Assembly (NCBI GenBank): GCA_001783215.1
Contig: MFRA01000008.1
Location: forward strand, 33,312 to 97,311
Source: Candidatus Magasanikbacteria bacterium RIFOXYD1_FULL_40_23
GTDB taxonomy: Bacteria > Patescibacteriota > Patescibacteriia > Magasanikbacterales > GWA2-37-8
Direction of reading: 5' to 3'
DNA: 64,000 nt
Under the pieces are notes generated by a model. That model worked only from the letters and a program-made list of their open reading frames with translations, did no database searches and was not told the DNA's origin. Both the position numbers and the translations under genes were made by a program. Shown here piece after piece: positions 1 through 64,000 of the stretch (positions are counted from its first letter, which is position 1; each line of letters starts with the position of its first letter).

Positions 1-36
1 TAATTTATTTTTTGGTTATTTTTAATTTAAAAATAT

Positions 37-462
37 ATGGATACCTCTATTTATAAAAAAGTTATATTAGCGGTTAGTTTTTCTGGGTTTTTATTTTCCG
101 GGTATTTAAGCGCGGTAAAATTTTTCACTTCGGCCTGCGCCTTGAGTGAGCCCTGTCCTTATTTTTTAGGCTACCCAGCCTGCTGGTATGGTTTTGTAAT
201 GTTTTCTGTTTTATTTATTTCTGCATTGCTTGGTATTTTAAAGATCTCCAAACTTAAAACTGTAGCGTTGATTCATCTTTTAGTTTCTTCCCTCGGCGTG
301 CTCTTTGCTGGGTATTTCACTGTTCCAGAGATCGGTCGTTTATTATCCGGAGAGGGCCGCTACTTTCTTGGTCTTCCAACCTGTGCTTATGGATTAGTTT
401 TTTATATTATTCTTCTTATTTTGGCTGTCATGTATTTAAAACGTAAGGAAACAGAAGTTTAA
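37..462 (+). CDS. integral membrane protein (about 4 TM) with Cys-containing loop, function unknown
   Basis: ORF track; hydrophobic helices; loop SACALSEPCPYFLGYPAC; no CXXC so VKOR/DsbB assignment not supported. Confidence 0.45.
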   Translation: MDTSIYKKVILAVSFSGFLFSGYLSAVKFFTSACALSEPCPYFLGYPACWYGFVMFSVLFISALLGILKISKLKTVALIHLLVSSLGVLFAGYFTVPEIGRLLSGEGRYFLGLPTCAYGLVFYIILLILAVMYLKRKETEV

Positions 463-473
463 TATTAAAAAAT

Positions 474-668
474 ATGAAATGGTATAAAAAACAATTAGAT
501 CAGCTTAAAGCTTCAAAACCAGAGCTTTTTAATTCTGATAAAGAAGTCGGTGTAAAAAAATCCTCTGGGTATGCCATGGACGAAAGAAAAAAATGGGTTA
601 ATAAAAAGAAATTCCCTGACCCAGTAGCTGCTAGCAAGTTAACTCGCAAGAAGACAGATTTACCTTAA
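474..668 (+). CDS. small basic hypothetical protein
   Basis: 64-aa Lys-rich ORF between two genes; no recognisable motif. Confidence 0.3.
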   Translation: MKWYKKQLDQLKASKPELFNSDKEVGVKKSSGYAMDERKKWVNKKKFPDPVAASKLTRKKTDLP

Positions 669-759
669 AATAGAGTAACCCGCTCTATTTTTTGATTTTA
701 AAATCAACTGGAGTAAACATATTAATTGTGCTAGATTATATCTAGGCAGTGTATTATTT

Positions 760-1317
760 ATGACAATTTTTAGCATATTTCTTATCGCTATTGCCCTGTC
801 TTTGGATGCAGCGGCAGTGGCAGCTGCCAACGGGGCGCACCATCACCGTATGTCGTTTGCCAAAGCATTAAAAATATCCTTTTTCTTTGGTTTTTTTCAG
901 TTTTTTATGCCCTTGGTTGGCTGGGTAATGGGGTCGGGGCTAGAAACAATAATTTCTAAATTTAGTCACTGGGTCGCTTTTTTCTTATTGGGAATTTTGG
1001 GTGTCAAAATGATTTTGGAATCGCTTAAGTCAGTTGATGAAAAAACAATTGATATACATAGTGTTAAAATTCTACTCTTGCTATCGGTAGCTACAAGCAT
1101 AGACGCTCTACTAGTAGTTGGAACAACGCTTGCTTTGATGCCTGTAAATATTTGGCTGGCCTCCGTTATTATCGGTTTAGTAACCTTTGTTTTTTCTTTG
1201 GCTGCCATTTACATTGGTAAAAAATTTGGTGAAAAATGGGGTAAAAAAGCCGAGTTTGTGGGAGGGTTAATACTTATAACGATTGGCCTTAAGATTTTAG
1301 TAGAAAGTTATCTTTAA
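760..1317 (+). CDS. mntP: putative manganese efflux pump MntP (DUF204)
   Basis: Two-repeat membrane protein with ALSLDAAAVA and ATSIDALLV motifs typical of MntP family. Confidence 0.75.
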   Translation: MTIFSIFLIAIALSLDAAAVAAANGAHHHRMSFAKALKISFFFGFFQFFMPLVGWVMGSGLETIISKFSHWVAFFLLGILGVKMILESLKSVDEKTIDIHSVKILLLLSVATSIDALLVVGTTLALMPVNIWLASVIIGLVTFVFSLAAIYIGKKFGEKWGKKAEFVGGLILITIGLKILVESYL

Positions 1318-1326
1318 TAAATAACT

Positions 1327-2460
1327 ATGTTAAAAAAATTTTTATTATTCACTACCGTAATGGCGTTGTTTCCAGCCTTTGTTTTTGCTCAAACAGACAA
1401 AAATTTACAGCGACCAACTGACGACCGTGTTTTTAAAGCTAAAGTAATAAAAATAACAGAGGAAAAAGTTGTGTCTAGAGAAGATGGATCGGCAGCGGTG
1501 CAGCAAAATGTTCTTTTGCTTGGTCTGGAAAAAGAATGGAAAAATAAAGAAATTGCCCACTTGGGAATTTCTGAAATTGACGTGCTTAGTGCTAATACTT
1601 ATAAAGTGGGTGACAAAGTTTTGGTTAGTGAAGTAAAAAGCATTGAAGGTGCAGTTGATTATTATATAGTTGACTTTGTGCGTAGTGGCTATTTATTTTG
1701 GCTAGCGTTTATTTTTGCCGTAGTTATTATAGTAATTGGAAAAAAGAAGGGTGTTAAAGCCCTGGTAAGTTTAATAGTAAGCTTTTTTATTATTATTAAA
1801 TTTATTATTCCTAAAATTATAAGTGGCGGCAATCCATTGGTAGTAGGAGTGTTTGGGTCTTTAATAATCTTGGGCATTATTATATATCTAACAGAAGGAT
1901 GGAAAAGAAAATCTCATATTGCTTTGGTAAGTGTGTTTTTCTCCCTGATTATAACTTTTGTATTATCTTGGATTTTTACTAGTTTAACCAGATTAACCGG
2001 TTTGGCACAGGAAGAAGCCGTATTTCTGCTAGGAGTAAATGGCGGTTCAATTGATTTTAGAGGCTTGTTATTAACCGGTATCCTGGTAGGAACAGTGGGT
2101 GTTTTAGATGATGTGGTAGTTGGCCAGATAGAATCTGTACGGCAAATTAGAAAAGCTAATCCAGAACTTACCAATAAGCAAATTTACAAATCAGCGTACG
2201 AGGTAGGGAATACTCATTTAGGAGCGATAATAAATACATTGTTTTTGACATATGTAGGTGCAAGTTTGCCGCTTTTATTGCTTTTTTATTTAAACCCAAC
2301 TGGGCTTGTTACTTTTAGTCAAATTATTAATAACGAAGCCATTGCTACAGAAATAGTGCGTACTATTGTTGGTAGTATAGGAATAGCTTTATCCATTCCA
2401 ATTTCAACATACTTAGCTACAGTTTGGCTAAAGGGCGGAGCTGTCGAGTGTGTTGAATAA
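1327..2460 (+). CDS. YibE/F-like membrane protein
   Basis: Signal peptide, soluble N-domain, then about 8 TM helices; architecture and size match YibE/F family; not verified by search. Confidence 0.5.
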   Translation: MLKKFLLFTTVMALFPAFVFAQTDKNLQRPTDDRVFKAKVIKITEEKVVSREDGSAAVQQNVLLLGLEKEWKNKEIAHLGISEIDVLSANTYKVGDKVLVSEVKSIEGAVDYYIVDFVRSGYLFWLAFIFAVVIIVIGKKKGVKALVSLIVSFFIIIKFIIPKIISGGNPLVVGVFGSLIILGIIIYLTEGWKRKSHIALVSVFFSLIITFVLSWIFTSLTRLTGLAQEEAVFLLGVNGGSIDFRGLLLTGILVGTVGVLDDVVVGQIESVRQIRKANPELTNKQIYKSAYEVGNTHLGAIINTLFLTYVGASLPLLLLFYLNPTGLVTFSQIINNEAIATEIVRTIVGSIGIALSIPISTYLATVWLKGGAVECVE

Positions 2461-2529
2461 AAGGCGTGGTAATTATGACAAAAGGTTGTATAATACATAT
2501 TAGATAGTTTAATTCATTAATTTAATTTT

Positions 2530-3579
2530 ATGCCATTGGAATTTTTAAAACATCTAAATTTTAAACCATTAAATATATTTAAAGCTGTGGTGTTGGGGAT
2601 TTTCGGGGTGTCTGCTTTGGTATTTGTATTTAGCATGATTAATTCTTCTGTGCGCCCACTTCTAAAAGGTGGTATAGGAGAAGTGTCCTCGCCTATGTCT
2701 TATCCTGCTTACGATAGTGCGGCTGGATTTGCTAGTGAAGGAGCTATGTTTTCCAAAGGCGGTGTAGCTACCAGCCTCTCTTTGAGAAACATGTCGCCAA
2801 TTGTTCCACCAATGCAGCAGGGCACAGTTGGTAATAATGCCGAAGATTTTGAAGTTACAGACTATAGCGCTTTTATAGAGACAAGAGACAAAAAAGAAAC
2901 TTGTTCTCAAATCGCTGATTTAAAATCTCTTAAACATGTAATTTTTGAAGTTTCTAGCGAGTCAGACAGAAGTTGTAATTTTACCTTTAAAGTGGAACAT
3001 GCTCGCGCGGCCGAAATTTTGGCCATAATTAAAAGTTTAAAACCAAAAGATCTTACCGAGAATACCCAAACAATAAAACGTCAATTAGATGACTTTACAA
3101 ACCAAACAGATATTTTGAAAAAGAAGCTAGTTTCTATAGAAGAAACTTTGCAGAATGCTTTAAGTGCTTATGATCAGATTACGGCTTTGGCTGTTAAAAC
3201 CCAAGACGCATCTAGTCTAGCAAAAATTATAGATAGTAAAGTTCAGTTAATAGAACGCCTTACTCAGGAGAGAATAAATATAAATCAGCAGCTAGATTAT
3301 TTGGCAAGAGCCAAAGCCGATCAGATGGATAAGCTAGATTATACATTTTTTAATGTAAATGTTTATGAAAATAAATATGTAGATGTTAAAAATATAAAAG
3401 ATTCTTGGAAGGCGGCAATTAAGGATTTCTTCTATAATGTTAATCAGGCTGTGCAGGATGCTTCCATAAATCTTTTGGCAGTTCTGTTTATTGCAATTCC
3501 ATATATTATTTATTGCTTATTACTTCTAGTTGGCGCCAAATATGGCTGGAGATTGGTAAAATATATTTGGAAGAAATAA
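2530..3579 (+). CDS. hypothetical membrane-anchored coiled-coil protein (DUF4349-like architecture)
   Basis: N-terminal and C-terminal TM helices flanking a long coiled-coil region. Confidence 0.45.
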   Translation: MPLEFLKHLNFKPLNIFKAVVLGIFGVSALVFVFSMINSSVRPLLKGGIGEVSSPMSYPAYDSAAGFASEGAMFSKGGVATSLSLRNMSPIVPPMQQGTVGNNAEDFEVTDYSAFIETRDKKETCSQIADLKSLKHVIFEVSSESDRSCNFTFKVEHARAAEILAIIKSLKPKDLTENTQTIKRQLDDFTNQTDILKKKLVSIEETLQNALSAYDQITALAVKTQDASSLAKIIDSKVQLIERLTQERININQQLDYLARAKADQMDKLDYTFFNVNVYENKYVDVKNIKDSWKAAIKDFFYNVNQAVQDASINLLAVLFIAIPYIIYCLLLLVGAKYGWRLVKYIWKK

Positions 3580-3590
3580 AAAATAAATTA

Positions 3591-3618
3591 GCGCCCATCC
3601 TAAACCTAGGGTGGGCGC
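3591..3618. terminator. bidirectional hairpin terminator between convergent genes
   Basis: gcgcccatcctaaacctagggtgggcgc perfect stem, flanked by A/T runs. Confidence 0.5.
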
Positions 3619-3631
3619 TTTAGCTTTAGGT

Positions 3632-3988
3632 CTATTTTGTGTTTCTTTCCAGTGGAACAAAATATGCAGAAATAGTTTGTCCTTTATGTACCAGCGCTTC
3701 ATCAATGGCCATATCTTTAATCAGTTCACCATCCACATAAAACAGCCAGTATAAGTTGGCGTCTTCCGACACATCATCAATAGATACGGCATAGATTTTT
3801 TCAGTGCCGTTTAGATTACGTTTTACTGTAACAACATTATGTTCTTGGATAAGAGTATCCAGAACCGTAGAGTTTCTATTTGCTACCGCTGTAGCAATAT
3901 GTTCTGGCTCTCCAATAACACAATTTGGCAATATGCCGGCAACAACCATAGTAAATAGAACAGTTTTCATCCATTCTCTTCTGCGCAT
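3632..3988 (-). CDS. small secreted hypothetical protein
   Basis: Signal peptide MKTVLFTMVVAGIL; SD-like GAGGA upstream; slightly higher GC than neighbours. Confidence 0.5.
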   Translation of the reverse strand: MRRREWMKTVLFTMVVAGILPNCVIGEPEHIATAVANRNSTVLDTLIQEHNVVTVKRNLNGTEKIYAVSIDDVSEDANLYWLFYVDGELIKDMAIDEALVHKGQTISAYFVPLERNTK

Positions 3989-4057
3989 TTGGAGTTTCCT
4001 CGTTGATGGGTTGGTCTAAAAACACAAACACCCGCTTGCAGGCGAGTGTCGATCGAT

Positions 4058-4100
4058 AAGCACTTTAGAAATGACTAAAATAATCATGTCTAAAGTGCTT
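4058..4100. repeat. 12-bp perfect inverted repeat (aagcactttaga / tctaaagtgctt) with 19-nt spacer, candidate operator or hairpin
   Basis: Read directly; lies in 300-nt ORF-free region upstream of 3632..3988 (-). Confidence 0.4.
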
Positions 4101-4454
4101 AGAGATAACGATATGCTCCTGCTCGGGAGTATGTAACCTAAAATTTATATGATTCCATAATGAAGACCAGGCTTGTTCCCAAATTTGGGACTTTACTGTT
4201 GCGGCACAGCGAGGGGATTGAACCCTACTTCGACAGTACGGAATATTTTGAAAGGACTAAGTATAAGTTTACCGGGGAGTAAAAATAATAGCAAGAGGAT
4301 TTTTTAACAAAAAACCACTCCAATTGTGTTGGGGTGGTTTTTACTTCATTGGGTACCATTATTTATGATATTCATTGAAATGGGCCAACTGCGTACGGGC
4401 AGTTGGCGGGCTTACGCGTCGCTCTTCTCCGTACAGAAGAGTTGGTGTGGGGCG

Positions 4455-5231
4455 CTAGAGCACGTGGCTCGTGCTCGCGTGCTTGGGGCTCGTGACCTCG
4501 GGCGGCGGGGTGGCGACCGTGGACTCGGCGGCCTCGGTCTGCTGCTCGGTCGGTCGGGTCGTTGGGCGCTGGGACTCGGTCGGGTTGTCGTAGCCGCGGC
4601 CGTCGACGTTACGGAGCAGGTCGTCGAGACCGTGGCCGCCGCCGAGATCGAACTCCATCGTGATGTCGCCGCCGAAGATCTGGCCGAGGAAGTTGCCGAT
4701 GCCGGACTCGGATCCCCGGAGGATCTGCATGTCGATCGGCAGTCGGGTCGCCCGGATCTGCTTGAGCGCCCAGATCGCGTCCATCGGCTTGACCTTGCCG
4801 CTCATCACCAGATCACAGGCGATCTCGATGCCGAACGAGAAGGAGTCGATCGGGTTGAGGAGGCTCTCGAACGGGTCCAGGCCGCGGAACTTGAAGTGGC
4901 CGTGGTTCCCGTTCTTGCACATCACGAAGTTCTCCGTGCTGCGCTGGTAGTCGCGCGGGAGGCGGAACTTGTCCACCTGCCTGGCGACGTCGGCGATGCC
5001 GCTCACGAGGCGCGCGTACTCCGTCTGCTTCTGGATCTTGGCCGCGGTCTCGAACGAGATCTCGCCGGTTGCGGACAGGGTGCCCAGGCACAGGCGGGCG
5101 TCGTCCTGGGTCAGGACGGCGATCTGCTCCTCCATGCCAGCCACGATGATGAGGCCGGAGGGCAGGCGCAGCATGCTGGTGAGGCCGTTGTCGTCGCGGA
5201 GGAAGGTGCCGTTACGCATGATCTTCTTCAT
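4455..5231 (-). CDS. hypothetical protein on a very GC-rich, compositionally foreign insert
   Basis: Coherent 258-aa ORF on - strand; the + strand ORFs across 4326..5324 are antisense artefacts typical of GC-rich DNA; canonical SD GGGAGA 7 nt before ATG; Pro/Thr/Glu-rich C-terminal tail; only weak local resemblance (STENFVMCKNG) to proteasome-beta-type segment, not assigned. Confidence 0.6.
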   Translation of the reverse strand: MKKIMRNGTFLRDDNGLTSMLRLPSGLIIVAGMEEQIAVLTQDDARLCLGTLSATGEISFETAAKIQKQTEYARLVSGIADVARQVDKFRLPRDYQRSTENFVMCKNGNHGHFKFRGLDPFESLLNPIDSFSFGIEIACDLVMSGKVKPMDAIWALKQIRATRLPIDMQILRGSESGIGNFLGQIFGGDITMEFDLGGGHGLDDLLRNVDGRGYDNPTESQRPTTRPTEQQTEAAESTVATPPPEVTSPKHASTSHVL

Positions 5232-5442
5232 CAGATTGTCTCCCGAGTCAGCATCCGTTCTTGCGAACGTCCCCTAGTATGCTGCTCAAATTTGTTGTTA
5301 TGTCGGGGAAGAAGCACTTTTTAAATAAAGTAGCTTTTTTCCATACACAACTTGTATATTTGTCTATAAAAAATAAAAACGTCTTTGCGACGTGTCATTA
5401 TAGTATAAATTTTTTGTTTTGTCAAGAAGTGGGTGTTGGTTT

Positions 5443-5937
5443 TTATTTTATTTTAATTATTTTGTATACAGTTTCGTTGTTAGGGATTTGTATTGAATCG
5501 CCAATTTTATGCCCCAATAAAGCCGCCCCAAGAGGGGACATATGAGAAATAATACCTTTTTGTGGGTCTGTTTCAGAGGACCCAAGAATCAAATATGATT
5601 TTTCAGTTTTTCCATTGCCGATAGTTACAGTGTGTCCAATTCCAACAGTATCCATTTGTTTTTGTGGGTCAATAATTACAGCATGTTTAAGCTGGTTCTC
5701 TATGGTTAAGATACCTTGATTTATACCACGGAGCTTTCCTTTGGCCAGTTGGTATTCTACATTTTCGGAAAAGTCGCCTAGCTCTGCTAGTCTCTTTACT
5801 TCTTCGGCAGCTCTAGGTCGGCTATAATTTTTTAGCCTGTCCAGTTTCTGCTCCAATTCCTTTGCTTTCTCAGCTGTAAGCATTGGATCGGATTTCATCT
5901 GGCTATATTTTCCTGGTTTTCTATAAGGTACTTGCAT
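5443..5937 (-). CDS. greA: transcription elongation factor GreA
   Basis: Coiled-coil N-domain plus FKBP-like C-domain; conserved GreA-like segments; true start probably internal Met near 5898 or 5883. Confidence 0.8.
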   Translation of the reverse strand: MQVPYRKPGKYSQMKSDPMLTAEKAKELEQKLDRLKNYSRPRAAEEVKRLAELGDFSENVEYQLAKGKLRGINQGILTIENQLKHAVIIDPQKQMDTVGIGHTVTIGNGKTEKSYLILGSSETDPQKGIISHMSPLGAALLGHKIGDSIQIPNNETVYKIIKIK

Positions 5938-6054
5938 ACAAGTAGGATAGTATCATTTTTTTCGATTTTGGCAAAGTTTGGCTCGACCCCTTGTTTTTTA
6001 TGGTAAAATATGGTAAGCTTATGCTTTGTAGGTTTAATAACTTAATATAAATAT

Positions 6055-6615
6055 ATGGGAAGCTTTAACCGAGACAATAGGTCTGGTGGAGACAGAGGCG
6101 GAAATAGATTTGGAAAAAGAGATTTTGGTGGCAAGAGTTTTGGTGGAGACCGCAAATTCGGTGGTGGTGGCAGCAGATTTGGCGGTAATAGCGGGCAATT
6201 TGGAAAACCAGAAATGCATGATGCTACTTGCAGCCAATGCGGCAAGCCATGCCAAGTGCCTTTTAGACCAAGTGGTGGCAGAGAAATTTTCTGCAGCAAT
6301 TGTTTTAAAGACAAAAAGCACGACGGTCCAATGAGACCAGCCGGCGGTAACTTTGATAGACCAAGATTTGATAGCCGACCTAGTTTTGATAAAAAACCAG
6401 CGTTTGGTGGCGGAAGCAACAATAACGAACAGTTTAAACAACAGTTTGAAGCGTTGAATTCCAAATTAGATAAGATTTTAAAGGCTTTGTCTCCAGCAGT
6501 AGTTGCTAAAGTAGAGAGTGAAGAAATGCCAGTTCAGGAATCAAAAAAATCTAAAGATGTTTCTTCTAAAGTAAAAACATCTTCTAAAAAAGCAGCTGCA
6601 AAAAAGAAAAAGTAA
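6055..6615 (+). CDS. Gly/Arg-rich protein with C4 zinc ribbon (CSQCGKPC...CSNC) and Lys-rich tail
   Basis: RGG/FGG repeats flanking CxxC-x17-CxxC; the antisense ORFs 6034..6464 and 6086..6334 are artefacts. Confidence 0.55.
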   Translation: MGSFNRDNRSGGDRGGNRFGKRDFGGKSFGGDRKFGGGGSRFGGNSGQFGKPEMHDATCSQCGKPCQVPFRPSGGREIFCSNCFKDKKHDGPMRPAGGNFDRPRFDSRPSFDKKPAFGGGSNNNEQFKQQFEALNSKLDKILKALSPAVVAKVESEEMPVQESKKSKDVSSKVKTSSKKAAAKKKK

Positions 6616-6634
6616 TCTCCTATAAAACAAAAAT

Positions 6635-6656
6635 GACCCACAAAGGGTCTTTTTTG
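6635..6656 (+). terminator. rho-independent terminator
   Basis: gacccacaaagggtc hairpin followed by T-run. Confidence 0.6.
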
Positions 6657-6711
6657 TTTGTTGTAGTATTGGTTCTTTGGTATTATATAAGTAGGAATAA
6701 GATAAATTAGT

Positions 6712-7641
6712 ATGTTAGATAATCTATTTATTTTTGTAGTTTCTATCCTTTTGGTTATAAAAGGAGCTACGTTTGCAACCAAGTATGCCGCCCAATTGGC
6801 AGAGAGCTTTAGGTTGTCCAAATATACAATAGGTTTTATTGTGGTGGCTATTATTTCTATTTTACCGGAAACATTTGTAGCGATTAATTCTTCTTTGATT
6901 GGCATGCCTTCGTTTGGGTTGGGTACGCTATTTGGGTCAAATGTTGCCGACATGACCCTGGTCTTTACTATTATTATTTTATTTGCCGGTCGTGGTATAA
7001 AAATTAAAAGTGGTATTTTAGAAAAAAATAGAGCCTACCCGTTTTTACTTCTTCTCCCATTGGTTTTGGGTATGGACGGTTATTTTTCCAGAGTAGAGGG
7101 TTTGGCCTTGATTATTTTTGGAGCAGCTTTTTACTATACTGCTTTTAGAACTGGAGTAGAAGAATCCGCGGTTTCGCAAAATAAAAACAATCGCTACAAA
7201 AGTTTGTTTATGTTAATTCTGGGTATGGCTATACTGCTGGTTGGTTCTCATTTTACAGTAACATCGGCCGCTGCTTTTGCAAATATATTAAAAATTAATC
7301 CAATTTTGGTAGGTATGTTGGTGGTTGGTTTGGGCACTACGATGCCAGAATTATTTTTTGCCCTAAAATCTGTAAGAGGGCATGATGATGATTTGGCAGT
7401 GGGGGATATACTAGGTACGGTTCTAGCAGACTCTACAGTGGTGGTTGGAATTTTGGCTCTTATAAATCCTTTTTCTTTTCCGCAGAAAATTATATATATA
7501 ACCGGATTTTTTATGGTGATGGCATCCGTTATATTATTTATTTTTATGCGTTCTGGGCGCACGCTTTCCAAGCGAGAGAGCTATGGACTTCTGATTTTTT
7601 GGTTAATCTTTGTGACTGTAGAGTTTTTGGCCAATAAATAA
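6712..7641 (+). CDS. Ca2+:cation antiporter (CaCA family, YrbG-like)
   Basis: Two alpha-repeats with SILPETF and GTTMPELF signature motifs. Confidence 0.75.
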   Translation: MLDNLFIFVVSILLVIKGATFATKYAAQLAESFRLSKYTIGFIVVAIISILPETFVAINSSLIGMPSFGLGTLFGSNVADMTLVFTIIILFAGRGIKIKSGILEKNRAYPFLLLLPLVLGMDGYFSRVEGLALIIFGAAFYYTAFRTGVEESAVSQNKNNRYKSLFMLILGMAILLVGSHFTVTSAAAFANILKINPILVGMLVVGLGTTMPELFFALKSVRGHDDDLAVGDILGTVLADSTVVVGILALINPFSFPQKIIYITGFFMVMASVILFIFMRSGRTLSKRESYGLLIFWLIFVTVEFLANK

Positions 7642-7648
7642 ACACTGC

Positions 7649-9415
7649 TTAAGGCAAGAAGTATAGAGGCACACCCAAGTTTTTAATATCGTTTAGTCTA
7701 AAATCTAAAACTTTACGTCCGACAAAAACAGCTACGACACCATGATCAATTTGTGAAAGTTGTTGAACGTTGTCTTGTAACATTCCTTTACGGGCAATAA
7801 AGTTTAGAGTAAGTTCTGGCAGCTGCTCATCTTTTAGGTTGGTGTTTATATTTCTAATTGTATTTTCCGCATCTTCTTTTATTTGTTTCAATAATTCTGG
7901 GGAGTAGCGGTCTTCTAAGCATAGTAAAATTGTCATTTGTTCGATGTTGTGTTTGCTGGCCCAGTTCGCAGCCAAATCAAGTCGAGGTAAAAATGAGTGT
8001 CCGCGAGTGGCCAGAATAACACACGGTATGCTCCCCAGCTCTATTTTTTTATCATCAGAAATAGGTTCGGCAACTCGTAATTTTTTGGCTACCCAAGGAG
8101 TAAGAATAGGTTCTATGATAAGTGTAAGCAGGATAACCCACATACCAATTGGCACTAGGCCTCTTATATCTCCAATCCCTAAACTGGCAATAGTTACCAT
8201 AAGTACTGCCGGAATGGCACCGGTTTCACGCACAAAAGAGATAAAAAATATTTCTTTCCAAGCAAATTTTTCTTTGCCAAAAAAAGAAAACGGTCCAAGC
8301 GCGAGTATTACAGTAAGAGGGCGGATTAAAAACATGAAAATAAAAGCAGCGGCAATACCAATGCCGGCATAATGGATCAATTCCTGAGTGTCTACCAGTG
8401 CGCCTAGCAAGATAAATATTGTTGGTTTAAAGAAACCATCAATTACATGGTTAAAGAAGCGTTCGGTTTCGTGCAAATGTTTAGTCAGGTTTAGGAGTAA
8501 GCCCGCAATAAAAGCCGATAAATATCCGCTTCCACCCAGCGAAATGGCAATAGTAAATATTATAACCGGGATAAATAAAAAGAAGGCAGAGTCAGCTTCA
8601 AATTCTTTTTCGTGTCCTTTTTTGAAGCGCTGTAGGATTTCTAGACAAACATATCCGATTATACCAAGTAGGACACCGAAAGAAATTTGTCTTAGTAAAA
8701 TTAGTCCGCTTTGAGGAGTAAAGACCATTTTGTACCAATCACCAACGTTATTTGTGGCAACGCCGGTAGCGATAATTCCAAGGAAAGCGATAGTCAAAAG
8801 AGTGCCGGTGACATCTGTAACTGCGCTTTCGGAGATAATAATATCTTTGGTGGAACGGTTATTGAAACGTAATCTTTTTAGTACTGGTATAATGGCTGCC
8901 GGATCCGTGGATGCAAGTATGGCGCCGAGTAGCACAGCTACCATCGTAGGTATGGATAAGCCGAACAGTTTATTTAAAATACCTATGGTTGTAGAAAAAA
9001 GAAAAGCTGTGAGTAGTAATCCGGGAAAAGAAAGGGAAAATATTTTGAGAAATAATTTTTTGAAATTAGTAAATGGAGTTTCTAGTCCGCCGCTAAATAA
9101 AATAAGTGTGGCGCCAAAACCTACTAATGCGCCCAGCACCTCGTGATTTTCTGTGATAGGATACAAAAGTTCGTGACCAGCGATACCAAAAAATATAGCA
9201 ATAACAAACGATGGCAAAGAAGTTACGTGAGATATATAAAAAACTATAAAACTAAGAGCGAATATAGAGCCAACCAGAAAGAATATCATGATTAATCTGT
9301 GTTCGGCGTTTGATTCAAAGAAGTGGTAGAGTTGCGGAGCTAGGTTGGAAATGGTTATTACCGTGGCCAAGCCAAGCAGAGTGCCAAATATTGGCCTAGT
9401 TTTTTTCAGAAACAT
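7649..9415 (-). CDS. cation:proton antiporter (Na+/H+ exchanger type) with C-terminal USP-like domain
   Basis: About 12 TM helices typical of CPA1/NhaP, then soluble C-terminal alpha/beta domain. Confidence 0.7.
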   Translation of the reverse strand: MFLKKTRPIFGTLLGLATVITISNLAPQLYHFFESNAEHRLIMIFFLVGSIFALSFIVFYISHVTSLPSFVIAIFFGIAGHELLYPITENHEVLGALVGFGATLILFSGGLETPFTNFKKLFLKIFSLSFPGLLLTAFLFSTTIGILNKLFGLSIPTMVAVLLGAILASTDPAAIIPVLKRLRFNNRSTKDIIISESAVTDVTGTLLTIAFLGIIATGVATNNVGDWYKMVFTPQSGLILLRQISFGVLLGIIGYVCLEILQRFKKGHEKEFEADSAFFLFIPVIIFTIAISLGGSGYLSAFIAGLLLNLTKHLHETERFFNHVIDGFFKPTIFILLGALVDTQELIHYAGIGIAAAFIFMFLIRPLTVILALGPFSFFGKEKFAWKEIFFISFVRETGAIPAVLMVTIASLGIGDIRGLVPIGMWVILLTLIIEPILTPWVAKKLRVAEPISDDKKIELGSIPCVILATRGHSFLPRLDLAANWASKHNIEQMTILLCLEDRYSPELLKQIKEDAENTIRNINTNLKDEQLPELTLNFIARKGMLQDNVQQLSQIDHGVVAVFVGRKVLDFRLNDIKNLGVPLYFLP

Positions 9416-9584
9416 AAGTTAATTGTTAAATTAAGCGTATGTAATTATACTGCTGTAGTTTATAAACTTCAAGTGTTTTTACAATTTAACAAAAAAGCCA
9501 CCCGTCACCAAACCTTCATATTTGAAAATCTGGTGACGTTAGGGCGGCTTTTCGATCCTCCTTAACGTATAGTTGTGGCCTTGT

Positions 9585-9812
9585 TCAAGCCATTCCCCAA
9601 GAGTATTTTTTCCGGCGCCAGACCAGCCAGATGGTGGTAATAATTACTCCGGAAATAACCCAGGATAATTTAAGGCTCGCGTCCTCGCTAATTTTGATAT
9701 ATTGGTTGCCCTGAACAAACAGGGCGACGAAAGGCCACAGCATGTAGCCCATCACGTAGCCAATAAATAGCACAAACTCTAGGTAGACAATTTTCCAGAT
9801 GGTTTGTTTCAT
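9585..9812 (-). CDS. small 2-TM membrane protein, higher GC, SD-bearing
   Basis: AGGAGA 6 nt upstream of ATG; GC visibly higher than flanks; hairpin downstream at 9485-9545. Confidence 0.4.
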   Translation of the reverse strand: MKQTIWKIVYLEFVLFIGYVMGYMLWPFVALFVQGNQYIKISEDASLKLSWVISGVIITTIWLVWRRKKYSWGMA

Positions 9813-9943
9813 TTTGTTTCTCCTGGCAGAGGTTACCTATATACAGGATATCTTTAATCCGGTTGTTGGTCAATCCAAACACTTGTTAATTTTGTTTTAC
9901 TTGGGTATACTACATCGAGTCTAATTTTATATATTTTTTTAAT

Positions 9944-10027
9944 CTATAGGTGGCTAAAGCCACATATATACTCATTCGTTCGCAATAAGTTAAATACATT
10001 TAATTTATTGGCTCATTCATTTCGCAT
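9944..10027 (+). repeat. leader-repeat family copy 1 (promoter/5' leader element abutting ATG of TerC gene)
   Basis: tataggtggctaaagccacatata + ctcattcgttcg + hairpin + ctcattcatttcgcat then ATG. Confidence 0.7.
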
Positions 10028-10948
10028 ATGGACGCTCAAACAGCCCTTTGGATTGTATTCGGAGTTGTAATTGCAGGGTTTTTAGCTTTGGATTTGGGCT
10101 ATTTTAATCGCCAAGTTCATAAAGTTGAATTAAAATCCGCCGTTAATCAGTCTTTGTTTTGGGTTGCAATTTCTCTTGGGTTTGGTTTTTTGATATTTTT
10201 ATTTTTGAGCAAAGAATTGGCCGCAGAATTCCTTAGCGCGTATGTAACAGAAAAGATGCTTTCGGTAGACAATCTGTTTGTTATCATGCTTATCTTTAGT
10301 TACTTTAAGCTAGAAGAAAAGTATCATCACCGTGTGTTGTTTTGGGGTATTATGGGGGCGATAGTTTTCCGTGCCATATTTATTGGCTTTGGTTCCATTA
10401 TCATTAGTCAGTTTCATTGGGTGTTGTATATATTTGGTGCCCTGCTTCTTTATACAGGTATCAAGCTTTTGCGCGACAAAAAAGAAGAGCATGTTGATTT
10501 TGAAAAAAATCATATTATTAGATTGGCGCGAAGATTTTTGCCATTTTCTCCAAATCACCATGGTGGTAGGTTTTTTGTTAAGGAAGGCGGCAAAGTAGTT
10601 CTAACATCTCTGTTCTTAATCATGTTATTAGTAGAAGGTACAGATATTATCTTTGCTGTAGATTCTATCCCGGCCGTATTTGCTATTTCTCAAAATCCAT
10701 TTATAGTTTTTACTTCTAATATATTTGCTATCATGGGTCTTCGTGCTTTGTTCTTCCTTATCGAAAGTGTGTTGCACAAGTTCCACCATTTACAAAAGGG
10801 TCTAGCCTTTATCCTTCTCTTTATTGGTCTCAAGATGATATCAGGTATATTTGATTTTCATCTTTCTTCCATTATATCTTTTGGTATAATCATGTTTGCC
10901 CTGGCTTCGTCTATTGTTTTATCTATTATTTTTCCTAAAAAAATTTAA
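10028..10948 (+). CDS. TerC family integral membrane protein
   Basis: SVDNLFV motif and TerC-like helices. Confidence 0.75.
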   Translation: MDAQTALWIVFGVVIAGFLALDLGYFNRQVHKVELKSAVNQSLFWVAISLGFGFLIFLFLSKELAAEFLSAYVTEKMLSVDNLFVIMLIFSYFKLEEKYHHRVLFWGIMGAIVFRAIFIGFGSIIISQFHWVLYIFGALLLYTGIKLLRDKKEEHVDFEKNHIIRLARRFLPFSPNHHGGRFFVKEGGKVVLTSLFLIMLLVEGTDIIFAVDSIPAVFAISQNPFIVFTSNIFAIMGLRALFFLIESVLHKFHHLQKGLAFILLFIGLKMISGIFDFHLSSIISFGIIMFALASSIVLSIIFPKKI

Positions 10949-10965
10949 ACTGGGGATTATAATTA

Positions 10966-11442
10966 ATGCATATGTTATTTAAAAAAGCATATCGTTTCGG
11001 TGACAAGCTAGAAGACAAGGTTCGTGGCAAGCTTAGCCATTTTCCTATCATTTATGCGTTCTTCGGTGGGGCTGGTGTAATTATTTTTTGGCGTGGAATT
11101 TGGCATACTGTGGATTATGTCATGGAATACTTTTTTGCCACCCAAGATATTGCTTCAGCTCAAAATATGCCGCATATGGTTTGGTGGGACGGTCCGTTAT
11201 CCATTATGGTAGGGGCGGTTATCTTGTTACTAAGCGGGTTGTTTGTTACTAGCTTTATTGGTAATGAGATTATAATCTCTGGGTTAAAAGGCGAAAAGAA
11301 AATAGCAGAGAAAACAGAAGAGGATATAAAAGTTGATTTAGAGGAGAGCATAAAGATGAAGCAGGAAATGCATGCAATTGATAAAAGATTAGATAGAATA
11401 GAGTCTTTATTAGAAAAAGATAGGCCTAGCAAAGGTGTTTAA
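10966..11442 (+). CDS. hypothetical membrane protein with charged coiled-coil tail
   Basis: ORF with 2-3 TM helices. Confidence 0.45.
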   Translation: MHMLFKKAYRFGDKLEDKVRGKLSHFPIIYAFFGGAGVIIFWRGIWHTVDYVMEYFFATQDIASAQNMPHMVWWDGPLSIMVGAVILLLSGLFVTSFIGNEIIISGLKGEKKIAEKTEEDIKVDLEESIKMKQEMHAIDKRLDRIESLLEKDRPSKGV

Positions 11443-11539
11443 CGGCTAACGTTAGGGCAAACGAGCTTTGCACTATTGACTTTTATTGAAAAATAGAGTA
11501 TACTATTCATAGTTAGTTTAACAAATTAACCTAAATTAT

Positions 11540-11740
11540 ATGCCAGAGAATGCTGGATATAACCCAGACAATGACGCAAAAGCAAAAGCTGCTTTAGAGC
11601 AGGCAGAAAGTCTAGTCGCTCAAGAAGAAGCAGAAAGAGCTAAAGCTCAAGAAACCGGGGATCAAAAGTTAGATTTAGATGATAGTGATCTTGATGGACT
11701 CCTTGAAGGATTCGGTGATGATAAGGGAGAAGATGAGTAG
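11540..11740 (+). CDS. small acidic hypothetical protein
   Basis: 66-aa ORF preceded by near-consensus promoter TTGACT-17-TATACT. Confidence 0.35.
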   Translation: MPENAGYNPDNDAKAKAALEQAESLVAQEEAERAKAQETGDQKLDLDDSDLDGLLEGFGDDKGEDE

Positions 11741-11820
11741 AGCGTTTTAAAAAATAATCACAGGTGGAAAAGTAGTCGATTTCTAGCCGGCGATCAATTT
11801 ATTCACGTATACCAAAAAAT

Positions 11821-12024
11821 ATGACAGGTACAATCAAAAGCCTTATCGTAGAAAAGAATTTTGGATTCATTACTCCTGAAGATGGTTCGAAAGATATTTT
11901 CTTTCACGCATCTGCTTTGAGTGATGGTCTACAATTTTCTGATTTACAAAAAGGAGACAAAGTTTCCTTTGATGTAGAAGAGTCAGAAAAAGGACCTCGC
12001 GCTGCTAATGTAGTTCGCGCTTAA
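11821..12024 (+). CDS. cspA: cold-shock domain protein
   Basis: KNFGFITPEDGSKDIFFH RNP motifs. Confidence 0.85.
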   Translation: MTGTIKSLIVEKNFGFITPEDGSKDIFFHASALSDGLQFSDLQKGDKVSFDVEESEKGPRAANVVRA

Positions 12025-12045
12025 TACCCTTTGACTTACAAAGCA

Positions 12046-12076
12046 AAAATCCACCTTTCGGGGTGGTTTTTTGTTT
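12046..12076 (+). terminator. rho-independent terminator after csp
   Basis: ccacctttcggggtgg hairpin + T-run. Confidence 0.6.
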
Positions 12077-12149
12077 TTCTCTTTCGAGCTAGAAAAACAT
12101 GTCTGGACGAGTTGTAGCGAGCAAAGGCGATTCTTTTCCTATGTAGTTT

Positions 12150-12950
12150 TTATGACTTTTTATTTATGGCTAAACTAATTACAAATAGTATCAAGGCCGA
12201 CATAACTATAGTTGCCCCGGTGGGTAGGTTTAAGTAGAAGGAAGCAAATAATCCGGTGGTGACCGATAGTATAGATATGCCAACACTATAAAAAAATGTT
12301 TTGAGAAAACTCTTTCCAAATTGAGTGGCTGCCAAAACTGGAATTACCATGAGTGCGCCCACAAGCAGTGCGCCCACTATTCGCATGCTAATAGATATTG
12401 TAACTGCTGCCAGTATCATTAGGGTTAAGTTTAAAAATTTTATAGGCAAGCCATTAGCTTGAGCTAGCTCTTCGTCGTAGGCGGTAATAAAAAATCTTTT
12501 AAACAATGTGTAGATAATTATAATTATAACAAAACCAAATCCGCCCATTAGGCGTAAATCGCCGGCAGATACGGTGGTGATGCTTCCAAACAGATAAGTA
12601 AATATATTTACATTCAAACCTCTACTTAAACCAAAGATAATTAAAGATAAGGCCAATCCGCCGGATAAAAATAATGTAAGAATAGATTCTCCAAATATTT
12701 TTTTGGCATGCCTTAGTTTTTCCATGCCGAGGGCGGCTACAACAGATACGCCGATGGCTGTGATAATAGGGTTTATACCTGCCAACAATCCCAGAGCCAC
12801 GCCAACTAGCGATACATGAGATAGGGTGTCTGTAAGTAGAGAGTATCTTTTTACTACCAAAAAAATACCAATAGATGGCGCTAGTATAGATATAATAAAG
12901 CCGGCTACAAAAGCCCGGAGCATGAAATCGTATTGGAAAATTTCTAACAT
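12150..12950 (-). CDS. znuB: zinc/manganese ABC transporter permease
   Basis: ABC-3 family permease topology and length. Confidence 0.8.
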   Translation of the reverse strand: MLEIFQYDFMLRAFVAGFIISILAPSIGIFLVVKRYSLLTDTLSHVSLVGVALGLLAGINPIITAIGVSVVAALGMEKLRHAKKIFGESILTLFLSGGLALSLIIFGLSRGLNVNIFTYLFGSITTVSAGDLRLMGGFGFVIIIIIYTLFKRFFITAYDEELAQANGLPIKFLNLTLMILAAVTISISMRIVGALLVGALMVIPVLAATQFGKSFLKTFFYSVGISILSVTTGLFASFYLNLPTGATIVMSALILFVISLAINKKS

Positions 12951-12951
12951 A

Positions 12952-13704
12952 TTATTTGCCGTGATGGATATGAGTTACGTTTTTTCCATAAAGTTCCTCG
13001 ATCGTATTGCCTTCATGCATAAGTTCTTTGGCACCATAACAAAACAAACCGCGGTTTAGGCACAGCACGGTTTTTATTTCTGTAGTAATAGTATCTATAT
13101 CGTGTGATACAAATAGAATGGTAAGGTGGTTTTTGGTGTTTAGATCTTTGAGGAAAGAATAAAAATCTTTTTGGGACACGATATCTACGCCTGTAAACGG
13201 TTCGTCTAAGATTAGTATTTTTGGGTCGCTAGCCAGAGCTCGGGTTACATAAACCCGCTGTCTTTGTCCGCCAGACAGACTGCTCATTAGTCTGTTTTTT
13301 AGGTTGCTAATGTTAGCCATCTCTAGTGCTTTGTCTATGGCCTGTTTATCTTCTTCGGTTATATCTCCGCTCAGCCCCTTTTTGGCTATTAGGCCACTTT
13401 CTACAATCTCGTAGACCGTAGCTGGGAAGGAAATATTTTCTTGAGCTATGCGTTGAGGTACATAACCAATCTCTGAACGATGTTTTAGTTTTTGCAGGTC
13501 TGTGCCAAAAATTTTGATAGAGCCTGATTGGGGGTTTAGTAGCCCAACCAAGATTTTGAGCAAAGTAGTTTTACCTCCGCCATTGGGACCGATAATGCCT
13601 ACGTAGTCTCCTTTTTGTACGGCAAAAGAAATATTTTCTAGAACAGAAATATTGTTGTAAGAAAAATTTAGATTGTTTACTTCAATAACAGGTTCTACGG
13701 ACAT
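12952..13704 (-). CDS. znuC: zinc/manganese ABC transporter ATP-binding protein
   Basis: Walker A GPNGGGKTT, signature LSGGQRQR, Walker B ILILDEP. Confidence 0.85.
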   Translation of the reverse strand: MSVEPVIEVNNLNFSYNNISVLENISFAVQKGDYVGIIGPNGGGKTTLLKILVGLLNPQSGSIKIFGTDLQKLKHRSEIGYVPQRIAQENISFPATVYEIVESGLIAKKGLSGDITEEDKQAIDKALEMANISNLKNRLMSSLSGGQRQRVYVTRALASDPKILILDEPFTGVDIVSQKDFYSFLKDLNTKNHLTILFVSHDIDTITTEIKTVLCLNRGLFCYGAKELMHEGNTIEELYGKNVTHIHHGK

Positions 13705-14624
13705 ACCAAGGCAGTTTTTAGGTTTTGTAAATTATTTCTCATTACACTTATATAGTTTTGACCATTTTGAATTTCTTCCTTTGTTAATCCTTCTATTGGG
13801 TTCAATACAAGAGTTTGCGCACCAATTTCGTTGGCAATGGTTTGTGATAGTTTTTGATCCACTACTGTTTCAAAAAATATATATTTTATATTTTTTTCTC
13901 TGGCCAGATTGGATATAGCTGCTATTTGTTTAGGAGAAGGTTCTTCTTCTGGCGATAGTCCTAAAATATGAAAGGTAGTTAGGCCATAATGATTAGCCAG
14001 ATAAGCAAAAGCGTCGTGGGTAGTAATAATTTCGCGTGATTTACAGTTTGTTAAACCAAGTTTAATTTCTTGGTCTAGTTGTAAAAGTTTTATTTTGAAT
14101 GTATCTCTATTTTGATTATACTCTTTTGTGTGAGCGCTATCAATTTTTATTAGGGCGTCGGCGACAATGTCTGCCTCTTTGGCGGCATTAGTTGGGTCAA
14201 GCCAGAAATGAGGATCGTATTGTTCGTCGGGTGAGCTCGGATTGTTAATTTTCAAGTTTCCAAGATGGTCGCTCATTTTTATGGTAGCTACGTTGTTGGC
14301 TGTTAATTCGGGTATAATTTTTTCTGCCCAAGCGTCTACACCTTGGCCGTTTAATATAAATAAATCCGCAGTATAAATTTGAGCCATATCTCTGGGAGTT
14401 GGTTCAAACTCGTGCGGTTCGGCGCCTGGGGGAGTGATGTTAATAACGTTTACATGTTCTCCACCAATATTTTGAGCAAAATCCGCCAATGGATAAAAAC
14501 TAGCAACAATGTTTATTTTGTTTGTGGTGTTGTTTGCGGTAGGCGAAGGTTGTCGGCTAATAGCAACAAAAACAGCGATAGTCACAATTAGAGCGGGGAT
14601 AGCTAGTAAGTATTTATTTTTCAT
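13695..14624 (-). CDS. znuA: metal (zinc) ABC transporter substrate-binding protein, TroA/ZnuA-like
   Basis: Signal peptide, DPHFWLDP and HDAFAYL motifs; ATG at 14622-14624 preferred over TTG at 14630. Confidence 0.8.
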   Translation of the reverse strand: MKNKYLLAIPALIVTIAVFVAISRQPSPTANNTTNKINIVASFYPLADFAQNIGGEHVNVINITPPGAEPHEFEPTPRDMAQIYTADLFILNGQGVDAWAEKIIPELTANNVATIKMSDHLGNLKINNPSSPDEQYDPHFWLDPTNAAKEADIVADALIKIDSAHTKEYNQNRDTFKIKLLQLDQEIKLGLTNCKSREIITTHDAFAYLANHYGLTTFHILGLSPEEEPSPKQIAAISNLAREKNIKYIFFETVVDQKLSQTIANEIGAQTLVLNPIEGLTKEEIQNGQNYISVMRNNLQNLKTALVCP

Positions 14625-14706
14625 AATCAAAATGAGTGAGTGAAATAATCAAAATATTTTGATTATTTATGAACGAATGAGATTATATGGACTTTAGCCC
14701 ATATAC
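14625..14706 (-). repeat. leader-repeat family copy 2 (abuts znuA start, reverse orientation)
   Basis: revcomp reads tatgtatatgggctaaagtccatataatc...aaataatcaaaatattttgattattt...ctcactcattttgatt then ATG. Confidence 0.7.
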
Positions 14707-14794
14707 ATAGAATTATGTAAGATTAACTATTATTATACTAGCACAGGTTTTAAATACTTGCAAGTAAGTTGCATTTATGATATAGTCTGGTTGT

Positions 14795-15238
14795 ATGCAA
14801 TGTATTGAACACTCAACTCAATCAAAGGCTGTTTTGCAAGAAGGAAAGCTCAGGGCTACTTCCGCGCGTTTGGCATTGTTAGAGATTTTTAGACATACCC
14901 AAAAACCAATCAGTGTGGGTGATCTTTTTGTGATGCTAAAAAAATTAGGAGTAGACAAGGTTACCCTATATAGAAACGTAGAATCCCTAGAAAAATTGGG
15001 GATAATTAGACAAGTAAGATTAAAGGACAGGCAGGCGTATTATGAGCTTGCTAACCATGGACACCATCATCATGTGGTCTGTACTAGTTGTGGCAAGATA
15101 AAAGACATGTCTGGTTGTGGTATAAATATTGTGAATAAGCGTTTTTTAAAAGTCTCAGGATTTACCAAAATCACCGAACACTCATTGGAGTTTTTTGGTG
15201 TTTGTTCTTCCTGTGCAATTAGCGAGAGTAAAAAATAG
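14795..15238 (+). CDS. zur: Fur-family metalloregulator, probably Zur
   Basis: Fur-like wHTH, HGHHHH and CTSCG metal sites; divergent from znuACB. Confidence 0.75.
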   Translation: MQCIEHSTQSKAVLQEGKLRATSARLALLEIFRHTQKPISVGDLFVMLKKLGVDKVTLYRNVESLEKLGIIRQVRLKDRQAYYELANHGHHHHVVCTSCGKIKDMSGCGINIVNKRFLKVSGFTKITEHSLEFFGVCSSCAISESKK

Positions 15239-15263
15239 GTTAGCTACGTATTGTTTGTGGGCT

Positions 15264-15590
15264 TTATCCGAAGACCAAGACTTTGTCGCTATCTTCTACC
15301 ATTTTTAGTAAGCCTGTCATGGTAGAAACAGGGCATACATTGGATTCTTTTTTGCCACGAATTTCTAAGCAAGTGCCGCAAGCGTATAAATCTCCTTGTA
15401 GTTTTTTGTATTCCACAATTTTATTAGAAATATCAAAATGTTCAGTGTCCGTAATAGTATCAAGCTCAGATCCTTCGCTCATTAAAAAGATTGTGACAGA
15501 ATGGTTGGCTTTGAGTGATGTGATGCCAAAGCGAAAGGTATTCCATATATGTTCGGGGTTATTTGATTGCAATATGATACCAATTTTCAT
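15264..15590 (-). CDS. DsrE/DsrF-like family protein
   Basis: 108-aa alpha/beta protein with conserved Cys (CGTC). Confidence 0.5.
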   Translation of the reverse strand: MKIGIILQSNNPEHIWNTFRFGITSLKANHSVTIFLMSEGSELDTITDTEHFDISNKIVEYKKLQGDLYACGTCLEIRGKKESNVCPVSTMTGLLKMVEDSDKVLVFG

Positions 15591-15621
15591 AGATTATTAG
15601 CTTGTTAATTAGTAAGATTAT

Positions 15622-16209
15622 TTATTTTAAGTTGTCTGTGGGTGTGTTAGTATTATTTTTTGTAAAAAATAATTTTATAAAATATATTACGCCGACAAAA
15701 ATTAAGAATATGACAATAGAGTATAAAGCGATGTTCGGAGATGGGGCGGGTGGGCTAGAGATATCTCTCTCTATTTTAATGTCATACGATATAGAAAAGT
15801 TTTTAAAGCCATCCATACTTTTTGGCTCCCCGGTAAGTTTTACGGTATAAGTTCCTTTATGAGGGAAGGTGTAGGGGATTGCCGGGGCAAAAATACCTCG
15901 GTAGGATGTTTTGCCTGTAGCGAGCGGAGAAGAAAAAACGGTTTCGCCGTTGTCTATAACAGATGCTGTGCAATTACAATCTTCTGCTTTAAACCTTTTT
16001 TCTGTATCATTAATCAAAAAAAGTATTTCGGACGGTTGTCCGGCTACGGGTTTCTCATCCGGATTTATATGAATAAGAGCACTTATTGTGCCCTCTGCTT
16101 TTAGTTCATGCGCCAAAACTTTTGGAGTGGGAAAGTGTGCGCTAGATCCAAACAGTATAATAATGTTGGTAAGTAGAAATCTTGTGAGAAAGGTTGAAAA
16201 TATTTTCAT
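15622..16209 (-). CDS. exported protein with C-terminal membrane anchor, possible metal-binding
   Basis: Signal peptide, His-rich start of mature part (AHFPTP..AHEL), C-terminal TM; in zur neighbourhood. Confidence 0.45.
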   Translation of the reverse strand: MKIFSTFLTRFLLTNIIILFGSSAHFPTPKVLAHELKAEGTISALIHINPDEKPVAGQPSEILFLINDTEKRFKAEDCNCTASVIDNGETVFSSPLATGKTSYRGIFAPAIPYTFPHKGTYTVKLTGEPKSMDGFKNFSISYDIKIERDISSPPAPSPNIALYSIVIFLIFVGVIYFIKLFFTKNNTNTPTDNLK

Positions 16210-16290
16210 ATACGAAATGAGAGAGCGAAATAATGAGCTTGCTCAATTATTTCCGAGCGAATGAGTATATATGCGGCTTTAGCCCCTATA
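16210..16290 (-). repeat. leader-repeat family copy 3 (abuts start of 15622..16209)
   Basis: revcomp: actataggggctaaagccgcatatatactcattcgctcgg + hairpin + ctctctcatttcgtat then ATG. Confidence 0.7.
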
Positions 16291-16418
16291 GTATTGTAAA
16301 ATATACTACATATTGTAGTAGGCTGCACTATAGTTGTCAAAGTTTTTTATCCCCAGTAAGCGTACTATTTGCAATATCGTGTTGAAAAGTTTGAAGCTTA
16401 ATGATAAAATAAATTTGT

Positions 16419-16871
16419 ATGAAAAAAATACTCTTTTCTTTGTTTACAATTTTTGTCTTTGCTTTTTATGTTGTCTATCAACGTTTTACTTGGGATTCTT
16501 CGGGAATAAAATTGCGACCGCCGATGATGAATCAAAGCTATGGCGGTAGTACACAAATTCCTGCTATGGGTATGGGAATGATGCGCGGTTATCGCGATGG
16601 AAAATACCTAGGTGTTAGTGCAGATGCCTACTATGGCCGTGTGCAAGTTGCCGCTATTATAGAAGGTGGTTATATTATCCACATTCAATTTTTGGATTTT
16701 CCACAAGAACAAGACACTTCTAAAGCTATAAACGGTATGGCGGTGCCTATTCTGGAGCAAGAAGCCATAGCCGCTCAAAGTGCTGAAGTAGATATAGTAT
16801 CTGGGGCTACTCAGACTAGCAAAGCATTTAAGCAGTCGCTCGCTTCGGCCTTGATTCAAGCGAAACTATAA
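16419..16871 (+). CDS. FMN-binding domain protein, predicted flavinylation target (DIVSGATQTS)
   Basis: Signal/TM then FMN_bind-type domain with Dxx(S/T)GAT ApbE motif. Confidence 0.65.
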   Translation: MKKILFSLFTIFVFAFYVVYQRFTWDSSGIKLRPPMMNQSYGGSTQIPAMGMGMMRGYRDGKYLGVSADAYYGRVQVAAIIEGGYIIHIQFLDFPQEQDTSKAINGMAVPILEQEAIAAQSAEVDIVSGATQTSKAFKQSLASALIQAKL

Positions 16872-16875
16872 TTTC

Positions 16876-17622
16876 ATGTTGCAGACTAGATTATTAATGG
16901 GCATGCCAATAACTGTAGAGATAGTGGATGTTGGTGTGGAAGAAAGATTTTTTGATGAGGTATTTTCTTATTTTGATTATGTAGATAAAAAATTTAGTAC
17001 ATACAAAGACAATAGCGAGATAAGCAAGATAAATAGAAAAGAAATACAGGAAGTTGATTTTAGTCCGGACATGAAACAGGTTTTTCAATTGTCTGAAGAA
17101 ACAAAAAAAATAACCAAAGGATACTTTGATATAAAATCCAAAGACGGGCAGTATGATCCATCTGGTTTGGTAAAGGGTTGGGCAATACACAACGCAGCGC
17201 AAATTTTAATTAGGCACGGTTTTGTAAATTTTTATGTAGAAGCGGGTGGTGATATACAGGCCCATGGCAAAAATAGCCACGGCGAAAACTGGAGAGTCGG
17301 CATACGCAATCCTTTAAATCAAGAAGAGATAATAAAAGTAATTGGATTAAGCGGAAATGGTATTGCTACTTCCGGCACATATGTGCGAGGGCAGCATATC
17401 TATAATCCGCATGATATAGAAAATAAAATTTTAGATATTTTAAGCCTTACGGTTATTGGCAAAAATGTATACGAAGCGGATCGGTTTGCTACAGCGGCGT
17501 TTGCGATGGGTAAAGATGGTATATATTTTATAGAAGAGTTTCCGGGGTTAGAGGGTTATATGGTAGATAAAAACGGAATTGCTACCATGACTACCGGTTT
17601 TAAAAATAACGTATTGGAATAA
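16876..17622 (+). CDS. apbE: FAD:protein FMN transferase ApbE
   Basis: ApbE-like length and conserved segments. Confidence 0.75.
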   Translation: MLQTRLLMGMPITVEIVDVGVEERFFDEVFSYFDYVDKKFSTYKDNSEISKINRKEIQEVDFSPDMKQVFQLSEETKKITKGYFDIKSKDGQYDPSGLVKGWAIHNAAQILIRHGFVNFYVEAGGDIQAHGKNSHGENWRVGIRNPLNQEEIIKVIGLSGNGIATSGTYVRGQHIYNPHDIENKILDILSLTVIGKNVYEADRFATAAFAMGKDGIYFIEEFPGLEGYMVDKNGIATMTTGFKNNVLE

Positions 17623-17626
17623 TATT

Positions 17627-19141
17627 ATGTTAAAAATTATAGATAATTGGCTTAATCAAATAACAATGTACAGGCTTATACTTTATTATGTATCGGGTCT
17701 TTGGTTTGTGGCGCTTGTATTAAGTATTTTTAAATTGCTTCCATACACCCCTGTAGAGTTTGTGGTATCCGCTGGTTTTATTATGGGTATTTGTTTGGTG
17801 GCCAATACCGTGTTTGCGCGCGTGTTTGGCGCGCCAGCTAACACAGAATCTGTTTATGCCACCGCCCTTATTTTGATTCTTATCGTTTCACCTACGAAAT
17901 CCACCAGTCTCCTGCCGTTTTTGGGTTGGGTTGCTTTTTGGTCTATGGCTTCCAAATATATTTTGGCCATAAACAAAAAACACATTTTTAATCCGGCGGC
18001 TTTTGCTGTGGCGCTTATGGCGCTTACCATAAATAGGTCAGCCAATTGGTGGGTGAGCAGCATTTATTTATTGCCATTTGTTTTGGTGGGTGGTCTGCTT
18101 ATGGTGCGAAAAATCAGAAGATTTGACATGGTTTTGAGTTTTTTTGGCGCAGCTCTATTATCTATAGTCGGTCTTAATGTTTTAAAGGGCAACAATCCAT
18201 TATTTGTTTTGGAAAAAATATTATTCTATTCTCCAATTTTATTTTTTGGTTTTGCTATGCTTACCGAGCCTATGGCAACCCCTCCTACCAGAAAGCTTCG
18301 CATGCTTTATGGGGCGCTAATTGGATTTTTGTTTAATCCAGTGGCGCATATCGGTTCGTTTTATTTTACTCCGGAAATTGTTCTGCTTACGGGTAATATT
18401 TTTTCTTACATTGTTAGTCCAAAAGAAAAATGGGTTTTGCAACTTAAAGAAAAAGTGTTGTCTGCTGCCAGTGTGTACGATTTTTGGTTTAAAACAGATA
18501 AAAAATTAAACTTTAAACCGGGGCAGTATATGGAATGGACTTTGGGGCACGAGTCCCAAGACGTTAGAGGTATGAGACGATATCTAACTATTGCTTCTTC
18601 TCCTACCGAAGAGGGGCTAATGATTGGTGTTAAATTTTATCCAAATTCAAGCAGTTTTAAACAATCAATGCTGTTTTTAAATGAGGGTGACCAGATAATT
18701 GTTTCTCAGTTAGCCGGAGAGTTTGTAATGCCAAAAGATACTTCTAAAAAACTTGTTTTTATCGCCGGCGGCATTGGCATTACGCCGTTTAGAAGCATGA
18801 TAAAATATATGCTAGATAAAAATGAAAAAAGAGATGTTATTTTACTGTATTCAAATAGAGCGCCTAGCGACATTGCTTACAAAGATATTTTTGATCAAGC
18901 CGAAAAGAAACTGGGGATGAAAACTATATATACAGTTACAGATCAGCCATGCCCGAAAGATTGGACGGGTGAGAACTGTTTTATTGATGAGATGATGATA
19001 AAAAAAGCAGCGCCGGATTACAAAGAAAGAATTTTTTATATTTCCGGAACTCATGCAATGGTAGTTGCGTTTGTGGAAGTTTTGCAAAAAATGGGTGTAC
19101 CAAAAAGAAATATCGTTCAAGATTTTTTCCCAGGTTTTTAG
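17627..19141 (+). CDS. membrane oxidoreductase: about 8-TM N-domain fused to ferredoxin-NADP-reductase-type FAD/NAD(P) module
   Basis: RRYLTIAS (RxYS FAD motif), GGIGITPF NAD-binding; N-domain has MLTEPMATP reminiscent of NqrB/RnfD. Confidence 0.65.
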   Translation: MLKIIDNWLNQITMYRLILYYVSGLWFVALVLSIFKLLPYTPVEFVVSAGFIMGICLVANTVFARVFGAPANTESVYATALILILIVSPTKSTSLLPFLGWVAFWSMASKYILAINKKHIFNPAAFAVALMALTINRSANWWVSSIYLLPFVLVGGLLMVRKIRRFDMVLSFFGAALLSIVGLNVLKGNNPLFVLEKILFYSPILFFGFAMLTEPMATPPTRKLRMLYGALIGFLFNPVAHIGSFYFTPEIVLLTGNIFSYIVSPKEKWVLQLKEKVLSAASVYDFWFKTDKKLNFKPGQYMEWTLGHESQDVRGMRRYLTIASSPTEEGLMIGVKFYPNSSSFKQSMLFLNEGDQIIVSQLAGEFVMPKDTSKKLVFIAGGIGITPFRSMIKYMLDKNEKRDVILLYSNRAPSDIAYKDIFDQAEKKLGMKTIYTVTDQPCPKDWTGENCFIDEMMIKKAAPDYKERIFYISGTHAMVVAFVEVLQKMGVPKRNIVQDFFPGF

Positions 19142-19171
19142 GTAGATGTTTTCAAATTGTAAAGTTAGTAA

Positions 19172-19657
19172 TTGTGTATGCAACCCGTTTTACAATCAAT
19201 TATATGCAGGCCGTCATTTAAAGATATTTTTTCTCTGCCCGCTTTGTTTAAACAGGCTGTGGCTACAGATTTTGCTTTTTATAGCGACAAAGTTAAAAAG
19301 AGAATACTACGAAAAAACTCTTTGCGTCGTTTATTTTCTGCCAAGCTGCGCAAGCAGAGAGTGGTGTTTGTTGCCAAAGTAGATGGGAAATGTGTTGGTC
19401 TAATTATTGCCAGCCATAATGCAAATATTGGTATCGTGCATTGGGTCTTTGTTTTAAATGAATATAGAAACAAAAAAATAGGGTCTAATCTTTTGCGCGA
19501 AGTGGAGTTGGAAATGAAAAGACTGGGTTGTCATAAGATAACTCTGACTACGGAAATAGCACCCGAATTTTATAGAAATTTAGGTTATACCGAAGAAGGC
19601 CTCTTAAGGAAACATTGGTGGGGGCAGGATTTTAGTATCATGAGTAAAGTTTTGTAG
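19172..19657 (+). CDS. GNAT family N-acetyltransferase
   Basis: VFVLNEYRNKKIGSNLL acetyl-CoA motif; start may be downstream. Confidence 0.6.
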   Translation: MCMQPVLQSIICRPSFKDIFSLPALFKQAVATDFAFYSDKVKKRILRKNSLRRLFSAKLRKQRVVFVAKVDGKCVGLIIASHNANIGIVHWVFVLNEYRNKKIGSNLLREVELEMKRLGCHKITLTTEIAPEFYRNLGYTEEGLLRKHWWGQDFSIMSKVL

Positions 19658-19773
19658 GTTTTTTTAAAAAAAAGAAGAGCCTATTACCGGGCTCGGGGTC
19701 GGTCCACCCGTTTGTGGCTCTTTGGCCTGTGTTAGACCCAGGCGGGGGTCTTATTTTAGTTTGTTGCGAGATA

Positions 19774-20091
19774 TTACTTTGCCAGTGCCACAATTAGGAT
19801 AATTACATCCAGAAAGAGGTGGGTTTTTATGTATGAGGCTGATGCAGTGTCTTCCTCGGCGTAAATACTCGCCAGAACGAACGAAATGCTGGTCATAAAG
19901 ACGATGACAAGTGTTACGTCTATAACCGTGGACGAGCCTTTCGTTAGTCCTGTAATCAGCAGGATTACATCCAGAAAGAGGTGAAGCTTAACGTAGTTAG
20001 CCAGTCTAACGGCATCTTCCTTGGTTGTGCCTGTCCGAATGGCCAAAAAGCTTGCGATAAAGATGGCAATGAGCGCTATGTTCATCCCCAT
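19774..20091 (-). CDS. small membrane protein with internal 56-aa tandem duplication
   Basis: 22-nt exact direct repeat ggattacatccagaaagaggtg at 19795 and 19963; consensus TTGACA-17-TACTAT promoter and AGGAGA SD upstream; GC higher than flanks. Confidence 0.45.
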   Translation of the reverse strand: MGMNIALIAIFIASFLAIRTGTTKEDAVRLANYVKLHLFLDVILLITGLTKGSSTVIDVTLVIVFMTSISFVLASIYAEEDTASASYIKTHLFLDVIILIVALAK

Positions 20092-20255
20092 GACTGCTTC
20101 TCCTTAGGCCTTGTTCTGTAGGGTACAGAAAGCAAGGTTTTGGTACGATTTTTCCCCTCAGGATACCGTTAAATAGTATCATTTTTAGGCCTTTTTGTCA
20201 ATTTGAACCACCCGCAAATTGCGGCTTTTGTATAGGTGTGATATACTTTGTTTTA

Positions 20256-20403
20256 TATATGGGCTTGGCCGCATATATTCTCGTTCGTAAATAACTAAAC
20301 AAGTTTAGTTATTTAACTCACTCATTTCGATTATATTAAAATATATTCTCATTCGTTCGGAAGCAACCAAGCAAGCTTGTTATTTCGCTCACTCATTTCG
20401 ATT
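20256..20403 (+). repeat. leader-repeat family, two tandem copies (second lacks GC palindrome) ending at ATG 20404
   Basis: tatatgggcttggccgcatatattctcgttcg..ctcactcatttcgattat + atatattctcattcgttcgg..ctcactcatttcgatt then ATG. Confidence 0.7.
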
Positions 20404-20739
20404 ATGAAAAAAGTACTTCCGCTTGATGAAAAATTGGTGGTCAGAATGATGAACAAGTTTGATGCTCAGGTCATTGCCTCTGATTCCAAAGAAAAGCTGG
20501 CCAAACCAGAGGTAAGAGCTAGTATGATTGAGCAGGCGGTAGATGAAATATTGGCTACTAAAAATAGCATCCATTTAGTAAATCGTGAAGCGTATATACA
20601 AGCTGTGAGCAGTCGTTTATTTAGAGAAGAAAAAATAGTAGAAATGGGTGAGGGTGCCTATTTGGAAATGATGAAAGGTGCAAGAGCGGCCGAGCTCAGG
20701 GCTCCGCAGGAAGGTGAAGGTTATCTAAAGAATAAATAA
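20404..20739 (+). CDS. hypothetical soluble protein
   Basis: ORF starting at ATG that abuts leader repeat; ORF-track start 20377 lies inside the repeat. Confidence 0.45.
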   Translation: MKKVLPLDEKLVVRMMNKFDAQVIASDSKEKLAKPEVRASMIEQAVDEILATKNSIHLVNREAYIQAVSSRLFREEKIVEMGEGAYLEMMKGARAAELRAPQEGEGYLKNK

Positions 20740-20763
20740 CTTTTAATCAATCTTGAAAATTAT

Positions 20764-21282
20764 ATGCCAACAGTTTCAAAAAAACAGATATATATAGCCA
20801 TAGCCGCTGCTTTGTTTATAATAGTTTTATACTTTGTTTTTAGAAACAAAGATGGCGCTTCCGAAAATCAGACCGGAAATTTACCTGGTATGGAAAGTCA
20901 GGATTCTTTTGCTACTTCTACCAGCTCAACTTCTCCAGCCACTACTGCACCGAAGAAAAGCATAACACCTACAAAAACAACACAGCCACCGCTCTCTGCT
21001 ACCCAAAGATATTTGGATGCAATTAGAATGTACAAAAATGTTGGTTATTATTTCCAATTCGTAGACTGTCATGGTTTGCCTGGCACCATTACTCTAAAAA
21101 AGGGCAAGAAATTTATGTTGGACAATCGAGACCCGGAATCCCATAAGATTGCGATTGTGGGTGGTCAGAGCTTTACCATTGGCGCTTACAACTTCGCTAT
21201 TGCTACCGCGCCTTCTACTGCTGGCACTCATTATATAACTTGTGATGGGGGTGGAGCCGCTGCTATTGTGGTGCAACAGTAG
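20764..21282 (+). CDS. membrane-anchored hypothetical protein with Thr/Ser/Pro-rich linker
   Basis: N-terminal TM, low-complexity linker, C-terminal globular part. Confidence 0.45.
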   Translation: MPTVSKKQIYIAIAAALFIIVLYFVFRNKDGASENQTGNLPGMESQDSFATSTSSTSPATTAPKKSITPTKTTQPPLSATQRYLDAIRMYKNVGYYFQFVDCHGLPGTITLKKGKKFMLDNRDPESHKIAIVGGQSFTIGAYNFAIATAPSTAGTHYITCDGGGAAAIVVQQ

Positions 21283-21386
21283 GTTTTATTCCAAACTATT
21301 TATATCAAAAACAGCTTTGAATAAGAGCTGTTTTTGATTATAGAGCATTTGCCAAGCTGGTATATTTTTAGTAGAATATTACCTAT

Positions 21387-21689
21387 ATGTCTTTATCAAT
21401 TGAAGAAGTAAAAAAGATTGCTCAGCTTTCTAGAATTAAATTAACTTCGGAAGAAGAGCAAAGACACGCCGTTACCATTTCGGCTGTTTTAGATTACATG
21501 AAAATTTTAAATGAAGTTGATATAAATGGTGTAGATCCTACTTTTCAGGTAACTGGTTTAGAAGACGTGATTCGAGTGGATGAATCAAGGGATTGTAATA
21601 TTATAAAAGAATTAATGGCGCAAATGCCAGAAATAGAAAGCAACGAGCTGGTTGTGCCAGGCGTGTTTGCCGAAGTTATTGAAGAATAG
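21387..21689 (+). CDS. gatC: Asp/Glu-tRNA amidotransferase subunit C
   Basis: GatC-like N-terminus; immediately upstream of gatA. Confidence 0.8.
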   Translation: MSLSIEEVKKIAQLSRIKLTSEEEQRHAVTISAVLDYMKILNEVDINGVDPTFQVTGLEDVIRVDESRDCNIIKELMAQMPEIESNELVVPGVFAEVIEE

Positions 21690-21712
21690 GAATTAAAGTC
21701 CATAAAATCTTT

Positions 21713-23143
21713 ATGCAATTAAACGAACTTACAATCAAAGAAGCACAAGAAGGCTTGAGAAGCAAAAAATTTACGTCTGTAGAATTGACTAAAGTGTGTT
21801 TGGATAGAATAAAGGCAAGAAACAAAGATGTTAATGCTTTTATTACTGTTTGCGAAGAATCTGCATTAGAAGAAGCGCGCGTAGCCGATGGTTTGTTAAG
21901 TTCCGGCCAAGATAGTCCGCTTACTGGTATTCCTTTTTCTGTAAAAGACGCTATTTGTACCGCCGGCGTGCGCTCCACCGGCTCTGCCAAAATTTTGGAT
22001 AATTATACACCGCCTTACGACGCAACTGTAATTGGTAAAATTAGAAAACAAGGTGGGGTTTTAGTTGGAAAAAATAACTGTGATGCGTTTGGTCATGGTG
22101 CTAGCAATGAAAATAGTATGTATGGTCCGGTAAGTAATCCGCATGATTTGTCTAAAGTTGCTGGCGGCTCATCCGGAGGTTCGGCAGCAGCCGTGGCCGA
22201 CAATATGTGTATTTATTCTATTGCCGAAGATACAGGCGGTTCTATTCGCCAGCCGGCTAGTTTTTGTGGAGCATCCGGTTTTCGTCCAAGCTATGGTCGT
22301 AATTCTCGTTTTGGAATTATGCCAATGGCTTCTTCTCTAGATACTGTTGGTCCAATCACCAAAACAACTTATGATGCCGCCTTGGTAATGAGCCAGATTG
22401 CCGGACAAGATATCTTGGATGGCACAACACTTCATGATTCTGTACCAAATTATTTGGAGAAAATAAATGAAGACTTATCTGGTTTGCGTGTAGGAATTCC
22501 AAAAGAATACTTTGAATTAGAAGGACTAGATAGCGAAGTAAAAGAAATTACTGCCAAACAAATTGATAAATTAAAAGAATTAGGATGTAAGGTAGAAGAA
22601 GTAAGTTTACCGCATACGAAATACGCTATTGCTGTGTATTATATTTTGGTACCTTGCGAGGATAGTTCCAATTTGGGCAGGCTAGACGGTATACGATATG
22701 GTGTCAGGCAAAAAGGCAAAGACCTTTACGACTTGTATGCAGGGTCTCGTGCAACCGGTTTTCCAGAAGAAGTGAAACGCCGTATTCTTATTGGTACGTA
22801 TGCTTTGTCAGCCGGTTATTACGACGCATATTACAAAAAAGCCCAGACCGTACGTACTTTAATCAAAAGGGATTTTGATGAAGTTTTCAAAAAAGTTGAT
22901 TTACTTATTACTCCAACTTCTCCATTTCCTGCTTTTGGAGTGGGAGAAAAAAAGGACGATCCACTTGCGTTATATATGGCCGACGTTATGGTATCTCCAG
23001 CAGCTATCGCGGGTGTGCCAGCCTTGTCTGTGCCTTCGGGCAAAAATTCAGCTGGTTTACCGGTAGGTGTACAGATTATCGGTTCTAGATACGGAGAAGA
23101 GAAAATTTTTAGAGTAGGTTCTAAATTAGAAATAATTAATTAA
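21713..23143 (+). CDS. gatA: Asp/Glu-tRNA amidotransferase subunit A (amidase signature)
   Basis: GGSSGGSAAAVA amidase signature. Confidence 0.9.
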   Translation: MQLNELTIKEAQEGLRSKKFTSVELTKVCLDRIKARNKDVNAFITVCEESALEEARVADGLLSSGQDSPLTGIPFSVKDAICTAGVRSTGSAKILDNYTPPYDATVIGKIRKQGGVLVGKNNCDAFGHGASNENSMYGPVSNPHDLSKVAGGSSGGSAAAVADNMCIYSIAEDTGGSIRQPASFCGASGFRPSYGRNSRFGIMPMASSLDTVGPITKTTYDAALVMSQIAGQDILDGTTLHDSVPNYLEKINEDLSGLRVGIPKEYFELEGLDSEVKEITAKQIDKLKELGCKVEEVSLPHTKYAIAVYYILVPCEDSSNLGRLDGIRYGVRQKGKDLYDLYAGSRATGFPEEVKRRILIGTYALSAGYYDAYYKKAQTVRTLIKRDFDEVFKKVDLLITPTSPFPAFGVGEKKDDPLALYMADVMVSPAAIAGVPALSVPSGKNSAGLPVGVQIIGSRYGEEKIFRVGSKLEIIN

Positions 23144-23146
23144 TTT

Positions 23147-24502
23147 ATGCCTAAGTCTTCTAAAAATATTTCTGTTTCCGAAGAGTCGGTAACAGAAAAA
23201 AGAATGGGTCCTATTTTGGCCGGTGAAGTGGTTAACTATAGGGATAGTTGGAGAATCTTTAGGATTATTACCGAATTCGTAGAAGGGTTCCAATTTTTGA
23301 GTGAATTAAAAAGAGAAGTTACTATCATGGGTTCGGCTCGTCTTCCGGTAAATAATAAATATTATAAAATCGCCGAGGATTTGGGTAATTTGCTTGGAAA
23401 ACATGGCTTTACCACTATTACTGGTGGCGGTCCTGGTATTATGGAAGCGGCCAATAAAGGGGCATTTGAGGCCGGGGGCGAATCTGTGGGGTTAAATATC
23501 CAGCTTCCGTTTGAGCAGCGCATGAATCCATATGTCAAAAAATCAGCCGCCTTTTTTTATTTTTTTAGTCGCAAGGTAATGCTTACTGGTCCGGCCAACG
23601 CCTTTGTGTTTTTTCCTGGTGGCTTTGGTACCCTGGATGAATTTTTTGAAGTTGTAGACAATATGGAAATGGGGAATATGCAGAAAGTGCCGGTGATTTT
23701 GGTTGGAAAAGAGTTTTGGGAGCCGGTCGTTAGTTTTTTAAAAGCAAAATCAGCCCGCGAAGCGCATTCAGTAGATGAGACAGAGGTAGATAGATGGCAT
23801 ATCGTAGATAATGCCGAGGATGCTTTTGATTTAATTAAAAATATTTCGGATGTACCTGCCTGCGATATAGATCCGAATAATTTATTTTGCCAAGGGGGAA
23901 GAGATTGGAGTATTTTTAGAATCATGGCCGAGCTAGTAGATGGGTTTGAATTTTTAACCAAGATTTCTAACGCTGTAACCGTTTTGGGTACAAAAAGCTT
24001 ATTGCCTGGAACAGCATATTATAATTCCGCTTATGAAATGGGTCAGGTATTGGCTCAAAATCAATTTGCCACAGTTACTGGCGGTGGGCCCGGTATTATG
24101 GAAGCAGCTAACAAAGGTGCTTTTGAAAAAGGTGGTGTAAGTATTGGAATAAATATGCGTGTAGATAGGGGAGAAAGAGTAAATAATTATATTACCAAAT
24201 CAATCGGTTTCTTTTTTCCTTTTGTGCGCAAACTTATTATCACCACGCCTTCCGAAGCCTTTGTATATTTTCCAGGCGGGTTTGGCACGCTGCATCAGCT
24301 TTTTGAACTGCTTACTCTACAAGAAACCGGCAAAATTAAGCCTATACCCACATTGCTTTACGGGCGCGAATTTTGGCAGCCACTTCTCGATATAATCCAC
24401 AATTTGTATTACGAATTCAAAACTATCAACCAGCTGGATGAAGATTTTTTGAAAGTCATAGATGATCCAAAAGATGTTCTTCAATATTTAAATAAACCAT
24501 GA
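23147..24502 (+). CDS. tandem-duplicated LOG/TIGR00730 family Rossmann-fold protein
   Basis: Two repeats each with TGGGPGIMEAANKGA and PGGFGTL motifs. Confidence 0.7.
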   Translation: MPKSSKNISVSEESVTEKRMGPILAGEVVNYRDSWRIFRIITEFVEGFQFLSELKREVTIMGSARLPVNNKYYKIAEDLGNLLGKHGFTTITGGGPGIMEAANKGAFEAGGESVGLNIQLPFEQRMNPYVKKSAAFFYFFSRKVMLTGPANAFVFFPGGFGTLDEFFEVVDNMEMGNMQKVPVILVGKEFWEPVVSFLKAKSAREAHSVDETEVDRWHIVDNAEDAFDLIKNISDVPACDIDPNNLFCQGGRDWSIFRIMAELVDGFEFLTKISNAVTVLGTKSLLPGTAYYNSAYEMGQVLAQNQFATVTGGGPGIMEAANKGAFEKGGVSIGINMRVDRGERVNNYITKSIGFFFPFVRKLIITTPSEAFVYFPGGFGTLHQLFELLTLQETGKIKPIPTLLYGREFWQPLLDIIHNLYYEFKTINQLDEDFLKVIDDPKDVLQYLNKP

Positions 24503-25299
24503 TTCCATTTTTTCAGGCAGACAGTTTTAGTATTGGGCCAGTCGTGTTTCAGGTCTGGGGTCTTTTTGTGGCCTTGGGGCTGTCATTCGCCATAACCTTT
24601 GCATATTTTTTGTGTAAAAAATATTTATTTTCCGGAGAAGTTATTCTTGATATTGCGATTTGGGTTTTGGTTGGAGCGTTTATTATGGCCAGAGTATTTC
24701 ATGTTATATTTTATAACCCTGTTTATTTTATTGACAATCCAAGCGAGGTCATTAAACTTTGGCATGGCGGGGCTTCGTCTTTGGGAGGGTTTGTGGGGGC
24801 AGGCTTAAGTTTGTGGCTTTTTGCCAAAAAAAGAAAGTTTAGTTTTAAAGAGTTGTTACCGTATATAGATATAGGTGTTTTGGGATTGTGGTTGGGCTGG
24901 GGAGTTGGTAGGTTGGGTTGCTTTTTAATTCACGATCATCCGGGCACTCTTACCAGTTTTGTTTTGGGTGTAAATTATCCCGGCGGCGCTAGATTTGATC
25001 TTGGGCTCATGGAATCAATTTTGGGGTTTGTCTTGTTTATAGTTTTTTATCTTTTATTTAAAAGATTAATCAAAATTCGTTGGGGTTTGGTAGCTGGGTT
25101 ATCTATTGGTACTTATGCGGTTGCCAGATTTTTCTTGGATTTTTTGCGAATCCCCGCTAATTTGCCCGGGGGTGATGCTCGGTATGGAAGTCTTACTCCA
25201 GCTCAGTGGGGAATGTTATTTGTGTTAGCCTCATTGACTTTGTATTTTATTTTAAGTAAAATGAAGCGAACAAAAGTTAAGAACGGAGAGGTCGCATAG
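24499..25299 (+). CDS. lgt: prolipoprotein diacylglyceryl transferase
   Basis: LWHGGASSLGGFVGAG signature. Confidence 0.8.
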   Translation: MIPFFQADSFSIGPVVFQVWGLFVALGLSFAITFAYFLCKKYLFSGEVILDIAIWVLVGAFIMARVFHVIFYNPVYFIDNPSEVIKLWHGGASSLGGFVGAGLSLWLFAKKRKFSFKELLPYIDIGVLGLWLGWGVGRLGCFLIHDHPGTLTSFVLGVNYPGGARFDLGLMESILGFVLFIVFYLLFKRLIKIRWGLVAGLSIGTYAVARFFLDFLRIPANLPGGDARYGSLTPAQWGMLFVLASLTLYFILSKMKRTKVKNGEVA

Positions 25300-25369
25300 T
25301 GGCCTAGTGCGCCGCCTTGGAAAGGCGGTATACCGCAAGGTATCGAGGGTTCAACTCCCTCCCTCTCCG
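25285..25369 (+). tRNA. tRNA-Ser(GGA)
   Basis: Acceptor ggagagg/cctctcc, anticodon loop cttGGAaa, long variable arm, T-loop ttcaact; the ORFs 25203..25535(-) and 25304..25561(-) over it are spurious. Confidence 0.8.
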
Positions 25370-25374
25370 CAGCA

Positions 25375-25397
25375 AAAACCCGAAAGGGTTTTTTTGG
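25375..25397 (+). terminator. rho-independent terminator
   Basis: aaacccgaaagggttt + T-run. Confidence 0.6.
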
Positions 25398-25672
25398 TAA
25401 GCGGAGAGGAGTGACCAAACTGCTTTGGTCACGTGAGGAGTTGAACGCCGGAGCGATGTTGTGTGACGCAGGTGGGCGAACACAACCGCGAGGCGGCCCG
25501 CCCGGATGAATCCGTTCGGACGGGTGGCTAGACAAAATTTTCGGAAGAAAATTTTAGTCAAAGCTAACTCCTTTCGTGCGCTTCTATAATTAAGCCCCCT
25601 ATAAATGTAACGTAGCCCTACTATTAAAGGATATGGTATACTTAGAGTATCTTTGTATATTATTTTTTAATT

Positions 25673-26065
25673 ATGTCTCTTATCCAAGAATTTAAATCGT
25701 TTGCCATAAAAGGAAATGTTACCGATCTAGCTGTAGGTGTTGTAATTGGTGGCGCTTTTGGAAAAATCGTCACTTCCTTGGTAAACGATATTATAATGCC
25801 ACCAGTTGGTTTTTTGCTTGGTGGTATAGACTTTAAAAATTTAAAGTTTTTATTATCAAGTACGGCTAACGGAGGGGCGGGCATAACTTTCGCTTATGGT
25901 AATTTTATTCAAATTATTATTGAATTTGTAATTATCGCGTTTGCAGTATTTATGATGGTAAAAGTTTTAAATAAGCTTAAGAAAAAAGAGGCTGAACAGC
26001 CAACTTCGCCTCCTAGTCAAGAAGTTGCATTGCTTACTGAGATTAGGGATTTACTGAAAAAATAA
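25673..26065 (+). CDS. mscL: large-conductance mechanosensitive channel
   Basis: MscL N-terminus [24 protein letters not shown]. Confidence 0.85.
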
Positions 26066-26108
26066 AAGCCTTCTATCTAAGTTGTTTTTGTGGTAGAATG
26101 TATGTGCT

Positions 26109-26684
26109 ATGCTAGAACCAATAAAGATAACCTTTGCCGATAAGATCTTAGCGAAGGTTTTTCTGCCTCTTTTTCCGATGTGGATAAGGCCAAACCATCT
26201 TACGGCCTTGCGTTTATTTTTGACCCCTTTAGTAATTTGGTTGTTTTGGAATGAGCGCTATCTAGGTGGGGGGATATTATTTATACTTACTGCTTTTACC
26301 GACGCGCTAGACGGCGCTATGGCCAGAACTAGAAATCAAGTAACTAGTTTTGGTAAAATGTTTGACCCTTTGGCCGACAAAATCCTTATTTGTACGGTTG
26401 TTTATATTTTGGTTTTAAAGTATGTAAATGTTTATGCTGCTTGGATTATTATTGTTTTAGAAGCAGTAATTATTTTGGCTGCTCTGATTAAGAGAGGCAA
26501 CGGCAGTACCCACATACAATCCAATATTTGGGGGAAGATAAAAATGAACTTACAGGTTTGGGGAGTAGTTATCCTTTTATTATCTATTGTTTTTAATATA
26601 GAGCAATTGTTGGCTGTGTCGCAAGGCACTTTCTATCTGGCGATTGCCTTCGCTACCATGAGTCTTTTTACATACGGTATATAA
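26109..26684 (+). CDS. CDP-alcohol phosphatidyltransferase family protein
   Basis: DALDGAMAR...G...DPLADK signature. Confidence 0.7.
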   Translation: MLEPIKITFADKILAKVFLPLFPMWIRPNHLTALRLFLTPLVIWLFWNERYLGGGILFILTAFTDALDGAMARTRNQVTSFGKMFDPLADKILICTVVYILVLKYVNVYAAWIIIVLEAVIILAALIKRGNGSTHIQSNIWGKIKMNLQVWGVVILLLSIVFNIEQLLAVSQGTFYLAIAFATMSLFTYGI

Positions 26685-26717
26685 TAAAATATAGTTTAAT
26701 TTATTAATTTAAGTAGT

Positions 26718-27194
26718 ATGTCAAAACTACAAAGCGCATCACTGTTTGTTCTGCGGGTAATCATGGGCTGGTTTTTTTTCTACGCTGGCATTACCAAAGT
26801 TCTTAACCCGGCTTGGTCTTCTGCCGGTTATATAAAAGGCGCTAGCACCGCTGCTGGGCTTTATCAGATGTTTTTGAATCCACAAATTTTGGTGGTAGTA
26901 GACTTTATGGTGAAGTGGGGGCTTGTATTACTAGGAGTATCTTTAGTGTTGGGTGTATGTGTTCGTCTTAGTTCTTATCTAGGAGCCTTGCTTATGTTTT
27001 TGTTGTATTTGCCAATTCTCAAATTCCCTATGGCAGGCGCACATTCTTATATAGTAGATGAGCATATTATTTATATTGTCGTATTATTTGTATTGGCGCA
27101 TTTCCAAGCTGGTTATGTTTGGGGGTTAGGACGTTGGTTTTCCAATTTACATATTTTTACAAAATATCCGAAGTTAGGAGCTTGGTTAAGGTAA
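26718..27194 (+). CDS. DoxX family membrane protein
   Basis: 4-TM protein with DoxX-like N-terminus. Confidence 0.55.
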   Translation: MSKLQSASLFVLRVIMGWFFFYAGITKVLNPAWSSAGYIKGASTAAGLYQMFLNPQILVVVDFMVKWGLVLLGVSLVLGVCVRLSSYLGALLMFLLYLPILKFPMAGAHSYIVDEHIIYIVVLFVLAHFQAGYVWGLGRWFSNLHIFTKYPKLGAWLR

Positions 27195-27239
27195 AACTTA
27201 GTTAAATAACAAAAAACCCTGGATAACCAGGGTTTTTTG

Positions 27240-27689
27240 TTATGATATAGTAATTTTTCTTTGGTTGGAATCTTGGGAGTGTTCTATGTTAATTATCTTC
27301 ATCTTCTCTTTATTAAGAGCTTTGTTCTTTAATATATTTATAATTTTTTCGGGCCATTCTACAAGGCAGACAGTGTTGTCTTTTCCCAAGTAGTCTTCCA
27401 CGCCTATTTCTAGTAGCTCTTTTTCGTGTTTTAGGCGGTAGGTATCAATATGAACCATTGTTTCTATTTTTCTCTTTTTATCTTTTATATCGTAAATATT
27501 CATTAGGGTAAAAGTAGGGCTGGTGATTTCGTTTTGTATACCAAGTCCTTTGGCGATGCCCTTTACCAAGGCTGTTTTGCCAGCGCCCAAATCTCCCGAG
27601 AGTAATAAGATATCACCGCCTGTAAGTTTTTGTGATAATTTAATACCGAACTTTTCGGTTTCTTGGGGAGAGTTAGTGGTTATTGTCAT
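27240..27689 (-). CDS. tsaE: tRNA threonylcarbamoyladenosine biosynthesis ATPase TsaE
   Basis: P-loop SGDLGAGKT and TsaE-like length. Confidence 0.8.
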
Positions 27690-27804
27690 ATTATGTTAGT
27701 CAGTTATATGAGCACAATTGTATCACTTGGTATATAAAAATCAACTTTTAAACTTGAAGCCGGCACTTGGAGTGCCGGCGGGTAGCGGAGATACTTCTTC
27801 ATAA

Positions 27805-28014
27805 TTATTCCTCCTTTTTAGGGGAGAAAAAAATTGCATAAACAATCAAGAAGTGAACAACACCTATCAGAATAAGTGCAGAAGACCAAAGAAACTCTTC
27901 TTTTGCCAGTAGCGCAGTTGCTGCAGCTAAGTAGACTAGGCAAAAGCATAAGGTAACTTTGTGTGAACTTCTAATTTTTTTCATGCCACATCTCCATTTC
28001 TCGGGTTGAAGCAA
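27805..28014 (-). CDS. small hypothetical membrane protein
   Basis: 69-aa ORF with 2 TM; weak. Confidence 0.3.
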   Translation of the reverse strand: MLQPEKWRCGMKKIRSSHKVTLCFCLVYLAAATALLAKEEFLWSSALILIGVVHFLIVYAIFFSPKKEE

Positions 28015-28150
28015 CCCGCATGTTGGTGCGGACTATTTCAGCCGAAATATACTATGTATGTAATAGTATATTTTACAGACTGTCAATTAATTTTTTGATA
28101 GAAAACAAAGACCGCTTGGGTTATCAAGCGGTCTTTGTTTTTATGAAGAT

Positions 28151-28327
28151 TTTAGGCCATTTTCTTTACCATTGTGCGGCGGCAGCTGGAGCAAGCTTTT
28201 ACGCTTTTTCCTTCTACTTTTACCAATTGTAAATTTGGGTTTTGTCTGCGGGGTACTTTTACATTGGAGTGGCTCACATGATTGGCGCGAACGGCTGATT
28301 TTTCACAAACATCGCATGCTCTGGACA
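28151..28327 (-). CDS. rpmB: 50S ribosomal protein L28 (Zn-ribbon variant), missed by ORF track
   Basis: Hand translation: MSRACDVCEKSAVRANHVSHSNVKVPRRQNPNLQLVKVEGKSVKACSSCRRTMVKKMA; matches L28 pattern MSR.C.V..K....N.VSHSN.K..R...PNLQ. Confidence 0.6.
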
Positions 28328-28367
28328 TATTTGAAAGTTTAGGGGTTTTTAAGTATACTTAAAAGTA

Positions 28368-29015
28368 ATGTTTAGAGTATACTTTAATTTTGAAGATTTG
28401 TCAAGAATATATAAGTTAAATATGGATTTCATTTTTTACTTCTTGGTCATTGTCCCTTCAGCCATTATTCACGAATATGCCCATGGTTGGGTGGCCGATA
28501 TGTTGGGTGATCCTACCGCTCGCTATGCTGGCAGGCTTACAGTAAATCCAGTGCCCCATATAGATCTTTGGGGTACCATACTTATGCCTATCGTGCTGGC
28601 TGTTCTTACAGGGGGAAAGTTCCTTTTTGCTTATGCAAAGCCAGTGCCGTACAACCCGTATAATTTGAAAGACCAAAAATGGGGTCCGGTAATGGTGGCT
28701 TTGGCCGGACCAGCAGCCAATTTCTTGCTAGCTGTGGCTTTTGCTTTGGTAATACGCATAATGCCAGTTTCTAACTTCTCTTCTATTTTGGCCACTATAG
28801 TTTATGCCAATGTAATGCTTATGATTTTTAACTTGGTGCCAATTCCTCCGCTAGATGGTTCCAAGGTTTTGTATGCAATTTTGCCAAACTCCGCCCACGA
28901 GATTAAGAATTTTCTAGACAGATATGGGTTTATGGTTCTGTTATTTTTTGTCTTCTTTTTGTTCGAACTTATTTCACCGCTTATAGACGGATTATTTAGA
29001 TTGTTAGTTGGTTAA
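28368..29015 (+). CDS. site-2 protease (peptidase M50) family membrane protein
   Basis: HEYAHGW zinc motif and PIPPLDGSKV; start probably at Met near 28420. Confidence 0.65.
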   Translation: MFRVYFNFEDLSRIYKLNMDFIFYFLVIVPSAIIHEYAHGWVADMLGDPTARYAGRLTVNPVPHIDLWGTILMPIVLAVLTGGKFLFAYAKPVPYNPYNLKDQKWGPVMVALAGPAANFLLAVAFALVIRIMPVSNFSSILATIVYANVMLMIFNLVPIPPLDGSKVLYAILPNSAHEIKNFLDRYGFMVLLFFVFFLFELISPLIDGLFRLLVG

Positions 29016-29039
29016 ATTAATTCTTAATCACATACCTAT

Positions 29040-29381
29040 ATGAAGTTAATCCTTCGTTGGCTAGTTAGCGCCGTTACATTGATGTTGGTCGCTTATTATA
29101 TCCCAGGCATTGTGGTAGAGAATTTTTATTCAGCCGCCATTGCCGCCCTTATATTAGGCTTAATCAATGCGCTTATCCGCCCACTTCTTATTTTGCTTAC
29201 TTTACCAATTAATATTTTGACTTTGGGTTTGTTTACTTTGGTAATAAACGCCCTTATGTTCTGGCTGGCATCTTCTATTGTAAAAGGCTTTTACGTCGTT
29301 GGTTTTTGGCCAGCTTTTTGGGGCGCCCTTATTATGTGGCTCGCTAGTTGGTTGGTTAGTTCATTATTTAAAAAAGACTAA
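29040..29381 (+). CDS. small 4-TM membrane protein (phage-holin-4-like family)
   Basis: Topology and length; degenerate leader-repeat palindrome gtaggggctaaagccgcatat follows at 29385. Confidence 0.45.
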   Translation: MKLILRWLVSAVTLMLVAYYIPGIVVENFYSAAIAALILGLINALIRPLLILLTLPINILTLGLFTLVINALMFWLASSIVKGFYVVGFWPAFWGALIMWLASWLVSSLFKKD

Positions 29382-29542
29382 CTTGTAGGGGCTAAAGCCG
29401 CATATGAAAAACTATTCGTCTAATAGAGCACAAAAAGGAAAGACTGCCTACCGCACACCCAGTTTGTTTAAAGCAAATAAAGCAATTTTTGTAGCCAATA
29501 AGAAAGCTAGAATAGATAATCCAAAAATTACTAAGAATTTTT

Positions 29543-30226
29543 ATGAGCAAGTTTAAAATAATCTCTATAGGTGGTTCTATTATTATCCCTCCCACAGGTT
29601 TTGATATTGAGTTTTTAAAAAAGCTAAGAGATTTAATTATTACTCGTGTTAAAAAAGGCGAGAAGTTTATTTTGGTAATCGGTGGGGGAGCGACCTGTCG
29701 TAATTACCAAAACGCAGCTAGTCAGGTTGTGCAGATGGGTAGTGTAGATTTGGATTGGCTTGGAATAAAAGCCACTGTGTTTAACGCCGAGTTTGTAAAG
29801 TTTTTGTTTAAGGATTATGCGCATAATCAGATAATTTCTGACCCTACAAAAAAAGTTAAGACCAGTAAGCCAATCGTTTTGGCGGCGGGTTGGAAACCGG
29901 GTTGCTCTACCGACAATGATGCAGTGTTGCTTGCCAAAACTTATGGAGCCAAAGAAGTTATCAATGCCTCAAATATAAATTATGTATATACAGCGGATCC
30001 AAAAAAAGACCCAAGCGCTAAACCGCTTCCAGAATTAACCTGGAAAGAAATGAGAAGTATTATTGGTGATAAGTGGTCGCCGGGGGCCAACTTTCCATTT
30101 GATCCTATTGCTGCCAAGACTGCTCAAAAATTGGGTTTGACTGTAAAGTTTGTAAAAGGTACTGACCTATCTGTTTTAGCAAAGGCTCTAGATGGAGTGA
30201 AATTCGATGGTACAGTTATAAATTAA
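29543..30226 (+). CDS. pyrH: archaeal-type UMP kinase (amino-acid kinase fold)
   Basis: VIGGGATCR glycine loop and VYTADPKKDPSAK motif matching short-form UMP kinases. Confidence 0.65.
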   Translation: MSKFKIISIGGSIIIPPTGFDIEFLKKLRDLIITRVKKGEKFILVIGGGATCRNYQNAASQVVQMGSVDLDWLGIKATVFNAEFVKFLFKDYAHNQIISDPTKKVKTSKPIVLAAGWKPGCSTDNDAVLLAKTYGAKEVINASNINYVYTADPKKDPSAKPLPELTWKEMRSIIGDKWSPGANFPFDPIAAKTAQKLGLTVKFVKGTDLSVLAKALDGVKFDGTVIN

Positions 30227-30243
30227 TAGTGTAATTATTTTGT

Positions 30244-30639
30244 ATGGCTAAAAAATTTGGTGCTCCAGGCAATTTAGAAACGTTTGGATTAAGACAGGAA
30301 GAGACAATGAGTAAGGCAGAAAAAGCAATGGTAACAGAAAAGGCTGTAGAAGCTTTACTCGGAAATGCAGAAGAAAGAGATAGTGCTAAAAAACAAATGG
30401 TTGATTTTTTTGGCACGGATCAAAATAAGCAGGATTTATTAAAGTGGGCCTCAATGGATAGCCATTTTAAAGGCATTGTTTCTTTGTGTGAAAAGTATGC
30501 GGGCAAAGATGATAAATCTGATTTGGTGCGTAATTTATCGGTATTGGGCATTAAAGACCAGGAGGTGTTAGATAATCTTTTTAGTGTTGTTTTCGAAAAT
30601 AAAGAATTAGGTGTGTCAAAACAGAAGATAAAAAAATAA
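30244..30639 (+). CDS. hypothetical soluble protein
   Basis: 131-aa ORF, charged. Confidence 0.4.
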   Translation: MAKKFGAPGNLETFGLRQEETMSKAEKAMVTEKAVEALLGNAEERDSAKKQMVDFFGTDQNKQDLLKWASMDSHFKGIVSLCEKYAGKDDKSDLVRNLSVLGIKDQEVLDNLFSVVFENKELGVSKQKIKK

Positions 30640-30666
30640 CCACCTTATATTATTTAGTAATTAAAA

Positions 30667-30712
30667 AACTCGTCATATGCGCCTTGCGCAATTGCAAGGT
30701 ATATGACGAGTT
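30667..30712. terminator. nested perfect hairpin (aactcgtcatat ... atatgacgagtt with inner ccttgcgcaattgcaagg) at edge of GC-rich insert
   Basis: Read directly; bidirectional terminator-like. Confidence 0.55.
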
Positions 30713-30732
30713 GACGAAAGAGCGTTGTGGTT

Positions 30733-31236
30733 TTAGCGGTCGTTGCGCTGCTGGTGTTGCAGTGCTCCGAGTTTGGCCAAGCGCTTGGTCTGACGACGCT
30801 TGGTCGTGGGGCGGCTCCAGAGCTCGGTATTGCCGCGCTTGACGCCGGCGCGGTGGCCGTGGCGTCCATGCGTGTCGTAGCCCCGGTTCTTGTTCTTGCC
30901 GATGTCCAGCCGGCTCTCCCAGAGCTCGAGGGCTTCGTCGAAGCGGTTGGTTGCTTCAGTGTCGGTGTGGTCTTCGGCCACGTCCCAGAAGCGCTCATCG
31001 TCCTCTTCGGACTGGCGGCGCTGGCTCATGTCCGCGTACGCTCGTCCGAGCAGGTACTCGCCATACTCCGTCCAGGTTTCACCCCAGTTGAAGTTGGTGA
31101 GATGCGTGTGGATCTCCTTCTTGATGGTAGCGCTCAGATACTTCTTGGGCGTTTGCAGTAGGAGCTTGAGCTGGTTGTAGATGCCGTCCCGGAAGGCCTC
31201 CATCTCATCTTCCATTCGGGCACGTAGTGAAAGAGA
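30733..31236 (-). CDS. hypothetical charged protein on second GC-rich foreign insert
   Basis: Coherent - strand ORF; GGAGAAG SD-like before ATG at 31236; ORF track extends to 31338 through AT-rich native DNA, so start uncertain; + strand ORFs 30727..31161 and 30890..31180 are GC artefacts. Confidence 0.5.
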   Translation of the reverse strand, partial: SLSLRARMEDEMEAFRDGIYNQLKLLLQTPKKYLSATIKKEIHTHLTNFNWGETWTEYGEYLLGRAYADMSQRRQSEEDDERFWDVAEDHTDTEATNRFDEALELWESRLDIGKNKNRGYDTHGRHGHRAGVKRGNTELWSRPTTKRRQTKRLAKLGALQHQQRNDR

Positions 31237-31344
31237 CATCTTTCTTCTCCAGCGTTCGTTGTTGGGCGCCAATACAAGCGTGTTGTAATGGGTCATAAAT
31301 CGACTGGTAATAATAGCACAAAATAGGTGTTTTGTCAACAGGTC

Positions 31345-31552
31345 TTGACAGCGGTCTTTAAGCAGTGTATTATGTCTCTAACCATAGACAGCAGGTGTCC
31401 CACTAGGGATCTAATTAGCCAGCTACGCCACAATTCGTGGTTTAAGCCAGGTAGGCCTGCCGAGGTACAAATAAGGGCGCTTAAGCCTGTTCAGGTCGAT
31501 TTGTACTAGTTGTTAGTCTGTGGAATACACAGATTTTTTGTTTTAAAAAAAT
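31345..31552 (+). promoter_or_regulatory. rplJ promoter (TTGACA-17-TATTAT) and structured L10 leader
   Basis: Consensus -35/-10 at 31345-31373; 180-nt GC-richer structured leader typical of L10(L12)4 autoregulation; ORF 31327..31509 inside is spurious. Confidence 0.5.
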
Positions 31553-32077
31553 ATGCCTAAATCAAAACTGCAAAAACAAGAAACAATCAAATCTTTAGAA
31601 GATGGTCTAAAATCAGCCAAAGCGGTAGTATTTGCCAACTTCCAAGGTTTAAAAGTTTCTGAAGCAGAAGAATTACGCCGAGAATGTCGCAAAAACGACA
31701 TCAAAGTAGTAGCTGCCAAAAAGACATTGGTTAAGCGCGCTTGCCAAGAGATGGGTCTAACAGACGTTGATCCAAAAGTTTTCTCTGGTGGCGTGGCTAC
31801 CTTTATGGCGCTAGGTGACGAAGTATCTGCTGCAAGAATTGTAAATAACTTCTCTAAAACTCACGAAATTCTACAAGTGTTTGGTGGTGTTTTGGAAGGT
31901 AAATTTATTTCTGTTGCCATGGTAAAGAGCTTAGCTAACTTGCCAAGCAAACAAGAATTGCTTGCAAAATTGGTTGGTTCTATTAACGCTCCAGTCTCCG
32001 GATTTGTTAATGTACTTGCCGGAAATTTGCGCGGCTTAGTAGGCGTACTAAATAATATCGCCAAGTCAAAAGTTTAA
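31553..32077 (+). CDS. rplJ: 50S ribosomal protein L10
   Basis: L10-like sequence, upstream of rplL. Confidence 0.9.
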
Positions 32078-32096
32078 TAAAATTAATTTAAGAAAT

Positions 32097-32501
32097 ATGT
32101 CAGAAGAAACTAAAGTTGAAGTTCCTGCCAAGTTCAAAGATTTGGTAGCAGAGATCGAAAAGATGTCCGTACTAGACCTTTCCGAATTGGTAAAGGTTCT
32201 AGAAGAAAAGTTCGGTGTTTCCGCTGCTGCTCCAGCTATGATGATGGCTGCTGCTCCAGCTGCTGGTGGCGCTGCTGCCGCTGAAGAGAAGACTGAATTT
32301 AACGTTGAACTTACCGATGCAGGTGCTAGCAAAATCAATGTTATCAAAGCAGTTAAAGAATTGACTGGCCTAGGATTGGCTGATGCCAAAGCTATCGTAG
32401 ATGGCGCTCCTAAGGTTATCAAAGAGAACGTAAAGAAAGAGGAAGCTGAAACCATGAAGAAAAAGATCGAAGAAGCTGGTGGTAAAGTGACTCTAAAATA
32501 A
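32097..32501 (+). CDS. rplL: 50S ribosomal protein L7/L12
   Basis: Ala-rich hinge and conserved C-terminal domain. Confidence 0.9.
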
Positions 32502-32510
32502 ATAAAAAAA

Positions 32511-32538
32511 GAAAAGCCCGAAAGGGCTTCTTTTTTTT
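32511..32538 (+). terminator. rho-independent terminator after rplL
   Basis: gaaaagcccgaaagggcttc + T8. Confidence 0.65.
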
Positions 32539-32623
32539 ATTTATTTTAGAGTCATCCTGAGGTTAATGTCGAAGGATCTATCGTCGCCGCTAGGCTCGCT
32601 CGGGATGACAGTTGTTAAAGTTA

Positions 32624-34909
32624 TTACAAATTAATTTGGTATAGTTTGTTGTTGTCTAGTATATAAGCCATGCCTTTTAGTTCATCTACTACCATGCCCA
32701 CAGGTTGGGTAAATTCATCAGCCATAATCTGTGTTTTAAAGCTGCCTGTTTTGTCTAGGACAACTATTCTTTTTTCTGAAGTATCTAAAATATAGATATA
32801 GTTTAAGTCGTTGTATGTCCAGATTTTATCTGCAGATGCAAGAGGTGGCTCAAGATTGGAAACTACGAAATTTTGTTTTTGCCCCTTAGTGAATTTGGAG
32901 ATGCTTCCATCTTTGTTTAGGATAAATACATCTCCGTCTATAGAAATATCGATGCCAGATTTAATATCGCCAACATCTCCTTGTGTCCATTCTCTGCCTG
33001 TAGAGAAGCCGGTTTTTATACTGTCATGTCTGTATATTTTATTGTTTGCCGTGTCCAAAGAATAAAGTTTGCGGTTGTAGACTGCCAAACTTGTAATATT
33101 AATATTTTGGTTAGGGTAGGTGATATCTATTTTTTTCCAAGAATTATCTGTTGGTTGGAATTGAGCAATGTTTTGGTTGTCGTATAGCAATACAACATAG
33201 TCGTTTTCTTTTGGTACGGAAGCTGTTATAAAGTTTTTTATAGATAGGCCGGGTGTGATAACCTGCGATTCTTTTGTTAGCGCGTCGTAAGTTACGATAT
33301 CTGCGTTGGCTGTGCCAAAACCATAAACTTTGTTGTTTAGTAAAAATATATTACTTAGTGGATTGTTTTGAGATAGACTGCTCCAGTCTGCTAATAATTT
33401 AGGAGTGGCTAGGGTGATTTTACGTGCCTTCATTTGCAGGCTGGTAAGTTGTGCTTGTAAATTTTGACAGTTGGATTTTTCTGCTACAGTTTCGCATGGG
33501 AGTTGTTTAATAATTTCTCCGGCTGCTTTTAGGCTGGCCAAGGCTGCGTCTATATCTCCGTACACAAGAGAACTTTCGGCTTCGTCTTCTTTGGTTTGTA
33601 TATCCTGAGCTATCTTGTTGTATGCTTGTATGCGAGCCTGTTTCTTTTGTTGGTTTCGAGCGTAGGCGATTCCGATACTAAACAATAGCGCCAGAATTAT
33701 AGATATAGTAAGTAAAACCTTTGTAATTAGAGGCAGCTGTTTAAGGCTATCTTTGAGGTGCCTCCACCAAGCAGCCCACTCTGTAAGAATGTTGTGGCGT
33801 CTATTTTGATAGTTCGTTGCCACAAAAAATAGTAGCATTAGATTTCTGCCAAGTGAGGATATAATACTGCCAATGAAGAGAAGAAGGATGACAAGTAGTC
33901 TGGCTGTATATTTAAGCGCTCGCCAGGTAAAGGTGAGTATTTTTTTGAATAGTTCTTGGTAGTCTACTCCGGAGGATGTTTTTATTTTTTCGTGTCGAGC
34001 GCGTAGGTGTGAAGATGTTATTTCTGTGTTTGCGCGAAGACCAGTTGGGTTTTCGCCCATCATTTCCGGTTCTTCATCTTCAGCCAAACTGTTATTTAAT
34101 TTTTCTTGGAATTTCGGCAAGAAAGAGGGTGATAGAATGCTGGCAGTATTTTTTTCTGTGCTAAATAAGGTTTTTAGGGACCTGGCCGAGTCACCCTTCT
34201 TTGGGGTAGAAATTTTGGTGGTAGATACGGCTTCCGTTCCTTTTTGTAAGTTAATAATAATGCCACCGAAAGACAGGCTGTTTCTTAATTCTGATAAAGC
34301 TCTTTGTAAGTGTTCGGAACTTTGTCGCGGTGGTCTGGTAGTAATAATCTTTTGTAATCTGTCGTGGTTAAAGTAGTTGATTATGTTTGGTGTTCCGGCA
34401 AAGAAGAAATCGTTTTGGCCTATTTTACCCTGAACAATCTGGGAGAATAGTTGAGCCCCTTCTGCCTGTTCGTTGGATTTATTTTCTTCTACTAAATCCA
34501 TTTTTTTATAAAAGTTATCTTTGGTTTTATAGAATAAAACCATCTGCGGGTGTCCGTAGAAGCTAAAGATAATATCATTTTCGCGAATAGCGCCAACTAT
34601 GCAGTGCAGAGGAGTGTCCGGCTGGATCATGGACATGTTTTCTTGGTTTACCTTGTTTAGCACTATTTCTAGAGCTGACTGAGTTTCTTGGTCTGGGATT
34701 TCGTAGTAGCTATTTTCTATTTCATCTATAATATTTTGCATTTTGGCAATGTATTTTGTATCGCCATTATTTATTTCGCAAATAACAAAAAAGTAGCCTT
34801 TGCTTTTTTCGGCCGAAGTAGATGGTTCGGTAATGTTTAGTAGCACGTGTGATTCTTCGGGGTTATTTCCTTCTACAAAGAATTCGTGCAGATGTAAGGT
34901 TTTATCCAT
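32624..34909 (-). CDS. large membrane protein: cytoplasmic N-domain, TM segments, C-terminal beta-propeller-like repeat domain
   Basis: 761-aa ORF; repeated KLYSLD/NKIYR-type blades at C-terminus. Confidence 0.55.
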   Translation of the reverse strand: MDKTLHLHEFFVEGNNPEESHVLLNITEPSTSAEKSKGYFFVICEINNGDTKYIAKMQNIIDEIENSYYEIPDQETQSALEIVLNKVNQENMSMIQPDTPLHCIVGAIRENDIIFSFYGHPQMVLFYKTKDNFYKKMDLVEENKSNEQAEGAQLFSQIVQGKIGQNDFFFAGTPNIINYFNHDRLQKIITTRPPRQSSEHLQRALSELRNSLSFGGIIINLQKGTEAVSTTKISTPKKGDSARSLKTLFSTEKNTASILSPSFLPKFQEKLNNSLAEDEEPEMMGENPTGLRANTEITSSHLRARHEKIKTSSGVDYQELFKKILTFTWRALKYTARLLVILLLFIGSIISSLGRNLMLLFFVATNYQNRRHNILTEWAAWWRHLKDSLKQLPLITKVLLTISIILALLFSIGIAYARNQQKKQARIQAYNKIAQDIQTKEDEAESSLVYGDIDAALASLKAAGEIIKQLPCETVAEKSNCQNLQAQLTSLQMKARKITLATPKLLADWSSLSQNNPLSNIFLLNNKVYGFGTANADIVTYDALTKESQVITPGLSIKNFITASVPKENDYVVLLYDNQNIAQFQPTDNSWKKIDITYPNQNINITSLAVYNRKLYSLDTANNKIYRHDSIKTGFSTGREWTQGDVGDIKSGIDISIDGDVFILNKDGSISKFTKGQKQNFVVSNLEPPLASADKIWTYNDLNYIYILDTSEKRIVVLDKTGSFKTQIMADEFTQPVGMVVDELKGMAYILDNNKLYQINL

Positions 34910-35030
34910 AGGCTAAGGGTCGATTTTTGACTTTTTCCTCCTTAATAATTATACTACACACCAAAGTAAGGAGTAAAGCTTTCTCCGCTAAGCGGAGCGC
35001 TTCTAGAAACACTATTTTTTTACTAAAAGT

Positions 35031-35633
35031 ATGCTTGAACAACTTTTTGGTTCAAAGACCAGAATTAAACTTTTACACATTTTCTTTCATTCCCCCGAAA
35101 GGCCTTTTTATGTCCGTGAGTTAGCCAGACTTGCAGAGTCTCAACTAAATGCCGTACGACGTGAATTGAGTAATCTAGAAAAAGTTGGCTTGATTATGCC
35201 CACAGTAGTAGATGCAGAGGATGTCTCCGAGGGGACCGGTACAGGACGTTCCAAGTATTATAAATTGGACGCAGGCTGCTTGTTGCATTTTGAGCTTAAA
35301 GCCCTTCTGTTTAAGGCTCAAATATTATACGAACGAGAGCTTATTGAAATTTTAAAGACCAAGGCTGGCAAAGTAAAAATGCTGTTGTTTACAGGCTGTT
35401 TTACCGATGCCAAAAATGCCGAGACAGATATATTGCTTGTAGGAGAAGTCCGTCCTACATTGGTATCCAAGCTGGTGGGAGATTTCGAAAAGAAATTAAA
35501 CAAGTCTTTGCGCTATACTATAATGTCCGAGAAGGAGTTAAACGACCGTAGAGAGATAGGGGACAAGTTTTTGTATAGTATCTTTGAAGGTAAGCATATT
35601 GTGGTTGTAGACGAAATTAATAAAGTGTCATAG
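35031..35633 (+). CDS. winged-HTH transcriptional regulator with uncharacterised C-domain
   Basis: ArsR/MarR-like wHTH (RELARLAESQLNAVRRELSNLEKVGLI). Confidence 0.5.
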   Translation: MLEQLFGSKTRIKLLHIFFHSPERPFYVRELARLAESQLNAVRRELSNLEKVGLIMPTVVDAEDVSEGTGTGRSKYYKLDAGCLLHFELKALLFKAQILYERELIEILKTKAGKVKMLLFTGCFTDAKNAETDILLVGEVRPTLVSKLVGDFEKKLNKSLRYTIMSEKELNDRREIGDKFLYSIFEGKHIVVVDEINKVS

Positions 35634-35639
35634 CTGTCT

Positions 35640-36032
35640 ATGCTTCTAATCATAGACAACACAGAAGATGACAAAACCGTATTGAGTTTTTGGTTAAACA
35701 AAAAATTTGTTCAACAAACTTTCAAGAAGATTCCTTCATCTCGCAACAACGACAGCCTGCTTATCTGTTTGGATAAATTTTTGTCTAAATTAAAAATTTC
35801 TCTCAAAGATATAAAGTGTTTGGGTGTGGTGGTAGGATCAGGTCGGTTTACATCAACCAGGCTGGCCGTGACTATGGCAAACACTTTGGCGTACGGTTTG
35901 CATATTCCGGTTATAAAACTACTCAAAAACTTTGACCAAAATTTGGCTTTAGAAGCTGCTAGAGAATCTGTGGCGGGCAAATACATAATGCCGGAGTATA
36001 GCGCCGAAGCACACATCCAAAATAAAAATTAA
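35640..36032 (+). CDS. tsaB: short TsaB/YeaZ-like protein (N-terminal ASKHA domain only)
   Basis: LLIIDNT...GVVVGSGRFTSTRLAVTMANTLAYGL matches TsaB N-domain. Confidence 0.55.
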   Translation: MLLIIDNTEDDKTVLSFWLNKKFVQQTFKKIPSSRNNDSLLICLDKFLSKLKISLKDIKCLGVVVGSGRFTSTRLAVTMANTLAYGLHIPVIKLLKNFDQNLALEAARESVAGKYIMPEYSAEAHIQNKN

Positions 36033-36035
36033 AGT

Positions 36036-37520
36036 ATGTTTTCCGATTACCACCGTTATCGTTTTTATGAAATTTTACCAGGGCTAACTATTTGGCTCTC
36101 TATTTTTTTAAGTATATTTTTGTCTTTTGTTAGGCCGCTTTGGATGATATATTTTATTTTGGTTTTTGATGTGTACTGGGTACTACGGGTAGTATACTTT
36201 TCTTTTTATTTGTTTTTGTCTTGGAGACGTTTTCGCAAAGCAATAAAACAAAATTGGTTTGAAAAATTAAAGGCAGAATTTCTAAATTGGGAAAAAAGGA
36301 AGAATATTGTTTTCTTGCCTGTCTATAATGAAAGTTGGGAAGTGGTAAAACCAACGCTAGACAGCTTTTTAAATTCCAGCTTTCCGGCTAGCAAAACATA
36401 TTTGGTTGTATCCGGAGAAGAAAGAAAAATAGAGCATTGGCAAGGTATACAAAAACTTATTTTAGAAAACTATTCCGGATTATTTGCCGATATTGTTTTT
36501 TGTACTCATCCGGCTGATTTACAAGATGAAATACCTGGCAAAGGCTCCAATATACACTGGGCGGAATGGGAATTCAAAAAGTATGCAGACGCACGCGGTT
36601 GGGATTATGTAGATATGATTACGTCTGTTTTCGATATAGACACCATTGTGCATCCCGAGTATTTTGCTCATTTGGCTTATTTATACAACAGTCACCCAAG
36701 ACCAGATCGCAGTTCATTTCAACCTCTCACTCTGTATAACAACAATTTGTGGCAATCACCGGCTATCATTCGTATCATGGCGTTTGGTACCAGTTTCTGG
36801 ATGCTTTTTAGTTTAGCTAGATTAGATAGTTTGATTACTTTTTCTTCTCACAGTATGAGCTTCAAGGCTATTATGGATTGTGGCGGCCACAGCAAAGACA
36901 TTGTAAGTGAAGATTCGCGCATTTTTTATCAGTGTTGGCTTAGATATGGAGGAGATTACGAAGTAACCCCTCTTTATATTCCTGTATCAATGGACACTGT
37001 GCGCGATGATTCGTGGTGGCGCAGTCTAAAGAATTTATACTTGCAGCAGCGCCGCTGGGCTTGGGGCACAGAGCATATCCCGTATCTGTTGTGGCAGTTT
37101 CATAAAAACAAAACTATTCCTTGGACAAAAAAAGTGGCCATTCTTTTTCATGAGTGGGAAGGTAAGTGGAGTTGGGCAGTAGTAGCGATTCTAATTACTA
37201 TAGTTGGTCGCCTACCTTTGTGGGTAGCTGGCAACGAAGTAAGGCAGAGTGCTTTATTCTTTAATGCCCCAAATATTTTGGAAGTACTTATGACTCTGGC
37301 AATGCTTGGGCTTCTAGTCTCGGCAGTCATGAGTATGCTAATATTACCTGGAAGACCGGGTACTCATCCGCGACACCATTATTTATTTATGTTGTTGCAG
37401 TGGCTCTTGTTGCCGATTTCACTTATATTTTTCTCATCACTTCCTTGTTTAGATGCTGTTACACATCTAATGTTTGGTAAATACCTTGGCTTTAATGTGT
37501 CAGTTAAAAAAAGAAGCTAA
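36036..37520 (+). CDS. family-2 processive glycosyltransferase (membrane-embedded)
   Basis: QQRRW motif, D-x-D region, multiple TM helices. Confidence 0.7.
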   Translation: MFSDYHRYRFYEILPGLTIWLSIFLSIFLSFVRPLWMIYFILVFDVYWVLRVVYFSFYLFLSWRRFRKAIKQNWFEKLKAEFLNWEKRKNIVFLPVYNESWEVVKPTLDSFLNSSFPASKTYLVVSGEERKIEHWQGIQKLILENYSGLFADIVFCTHPADLQDEIPGKGSNIHWAEWEFKKYADARGWDYVDMITSVFDIDTIVHPEYFAHLAYLYNSHPRPDRSSFQPLTLYNNNLWQSPAIIRIMAFGTSFWMLFSLARLDSLITFSSHSMSFKAIMDCGGHSKDIVSEDSRIFYQCWLRYGGDYEVTPLYIPVSMDTVRDDSWWRSLKNLYLQQRRWAWGTEHIPYLLWQFHKNKTIPWTKKVAILFHEWEGKWSWAVVAILITIVGRLPLWVAGNEVRQSALFFNAPNILEVLMTLAMLGLLVSAVMSMLILPGRPGTHPRHHYLFMLLQWLLLPISLIFFSSLPCLDAVTHLMFGKYLGFNVSVKKRS

Positions 37521-37574
37521 TTAATTAAGCGTCGTGTTTCAAAGGACGTTACACGACGTGATTTCGTTAAATCA

Positions 37575-39005
37575 ATGCGTAAATATATTTTTATTTTTTT
37601 AGTAACTGTTTTTGGGGTGGGCGCCCTGCTTTTTTGGAAATGGTCCAAAGCCGAAGGTGGATTAAAATCCGTCGTTGTGCAAAAAGTAGTCGAGAAGATT
37701 GCTTCTAATCAAGTTAGTGACGGTGTAATTTCTAAACTGTTGGGCTTTGAAACGCCAGCCACTTATTTGATTTTATTTTTAAACAATACCGAGATTCGTC
37801 CGGGCGGGGGTTTTATCGGCGCCTATAGCGTGGTGCGAATGGACAAAGGCATTCCTCAAATTTTAAAAGTAGAAGGTACCGAAATATTAGACAATTTAAG
37901 TATTCAAGATTTTGAATCTGTTCCACCCGAACCATTGCAAAAATATTTATTTATAAAACGATGGAATTTCCGCGACAGTAATTGGTCGCCAGATTTTGCT
38001 GTTTCATCCGCCAAGTCTTTGGATTTGTTCAAAAAAGAAAGAGGCGTGGCAGCAAACGAGATTACGGGAGTTATCGGCATTACTCCAACTTTACTGGAAG
38101 AAATATTAAAGATAAGCGGTCCGATTACGGTAAATGGCCAAGAATTTAACGCCAGTAACTTTACCGAAAAATTAGAATACGAAGTAGAATTTGGTTTTGC
38201 TGAAAAAGGTTTGGATTTTGATGAGCGTAAGAAAATCCTGTCCGATATGAGCCATGCATTTATGGCTCGTCTGCGCGCAGATGCCTTCAAGCACTGGTCT
38301 AGTTATTTTGCTTTGGTGCAAAGACTATTATCAGAAAAACATATTTTGGCATACTCTACCAATCCGGAAGTGCAGAAAATTTTGTTAGCAAAAGATTGGG
38401 CGGGAGAAATGAAAAACCCGTCGGGCGATTTCTTGCTTTGGGTAGATGCCAATATGGCTGCACTCAAAACAGACAAAGTAATGGAAAGAGAATTGGTTTA
38501 TTCTTTTGCCCCCACAAGCAGTGATAAATATATGGCTACTGCCAAAATGAAATATGCCAATAAAGGAAGCTTTACAAAATTTACCAGTCGTTATCGTACC
38601 TATGCGCGTGTTTATGTGCCGCAAGGCAGTCAGTTTATTTCTGTGGTTGGAAGTATGAAGGCAGATCGCTCTGCCGAACCTGGCTTGGTAGATCAAGGAG
38701 TAGAAAATGGCAGACAGTGGTTTGGAACATTTATTTCTATTGAGCCGGGCAAAACTGGCGAGCTTGTCTGGCAGTTTTATTTGGCTCCATCGGTTGTAGA
38801 TAATATAAAAAATAATAATTATAATTTACTTGTACAAAAACAGTTGGGAACTATTGCCGATAAATTGACGCTAGACCTTAATTTTGGTAAAAATACTGTA
38901 GAAACTACACCGAACGAAACATTGGACGATGTGTTTAATCAAAAATATATTTATAAAACAGATTTAACGGTTGATAGGGCTGTAGAGGTAAAATTGACTA
39001 ACTAA
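37575..39005 (+). CDS. DUF4012-like membrane-anchored extracytoplasmic protein
   Basis: N-terminal TM; YLILFLNNTEIRPGGGFIGAY resembles DUF4012 signature; next to GT2. Confidence 0.5.
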   Translation: MRKYIFIFLVTVFGVGALLFWKWSKAEGGLKSVVVQKVVEKIASNQVSDGVISKLLGFETPATYLILFLNNTEIRPGGGFIGAYSVVRMDKGIPQILKVEGTEILDNLSIQDFESVPPEPLQKYLFIKRWNFRDSNWSPDFAVSSAKSLDLFKKERGVAANEITGVIGITPTLLEEILKISGPITVNGQEFNASNFTEKLEYEVEFGFAEKGLDFDERKKILSDMSHAFMARLRADAFKHWSSYFALVQRLLSEKHILAYSTNPEVQKILLAKDWAGEMKNPSGDFLLWVDANMAALKTDKVMERELVYSFAPTSSDKYMATAKMKYANKGSFTKFTSRYRTYARVYVPQGSQFISVVGSMKADRSAEPGLVDQGVENGRQWFGTFISIEPGKTGELVWQFYLAPSVVDNIKNNNYNLLVQKQLGTIADKLTLDLNFGKNTVETTPNETLDDVFNQKYIYKTDLTVDRAVEVKLTN

Positions 39006-39018
39006 TATTCAGTATGTT

Positions 39019-39094
39019 TATAGGGGCTAAAGCCGCATATAAACACACTTCGCTCGAAAATATTTTAGCAAGCTAAATATTTTGCTCACTCAGT
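39019..39094 (+). repeat. leader-repeat family copy 6 (abuts mreB ATG)
   Basis: tataggggctaaagccgcatataaac..cttcgctcg + hairpin + ctcactcagt then ATG. Confidence 0.7.
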
Positions 39095-48312: not shown

Positions 48313-49695
48313 ATGCCAGACAGTAATGACAAAATGGATAAGATTATTTCCCTAGCCAAAAGGCGTGGTTTTGTGTTTCCAGGCAGCGAAATTTATGGTG
48401 GTTTAGCCAATAGTTGGGACTACGGACCACTCGGACATATGCTCAAACAAAACATCAAAGCCGCTTGGTGGAAATTTTTTGTGCAAGAAAGAGCCGATAT
48501 GGTGCCGCTAGATACTGCTATTATTATGAACCCAAAGGTTTGGGAAGCATCCGGCCATTTGCAAAACTTTAGTGACGAGCTGGTAGAATGTAAAAAATGC
48601 CACCACCGTTTCCGCAGTGACCATTTGCTAGAAGCTGCTAGCGCTAAGCCAGGATACGACAAAGAAAATCCAAAAACTATTTCCGAAGTTAAATGCCCAG
48701 ACTGCGAAGGTCCGCTTACAGATCCGAAAGCGTTTAACTTAATGTTCAAAACTTTTCTTGGTGTAAACGAAGATACTTCCACCACTGCATATTTGCGCCC
48801 AGAGACTGCTGCCGGCATGTTTGTAAACTTCAAAAATATTTTAAATGTTACTCGTCGCCGTTTGCCATTTGGTTTGGCGCAAATCGGCAAGAATTTCCGC
48901 AACGAAATTACTCCAGGTAATTTTATTTTCCGCACTCGCGAATTTGAAATAGGTGAATTTGAATATTTTATTAATCCAAAAGATTGGGAAAAAGTATTTG
49001 AAATGTGGTTGGGAGAAATCAAGCGCTGGTGGCAAGATGTTATGCAAGTAAATATGGATAACCTTGTCTGGCATGAAATCCCAGATGGTGAACGTGCCCA
49101 CTACAGCAAGCGCACCGTAGACATAGAATACAAATTTCCGTTTGGTGTGAAAGAATTACACGGTATTGCTTATCGCACAGATTTTGATTTGAGCAGACAT
49201 GAAACTGTAAGTGGTCAAGATTTGCATTATACCGACCAAGAAACAAATGAAAAGTTTATCCCTCATGTTATAGAGCCAACCTTTGGTATAGATCGCATGT
49301 TGCTTGTATTGTTGCTCGAATCTTATCACGAAGAAGAGGCTCCAACTTCTACAGAAGGTGAAACTGAAGCACGCATAGTAATGAAATTTCCAAAACACTT
49401 AGCTCCAGTTCAGGTTGCAGTATTGCCATTATCCAAAAAAGAAGAGCTTTCTAGCGTGGCCAAAGATTTGGCTGCCGATTTGCGTAAAGATTTTGCTGTA
49501 GAGTACGACGAAACCCAAAGCATTGGTAAACGTTATCGTCGCCAAGATGAAATCGGCACACCATATTGCGTTACTTTGGACTTTGATTCTTTGGAAGACA
49601 AAAAAGTAACTGTAAGAGACAGAGATACAATGGTTCAAGAAAGAATAAATATCACAGACCTAAAAAATTACCTCAAAGAAAAATTTGGCCGATAA
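48313..49695 (+). CDS. glyQS: glycine--tRNA ligase (dimeric class II type)
   Basis: Class II motifs and GlyRS-like N-terminus. Confidence 0.9.
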   Translation: MPDSNDKMDKIISLAKRRGFVFPGSEIYGGLANSWDYGPLGHMLKQNIKAAWWKFFVQERADMVPLDTAIIMNPKVWEASGHLQNFSDELVECKKCHHRFRSDHLLEAASAKPGYDKENPKTISEVKCPDCEGPLTDPKAFNLMFKTFLGVNEDTSTTAYLRPETAAGMFVNFKNILNVTRRRLPFGLAQIGKNFRNEITPGNFIFRTREFEIGEFEYFINPKDWEKVFEMWLGEIKRWWQDVMQVNMDNLVWHEIPDGERAHYSKRTVDIEYKFPFGVKELHGIAYRTDFDLSRHETVSGQDLHYTDQETNEKFIPHVIEPTFGIDRMLLVLLLESYHEEEAPTSTEGETEARIVMKFPKHLAPVQVAVLPLSKKEELSSVAKDLAADLRKDFAVEYDETQSIGKRYRRQDEIGTPYCVTLDFDSLEDKKVTVRDRDTMVQERINITDLKNYLKEKFGR

Positions 49696-49719
49696 TTCAT
49701 CGTTATTGCTTGTCTGTAT

Positions 49720-51003
49720 ATGTACAAAATTTCCAAACTAAAAAATGGTATTACTCTTATGAAAGTGCCGGTAAAAGGCACCAAGGCCCTTACGATTATG
49801 GCCATGTTTCCGGTTGGTTCACGCTATGAAATAAAAAGAATGTCTGGCTCTTCACACTTTGTAGAGCATATGATGTTTAAGGGTACCAAGAAACGCCCAA
49901 CTCATTTGGAAATTTCTCGCGAGCTCGATGCTTTTGGCGCAGAGTACAATGCATTTACCTCCAAAGATTATACCGGTTATTATATAAAAACTGGTGAAGT
50001 AAATATGGACAAGGCCTTTGATTGGTTGGCCGACATAATTTTTAATTCCAAATTTGAAGCCGAAGAGGTGGAAAAAGAAAAAGGTGTAATCGTAGAAGAA
50101 GTCCGCATGTACGAAGATAATCCAATAATGGCTGTAGAAAACCTATCCGAAAGAGCTATGTTTGGCGATGGTCATCCGTTGGGTTGGGATGTGGGCGGCA
50201 CTCCAGAGAGTGTTCGTGGCGTAAGTAGAGAAGATTTGTGGAAATATTATAAAGATTATTATTTTCCTGGCAATATGGTGCTAGTAGTAGCTGGCAACAT
50301 AAACGAAAAGAAATTAAAAAAATCTTTAAATTATTTTAATGTTCCAGCTGTAAAAGGCGAAAAAGGATTAAAAGATAAATTTGAAAAATTTGTTTGGGAT
50401 AAAAAAGTTTTACCAATGAAGGATAGACTGCTTGTTTCTGAAAGAAAAATAGATCAAACCCAAGTTGTAATTGGTTTCCCCGGTCTTCATTCCAACGATA
50501 AAGACAAATATGCTCTTTCTGTACTCCTAAATATTTTGGGAGGCGGCATGAGTTCCAGATTGTTTGTAGAGGTTCGTGAAAAGCGAGGCTTGGCATATAT
50601 GGTCCGTACAGATGCCGGCTCATTTAGAGATGTGGGTGTGGCCAGTGTGCAAGCCGGTTTGGATTCTGCCAGATTAGGCGATGCATTCAAAGTAATAAAA
50701 AGCGAACTCCAAAAAATCCAAAAAGAAACAGTTTCTGCCAAAGAATTAGCAGATTCTAAAAATAACATTGCCGGACGCACCGAATTGGCTATGGAAAATT
50801 CTAGCGCTCAGGCACAGTGGTTTGCCAAGCAATTTTTATTTGCCGACAAAATCCAAACATACGAACAAATAACCAAAAAGATAAAAGCAGTCACAGCGGC
50901 AGATGTAAAAAAAGTAGCAAATAGAATATTTGATTTTAATCAAGCCAGAATAGCGGTTATCGGTCCAATTAGCAAAGAAAAAGTTTTAGGTTTGTTAAAC
51001 TGA
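49720..51003 (+). CDS. M16 family zinc peptidase (insulinase-like)
   Basis: HFVEHMMFKGT inverted zinc motif. Confidence 0.8.
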   Translation: MYKISKLKNGITLMKVPVKGTKALTIMAMFPVGSRYEIKRMSGSSHFVEHMMFKGTKKRPTHLEISRELDAFGAEYNAFTSKDYTGYYIKTGEVNMDKAFDWLADIIFNSKFEAEEVEKEKGVIVEEVRMYEDNPIMAVENLSERAMFGDGHPLGWDVGGTPESVRGVSREDLWKYYKDYYFPGNMVLVVAGNINEKKLKKSLNYFNVPAVKGEKGLKDKFEKFVWDKKVLPMKDRLLVSERKIDQTQVVIGFPGLHSNDKDKYALSVLLNILGGGMSSRLFVEVREKRGLAYMVRTDAGSFRDVGVASVQAGLDSARLGDAFKVIKSELQKIQKETVSAKELADSKNNIAGRTELAMENSSAQAQWFAKQFLFADKIQTYEQITKKIKAVTAADVKKVANRIFDFNQARIAVIGPISKEKVLGLLN

Positions 51004-51062
51004 CAGTTATTTCAATAACTGTCATCCTGAGATTTTAAATCGAAGGATCCCTCTTAAATTGT

Positions 51063-51809
51063 ATGAACAAAAAATACGTATTTGCCAACTGGAAAATGTA
51101 TTTGGATAATGACGAAAGCTTATCTTTGGCTGCAGAGTTTGCAAACGAGTTCAAAAATTTACCAGAAAATATAAAAATGGCTGTATTTCCAAGCGCATTG
51201 TCTTTTTTGTCTGTAATTAAGCCTTTACAAGACGCTCAGATAAGCGTTGGCGCCCAAAACGTTCATTGGGTAGAAAAAGGCGGCTATACCGGCGAAGTGT
51301 CGGCCCATATGTACAAATCAGCTGGTGCCGAATATGTTTTGGTTGGTCACTCAGAAAGACGCCACTTGTTTCATGAAACAAATCATCAAGTGCGCGAAAA
51401 AGTAGAAGCTATTTTGTCTGTAGGATTAACTCCGGTAGTTTGCGTAGGAGAAACTGGCAAAGAAAGGGAAGAAAACAAAGCCGAAGAAGTAATAGAAATT
51501 CAGATTAAATCTGCATATCACAATATCGTTTGGCCAGAAGGTAGAGATATTTTTGTTGCCTACGAACCTGTTTGGGCTGTGGGAACTGGCACTCCGTGCG
51601 ATCCGGTAGAAGCCGAGCGTATGCATAACTTAATAAAAAAACAAGTTGTAGCCCTTACAGGAATTACACCGGTAATTTTATACGGAGGAAGCGTGCGCCC
51701 AGATAATGCGCAAAAATATTTAAATAATCCAGACATCAACGGCGTGTTGGTGGGCGGAGCATCGGCAAATTTTCAACACTGGAAAGAAATAGTAGAGTCT
51801 ATTGAATAG
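51063..51809 (+). CDS. tpiA: triosephosphate isomerase
   Basis: VGHSERR and AYEPVWAVGTG motifs. Confidence 0.9.
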   Translation: MNKKYVFANWKMYLDNDESLSLAAEFANEFKNLPENIKMAVFPSALSFLSVIKPLQDAQISVGAQNVHWVEKGGYTGEVSAHMYKSAGAEYVLVGHSERRHLFHETNHQVREKVEAILSVGLTPVVCVGETGKEREENKAEEVIEIQIKSAYHNIVWPEGRDIFVAYEPVWAVGTGTPCDPVEAERMHNLIKKQVVALTGITPVILYGGSVRPDNAQKYLNNPDINGVLVGGASANFQHWKEIVESIE

Positions 51810-52722
51810 CTATATGCTGACAGCAATTTTCTTAATCATTACTATAGGTTCTTTGGGGGTAGTTCTGTTTGTTGTTATCCACAAATTTCCTCAGTTAGCA
51901 AATTTGGATATCAAAAATTTGCAAGAAGAGAAAATTTTTCAGAAGAAAAAAGAAATTATAAACAAGCGCATAGAAGAAAATAGTAATTTACTCAAAAAAA
52001 GAATTGTTGGCGCTCTTACTCCACTGCGAAAAATATGGGGCAAACTGCAGCTTCAATTTAGAATTTATGTAGGCAAGATAGAAAGACTTTTGCACCACGA
52101 GCAAGTTTTGAAAATAAAACAAAAAAATGAAGTGGTTAGTCGAGAAGATGTAGAAGAGAAGTTAACGCAATTAATAAGTGACGGTGAACAAGCTCTAAAG
52201 TCTGGTAATTTTGATCAAGCAGAAGAAAGGTTTATTACCGCCATAAAAAACGACTCCAAATCCACCAGCGCTTACAGGGGTTTGGGAGATACATATTTAG
52301 CCAAAAATTCTATAGAAGAAGCCAGGCAGACTTATCAGTTCCTTATAAAAATGGAACCGGATGATGATAGCGTATTGGTAAAGTTGGCCGAGATAGCCGA
52401 AAGCCAGGGCGACCTAGAAGAGGCGATACAGTATTATCAACAGGCGGTTTTGGTTAACGATTCGTTTTCCCCCCGTTTTTATCACCTGGCCGAGCTGCTT
52501 CTAAAGGTGGCCCAGCCCCAGGTAGCCAAGGAAGCCATACTACAAGCTGTAGAGTTAGAACCACAAAATCCAAAGTACCTTGACTTCTTAATAGAAATTG
52601 CTATAATATGCGGCGACAAGACATTGGCTATAAAAGCTTATGGCGATTTAAGATTAGTCAATCCAGAGAACCAAAAATTGCATAGTTTAAAAGATAGAAT
52701 ATACAAAATAGGTATAGCGTAA
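51802..52722 (+). CDS. TPR-repeat protein with N-terminal membrane anchor
   Basis: TM helix then TPR-like repeats. Confidence 0.6.
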   Translation: MNSYMLTAIFLIITIGSLGVVLFVVIHKFPQLANLDIKNLQEEKIFQKKKEIINKRIEENSNLLKKRIVGALTPLRKIWGKLQLQFRIYVGKIERLLHHEQVLKIKQKNEVVSREDVEEKLTQLISDGEQALKSGNFDQAEERFITAIKNDSKSTSAYRGLGDTYLAKNSIEEARQTYQFLIKMEPDDDSVLVKLAEIAESQGDLEEAIQYYQQAVLVNDSFSPRFYHLAELLLKVAQPQVAKEAILQAVELEPQNPKYLDFLIEIAIICGDKTLAIKAYGDLRLVNPENQKLHSLKDRIYKIGIA

Positions 52723-52747
52723 ACCACACGTTAGCCTAGTAAATAGT

Positions 52748-52820
52748 GCCGTCTTAGCTCAGCTGGTAGAGCAACAGTTTTGTAAACTGTAGGTCCAGGG
52801 TTCGAACCCCTGAGACGGCT
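52748..52820 (+). tRNA. tRNA-Thr(UGU)
   Basis: Cloverleaf folded by hand: acceptor gccgtct/agacggc, anticodon loop ttTGTaa, T-loop ttcgaac. Confidence 0.85.
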
Positions 52821-52875
52821 CAGGAGAAAATTTTAGTAGAGTCGAACCCATCAAACGTCTCCAGATTGGTTCAAC

Positions 52876-52957
52876 GGGTGGATTCCCGAGCGGTCAAAGG
52901 GGGCAGACTGTAAATCTGCTGGCTCCGCCTTCGTAGGTTCGATTCCTACTCCACCCA
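52876..52957 (+). tRNA. tRNA-Tyr(GUA)
   Basis: Acceptor gggtgga/tccaccc, anticodon loop ctGTAaa, long variable arm; close to E. coli tRNA-Tyr. Confidence 0.85.
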
Positions 52958-53031
52958 CCGGTTATTTGACAACCACATTACCTGTATGGAAGAGCTTTAC
53001 TAGTAGTATATTTATATGTTAGTATATAAAT

Positions 53032-53640
53032 ATGATTACTTCTATCCCATCAAAGAAAATATTAGTAAAACTTTATTTAGGGCAAAAGAAATCGGCTCAG
53101 GATATTGCTGATATTTTTAAATGCTCTCTAAATAAGATTTGGTACTGGATGGGGAAGTATAAAATAAAATCAAGAACAATTAGCGAGGCAATTTATAGAC
53201 AGAAAAATCCAAAAGGAGATCCGTTCAAAATAAAATATCCAAGTACACTGAAAGAAGCCATGTTATTCGGTTTTGGTTTGGGCTTATATTGGGGCGAGGG
53301 AACAAAAGCCAATAAATATGCGGTAAGACTGGGAAATACTGATTATAGATTAATAAAAAAATTTATTAAGTTTTTAATAAAAGTATTCACCATTAAAAAG
53401 AAAGATCTGAAATTTAGTTTACAGCTATTTACCGATATTAATCCAAAAACAGCACTTAACTTTTGGGTGAATAGTCTGAACGTGACTAGGGATCAATTTT
53501 ATAAGAGTACCATTACGAAGTCAGTCAGAAAAGGAACATATGGAAAGAAAAGTGAATATGGAGTTTTAACAGTTTATTATCATAATAAGAAAATGAGAGA
53601 TGTATTAGTAAGTCTTTTGGATAAAGAAAAAAGTAAGTAA
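53032..53640 (+). CDS. LAGLIDADG-family homing-endonuclease-like protein with N-terminal HTH
   Basis: Single MLFGFGLGLYWGEGT motif (LAGLIDADG variant with GEG) followed by KFIKFL helix; stop codon abuts intron-containing tRNA. Confidence 0.5.
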   Translation: MITSIPSKKILVKLYLGQKKSAQDIADIFKCSLNKIWYWMGKYKIKSRTISEAIYRQKNPKGDPFKIKYPSTLKEAMLFGFGLGLYWGEGTKANKYAVRLGNTDYRLIKKFIKFLIKVFTIKKKDLKFSLQLFTDINPKTALNFWVNSLNVTRDQFYKSTITKSVRKGTYGKKSEYGVLTVYYHNKKMRDVLVSLLDKEKSK

Positions 53641-53901
53641 TGCCGTTGTAGCTCAGATGGTAGAGCATTTCCATGGTGGGTCGCCAATGACTCCTGCCCA
53701 TTGTGAGGGAAATCTTGCAATGTTACCCGAATTACGGTTAATAGCCATTACAATGGCCAAGACCGTGGCGTGAGTACGCCCGAACGACTGACAAGGGGAG
53801 CTAAGCTCGAAAGAGTATGCTCAAGATACAGTCTAGCCCTCTAATTAAAAGTAGAGGTGTAAGCGAAGGAAAAGGTCTCGGGTTCAATTCCCGACAACGG
53901 C
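53641..53901 (+). tRNA. tRNA-Thr(GGU) interrupted by about 188-nt intron between positions 36 and 37
   Basis: Exon 1 gccgttgtagctcagatggtagagcatttccatggt; exon 2 aaggaaaaggtctcgggttcaattcccgacaacggct; stems pair canonically once 53677-53864 is removed. Confidence 0.7.
53677..53864 (+). ncRNA. small group I intron in tRNA-Thr anticodon loop
   Basis: 5' exon ends in U; P1 can form between exon catggt and intron gccaatg; R-like element gaACGACUgAcAAGg, S-like element AAGAUAcAGUCu, terminal G before 3' exon. Confidence 0.6.
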
Positions 53902-54054
53902 TCAAGCTCTGAACTATGATATAAGGAACATTTTTCGTGAGCGTTAATATAAAAATAAGCGCTGTACCAGCGCTTGAAATTACGTCGTTCGTCCTAGATG
54001 AAGGCAAGTCTTCGCCTAGGAACTTACTAGAAATTATAAATTAAAATAAAAAAT

Positions 54055-54210
54055 ATGTCGCAAGATAACATGGCGAAAATGGAGTGCCAGGAATGTAAGC
54101 GCACAAACTACTTTCCAAACAGAAACAACAAAACTCTAAAAAACCGTTTAGAGTTATCCAAACATTGTAAGTTCTGCGGTAAGCACACTCCTCACAAACA
54201 AACTAAGTAA
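54055..54210 (+). CDS. rpmG: 50S ribosomal protein L33 (Zn-ribbon variant), missed by ORF track
   Basis: Hand translation MSQDNMAKMECQECKRTNYFPNRNNKTLKNRLELSKHCKFCGKHTPHKQTK; L33 pattern C..C..NY...N.KN.P.RLEL.K.C..C..HT.H.E.K. Confidence 0.6.
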   Translation: MSQDNMAKMECQECKRTNYFPNRNNKTLKNRLELSKHCKFCGKHTPHKQTK

Positions 54211-54220
54211 AACAAAAAAA

Positions 54221-54256
54221 CAAGCCCCGCTCTGAAATTTCTCCGGGCGGGGTTTG
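54221..54256 (+). terminator. rho-independent terminator after rpmG
   Basis: caagccccgc...gggcggggtttg hairpin. Confidence 0.6.
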
Positions 54257-54337
54257 TTCAATAAGCGAAGCTTGAAATTACTTTAGGCTTCACAAATAAT
54301 ATGCTAACATATTATTTGATTCAGCCTTAGTAATTAT

Positions 54338-54408
54338 AGGCCTGTAGTTTCAATGGTAAAACATCGGTCTCCAAAACCGAGGTTCTCGGTTCGAATCCGA
54401 GCGGGCCT
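54338..54408 (+). tRNA. tRNA-Trp(CCA)
   Basis: Acceptor aggcctg/cgggcct, anticodon loop ctCCAaa, T-loop ttcgaat. Confidence 0.85.
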
Positions 54409-55837
54409 GCACAGACCGAAATAGGGCGATTTCCGGTACAATTCGGTAGCCCCCTTTCGCTAAACAATCAAATTTTTTGCCTTTCACCGTAAAGTTCGAG
54501 CCTATTTTTTTAAGAAATGTTCGAATTTGGAGAAAATCGCCGTCCGCGGCGATTTTTTTGGCTTGGCAACTGGATAAAATGAATTCCCTCATCGGTTCGA
54601 GCCAATCGTTGCCCTTGTTCTTAACTTCCTTAATTTTGGCTTCCAGATCAAGTTTGTCGTTGAGGAGTTTTTCTTTTTTGTTTATGTATTCTGGTTTATC
54701 AATAATGCCATCCAAATGAGAATCAAGGAGTTTATCTAGCTTTGTCTTAATAGGCATTATTTGTCCTTCTACGGCCTGAACAAGGGCGTCGGACGACTGG
54801 ATTGCGGATGCTTGCTCCTCGTTGAGTTTAGCAAGCAATTTTTCGGTCCAGTCGTCTGACAAAGAAACTTTTTGCAGAGTATCTTTAAACTGGCTCACCA
54901 ATTCTTCTTCGCGGATATATTTTTCATCACAGTTAGTTCGCTTTTTAGTACAGCGGTAATAAATATGTCCTTTGTGCTTTTCGGCGGTAATGGCTCGTCC
55001 GCAAGATCCACAGCTCATTAGGCCGGTAAAAATATATCCGTGGCTGCTTTTTTTTCGGCGCTTGCCCCGCAAGAGCATTACCGCTTGCGCATCGTCAAAA
55101 AGTTTCTTGGTGATTATCGGTTTATGCGTACCCTGGTGTAGTTCGTCGTTAAAACGAAACACGCCAGTGTAAAAAGGATTTTTGAGAATATGCTGCATGT
55201 CGCCCGGCATCATTATTTTGTTTGTCTTAGTGCGAATATCAAATTTTTGTATTAGTTGTTCAAAAGTATATTCGCCGGTCGCATACAATTCAAAAATCCT
55301 TTTTACAAGTTTATGCTTTTCGGGGTCGGGGAGTATGGTATGGTGGCGCAGGTCGTTATTATATCCAAATGGGGCTTTTCCCGGCCAAATTCCTTTGCGG
55401 AGTTTTTGTCTTATTCCACGCTTTACATTTTCGCTTAGGTTATCTACATAATATTTGCTTTGGCCGAAAGAAATATTAAGCATAAACTTTCCTTGCGGTG
55501 TGTTGTCAAACCAAAACGTTGGAAATTTGAGGGAATTTATTTTACCAGTGTCCAACATGTAAATAACCCGACCGCCATCCACACTGTTGCGGGCTAGGCG
55601 GTCGGGATGCCAAGCCAAAATGCCGTCGGCCTCGCCGGCATCAATTCGCGATAACATTTCGCCGAACAAAGTTCGGCCAGGTTGTTTGGCAGTTTTTGCC
55701 TCGCAAAGCGAGGCGACGATTTCAAGTTTTTCTTTGACGGCAAATTCTTTTAACTCGTCGATTTGAGCGTCGATTGACATTACTTGACGCTCTTCCGATT
55801 CGCTAGACTTGCGAGCGTATAAAAAATATTTGGCCAT
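54350..55837 (-). CDS. large serine recombinase (resolvase domain + recombinase domain + zinc ribbon + coiled coil)
   Basis: YARKSS catalytic Ser region, CGSCG...C..C zinc ribbon, long coiled coil; last about 35 codons are encoded by inverted repeat A and the frame runs antisense through tRNA-Trp, so true stop uncertain. Confidence 0.8.
   Translation of the reverse strand: MAKYFLYARKSSESEERQVMSIDAQIDELKEFAVKEKLEIVASLCEAKTAKQPGRTLFGEMLSRIDAGEADGILAWHPDRLARNSVDGGRVIYMLDTGKINSLKFPTFWFDNTPQGKFMLNISFGQSKYYVDNLSENVKRGIRQKLRKGIWPGKAPFGYNNDLRHHTILPDPEKHKLVKRIFELYATGEYTFEQLIQKFDIRTKTNKIMMPGDMQHILKNPFYTGVFRFNDELHQGTHKPIITKKLFDDAQAVMLLRGKRRKKSSHGYIFTGLMSCGSCGRAITAEKHKGHIYYRCTKKRTNCDEKYIREEELVSQFKDTLQKVSLSDDWTEKLLAKLNEEQASAIQSSDALVQAVEGQIMPIKTKLDKLLDSHLDGIIDKPEYINKKEKLLNDKLDLEAKIKEVKNKGNDWLEPMREFILSSCQAKKIAADGDFLQIRTFLKKIGSNFTVKGKKFDCLAKGGYRIVPEIALFRSVQARSDSNREPRFWRPMFYH
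54406..54510. repeat. inverted-repeat A (blocks X 54406-54480 and Y 54481-54510), starts at 3' end of tRNA-Trp
   Basis: Exact reverse complements found at 55892-55966 (X') and 56094-56120 (Y'). Confidence 0.85.
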
Positions 55838-55891
55838 ACAATTTTATTTATTATAGAAAAGTTTGCTTTTGGTGTCCGCCGAGCGGACAAA

Positions 55892-55966
55892 GGCAAAAAA
55901 TTTGATTGTTTAGCGAAAGGGGGCTACCGAATTGTACCGGAAATCGCCCTATTTCGGTCTGTGCAG
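55892..55966. repeat. X' = reverse complement of block X
   Basis: ggcaaaaaatttgattgtttagcgaaagggggctaccgaattgtaccggaaatcgccctatttcggtctgtgcag. Confidence 0.85.
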
Positions 55967-56070
55967 CGGGGATACGAAAAATTACGAGGGGAATTTATGG
56001 GGGCCCAATAACGGGACGGGCGGAAGGAGGGGTTGGGGGAGGAATTCCGCCCGCCCACCGGCGCGCTTTT
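55964..56070. repeat. inverted-repeat B, left copy (about 107 bp, G-rich, GC-rich)
   Basis: Reverse complement present at 59826-59933 with about one mismatch; many G3-G5 runs. Confidence 0.85.
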
Positions 56071-56093
56071 TAAAAACTGCCAAACAACCTGTT

Positions 56094-56120
56094 AAAAAAA
56101 TAGGCTCGAACTTTACGGTG
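56094..56120. repeat. Y' = reverse complement of block Y (duplicate of recombinase codons KKIGSNFTV)
   Basis: aaaaaaataggctcgaactttacggtg; flanked with X'-B1 by a 12-bp inverted repeat gtttgcttttgg (55861) / ccaaaagcaaac (56122). Confidence 0.8.
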
Positions 56121-56248
56121 GCCAAAAGCAAACTTTTTTTATTATACCATATTAATAATTATCTTAGGTGGACAACTTATCTCTAAATATACTTGTAATC
56201 AAAGGGATAGTATGGTAAAATGTCCCTATCATAACTAATAAAAATATT

Positions 56249-56464
56249 ATGGAAGATCTTAAAATATTAAAAAACATTGATAAAAAACTATCAGCTTTAT
56301 TAGCACTTTCCATAGCTTCATGGTTCGGAAGCGCCGACGAAAAATTGAAGACTAAGCCGGAGACAATCCTTTCAACTGTTGGGATTGAAACAAGCGAAAT
56401 AGCTCTGATTTTAGGAAAAAAACTTGACGCTGTTAGAAAATCTATTCAAAGATCTAAAAAATAA
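56249..56464 (+). CDS. mini-HTH protein, paralogue 1 of 4
   Basis: 71 aa; KKLSALLALS...G....IALILG pattern shared with 56467, 56672, 57805 genes; TTGTAA-17-TAAAAT promoter upstream. Confidence 0.55.
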   Translation: MEDLKILKNIDKKLSALLALSIASWFGSADEKLKTKPETILSTVGIETSEIALILGKKLDAVRKSIQRSKK

Positions 56465-56466
56465 AT

Positions 56467-56670
56467 ATGGATAAAGAATTATTACAAACACAAAAAGAAA
56501 TCGTAATGTTATTAGCTATTTTGGTTAGACGGGGAGTTATGCAATCTAGTATCATTGCTGAAATGGATGCGGTGGGACTATCTCCGAAAAGGATTGCTGA
56601 ACTTTTGGGTACCAGCTCTAACACAGTAAGTGTCGCGCTTTCAAACGCACGTAAGAAAAAAAATAAATAA
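56467..56670 (+). CDS. mini-HTH protein, paralogue 2 (clearest HTH: LSPKRIAELLGTSSNTVSVALSNARKK)
   Basis: 67 aa; sigma-r4/resolvase-like HTH. Confidence 0.6.
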   Translation: MDKELLQTQKEIVMLLAILVRRGVMQSSIIAEMDAVGLSPKRIAELLGTSSNTVSVALSNARKKKNK

Positions 56671-56671
56671 T

Positions 56672-56863
56672 ATGTCAGGAAAAAAGCTAGAAGAAAAAAT
56701 GGATAATTTAGAAGCGATAAAACGTCTATTAGTTTTGTTATTAATCAAGCAGGGGGTTGGAATAGACGCGGTAGCCGATGTTTTAGAGGTAGGAGTAGCA
56801 ACGGTTAGCAGGATGGTGCCGCAAAAAAAGTTAAAAAAAGGGAATAAAATTACTATAGACTAA
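56672..56863 (+). CDS. mini-HTH protein, paralogue 3
   Basis: Start at ATG 56672 one nt after stop of previous gene; ORF-track 56630 start overlaps upstream gene. Confidence 0.5.
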   Translation: MSGKKLEEKMDNLEAIKRLLVLLLIKQGVGIDAVADVLEVGVATVSRMVPQKKLKKGNKITID

Positions 56864-56885
56864 GAATGGTTTTGAACAATTTTTT

Positions 56886-57791
56886 ATGACTCTGAACGTG
56901 TCCGATGTTAGATCGAATGGGCCTGAGCAGATACAACATGCCGCCCAATCCTTAGGAAGATCACCGCAGAGAATTGCGGTTTTTGAAGCCATATACAAAG
57001 GTGGTAGTACGCCTAAATCTGTAAAAATTTTAGCTAATTTATGTTTGGCAGAAATTAAGGATGGGAATCATCGAGAAATAAGAATTGCGCAAGAAGCAGC
57101 CTACTTGTTTAATCATGGAATGGTCGAAAAGTACGTTGATGAAAAAACACACAAATTATGTTATAAAAAAGTTGATTTTTATAAATCACACAAAAAACAA
57201 ATAGTTGAATTCGCGAGAGATCCTAAGAAAATGAAAAAAATGATCAGCAAACGCACGCCTATTGTTCGTGAAGTTAAATCAAGAACAGTTGTATATAAAA
57301 GCCCGATAAATGCAAAACAAATTTCAATTGATGATATTGATAATTTTCTTAAAGTAAAAAAAACGGGCGGTAGTAGCGCCTCGGCCAAAACAATTTTAGA
57401 AAAAAACATAAAGAATGGCTTTAAAAAAATTATTGGCGAAACCGGTAAATTTACAGATTGGGGTGGTGAGAGAAATGATTTATTTACAACACGGGTGAGG
57501 TTAGATAAAAAAAGAATTTCAGCTGCGATAGCATTTAAGGGCCGTGCGACGCAAGGAATATTAACGCCTAAAAAGCTTGGGAAGAATGGAGATCAGATTA
57601 ATAGGCTTTTTACTAGCCCAGCCCAATTATTCCTAGTTGTTTATCATAGCGAAATTGATCAGTCGGTGCTAGAACAAATGAAAGCCTTTGCTGTTGCTGT
57701 AGGACAGGCAGGTCAAAAGATTTACTACGGAATCGTTGATGGTAAGGACTTAAATGCAATAATTACAGCTTATCCTAATTTTTTTAAATAA
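56886..57791 (+). CDS. paralogue-type HTH N-domain fused to Mrr-like (PD-(D/E)xK) restriction-nuclease-like C-domain
   Basis: SPQRIAVFEAIYKGGSTPKSV resembles mini-HTH paralogues; C-part TDWGGERNDL...ISAAIAFKGR resembles Mrr catalytic GDGGID...QAK core (tentative). Confidence 0.5.
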   Translation: MTLNVSDVRSNGPEQIQHAAQSLGRSPQRIAVFEAIYKGGSTPKSVKILANLCLAEIKDGNHREIRIAQEAAYLFNHGMVEKYVDEKTHKLCYKKVDFYKSHKKQIVEFARDPKKMKKMISKRTPIVREVKSRTVVYKSPINAKQISIDDIDNFLKVKKTGGSSASAKTILEKNIKNGFKKIIGETGKFTDWGGERNDLFTTRVRLDKKRISAAIAFKGRATQGILTPKKLGKNGDQINRLFTSPAQLFLVVYHSEIDQSVLEQMKAFAVAVGQAGQKIYYGIVDGKDLNAIITAYPNFFK

Positions 57792-57804
57792 TTAGTAGTT
57801 ACTT

Positions 57805-57996
57805 ATGGACAATAATAAAGAGCTCAATAAAAAATTGGATGCGTTAGTTGATCTTTCCTTGCATTCCCTGGTTTTTTCCATGTATATGTCTGGAAACACA
57901 ATGGATCAGATATGTAAAAATTTACACATACACAAGACACGAGTTGTAGAATTGTTGAAAGGTTTGGAAAAGAATCGACAAACAAATAATAAATAA
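57805..57996 (+). CDS. mini-HTH protein, paralogue 4
   Basis: 63 aa; KKLDALVDLSLHSLV...TRVVELLKGLEK. Confidence 0.5.
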   Translation: MDNNKELNKKLDALVDLSLHSLVFSMYMSGNTMDQICKNLHIHKTRVVELLKGLEKNRQTNNK

Positions 57997-58009
57997 TAAT
58001 CCAAACAAA

Positions 58010-58936
58010 ATGAAAAGCTACTATCGCATAATGCTTGGAAGAGGGAGTGTTTACGCTAAAGAGGCGCATGACGGTAATTATATCGGCGCTGGCTGGTTTG
58101 AGAATGTAGACTTAAGCAACGATCTTCCAGAAAATCGTAGGGATTTTAACAAAAAATTTATACCGTTATACTTGGAAAAAAATCCTGGTAAATCAAAAAT
58201 CGCCGCGGGATTGGCCTGTGGTATGTTATACACAGTGGCCAAAGGTATCTCTGCTGGTGATATTGTTTTATGCCCGGACGGGCAGCGAAATTATTGGATA
58301 GGAGAAGTTCTGGGAGATTATCAGTTTCAACCTGGCACGAACTTGCCACATAGACGCACAATTCGCTGGTTTCCCAAAGCCATACCAAGAGATGAAATGA
58401 GCGAAGCGTTGCAGTACGCAACGGGATCTATAGGTGCTGGCGCAAATGTATCTGGCTTTGCAGACGAAATTGAAAATTTTATTTCAGGAACTCGTCCAGC
58501 AACAATTATTTCAACGGATGAAACTGTTGAGGATGCGGGTATTTTTGCGCTTGAAAAACATCTAGAAGATTTCCTAGTACAAAATTGGAAATCTACAGAG
58601 CTTGGAAAGAAGTATGATATTTATGAGGAGGGTGGAGAATCTGTTGGCCAACAATATCCAAGTGATACAGGGCCTATTGATATTCTAGCGATAAGTAAAG
58701 ATAAAAAAGAGATTCTTGTGGTAGAATTAAAAAAGGGAAGGATTGGCGATGTCGTAGTTGGTCAAATACAACGTTATATGGGTTTTGTTAAAGATGAGTT
58801 AGTCGAAGACGACCAGATAGTTCGTGGTGTAATTATTGCTTTTGAAGACGATATTAAAGTGCGCCGAGCTCTTTCGGTCGCGCAAAATATTGATTTCTAC
58901 ACATACAAAGTTAGTTTTAAACTTGAGAAAAAATAA
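58010..58936 (+). CDS. PUA/EVE-like N-domain fused to NucS/RecB-type PD-(D/E)xK nuclease; candidate modification-dependent restriction enzyme
   Basis: N-part YYRIMLGRGSVYAKEA..NYIGAGW...AGDIVLCPDG...YWIGEV (PUA-like pattern); C-part GPIDILAISKDKKEILVVELKKGRIGDVVVGQIQRYMGFV (D..E.K, QxxxY). Confidence 0.55.
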   Translation: MKSYYRIMLGRGSVYAKEAHDGNYIGAGWFENVDLSNDLPENRRDFNKKFIPLYLEKNPGKSKIAAGLACGMLYTVAKGISAGDIVLCPDGQRNYWIGEVLGDYQFQPGTNLPHRRTIRWFPKAIPRDEMSEALQYATGSIGAGANVSGFADEIENFISGTRPATIISTDETVEDAGIFALEKHLEDFLVQNWKSTELGKKYDIYEEGGESVGQQYPSDTGPIDILAISKDKKEILVVELKKGRIGDVVVGQIQRYMGFVKDELVEDDQIVRGVIIAFEDDIKVRRALSVAQNIDFYTYKVSFKLEKK

Positions 58937-58937
58937 T

Positions 58938-59750
58938 ATGAACAACAAAGACGATCAAAAATTAGTCGATGATTTTCTTTTTAATTATTATACAAAGGGT
59001 GTCTCTCTTAATTTGGATGAAAGTGACTTTATTGAGCTGAAAGGAAGCCATCCTTTTCTTAATTTGTTTAATATAGATGCAGTTAAAAAAGCCATAGCAG
59101 GAAGAAATAAAATTGAGGCTGAAAATTATGAAAAAAGCAGGAATAATGTAGAAGAGCTACAAAATGTTAGCCAATATTTTAAGGATAAGGCAATCGAAGA
59201 TTTATTAGAAAAACATTTTAAAAAGGCAGGCAAAAAGGAAAAGGAGTATATTAAAAATGAGCTTGAGAGTGAATTATATAAACACAGGACTTCCGATACA
59301 TTTGATGGGGAGCTTTACATGGATTTAATAAAAGGTGTCGATGGATTTAAAACCAAGTTTTTTTGGTCAAAAATAAAAAAAGTATTAGATTATGCCTGGT
59401 TTTTATTAATAAAATTTTCAACCTTGGCTGTAGTATTGGCAATTTATGATGTAGTTTACAAAGATTTTGAAGTGGTAGTGGCAAGCATATCTATTTTAAT
59501 ATATGTTTCTTTAACGGGGTTTATACAGTTATATACATTTTATACTGATTTGCATAGGATTGAGTATCTGAACGAGTTTAATGAGCTAAAAAAGATGATT
59601 AAACCGAACTATGCGTACGAAATAAAAGAGAAGGAATTATTAACTAGTATCAATAAAATAAATAAAGGGAATGTAAAAATTTTAATAAATTTAATATTTA
59701 ACTCCATTATTTATTTAATAGCAATTTTTCATTTGCTCAGCTTACTGTGA
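58938..59750 (+). CDS. coiled-coil protein with C-terminal 2-3 TM helices (possible membrane effector)
   Basis: ATG at 58938 directly after upstream stop; ORF-track 58836 start overlaps the previous gene. Confidence 0.45.
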   Translation: MNNKDDQKLVDDFLFNYYTKGVSLNLDESDFIELKGSHPFLNLFNIDAVKKAIAGRNKIEAENYEKSRNNVEELQNVSQYFKDKAIEDLLEKHFKKAGKKEKEYIKNELESELYKHRTSDTFDGELYMDLIKGVDGFKTKFFWSKIKKVLDYAWFLLIKFSTLAVVLAIYDVVYKDFEVVVASISILIYVSLTGFIQLYTFYTDLHRIEYLNEFNELKKMIKPNYAYEIKEKELLTSINKINKGNVKILINLIFNSIIYLIAIFHLLSLL

Positions 59751-59825
59751 GTTCTAAAGAGGTTCGAGGTGTACGTATAGATACGCAATAAAAGAATTTG
59801 CCGTCAAAGAAAAACTTGAAATCGT

Positions 59826-59933
59826 CAAAAAGCGCACCGGTGGGCGGGCGGAATTCCTCCCCCAACCCCTCCTTCCGCCCGTCCCGTTATTGGGCCCCCA
59901 TAAATTCCCCTCGTAATTTTTCGTATCCCCGCT
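59826..59933. repeat. inverted-repeat B, right copy
   Basis: Reverse complement of 55964-56070; ORF 59754..60371(-) and ORF 55932..56186(+) share peptides only because they read through the repeats and are spurious. Confidence 0.85.
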
Positions 59934-60026
59934 GCGATATCCTAAATGGCTATAATAGCCATTTTTTGGTTCTAATATTGACAGGTATTCAGAATTACAG
60001 TATAACTTGCCCCAAGGAGACGCACC

Positions 60027-60464
60027 ATGTCTGAGCCAGAAAAAAACACTGCAAAATATTGCTATTGCGGAAGGCGCCATGAAACGGATGAACAGGTTCA
60101 ATCCTGTCAGTTGCTGGGCATACCTACTCCGCGGTATTTGAAGGGGGAGCAGATCCAATTCTGGGGAGGTGAGCTCATGCACAAGGCTACTATCCTTGAG
60201 CTTCAAGCGGTACGAGATCCAGACTCGGATTATGATCCTCATAATGATCCGATTTACTATTTGGTCGAAGTGCATGATGGGCACAGACCATACTGCGTTG
60301 TAAGTGAAGACGATCCGTCCCGCCCTATCACAGAGTATGATGTTGATGGTATTGTCGGAAAAATTGGTCAAGACGACCTACTGGTCAAACCACCGCAGGT
60401 GGAACGGGTGTGTTCCTTCGAGGAGCGCAACAATATTTTCGATACTGTGGTGCGCGCTGCTTAA
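60027..60464 (+). CDS. Cys-containing hypothetical protein in monocistronic cassette
   Basis: TTGACA-17-TATAAC promoter, AGGAGA SD, hairpin terminator at 60484-60505; GC higher than native genes. Confidence 0.5.
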   Translation: MSEPEKNTAKYCYCGRRHETDEQVQSCQLLGIPTPRYLKGEQIQFWGGELMHKATILELQAVRDPDSDYDPHNDPIYYLVEVHDGHRPYCVVSEDDPSRPITEYDVDGIVGKIGQDDLLVKPPQVERVCSFEERNNIFDTVVRAA

Positions 60465-60625
60465 AACACGTTGCGTCGCATTCAAAGAGCTCACTTAGGT
60501 GAGCTCGCTTTATTATATGGAGTAAATTGCAAACACTGTTTTTTCGGTGTTTTTGTTTTTAGTATTGACTTTTTATAATTATTATATTAATATCTTGTGG
60601 CCAAATAGGAAAGGGAGAACAGCCA

Positions 60626-61320
60626 TGTCAACAGGCGTTGGATTTTCTCTGCTTGATTTTCAGTTCGGCCATCTCTATGAGCATAATCATGAGAACAAAA
60701 CGACCAGAGTTTATGGGTTTACCCCAGAAACTTTCCTGCTGTTACCAGGTGGTCACACGCACTTTGGGTTTGTCCTTAGTGGGCATATTGTTTTGGGCTA
60801 TGCTAATGGTAGCAAAATGCCGCTTCCTAAAGGTTGCCATTTCTGTGTAAAAGAGGTTGCTACTGTCGAAAGTTATGGCACGGGGATTGTCAGCTCTGCG
60901 GAAGGCTTTGCTGGCATGAATCAGTTTGGTGGTCCGTTGGAAAACGAGGGCAGATTCCGGTATGTGGACGGTTGTTCCAATAGTTTGCTTGTTCACCCAT
61001 TGCGTAAGGGTGATCCTTGTTTTCATCATCTGCATTTGGATCCTCATGTCAAGGAGATGCCACATACGCACCCATCATTACGCACGCTGGTTGTGTATCG
61101 AGGGGAGGGCGAGGCAATTGTGCCTGGTTTGGATACGGTTCATATCAAAAGAGGTGACGCTTTCGTTATAGAGCCAGACTGTGTTCACAGCTTCAACACT
61201 GGAGAGGCGGGTATGAGTTTGGTTACTTACCATCCCGATAGTGTGGTTGGGTATACCGACGACAACAACCCGATGCTTAACAATACGATCTCAGGCGGTA
61301 AAAGTGCCAGACGAGATTAA
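60626..61320 (+). CDS. bicupin-fold protein
   Basis: Start at ATG 60626 preceded by AAGGGAGA and TTGACT-17-TAATAT; cupin motifs HHLHLDPH...MPHTHP and GDAFVIEPDCVHSFN; terminator gcccacttatctgcctaaagcaggtaggtgggc after stop. Confidence 0.6.
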
Positions 61321-61494
61321 GGGATGTAAAGCACCCACTGTGCCCACTTATCTGCCTAAAGCAGGTAGGTGGGCTTTTTAATTTAAATGTATTTTGAGAT
61401 GTAAATTATAACCCCTCCTGGAATACTCTTTATAGACAAAAATAATCCAAAAAGATATAATTCAAATAATAATATTTGAACCTAACTTTAACAT

Positions 61495-61803
61495 ATGCCA
61501 GAAAAAGAAGTGCCGTTAGCCATAATAATTGAAGCGTCTACAACCGTAGTCGAATTGCTATACAATATTGAGCGAGCGGGTGGAATTAAAAAAAGCAATG
61601 GAAAATTCCAAAATTTAGATGAATTACGAAATGAAATTATTCTTCCGCCAAATACAGATTTATATACAGTAAAAATTATGATAAACATTTTGCCTAGAAT
61701 TATGTCTGGAGTAACCAACACCGACGGTTTTAGAAAAAAATTATCAGAACTTTTATTGAAAGAACTGGAAGCAAAAAAATTAGAACTAGGTGGATCAAAT
61801 TAA
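61495..61803 (+). CDS. hypothetical protein (native AT-rich composition, no SD)
   Basis: 102-aa ORF. Confidence 0.4.
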   Translation: MPEKEVPLAIIIEASTTVVELLYNIERAGGIKKSNGKFQNLDELRNEIILPPNTDLYTVKIMINILPRIMSGVTNTDGFRKKLSELLLKELEAKKLELGGSN

Positions 61804-61928
61804 AATTTTACGATACGCATAAAAAGATAGCTAGCTTGGCTGTCTTTTTTAGTATAGACAAACCATATTCTTCTTGTTAAGCTCTTGTTATTCTGCAGTA
61901 CCAATCCCCGAAAGGGAAGGAGTCGACA

Positions 61929-62129
61929 ATGACCAGCGATTACGAGAGGACTGTAATTAACCCCGGTGACCTTGTTTCCAAGATGGGGTATAAAGCATGC
62001 GTGGGGAGCTATGGCAATTCGCGGGCCGTATTGATTACCCCTCAGCCCGAGGGTAAGTTTCGTGGTTTGGTTGGCCACAGGTGGAACGATCATGTTTCTG
62101 CGTGCCATGCTAGACAAGCGGGTTGTTGA
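61929..62129 (+). pseudogene. possible N-terminal fragment of the PurM-like gene (frame 0) with strong SD
   Basis: GGGAAGGAG SD then ATG 61929; frame differs by +1 from 62062 ORF and overlaps it by 68 nt. Confidence 0.3.
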
Positions 62130-63129
62130 AACAACCCAGAATGATGGCGCTGGCGGCAAGCCGCAGTTCTTTACTTTGGTGGGAACCCCAGAGGCATTTC
62201 GTATGCTGGGTTGGGAGGTTATTGTCATGTGCAATGATGATGTTGCTTGTGGCGGCGGTTTGCCCGTCGTCTTCTCGAGCAATCTAGATATCAAAGAGAT
62301 TACGGCCGAGAACCTGCACTTGTGTGAAGCGTTGATGAGTGGATTTGCCAAGGCGCTTGCCGCCTCTGGTACGGTGCTGATCACTGGTGAGACGGCCGTG
62401 ATGCGACACAGCATTACCGCCTTCTGCGATCGCAGTAATCCTGCGCAGCTCATCGTGAACTGGGCAGGAACGTGTTTGGGCCTTATGCGAACGGATAGAC
62501 CGCCGAACGGTTCTACCATTCGTCCTGGTATGGCGGTTGTTGGTTTGGGTGAAGATGGTTATCGTTGCAATGGCGGTACCGCTCTCACCAACCTGCTTTT
62601 GCAGACTTGGGGACCGCGTATTGAAGACGTGCTGGCAAGCCAAGAAGCGATGGAGTTTGCGAATCAGCTTGTGATTCCTTCACGAAGCTATGCAAGAATG
62701 CTTTCGTATCTTACCGGTTGGCAAAACAATGGCATTCCCGGCGATCCGGTTGCGCGCATTCACGGAATGGCGCACATAACGGGTGGTGGCGTGTGGAACA
62801 AGTTTCGTGAACTGCTTCCGGTGGGAGTGGGTGCGAATTTGCACAACATGCTAAATCCTCCCGAGGTTCTGCTTCGTGCTCAAGAGCTAAGTTATCGACT
62901 TGGTGGCGAGAAAGTTATTACCGACAAGCAGTGCTATGGCACATTCCACGGTGGGTGTGGTGCGTTGTTGGTAGTGGATCCGCAAGATGCAGATTTGGTT
63001 TGTTGGGAAGCGTCTAATTTTGGCCATAGAGCCACGGTTGTGGGCGAGACCACAGAATCTATCGGTAATGAGGTTGTGATTCAATCTCGTTTCCTTCGAG
63101 GCAAATTGCTTTCTTCTCTTCACGAGTAG
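62062..63129 (+). CDS. PurM-like (AIR synthase related) protein
   Basis: Aligns by eye to E. coli PurM: VIVMCNDDVACGG vs VAMCVNDLVVQGA, TGETAVM vs GGETAEM, AHITGGG vs AHLTGGG; GTG start in ORF track. Confidence 0.65.
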   Translation: MVWLATGGTIMFLRAMLDKRVVETTQNDGAGGKPQFFTLVGTPEAFRMLGWEVIVMCNDDVACGGGLPVVFSSNLDIKEITAENLHLCEALMSGFAKALAASGTVLITGETAVMRHSITAFCDRSNPAQLIVNWAGTCLGLMRTDRPPNGSTIRPGMAVVGLGEDGYRCNGGTALTNLLLQTWGPRIEDVLASQEAMEFANQLVIPSRSYARMLSYLTGWQNNGIPGDPVARIHGMAHITGGGVWNKFRELLPVGVGANLHNMLNPPEVLLRAQELSYRLGGEKVITDKQCYGTFHGGCGALLVVDPQDADLVCWEASNFGHRATVVGETTESIGNEVVIQSRFLRGKLLSSLHE

Positions 63130-63264
63130 AACAGCAGTTAAACTAGTATATTTTCTGTAAAACAAAAGGAGAAAAAGGAGGGCAATTAAAAAATCATCAA
63201 GCAGTTGGTGATTTTTTAATTTTAAAATATAGACACCGCCAATCTAAACCGCTACAATAGCTTA

Positions 63265-63684
63265 ATGATAAAACAAAAATATACTTTATATTTAGCAGCT
63301 TTTCTATTTGGAGGAGTTTTTGGTTGGGTGTTAGACACCACTTTCAGATCCCTAAGTGTTGGTTATTATACTTCCGGTACGCTTATCCCATTTTTTTCTC
63401 TTATTTTTGGCACGGGGTCGGTAATGCTCTACGGGCTCTTTCAATATCGCAATATTTCGTTTTTCTTAAGCGTTATTATCGGAACTGCACTGTCTGTATT
63501 GCTAGAACTTGGTGGGGGATCTGTTTCGCGAATGTTACTCAACTATCGTTTGTGGGACTACAGCGCCAACCCATTTAATTTTTATGGGCTTATAGATTTG
63601 GAGCATGCTTTTTACTGGTTTTTATTATCTGTTGCATATAAATTTTCTATGGATCACTCTAGCGGGCTAAAATCACGAGTGTAA
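63265..63684 (+). CDS. hypothetical 4-TM membrane protein
   Basis: ORF with hydrophobic helices. Confidence 0.45.
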   Translation: MIKQKYTLYLAAFLFGGVFGWVLDTTFRSLSVGYYTSGTLIPFFSLIFGTGSVMLYGLFQYRNISFFLSVIIGTALSVLLELGGGSVSRMLLNYRLWDYSANPFNFYGLIDLEHAFYWFLLSVAYKFSMDHSSGLKSRV

Positions 63685-63775
63685 TAACTGTAGTTTGAAG
63701 TTTAAATAGCTGTATAGACAGAAATTTGCTGTTTAGGTAGACTATCTATATTGTTTTTATCTATTTTTATTGGTA

Positions 63776-64000
63776 TGTCAGTCGGTGCGTATAAGCTTTA
63801 TAAAAAAAACAAAGGAGAAATAAAAATTACCTGGGAAGATGTGGAGCGCGACACGCTTCATATTGTGCATGCCATGGCAAAAAGTAATTTTAAGCCGGAT
63901 GTTATTATTTCTCTGGCTCGTTCCGGGCTTATTCCGGCTGCTATGATTTCGTATTGTTTGGGCAACAAACAACTATACGTTATAAAAGCTGATTTTTCTA
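63776..64000 (+). CDS. type I phosphoribosyltransferase (Gpt/Hpt-like), truncated by window end
   Basis: MSVGAYKLYKKNKGEIKITWEDVERDTLHIVHAMAKSNFKPDVIISLARSGLIPAAMISYCL resembles xanthine-guanine PRTase N-terminus; runs off the window. Confidence 0.5.

Follow-up and report, generated by a model that had tools for sequence, protein, structure and literature searches.

CPR bacteria possess very small genomes, and the routes through which they gain genes are little understood. The cassettes of integrons are promoterless ORFs with a 3' attC site, an imperfect palindrome (RYYYAAC...GTTRRRY), and are served by an IntI tyrosine recombinase and an attI site. The 'moron' concept goes back to Juhala and Hendrix. 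A moron is a single coding region between a promoter and a terminator that differs in composition from its neighbours and is inserted between genes adjacent to each other in relatives (PMC4378225).

We analyzed a stretch of 64,000 nucleotides (the window) from a groundwater Candidatus Magasanikbacteria (CPR) with a tiny genome, in which a block of about 3 kb (59.9-63.2 kb) carries the genes A, B (a bicupin) and C (a PurM-like gene). We consider it probable that four independent transcription units (A, B, a 102-aa gene and C) make up this block as a mosaic, having been accreted singly in a hypervariable slot. This slot adjoins the 3' side of a conserved GC-rich element, which flanks an invertible defence module with a serine recombinase, beside tRNA-Trp. 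The units would have come by horizontal transfer with the expression signals of their donors, like phage morons; since they keep these signals, they are predicted to be expressed autonomously and to be insulated from their neighbours.

Composition and Expression Signals of the Block

The GC content of genes A, B and C is 48.4%, 47.3% and 52.2%, respectively, compared to 38.9% for the whole window, and lies 8-13 points over that of the host. GC3 is raised as well (0.47, 0.45 and 0.52, vs. about 0.26-0.40 in native genes). The claim of an earlier note on this DNA that the GC content exceeds that of the backbone is correct. The neighbouring genes have a GC content of 28-38% and a GC3 of about 0.3, as against 47-52% and 0.45-0.52 in A, B and C, and the intergenic spacers within the block have a GC content of 30-37%.

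According to a census of the window, an AGGA, GGAG or GAGG motif at positions -20 to -5 is a rarity among the native ORFs (2 of about 54), whereas A, B and C all have one (hypergeometric P ~3e-4). The earlier note had described the native genes as SD-less and had assigned AGGAG-type sites to all three genes; both statements agree with our data, and the sites are located 6-7 nt before the ATG of A, B and C. Its assertion that each gene possesses a near-consensus promoter was borne out for A and B but not for C, whose best candidate matches 8/12 positions. Promoters do not set the block apart since the region shows no enrichment of promoter-like matches relative to shuffled sequences (16 vs. 11.5 +/- 3.4 expected) and sigma-70-like promoters are also present on native genes. 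The distinguishing marks of the block are its ribosome-binding sites and its GC content.

Every unit (A, B, the 102-aa gene and C) ends in its own terminator. As noted before, individual hairpins with U-runs follow A, B and C (folding z-scores of -3.0 to -4.3), although that of C is found beyond position 63150, where the block had been taken to end. The three cassettes described earlier are not contiguous, because a separate 102-aa ORF (61495-61803) intervenes between B and C. The anatomy originally described is hence partly confirmed.

Gene A and Its Unit

The unit of gene A comprises the following features.

59944-59964, + strand: hairpin of 9 bp with a T-run upstream of the A promoter, terminator-like (-10.2 kcal/mol, z -2.4)
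59949-60521, + strand: cassette A, the indel unit of ~573 nt (hairpin, promoter, ribosome-binding site, ORF A, first terminator)
59978-60006, + strand: promoter-like TTGACA-17-TATAAC of gene A, read from the sequence
60014-60019, + strand: ribosome-binding site AAGGAG of gene A, 7 nt before ATG 60027
60027-60464, + strand: gene A, a small protein of 145 aa
60487-60506 and 60531-60552, + strand: two terminator hairpins after A (z -3.0)

Unit A is the one demonstrated indel of the block: the sister lineage L012 possesses the same locus without A, with 13 unrelated nt instead of 573 nt. Alignment with L012 places the junctions at AAATGG (left) and ATATGG (right). The order in L012 is inverted-repeat arm, B and 102-aa gene, with the promoter, ribosome-binding site and terminator of B conserved, and the second hairpin after A (60531-60552) is common to L012, where it is located upstream of the B promoter. 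The promoter of A was missed by our promoter scan because its -10 region ends in C and so does not have the conserved final T. The hairpin at 59944-59964 probably insulates A against read-through from the invertible segment.

Protein A had been labelled Cys-rich, but this is overstated: it contains five Cys among its 145 residues, and three of them (C12, C14, C27) are invariant in an alignment with its homologues. These residues are found in an N-terminal beta-beta-alpha unit that is followed by a small beta domain, and A is probably a small zinc-binding protein. Searches with protein A against Pfam, NCBIfam, PDB, PHROG and PADLOC yielded no match, and a word-indexed homologue search returned A alone. 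Its only homologues are two distant, small proteins (42% and 34% identity), and the one whose context could be traced is located after ftsW. The predicted model of A (pLDDT 72) has no significant match among known folds.

Gene B, a Solitary Bicupin

The features of the second unit are listed below.

60565-60593, + strand: promoter-like TTGACT-17-TAATAT of gene B (scan, 9/12)
60613-60617, + strand: ribosome-binding site GGGAG, part of AAAGGGAG and 7 nt upstream of ATG 60625
60625-61320, + strand: gene B, a bicupin of 231 aa (Cupin_2 profile match at residues 136-200)
61342-61374, + strand: intrinsic terminator of B, a 14-bp stem followed by TTTTTAATTT (-30.7 kcal/mol, z -4.3)

L012 reads TTGACT-17-TAGTAT at the B promoter and AAAGGAGG at the ribosome-binding site. 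The label 'bicupin' is appropriate, as the AF2 model of B (pLDDT 80.8) displays two tandem barrels (residues 7-102 and 117-203) and its closest folds in the PDB are the bicupins 3rns, 1sfn, 1rc6 and 4e2q (TM ~0.6). The HxH motif 1 and the H motif 2 of metal-dependent cupins are both present: the metal motif HxH...H (H147, H149, H188) is found in the C-terminal barrel, and PHTHPS (H147, H149) and HSFN (H188) are invariant among nine sequences. Judged from its sequence, B is probably a metal-dependent enzyme predicted to work alone. Known bicupin enzymes (3rns; DR1152, 1sfn; YlbA/ureidoglycine aminohydrolase, 1rc6 and 4e2q; BacB, 3h7j) share with B the two-barrel fold of ~230 aa and, in one of the barrels, a metal motif of the form HxH...H, but B is only 12-15% identical to them and reaches a TM of only ~0.6. 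Since B has no substrate-binding signature in common with these enzymes, their functions are not transferable to it. The earlier description of A and B as unassigned remains valid, as neither has a known role.

The nearest homologues of B outside the sister lineage exhibit 50% identity. There are five CPR copies, all of them solitary, and homologues stand alone in four unrelated CPR contexts; one is located between ssb and rpsR, has its own promoter and terminator, and possesses a 5'UTR similar to that of B in the window. We also found 164 viral relatives, which belong to a module with the order ParB / bicupin / PAPS-reductase (IbrA-like) / ParB (IbrB-like). The bicupin is positioned directly upstream of the IbrA-like gene (PAPS_reduct+DUF3440) in 76/80 viral loci, and a ParB_N gene follows in 73/80. 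In contrast, the CPR copies, including B, have no IbrA-like or IbrB-like neighbours; their identity to the bicupins of viruses is 31-46%. B probably derives from a phage gene pool, with the IbrA/IbrB-like partners since lost by the CPR copies. The close linkage of the phage bicupin to IbrA/IbrB-like genes is a fact at the level of the family that may help annotators.

The 102-aa Gene and the Frameshifted Gene C

The 102-aa gene, which the earlier note had missed, differs from its neighbours in the block in its low GC content and in being without a ribosome-binding site.

61433-61461, + strand: promoter-like TAGACA-17-TATAAT serving the 102-aa gene (11/12, best in the region)
61495-61803, + strand: 102-aa gene (GC 31.7%, GC3 0.23, no ribosome-binding site)
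61821-61849, + strand: terminator hairpin with U-run after the 102-aa gene (-16.1 kcal/mol, z -3.5)

Its annotation reads only 'hypothetical protein'. It adjoins B in L012 also, with 76% identity over 45 aa. The last unit, that of gene C, consists of the following parts.

61855-61883, + strand: weak promoter candidate for C, TAGACA-17-TAAGCT (8/12, under the scan threshold)
61917-61922, + strand: ribosome-binding site AAGGAG of gene C, 6 nt before ATG 61929
61929-62129, + strand: 66-codon ORF, whose first ~56 residues are the PurM-like N-terminus; out of frame after ~62090
62062-63129, + strand: main PurM-like ORF of 355 codons with AIRS N- and C-terminal domains, without the N-terminal ~55 residues
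62091-62093, + strand: frameshift site, a 1-nt insertion, reading GAT C-ATG-TTT CTG
~63184-63221, + strand: A/U-rich terminator hairpin after C (z -3.4)

Neither the promoter scan nor reading of the sequence yielded a near-consensus promoter for C. Residues 1-62 of its homologues align to the 66-codon ORF (E about 1e-12 to 1e-14), which matches PurM-like N-termini in ~75 loci. When one base is deleted at 62091, the reading ...WNDH-FLRAML... is restored, collinear with the homologues; as it stands, C occupies two frames, and a collinear full-length ORF with the conserved N-terminal ~55 residues is absent. The shift generates a new ATG with AGGTGG 7 nt upstream. This site is identical in all assemblies that span it (L013, L014, L016, L017, L018, L020), and the frameshift is therefore reproducible across assemblies, though of a single lineage. 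The nearest homologues of C (57% identity, 394-411 aa) belong to a PurM-like clade whose ORFs are intact. Because the 1-nt insertion splits off the N-terminal 55 residues and because no purL is found in the available sequence (the window and the flanks in L013), C is most likely, on sequence grounds, a decaying pseudogene. At best, translation from the ATG made by the shift is predicted to yield a protein that is truncated at its N-terminus. The PurM-like gene of a related lineage has been hit independently by a nonsense mutation (TGG to TAG), indicating that loss of this gene recurs.

C is not an ordinary housekeeping PurM, a possibility that had been raised as a check on the initial interpretation. 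Like PurM/AIR synthetase (TIGR00878; PDB 2z01, 1cli), it has both AIRS domains (PF00586, 38.3 bits, cut-off 24; PF02769, 42.5 bits, cut-off 23.1), keeps equivalents of the motifs DGAGGK, MCNDD, GETAVM, YRCNGG and HITGGG, and matches PurM chains in the PDB (E 2e-18). However, its score against the PurM equivalog TIGR00878 (89.2 bits) is below the curated cut-off of 236.35, and it falls into a separate clade of ~400-aa proteins ('AIR synthase-related protein') from Patescibacteria (CPR) and DPANN. Genes of this clade have purL within 5 kb in ~21/63 loci, lying directly downstream of it in about one third of loci, and are otherwise solitary; such a CPR/DPANN-specific PurM clade, often paired with purL, is likewise a family-level fact of possible use to annotators. 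The GC content of PurM-like genes exceeds that of their flanks in 55/59 loci, and these genes carry a ribosome-binding-site motif in 55/63. As the high GC content and the ribosome-binding site of C are family-wide traits, they are insufficient alone as proof of recent transfer.

The Slot and Its Counterparts in Related Genomes

One further feature defines the upstream border of the block.

59810-59935, no strand assigned: conserved GC-rich element (GC 0.606); the variable slot starts just 3' of it

Positions 59827-59935 form the right arm of a 109-nt inverted repeat, the left arm of which is located at 55963-56071 (99% complementary). The repeats bracket 56072-59826 only; the A/B/C block lies outside. 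The segment between them is a defence module with a candidate defence gene (PADLOC PDC-S02), while A, B and C have no PADLOC defence match. The recombinase is of the large serine type (Resolvase/Recombinase/Zn_ribbon_recom domains), abuts tRNA-Trp and has its match among integrases of the phage type (phrog_95, E 8e-81). The segment is assembled in both orientations, and the recombinase is therefore evidently active on the element. An HPRT gene is situated ~0.6 kb downstream of C.

The block is present in every assembly of this population, which is near-clonal (99.9-100% identity across the block). In L023, the closest genome found (HPRT 91% identical), the syntenic tRNA-Trp to HPRT interval is without A, B, C and the recombinase. 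Among 206 loci, the GC-rich element is limited to this lineage, with a copy in L012 and a single copy in L023 (7788-7903, 87% identical), and it is absent from viral contigs. The first gene 3' of it is a 239-aa ORF in L023, B in L012 and A in the window. Since the L023 element has no recombinase and a different downstream gene, the slot is older than the recombinase module.

The earlier note had regarded a shared context in relatives as speaking against acquisition; L023 lacks all three genes, while L012 has the same locus minus A. Its proposal that the genes are acquired accessory DNA is upheld by their absence from the L023 interval, their foreign composition, and ribosome-binding sites unusual for the host. 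Vertical inheritance of A, B and C, with GC content and ribosome-binding sites dictated by amino-acid composition or translational needs, would accord with the fixation of the block in the population and with PurM-like genes being GC-rich relative to their flanks and equipped with ribosome-binding sites in most CPR genomes. We nevertheless judge it very unlikely: beyond L023, none of A, B and C occurs near HPRT in any of 24 Magasanikbacteria-type loci, the rise in GC content extends to GC3 and is not confined to GC1 and GC2, the homologues closest to C and B outside the sister lineage reach just 57% and 50% identity with A nearly an orphan, and A is an indel.

It had also been suggested that the block belongs to the same acquired island as the inverted repeats. 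In favour of this view, the inverted-repeat arm and B have remained neighbours in L012; the repeats, however, exclude the block, and the modules vary in GC content and in presence among lineages. An 8.8-kb island reaching from tRNA-Trp to ~63.2 kb, inserted once by the large serine recombinase with the genes as cargo, is an unlikely explanation, even though the recombinase resembles phage-type integrases and abuts tRNA-Trp, the entire interval differs from L023, and the junction of repeat arm and B is kept in L012. The GC content of the modules spans 28% to 52%, A is an indel inside the putative element, L023 has the GC-rich element without recombinase and with a different downstream gene, and neither a direct repeat nor an att-like duplication was found at the bounds of this interval. 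Since the inverted repeats (56072-59826) do not enclose the block and the modules differ in GC content and presence, several events are indicated. Composition and differing partners elsewhere suggest that B, the 102-aa gene and C, too, arrived separately.

Capture in the manner of an integron, in which the serine recombinase and the GC-rich element serve as a platform for inserting promoter-bearing cassettes at the 3' edge of the element with the newest first, would be in keeping with the three different genes found directly 3' of the element in three lineages, with the lineage-specific A being most proximal and the decayed C most distal, and with the evident activity of the recombinase on the element. 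Yet a repeat search found no repeated recombination site between the cassettes, and attC-like cores in the spacers are absent or unpaired; L023 has the element without the recombinase, the element is restricted to this lineage and missing from viral contigs, and a single insertion junction was observed. We therefore hold this mechanism to be highly improbable. If true, it would represent a serine-recombinase analogue of the integron in a CPR bacterium, with the 110-126-nt element marking the hotspot, and would account for scattered high-GC orphan units with ribosome-binding sites elsewhere in the genome.

The Proposed Pathway of Genes A, B and C

The earlier note had raised the idea that A, B and C constitute a small acquired pathway. 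That they are one cluster for a metabolite-modifying, possibly purine-related pathway, moved as a unit, appears extremely improbable to us. The three genes are neighbours on one strand with similarly raised GC content, the best folds of B include ureidoglycine aminohydrolase-type bicupins of purine catabolism (1rc6, 4e2q; TM ~0.6), and C is a member of the PurM family with HPRT nearby. However, no pair of the three families occurs together in any of ~90 contexts (~5 bicupin, ~80 PurM-like, one A-homologue), and neither A nor B is found near PurM-like homologues in ~80 loci; bicupins are solitary, PurM-like genes are solitary or follow purL, and the A homologue follows ftsW. L012 has B without A, an unrelated low-GC gene parts B from C, A, B and C are each separately terminated, C carries a frameshift, and the fold matches of B are generic bicupins with 12-15% identity. 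Taken as a whole, the initial interpretation is partly supported.

Comparison with Known Mobile Systems

The mosaic of singly accreted units that we favour would offer a base-resolved CPR example of foreign genes arriving as self-sufficient units of promoter, ribosome-binding site and terminator. Such acquired units would retain ribosome-binding sites in a host not normally using them, pile up at a single slot and later decay, as seen in the frameshifted PurM-like gene.

Tandem, same-strand, single-gene units near a recombinase, with the newest proximal and the distal one decayed, are common to this locus and to integron cassettes. The units here differ in having their own promoters and no attC, their hairpins being followed by U-runs as in terminators. 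No IntI-type tyrosine recombinase was found; the only recombinase is of the large serine type and is located 4 kb off, across the invertible segment. With tRNA-adjacent genomic or defence islands the locus shares the tRNA-Trp, the large serine recombinase, the PDC-S02 candidate and lineage-specific cargo; A, B and C differ in being outside the inverted repeats and in having no PADLOC match.

As in phage morons, A and B are single ORFs with their own promoter-like site and intrinsic terminator; C fits in part, with a terminator present and a promoter match of 8/12 only. The composition of A, B and C is unlike that of their neighbours, again as in morons, and unit A alone is present or absent between collinear relatives (the 573-nt indel vs. 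L012). Unlike morons, the units are found outside a recognizable phage or prophage, in a chromosomal slot beside a recombinase and a defence module, and a phage gene pool is demonstrable for B only. Within 10 kb on either side there are no phage structural or packaging genes, the sole phage-like gene being the integrase-type serine recombinase; as this and other prophage evidence is missing around the block, 'moron' is an analogy and not membership. The locus represents ordinary island biology that does not overturn current ideas, and it is a tidy case of gene flux of the island and moron type.

Four units, three of them with raised GC and ribosome-binding sites

The region at 59.9-63.2 kb contains four open reading frames, not three. 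Gene A (whose protein the earlier note called Cys-rich), gene B (a bicupin) and gene C (a PurM-like protein) are accompanied by p102, a low-GC gene situated between B and C.

Open reading frames of the block
A: 60027-60464, 145 aa, GC 48.4%, GC3 0.47
B: 60625-61320, 231 aa, GC 47.3%, GC3 0.45
p102: 61495-61803, 102 aa, GC 31.7%, GC3 0.23
C: 61929-62129 plus 62062-63129, 66 and 355 codons, GC 52.2%, GC3 0.52

The genome of this CPR (Patescibacteria) host has a GC content of 38.9%; the block spacers amount to 30-37% GC, and the native genes have GC3 values of about 0.26-0.40. An AGGAG-type motif is present 6-7 nt 5' of the ATG in each of A, B and C. Since our census found any AGGA, GGAG or GAGG at -20 to -5 in only two of about 54 native ORFs, the contrast in ribosome-binding sites is real (P ~3e-4). 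The most plausible explanation for these sites is that they came from the donors and were retained by a host whose own genes normally lack such signals. A hairpin followed by a U-run closes all four units (folding z-scores -3.0 to -4.3), and an additional hairpin (59944-59964) lies 5' of the A promoter.

This promoter reads TTGACA-17-TATAAC, with the conserved last T missing from the -10 element; that of B reads TTGACT-17-TAATAT (9/12), and for C there is only the candidate TAGACA-17-TAAGCT (8/12). The top promoter match of the region (11/12) is that of p102. Promoter-like hits in the region were not enriched versus shuffles, and native genes carry sites similar to those of the block. The earlier note had described three cassettes with near-consensus sigma-70 promoters; the units, terminators, GC content, ribosome-binding sites and the promoter-like sites of A and B stand, but a fourth gene is present, the C promoter is unconvincing and C itself is frameshifted. 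Tandem ribosome-binding-site-like motifs (AAAGGAGAAAAAGGAGGG) follow the C stop codon at 63130-63183, but no ORF comes next; the motifs are possibly left over from a downstream gene that has since disappeared.

The same anatomy recurs at two further high-GC ORFs of the window, so the phenomenon may be genome-wide:

30733-31239, minus strand: ORF, 59% GC; promoter TTGACA-17-TATTAT (near-consensus) upstream at 31338->31310
4455-5231, minus strand (coding strand uncertain): ORF, 63% GC; promoter TTGACA-17-TATAAT (12/12) upstream at 5425->5397
31364-31548, plus strand: ribosomal protein L10 leader RF00557, between the TTGACA-17-TATTAT promoter and rplJ/rplL

A GGAG/GGGAG motif lies 7 nt 5' of the ATG of each ORF, and neither has a match in Pfam, PHROG, PADLOC or PDB. 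The L10 leader scored 42.1 bits, just below the gathering score of 44 (E 1e-5).

Genomic setting and the upstream invertible segment

A deposited hypothetical protein of Candidatus Magasanikbacteria bacterium RIFOXYD2_FULL_39 is exactly equal to the A protein, and a 154-kb ENA contig matches the window. The following features lie, in this order, upstream of the block, which begins where the right inverted-repeat arm ends:

54338-54410: tRNA-Trp
54350-55837, minus strand: large serine recombinase, 495 aa, with Resolvase, Recombinase and Zn_ribbon_recom domains
55963-56071 and 59827-59935: 109-nt inverted repeats, 99% complementary, bounding a 3.75-kb segment

The segment contains small HTH genes and a gene (58010-58936, plus strand) for a 308-aa NucS_C/PD-(D/E)xK protein that matches the PADLOC candidate defence family PDC-S02 over its full length (E 3e-151). 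Because public assemblies carry the segment in both orientations, the adjacent recombinase is probably an invertase. In one assembly (L018), the reverse complement of 55963-58957 is joined directly to gene A, and other genes stand where the window has a 270-aa ORF; the arm beside A in L018 and L016 equals the left arm of the window exactly and is 1 base off the right arm. The recombinase ORF overlaps the 3' end of tRNA-Trp, and an 83-nt inverted-repeat pair flanks the gene. Two pieces of its N-terminal coding region, from either side of the 17-nt perfect palindrome GCCTCGCAAAGCGAGGC, are duplicated beside the two arms. The nested inverted-repeat mosaic (54407-54513, 55678-55752, 55884-56120, 59789-59826) may have been left by earlier recombination.

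Comparison with related lineages

L012, a 1.2-kb contig of a sister lineage from another sample, encodes a bicupin 85% identical to B and is syntenic with the window. It comprises, in order, the end of the GC-rich repeat arm, a hairpin, the B promoter, a ribosome-binding site, B, its terminator, the p102 promoter and p102. In place of window positions 59949-60521 (573 nt, comprising hairpin, promoter, ribosome-binding site, ORF and first terminator of A) it has 13 nt; unit A was thus acquired or deleted whole, as one separate transcription unit. L023, the closest genome found (HPRT 91% identical), keeps TIM, the TPR protein, the tRNAs and tRNA-Trp. Between tRNA-Trp and HPRT + CmpB, it carries entirely different genes, and it has no recombinase. 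L023 also has a single copy of the GC-rich element (87% identical) with another gene just downstream.

GC-rich element, core GGCGGAATTCCTCCCYCAACCCCTCCTTCCGCC
Window: 59810-59935
L023: 7788-7903
L012: 1-75

What fills the slot just 3' of the element thus differs among all three lineages. The element itself comprises 110-126 nt (60% GC) with a 12-bp hairpin and is 87% conserved in the three lineages. As a known RNA or a phage att site it was rejected: Rfam gave no hit at E<=1, covariation was absent, and viral contigs contained nothing that matched it.

The foreign composition, the lack of the block in L023 and the presence or absence of unit A support the acquisition proposed in the earlier note. 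A, B and C might instead be native genes of atypical composition, but in view of this evidence we consider such an origin improbable. Arrival of the block as cargo of a single-event island, set against the discrete gain or loss of unit A, appears a distinctly weaker candidate. We rate integron-like capture at the GC-rich element, suggested by the changing slot occupants, as very unlikely; an integron in the strict sense was rejected, given a recombinase of the serine family and no attC. Stepwise accretion of separate acquired units is the reading toward which we lean, drawing on one observed insertion junction (unit A) and on block-bearing assemblies that represent one population.

Gene A

A has no match in Pfam, NCBIfam, PHROG, PADLOC or PDB. 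An exhaustive representative search returned two small homologues (42% and 34% identity) with three invariant Cys residues; further hits to large surface proteins were spurious and due to repeats. Genomic context could be traced for one homologue, which lies downstream of ftsW with its own GGAGGA ribosome-binding site and terminator. The structural model (pLDDT 72) combines a beta-beta-alpha unit with a small beta domain; a fold-based function was rejected, since this model is of moderate quality, has no PDB match at E<0.05 and only weakly resembles SH3/chromo-like barrels.

Gene B and its family

Pfam recognizes one cupin domain in B, and the PHTHPS and HSFN motifs are invariant in the family alignment (9 sequences). 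The AlphaFold model (pLDDT 81) has two barrels, and its best PDB matches are bicupins (TM ~0.6, 12-15% identity). By these predictions the bicupin label of the earlier note was right, but no function is transferable at this identity. A word-indexed protein search yielded only eight relatives; those with traceable context stand alone in unrelated CPR-like settings:

Relative 1: adjoins aminoacyl-tRNA synthetase genes
Relative 2 (locus L009, 7001-7711): 50% identity, between ssb and rpsR of an rpsF-ssb-rpsR cluster, own TTGACA promoter-like site and terminator
Relative 3: adjoins a tyrosine integrase

The 5'UTR is near-identical in L009 (GAAAGGGGTAACAGCCA-ATG) and the window (GAAAGGGAGAACAGCC-ATG), though the proteins are only 50% identical.

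Scanning IMG/VR provided 164 relatives of B (31-46% identity). A PAPS_reduct+DUF3440 (IbrA-like) gene lies directly 3' of the bicupin in 76 of 80 viral loci, and a ParB_N (IbrB-like) gene lies 3' in 73, often near terminase. Given this abundance and linkage, the family is mainly a phage family whose CPR copies are detached from the module. Phage contigs (L048-L127) of many environments (locus GC 30-64%) conserve the module ParB_N / bicupin / PAPS_reduct+DUF3440 (IbrA-like) / ParB_N (IbrB-like). Its bicupin has no PHROG match, and its role there appears to be undescribed so far. A phage origin was rejected for A and for C, each with zero relatives in IMG/VR.

Gene C

Both AIR-synthase domains are present in C, which matches PurM crystal structures at 1e-18 but, with 89 bits, falls well short of the purM equivalog cut-off (236). 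Its relatives comprise 394-411 aa (<=57% identity); the named ones are annotated 'AIR synthase-related protein' of Patescibacteria, Parcubacteria or Nanoarchaeota. Their first ~55 residues align to the 66-codon ORF, which bears the ribosome-binding site; the rest aligns to the 355-codon ORF, which lies in a different frame. Deletion of one base at the break (GAT C-ATG-TTT) gives back collinearity. The block-bearing assemblies are 99.9-100% identical over the block, and all six that span the break (L013, L014, L016, L017, L018, L020) agree with the window there. An apparent second disruption in L016 was dismissed as a scaffold gap (62582-62616); L018 ends at the same point. We also rejected a programmed frameshift: the site has neither slippery motif nor in-frame stop, the homologues are all unshifted, and a related lineage (L145 and L201) carries an ordinary TGG-to-TAG nonsense mutation nearby, with sisters intact. 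On this sequence evidence, the disruption is decay rather than recoding.

Among 63 loci with full-length C homologues, the gene has a ribosome-binding site in 55, and in 55 of 59 it is richer in GC than the sequence around it (median +6.5 points). Since both traits are family-wide, they are a weak guide to how recently C itself arrived. In about 21 of the 63 loci purL is found within <=5 kb, directly upstream in most of those, so that about a third show a purL / PurM-like pair. Together with the family traits, this pairing makes the clade most likely a CPR/DPANN form of AIR synthetase; our literature search gave nothing specific on it. Neither the window nor the flanking sequence that was available contains purL. 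The PurM-like genes (L129-L206, L002) usually end in a strong terminator, whose sequence is common to close relatives (e.g., CCTCGGCGTTCTGCGTCGAGG in L002 and L004).

Relation of the units to each other and to phage morons

The earlier note had also suggested that A, B and C may form a small acquired pathway. Their similarly raised GC content notwithstanding, our neighborhood surveys of homologue loci showed no two of the three families together, and the idea was rejected; we give it hardly any credence. A defence role for A, B or C was likewise discarded, PADLOC giving no hit other than one spurious match at E 0.006. The block represents ordinary genome flux, well resolved, with useful by-products at the family level.

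By the published definition (PMC4378225), a phage moron consists of one ORF flanked by a promoter and a terminator of its own, is foreign in composition, and is present or absent between collinear relatives. The anatomy of the block matches this definition; its setting differs in being a variable slot of the chromosome, not a prophage. We therefore file its genes, with some confidence, as moron-like acquired units that accreted stepwise.
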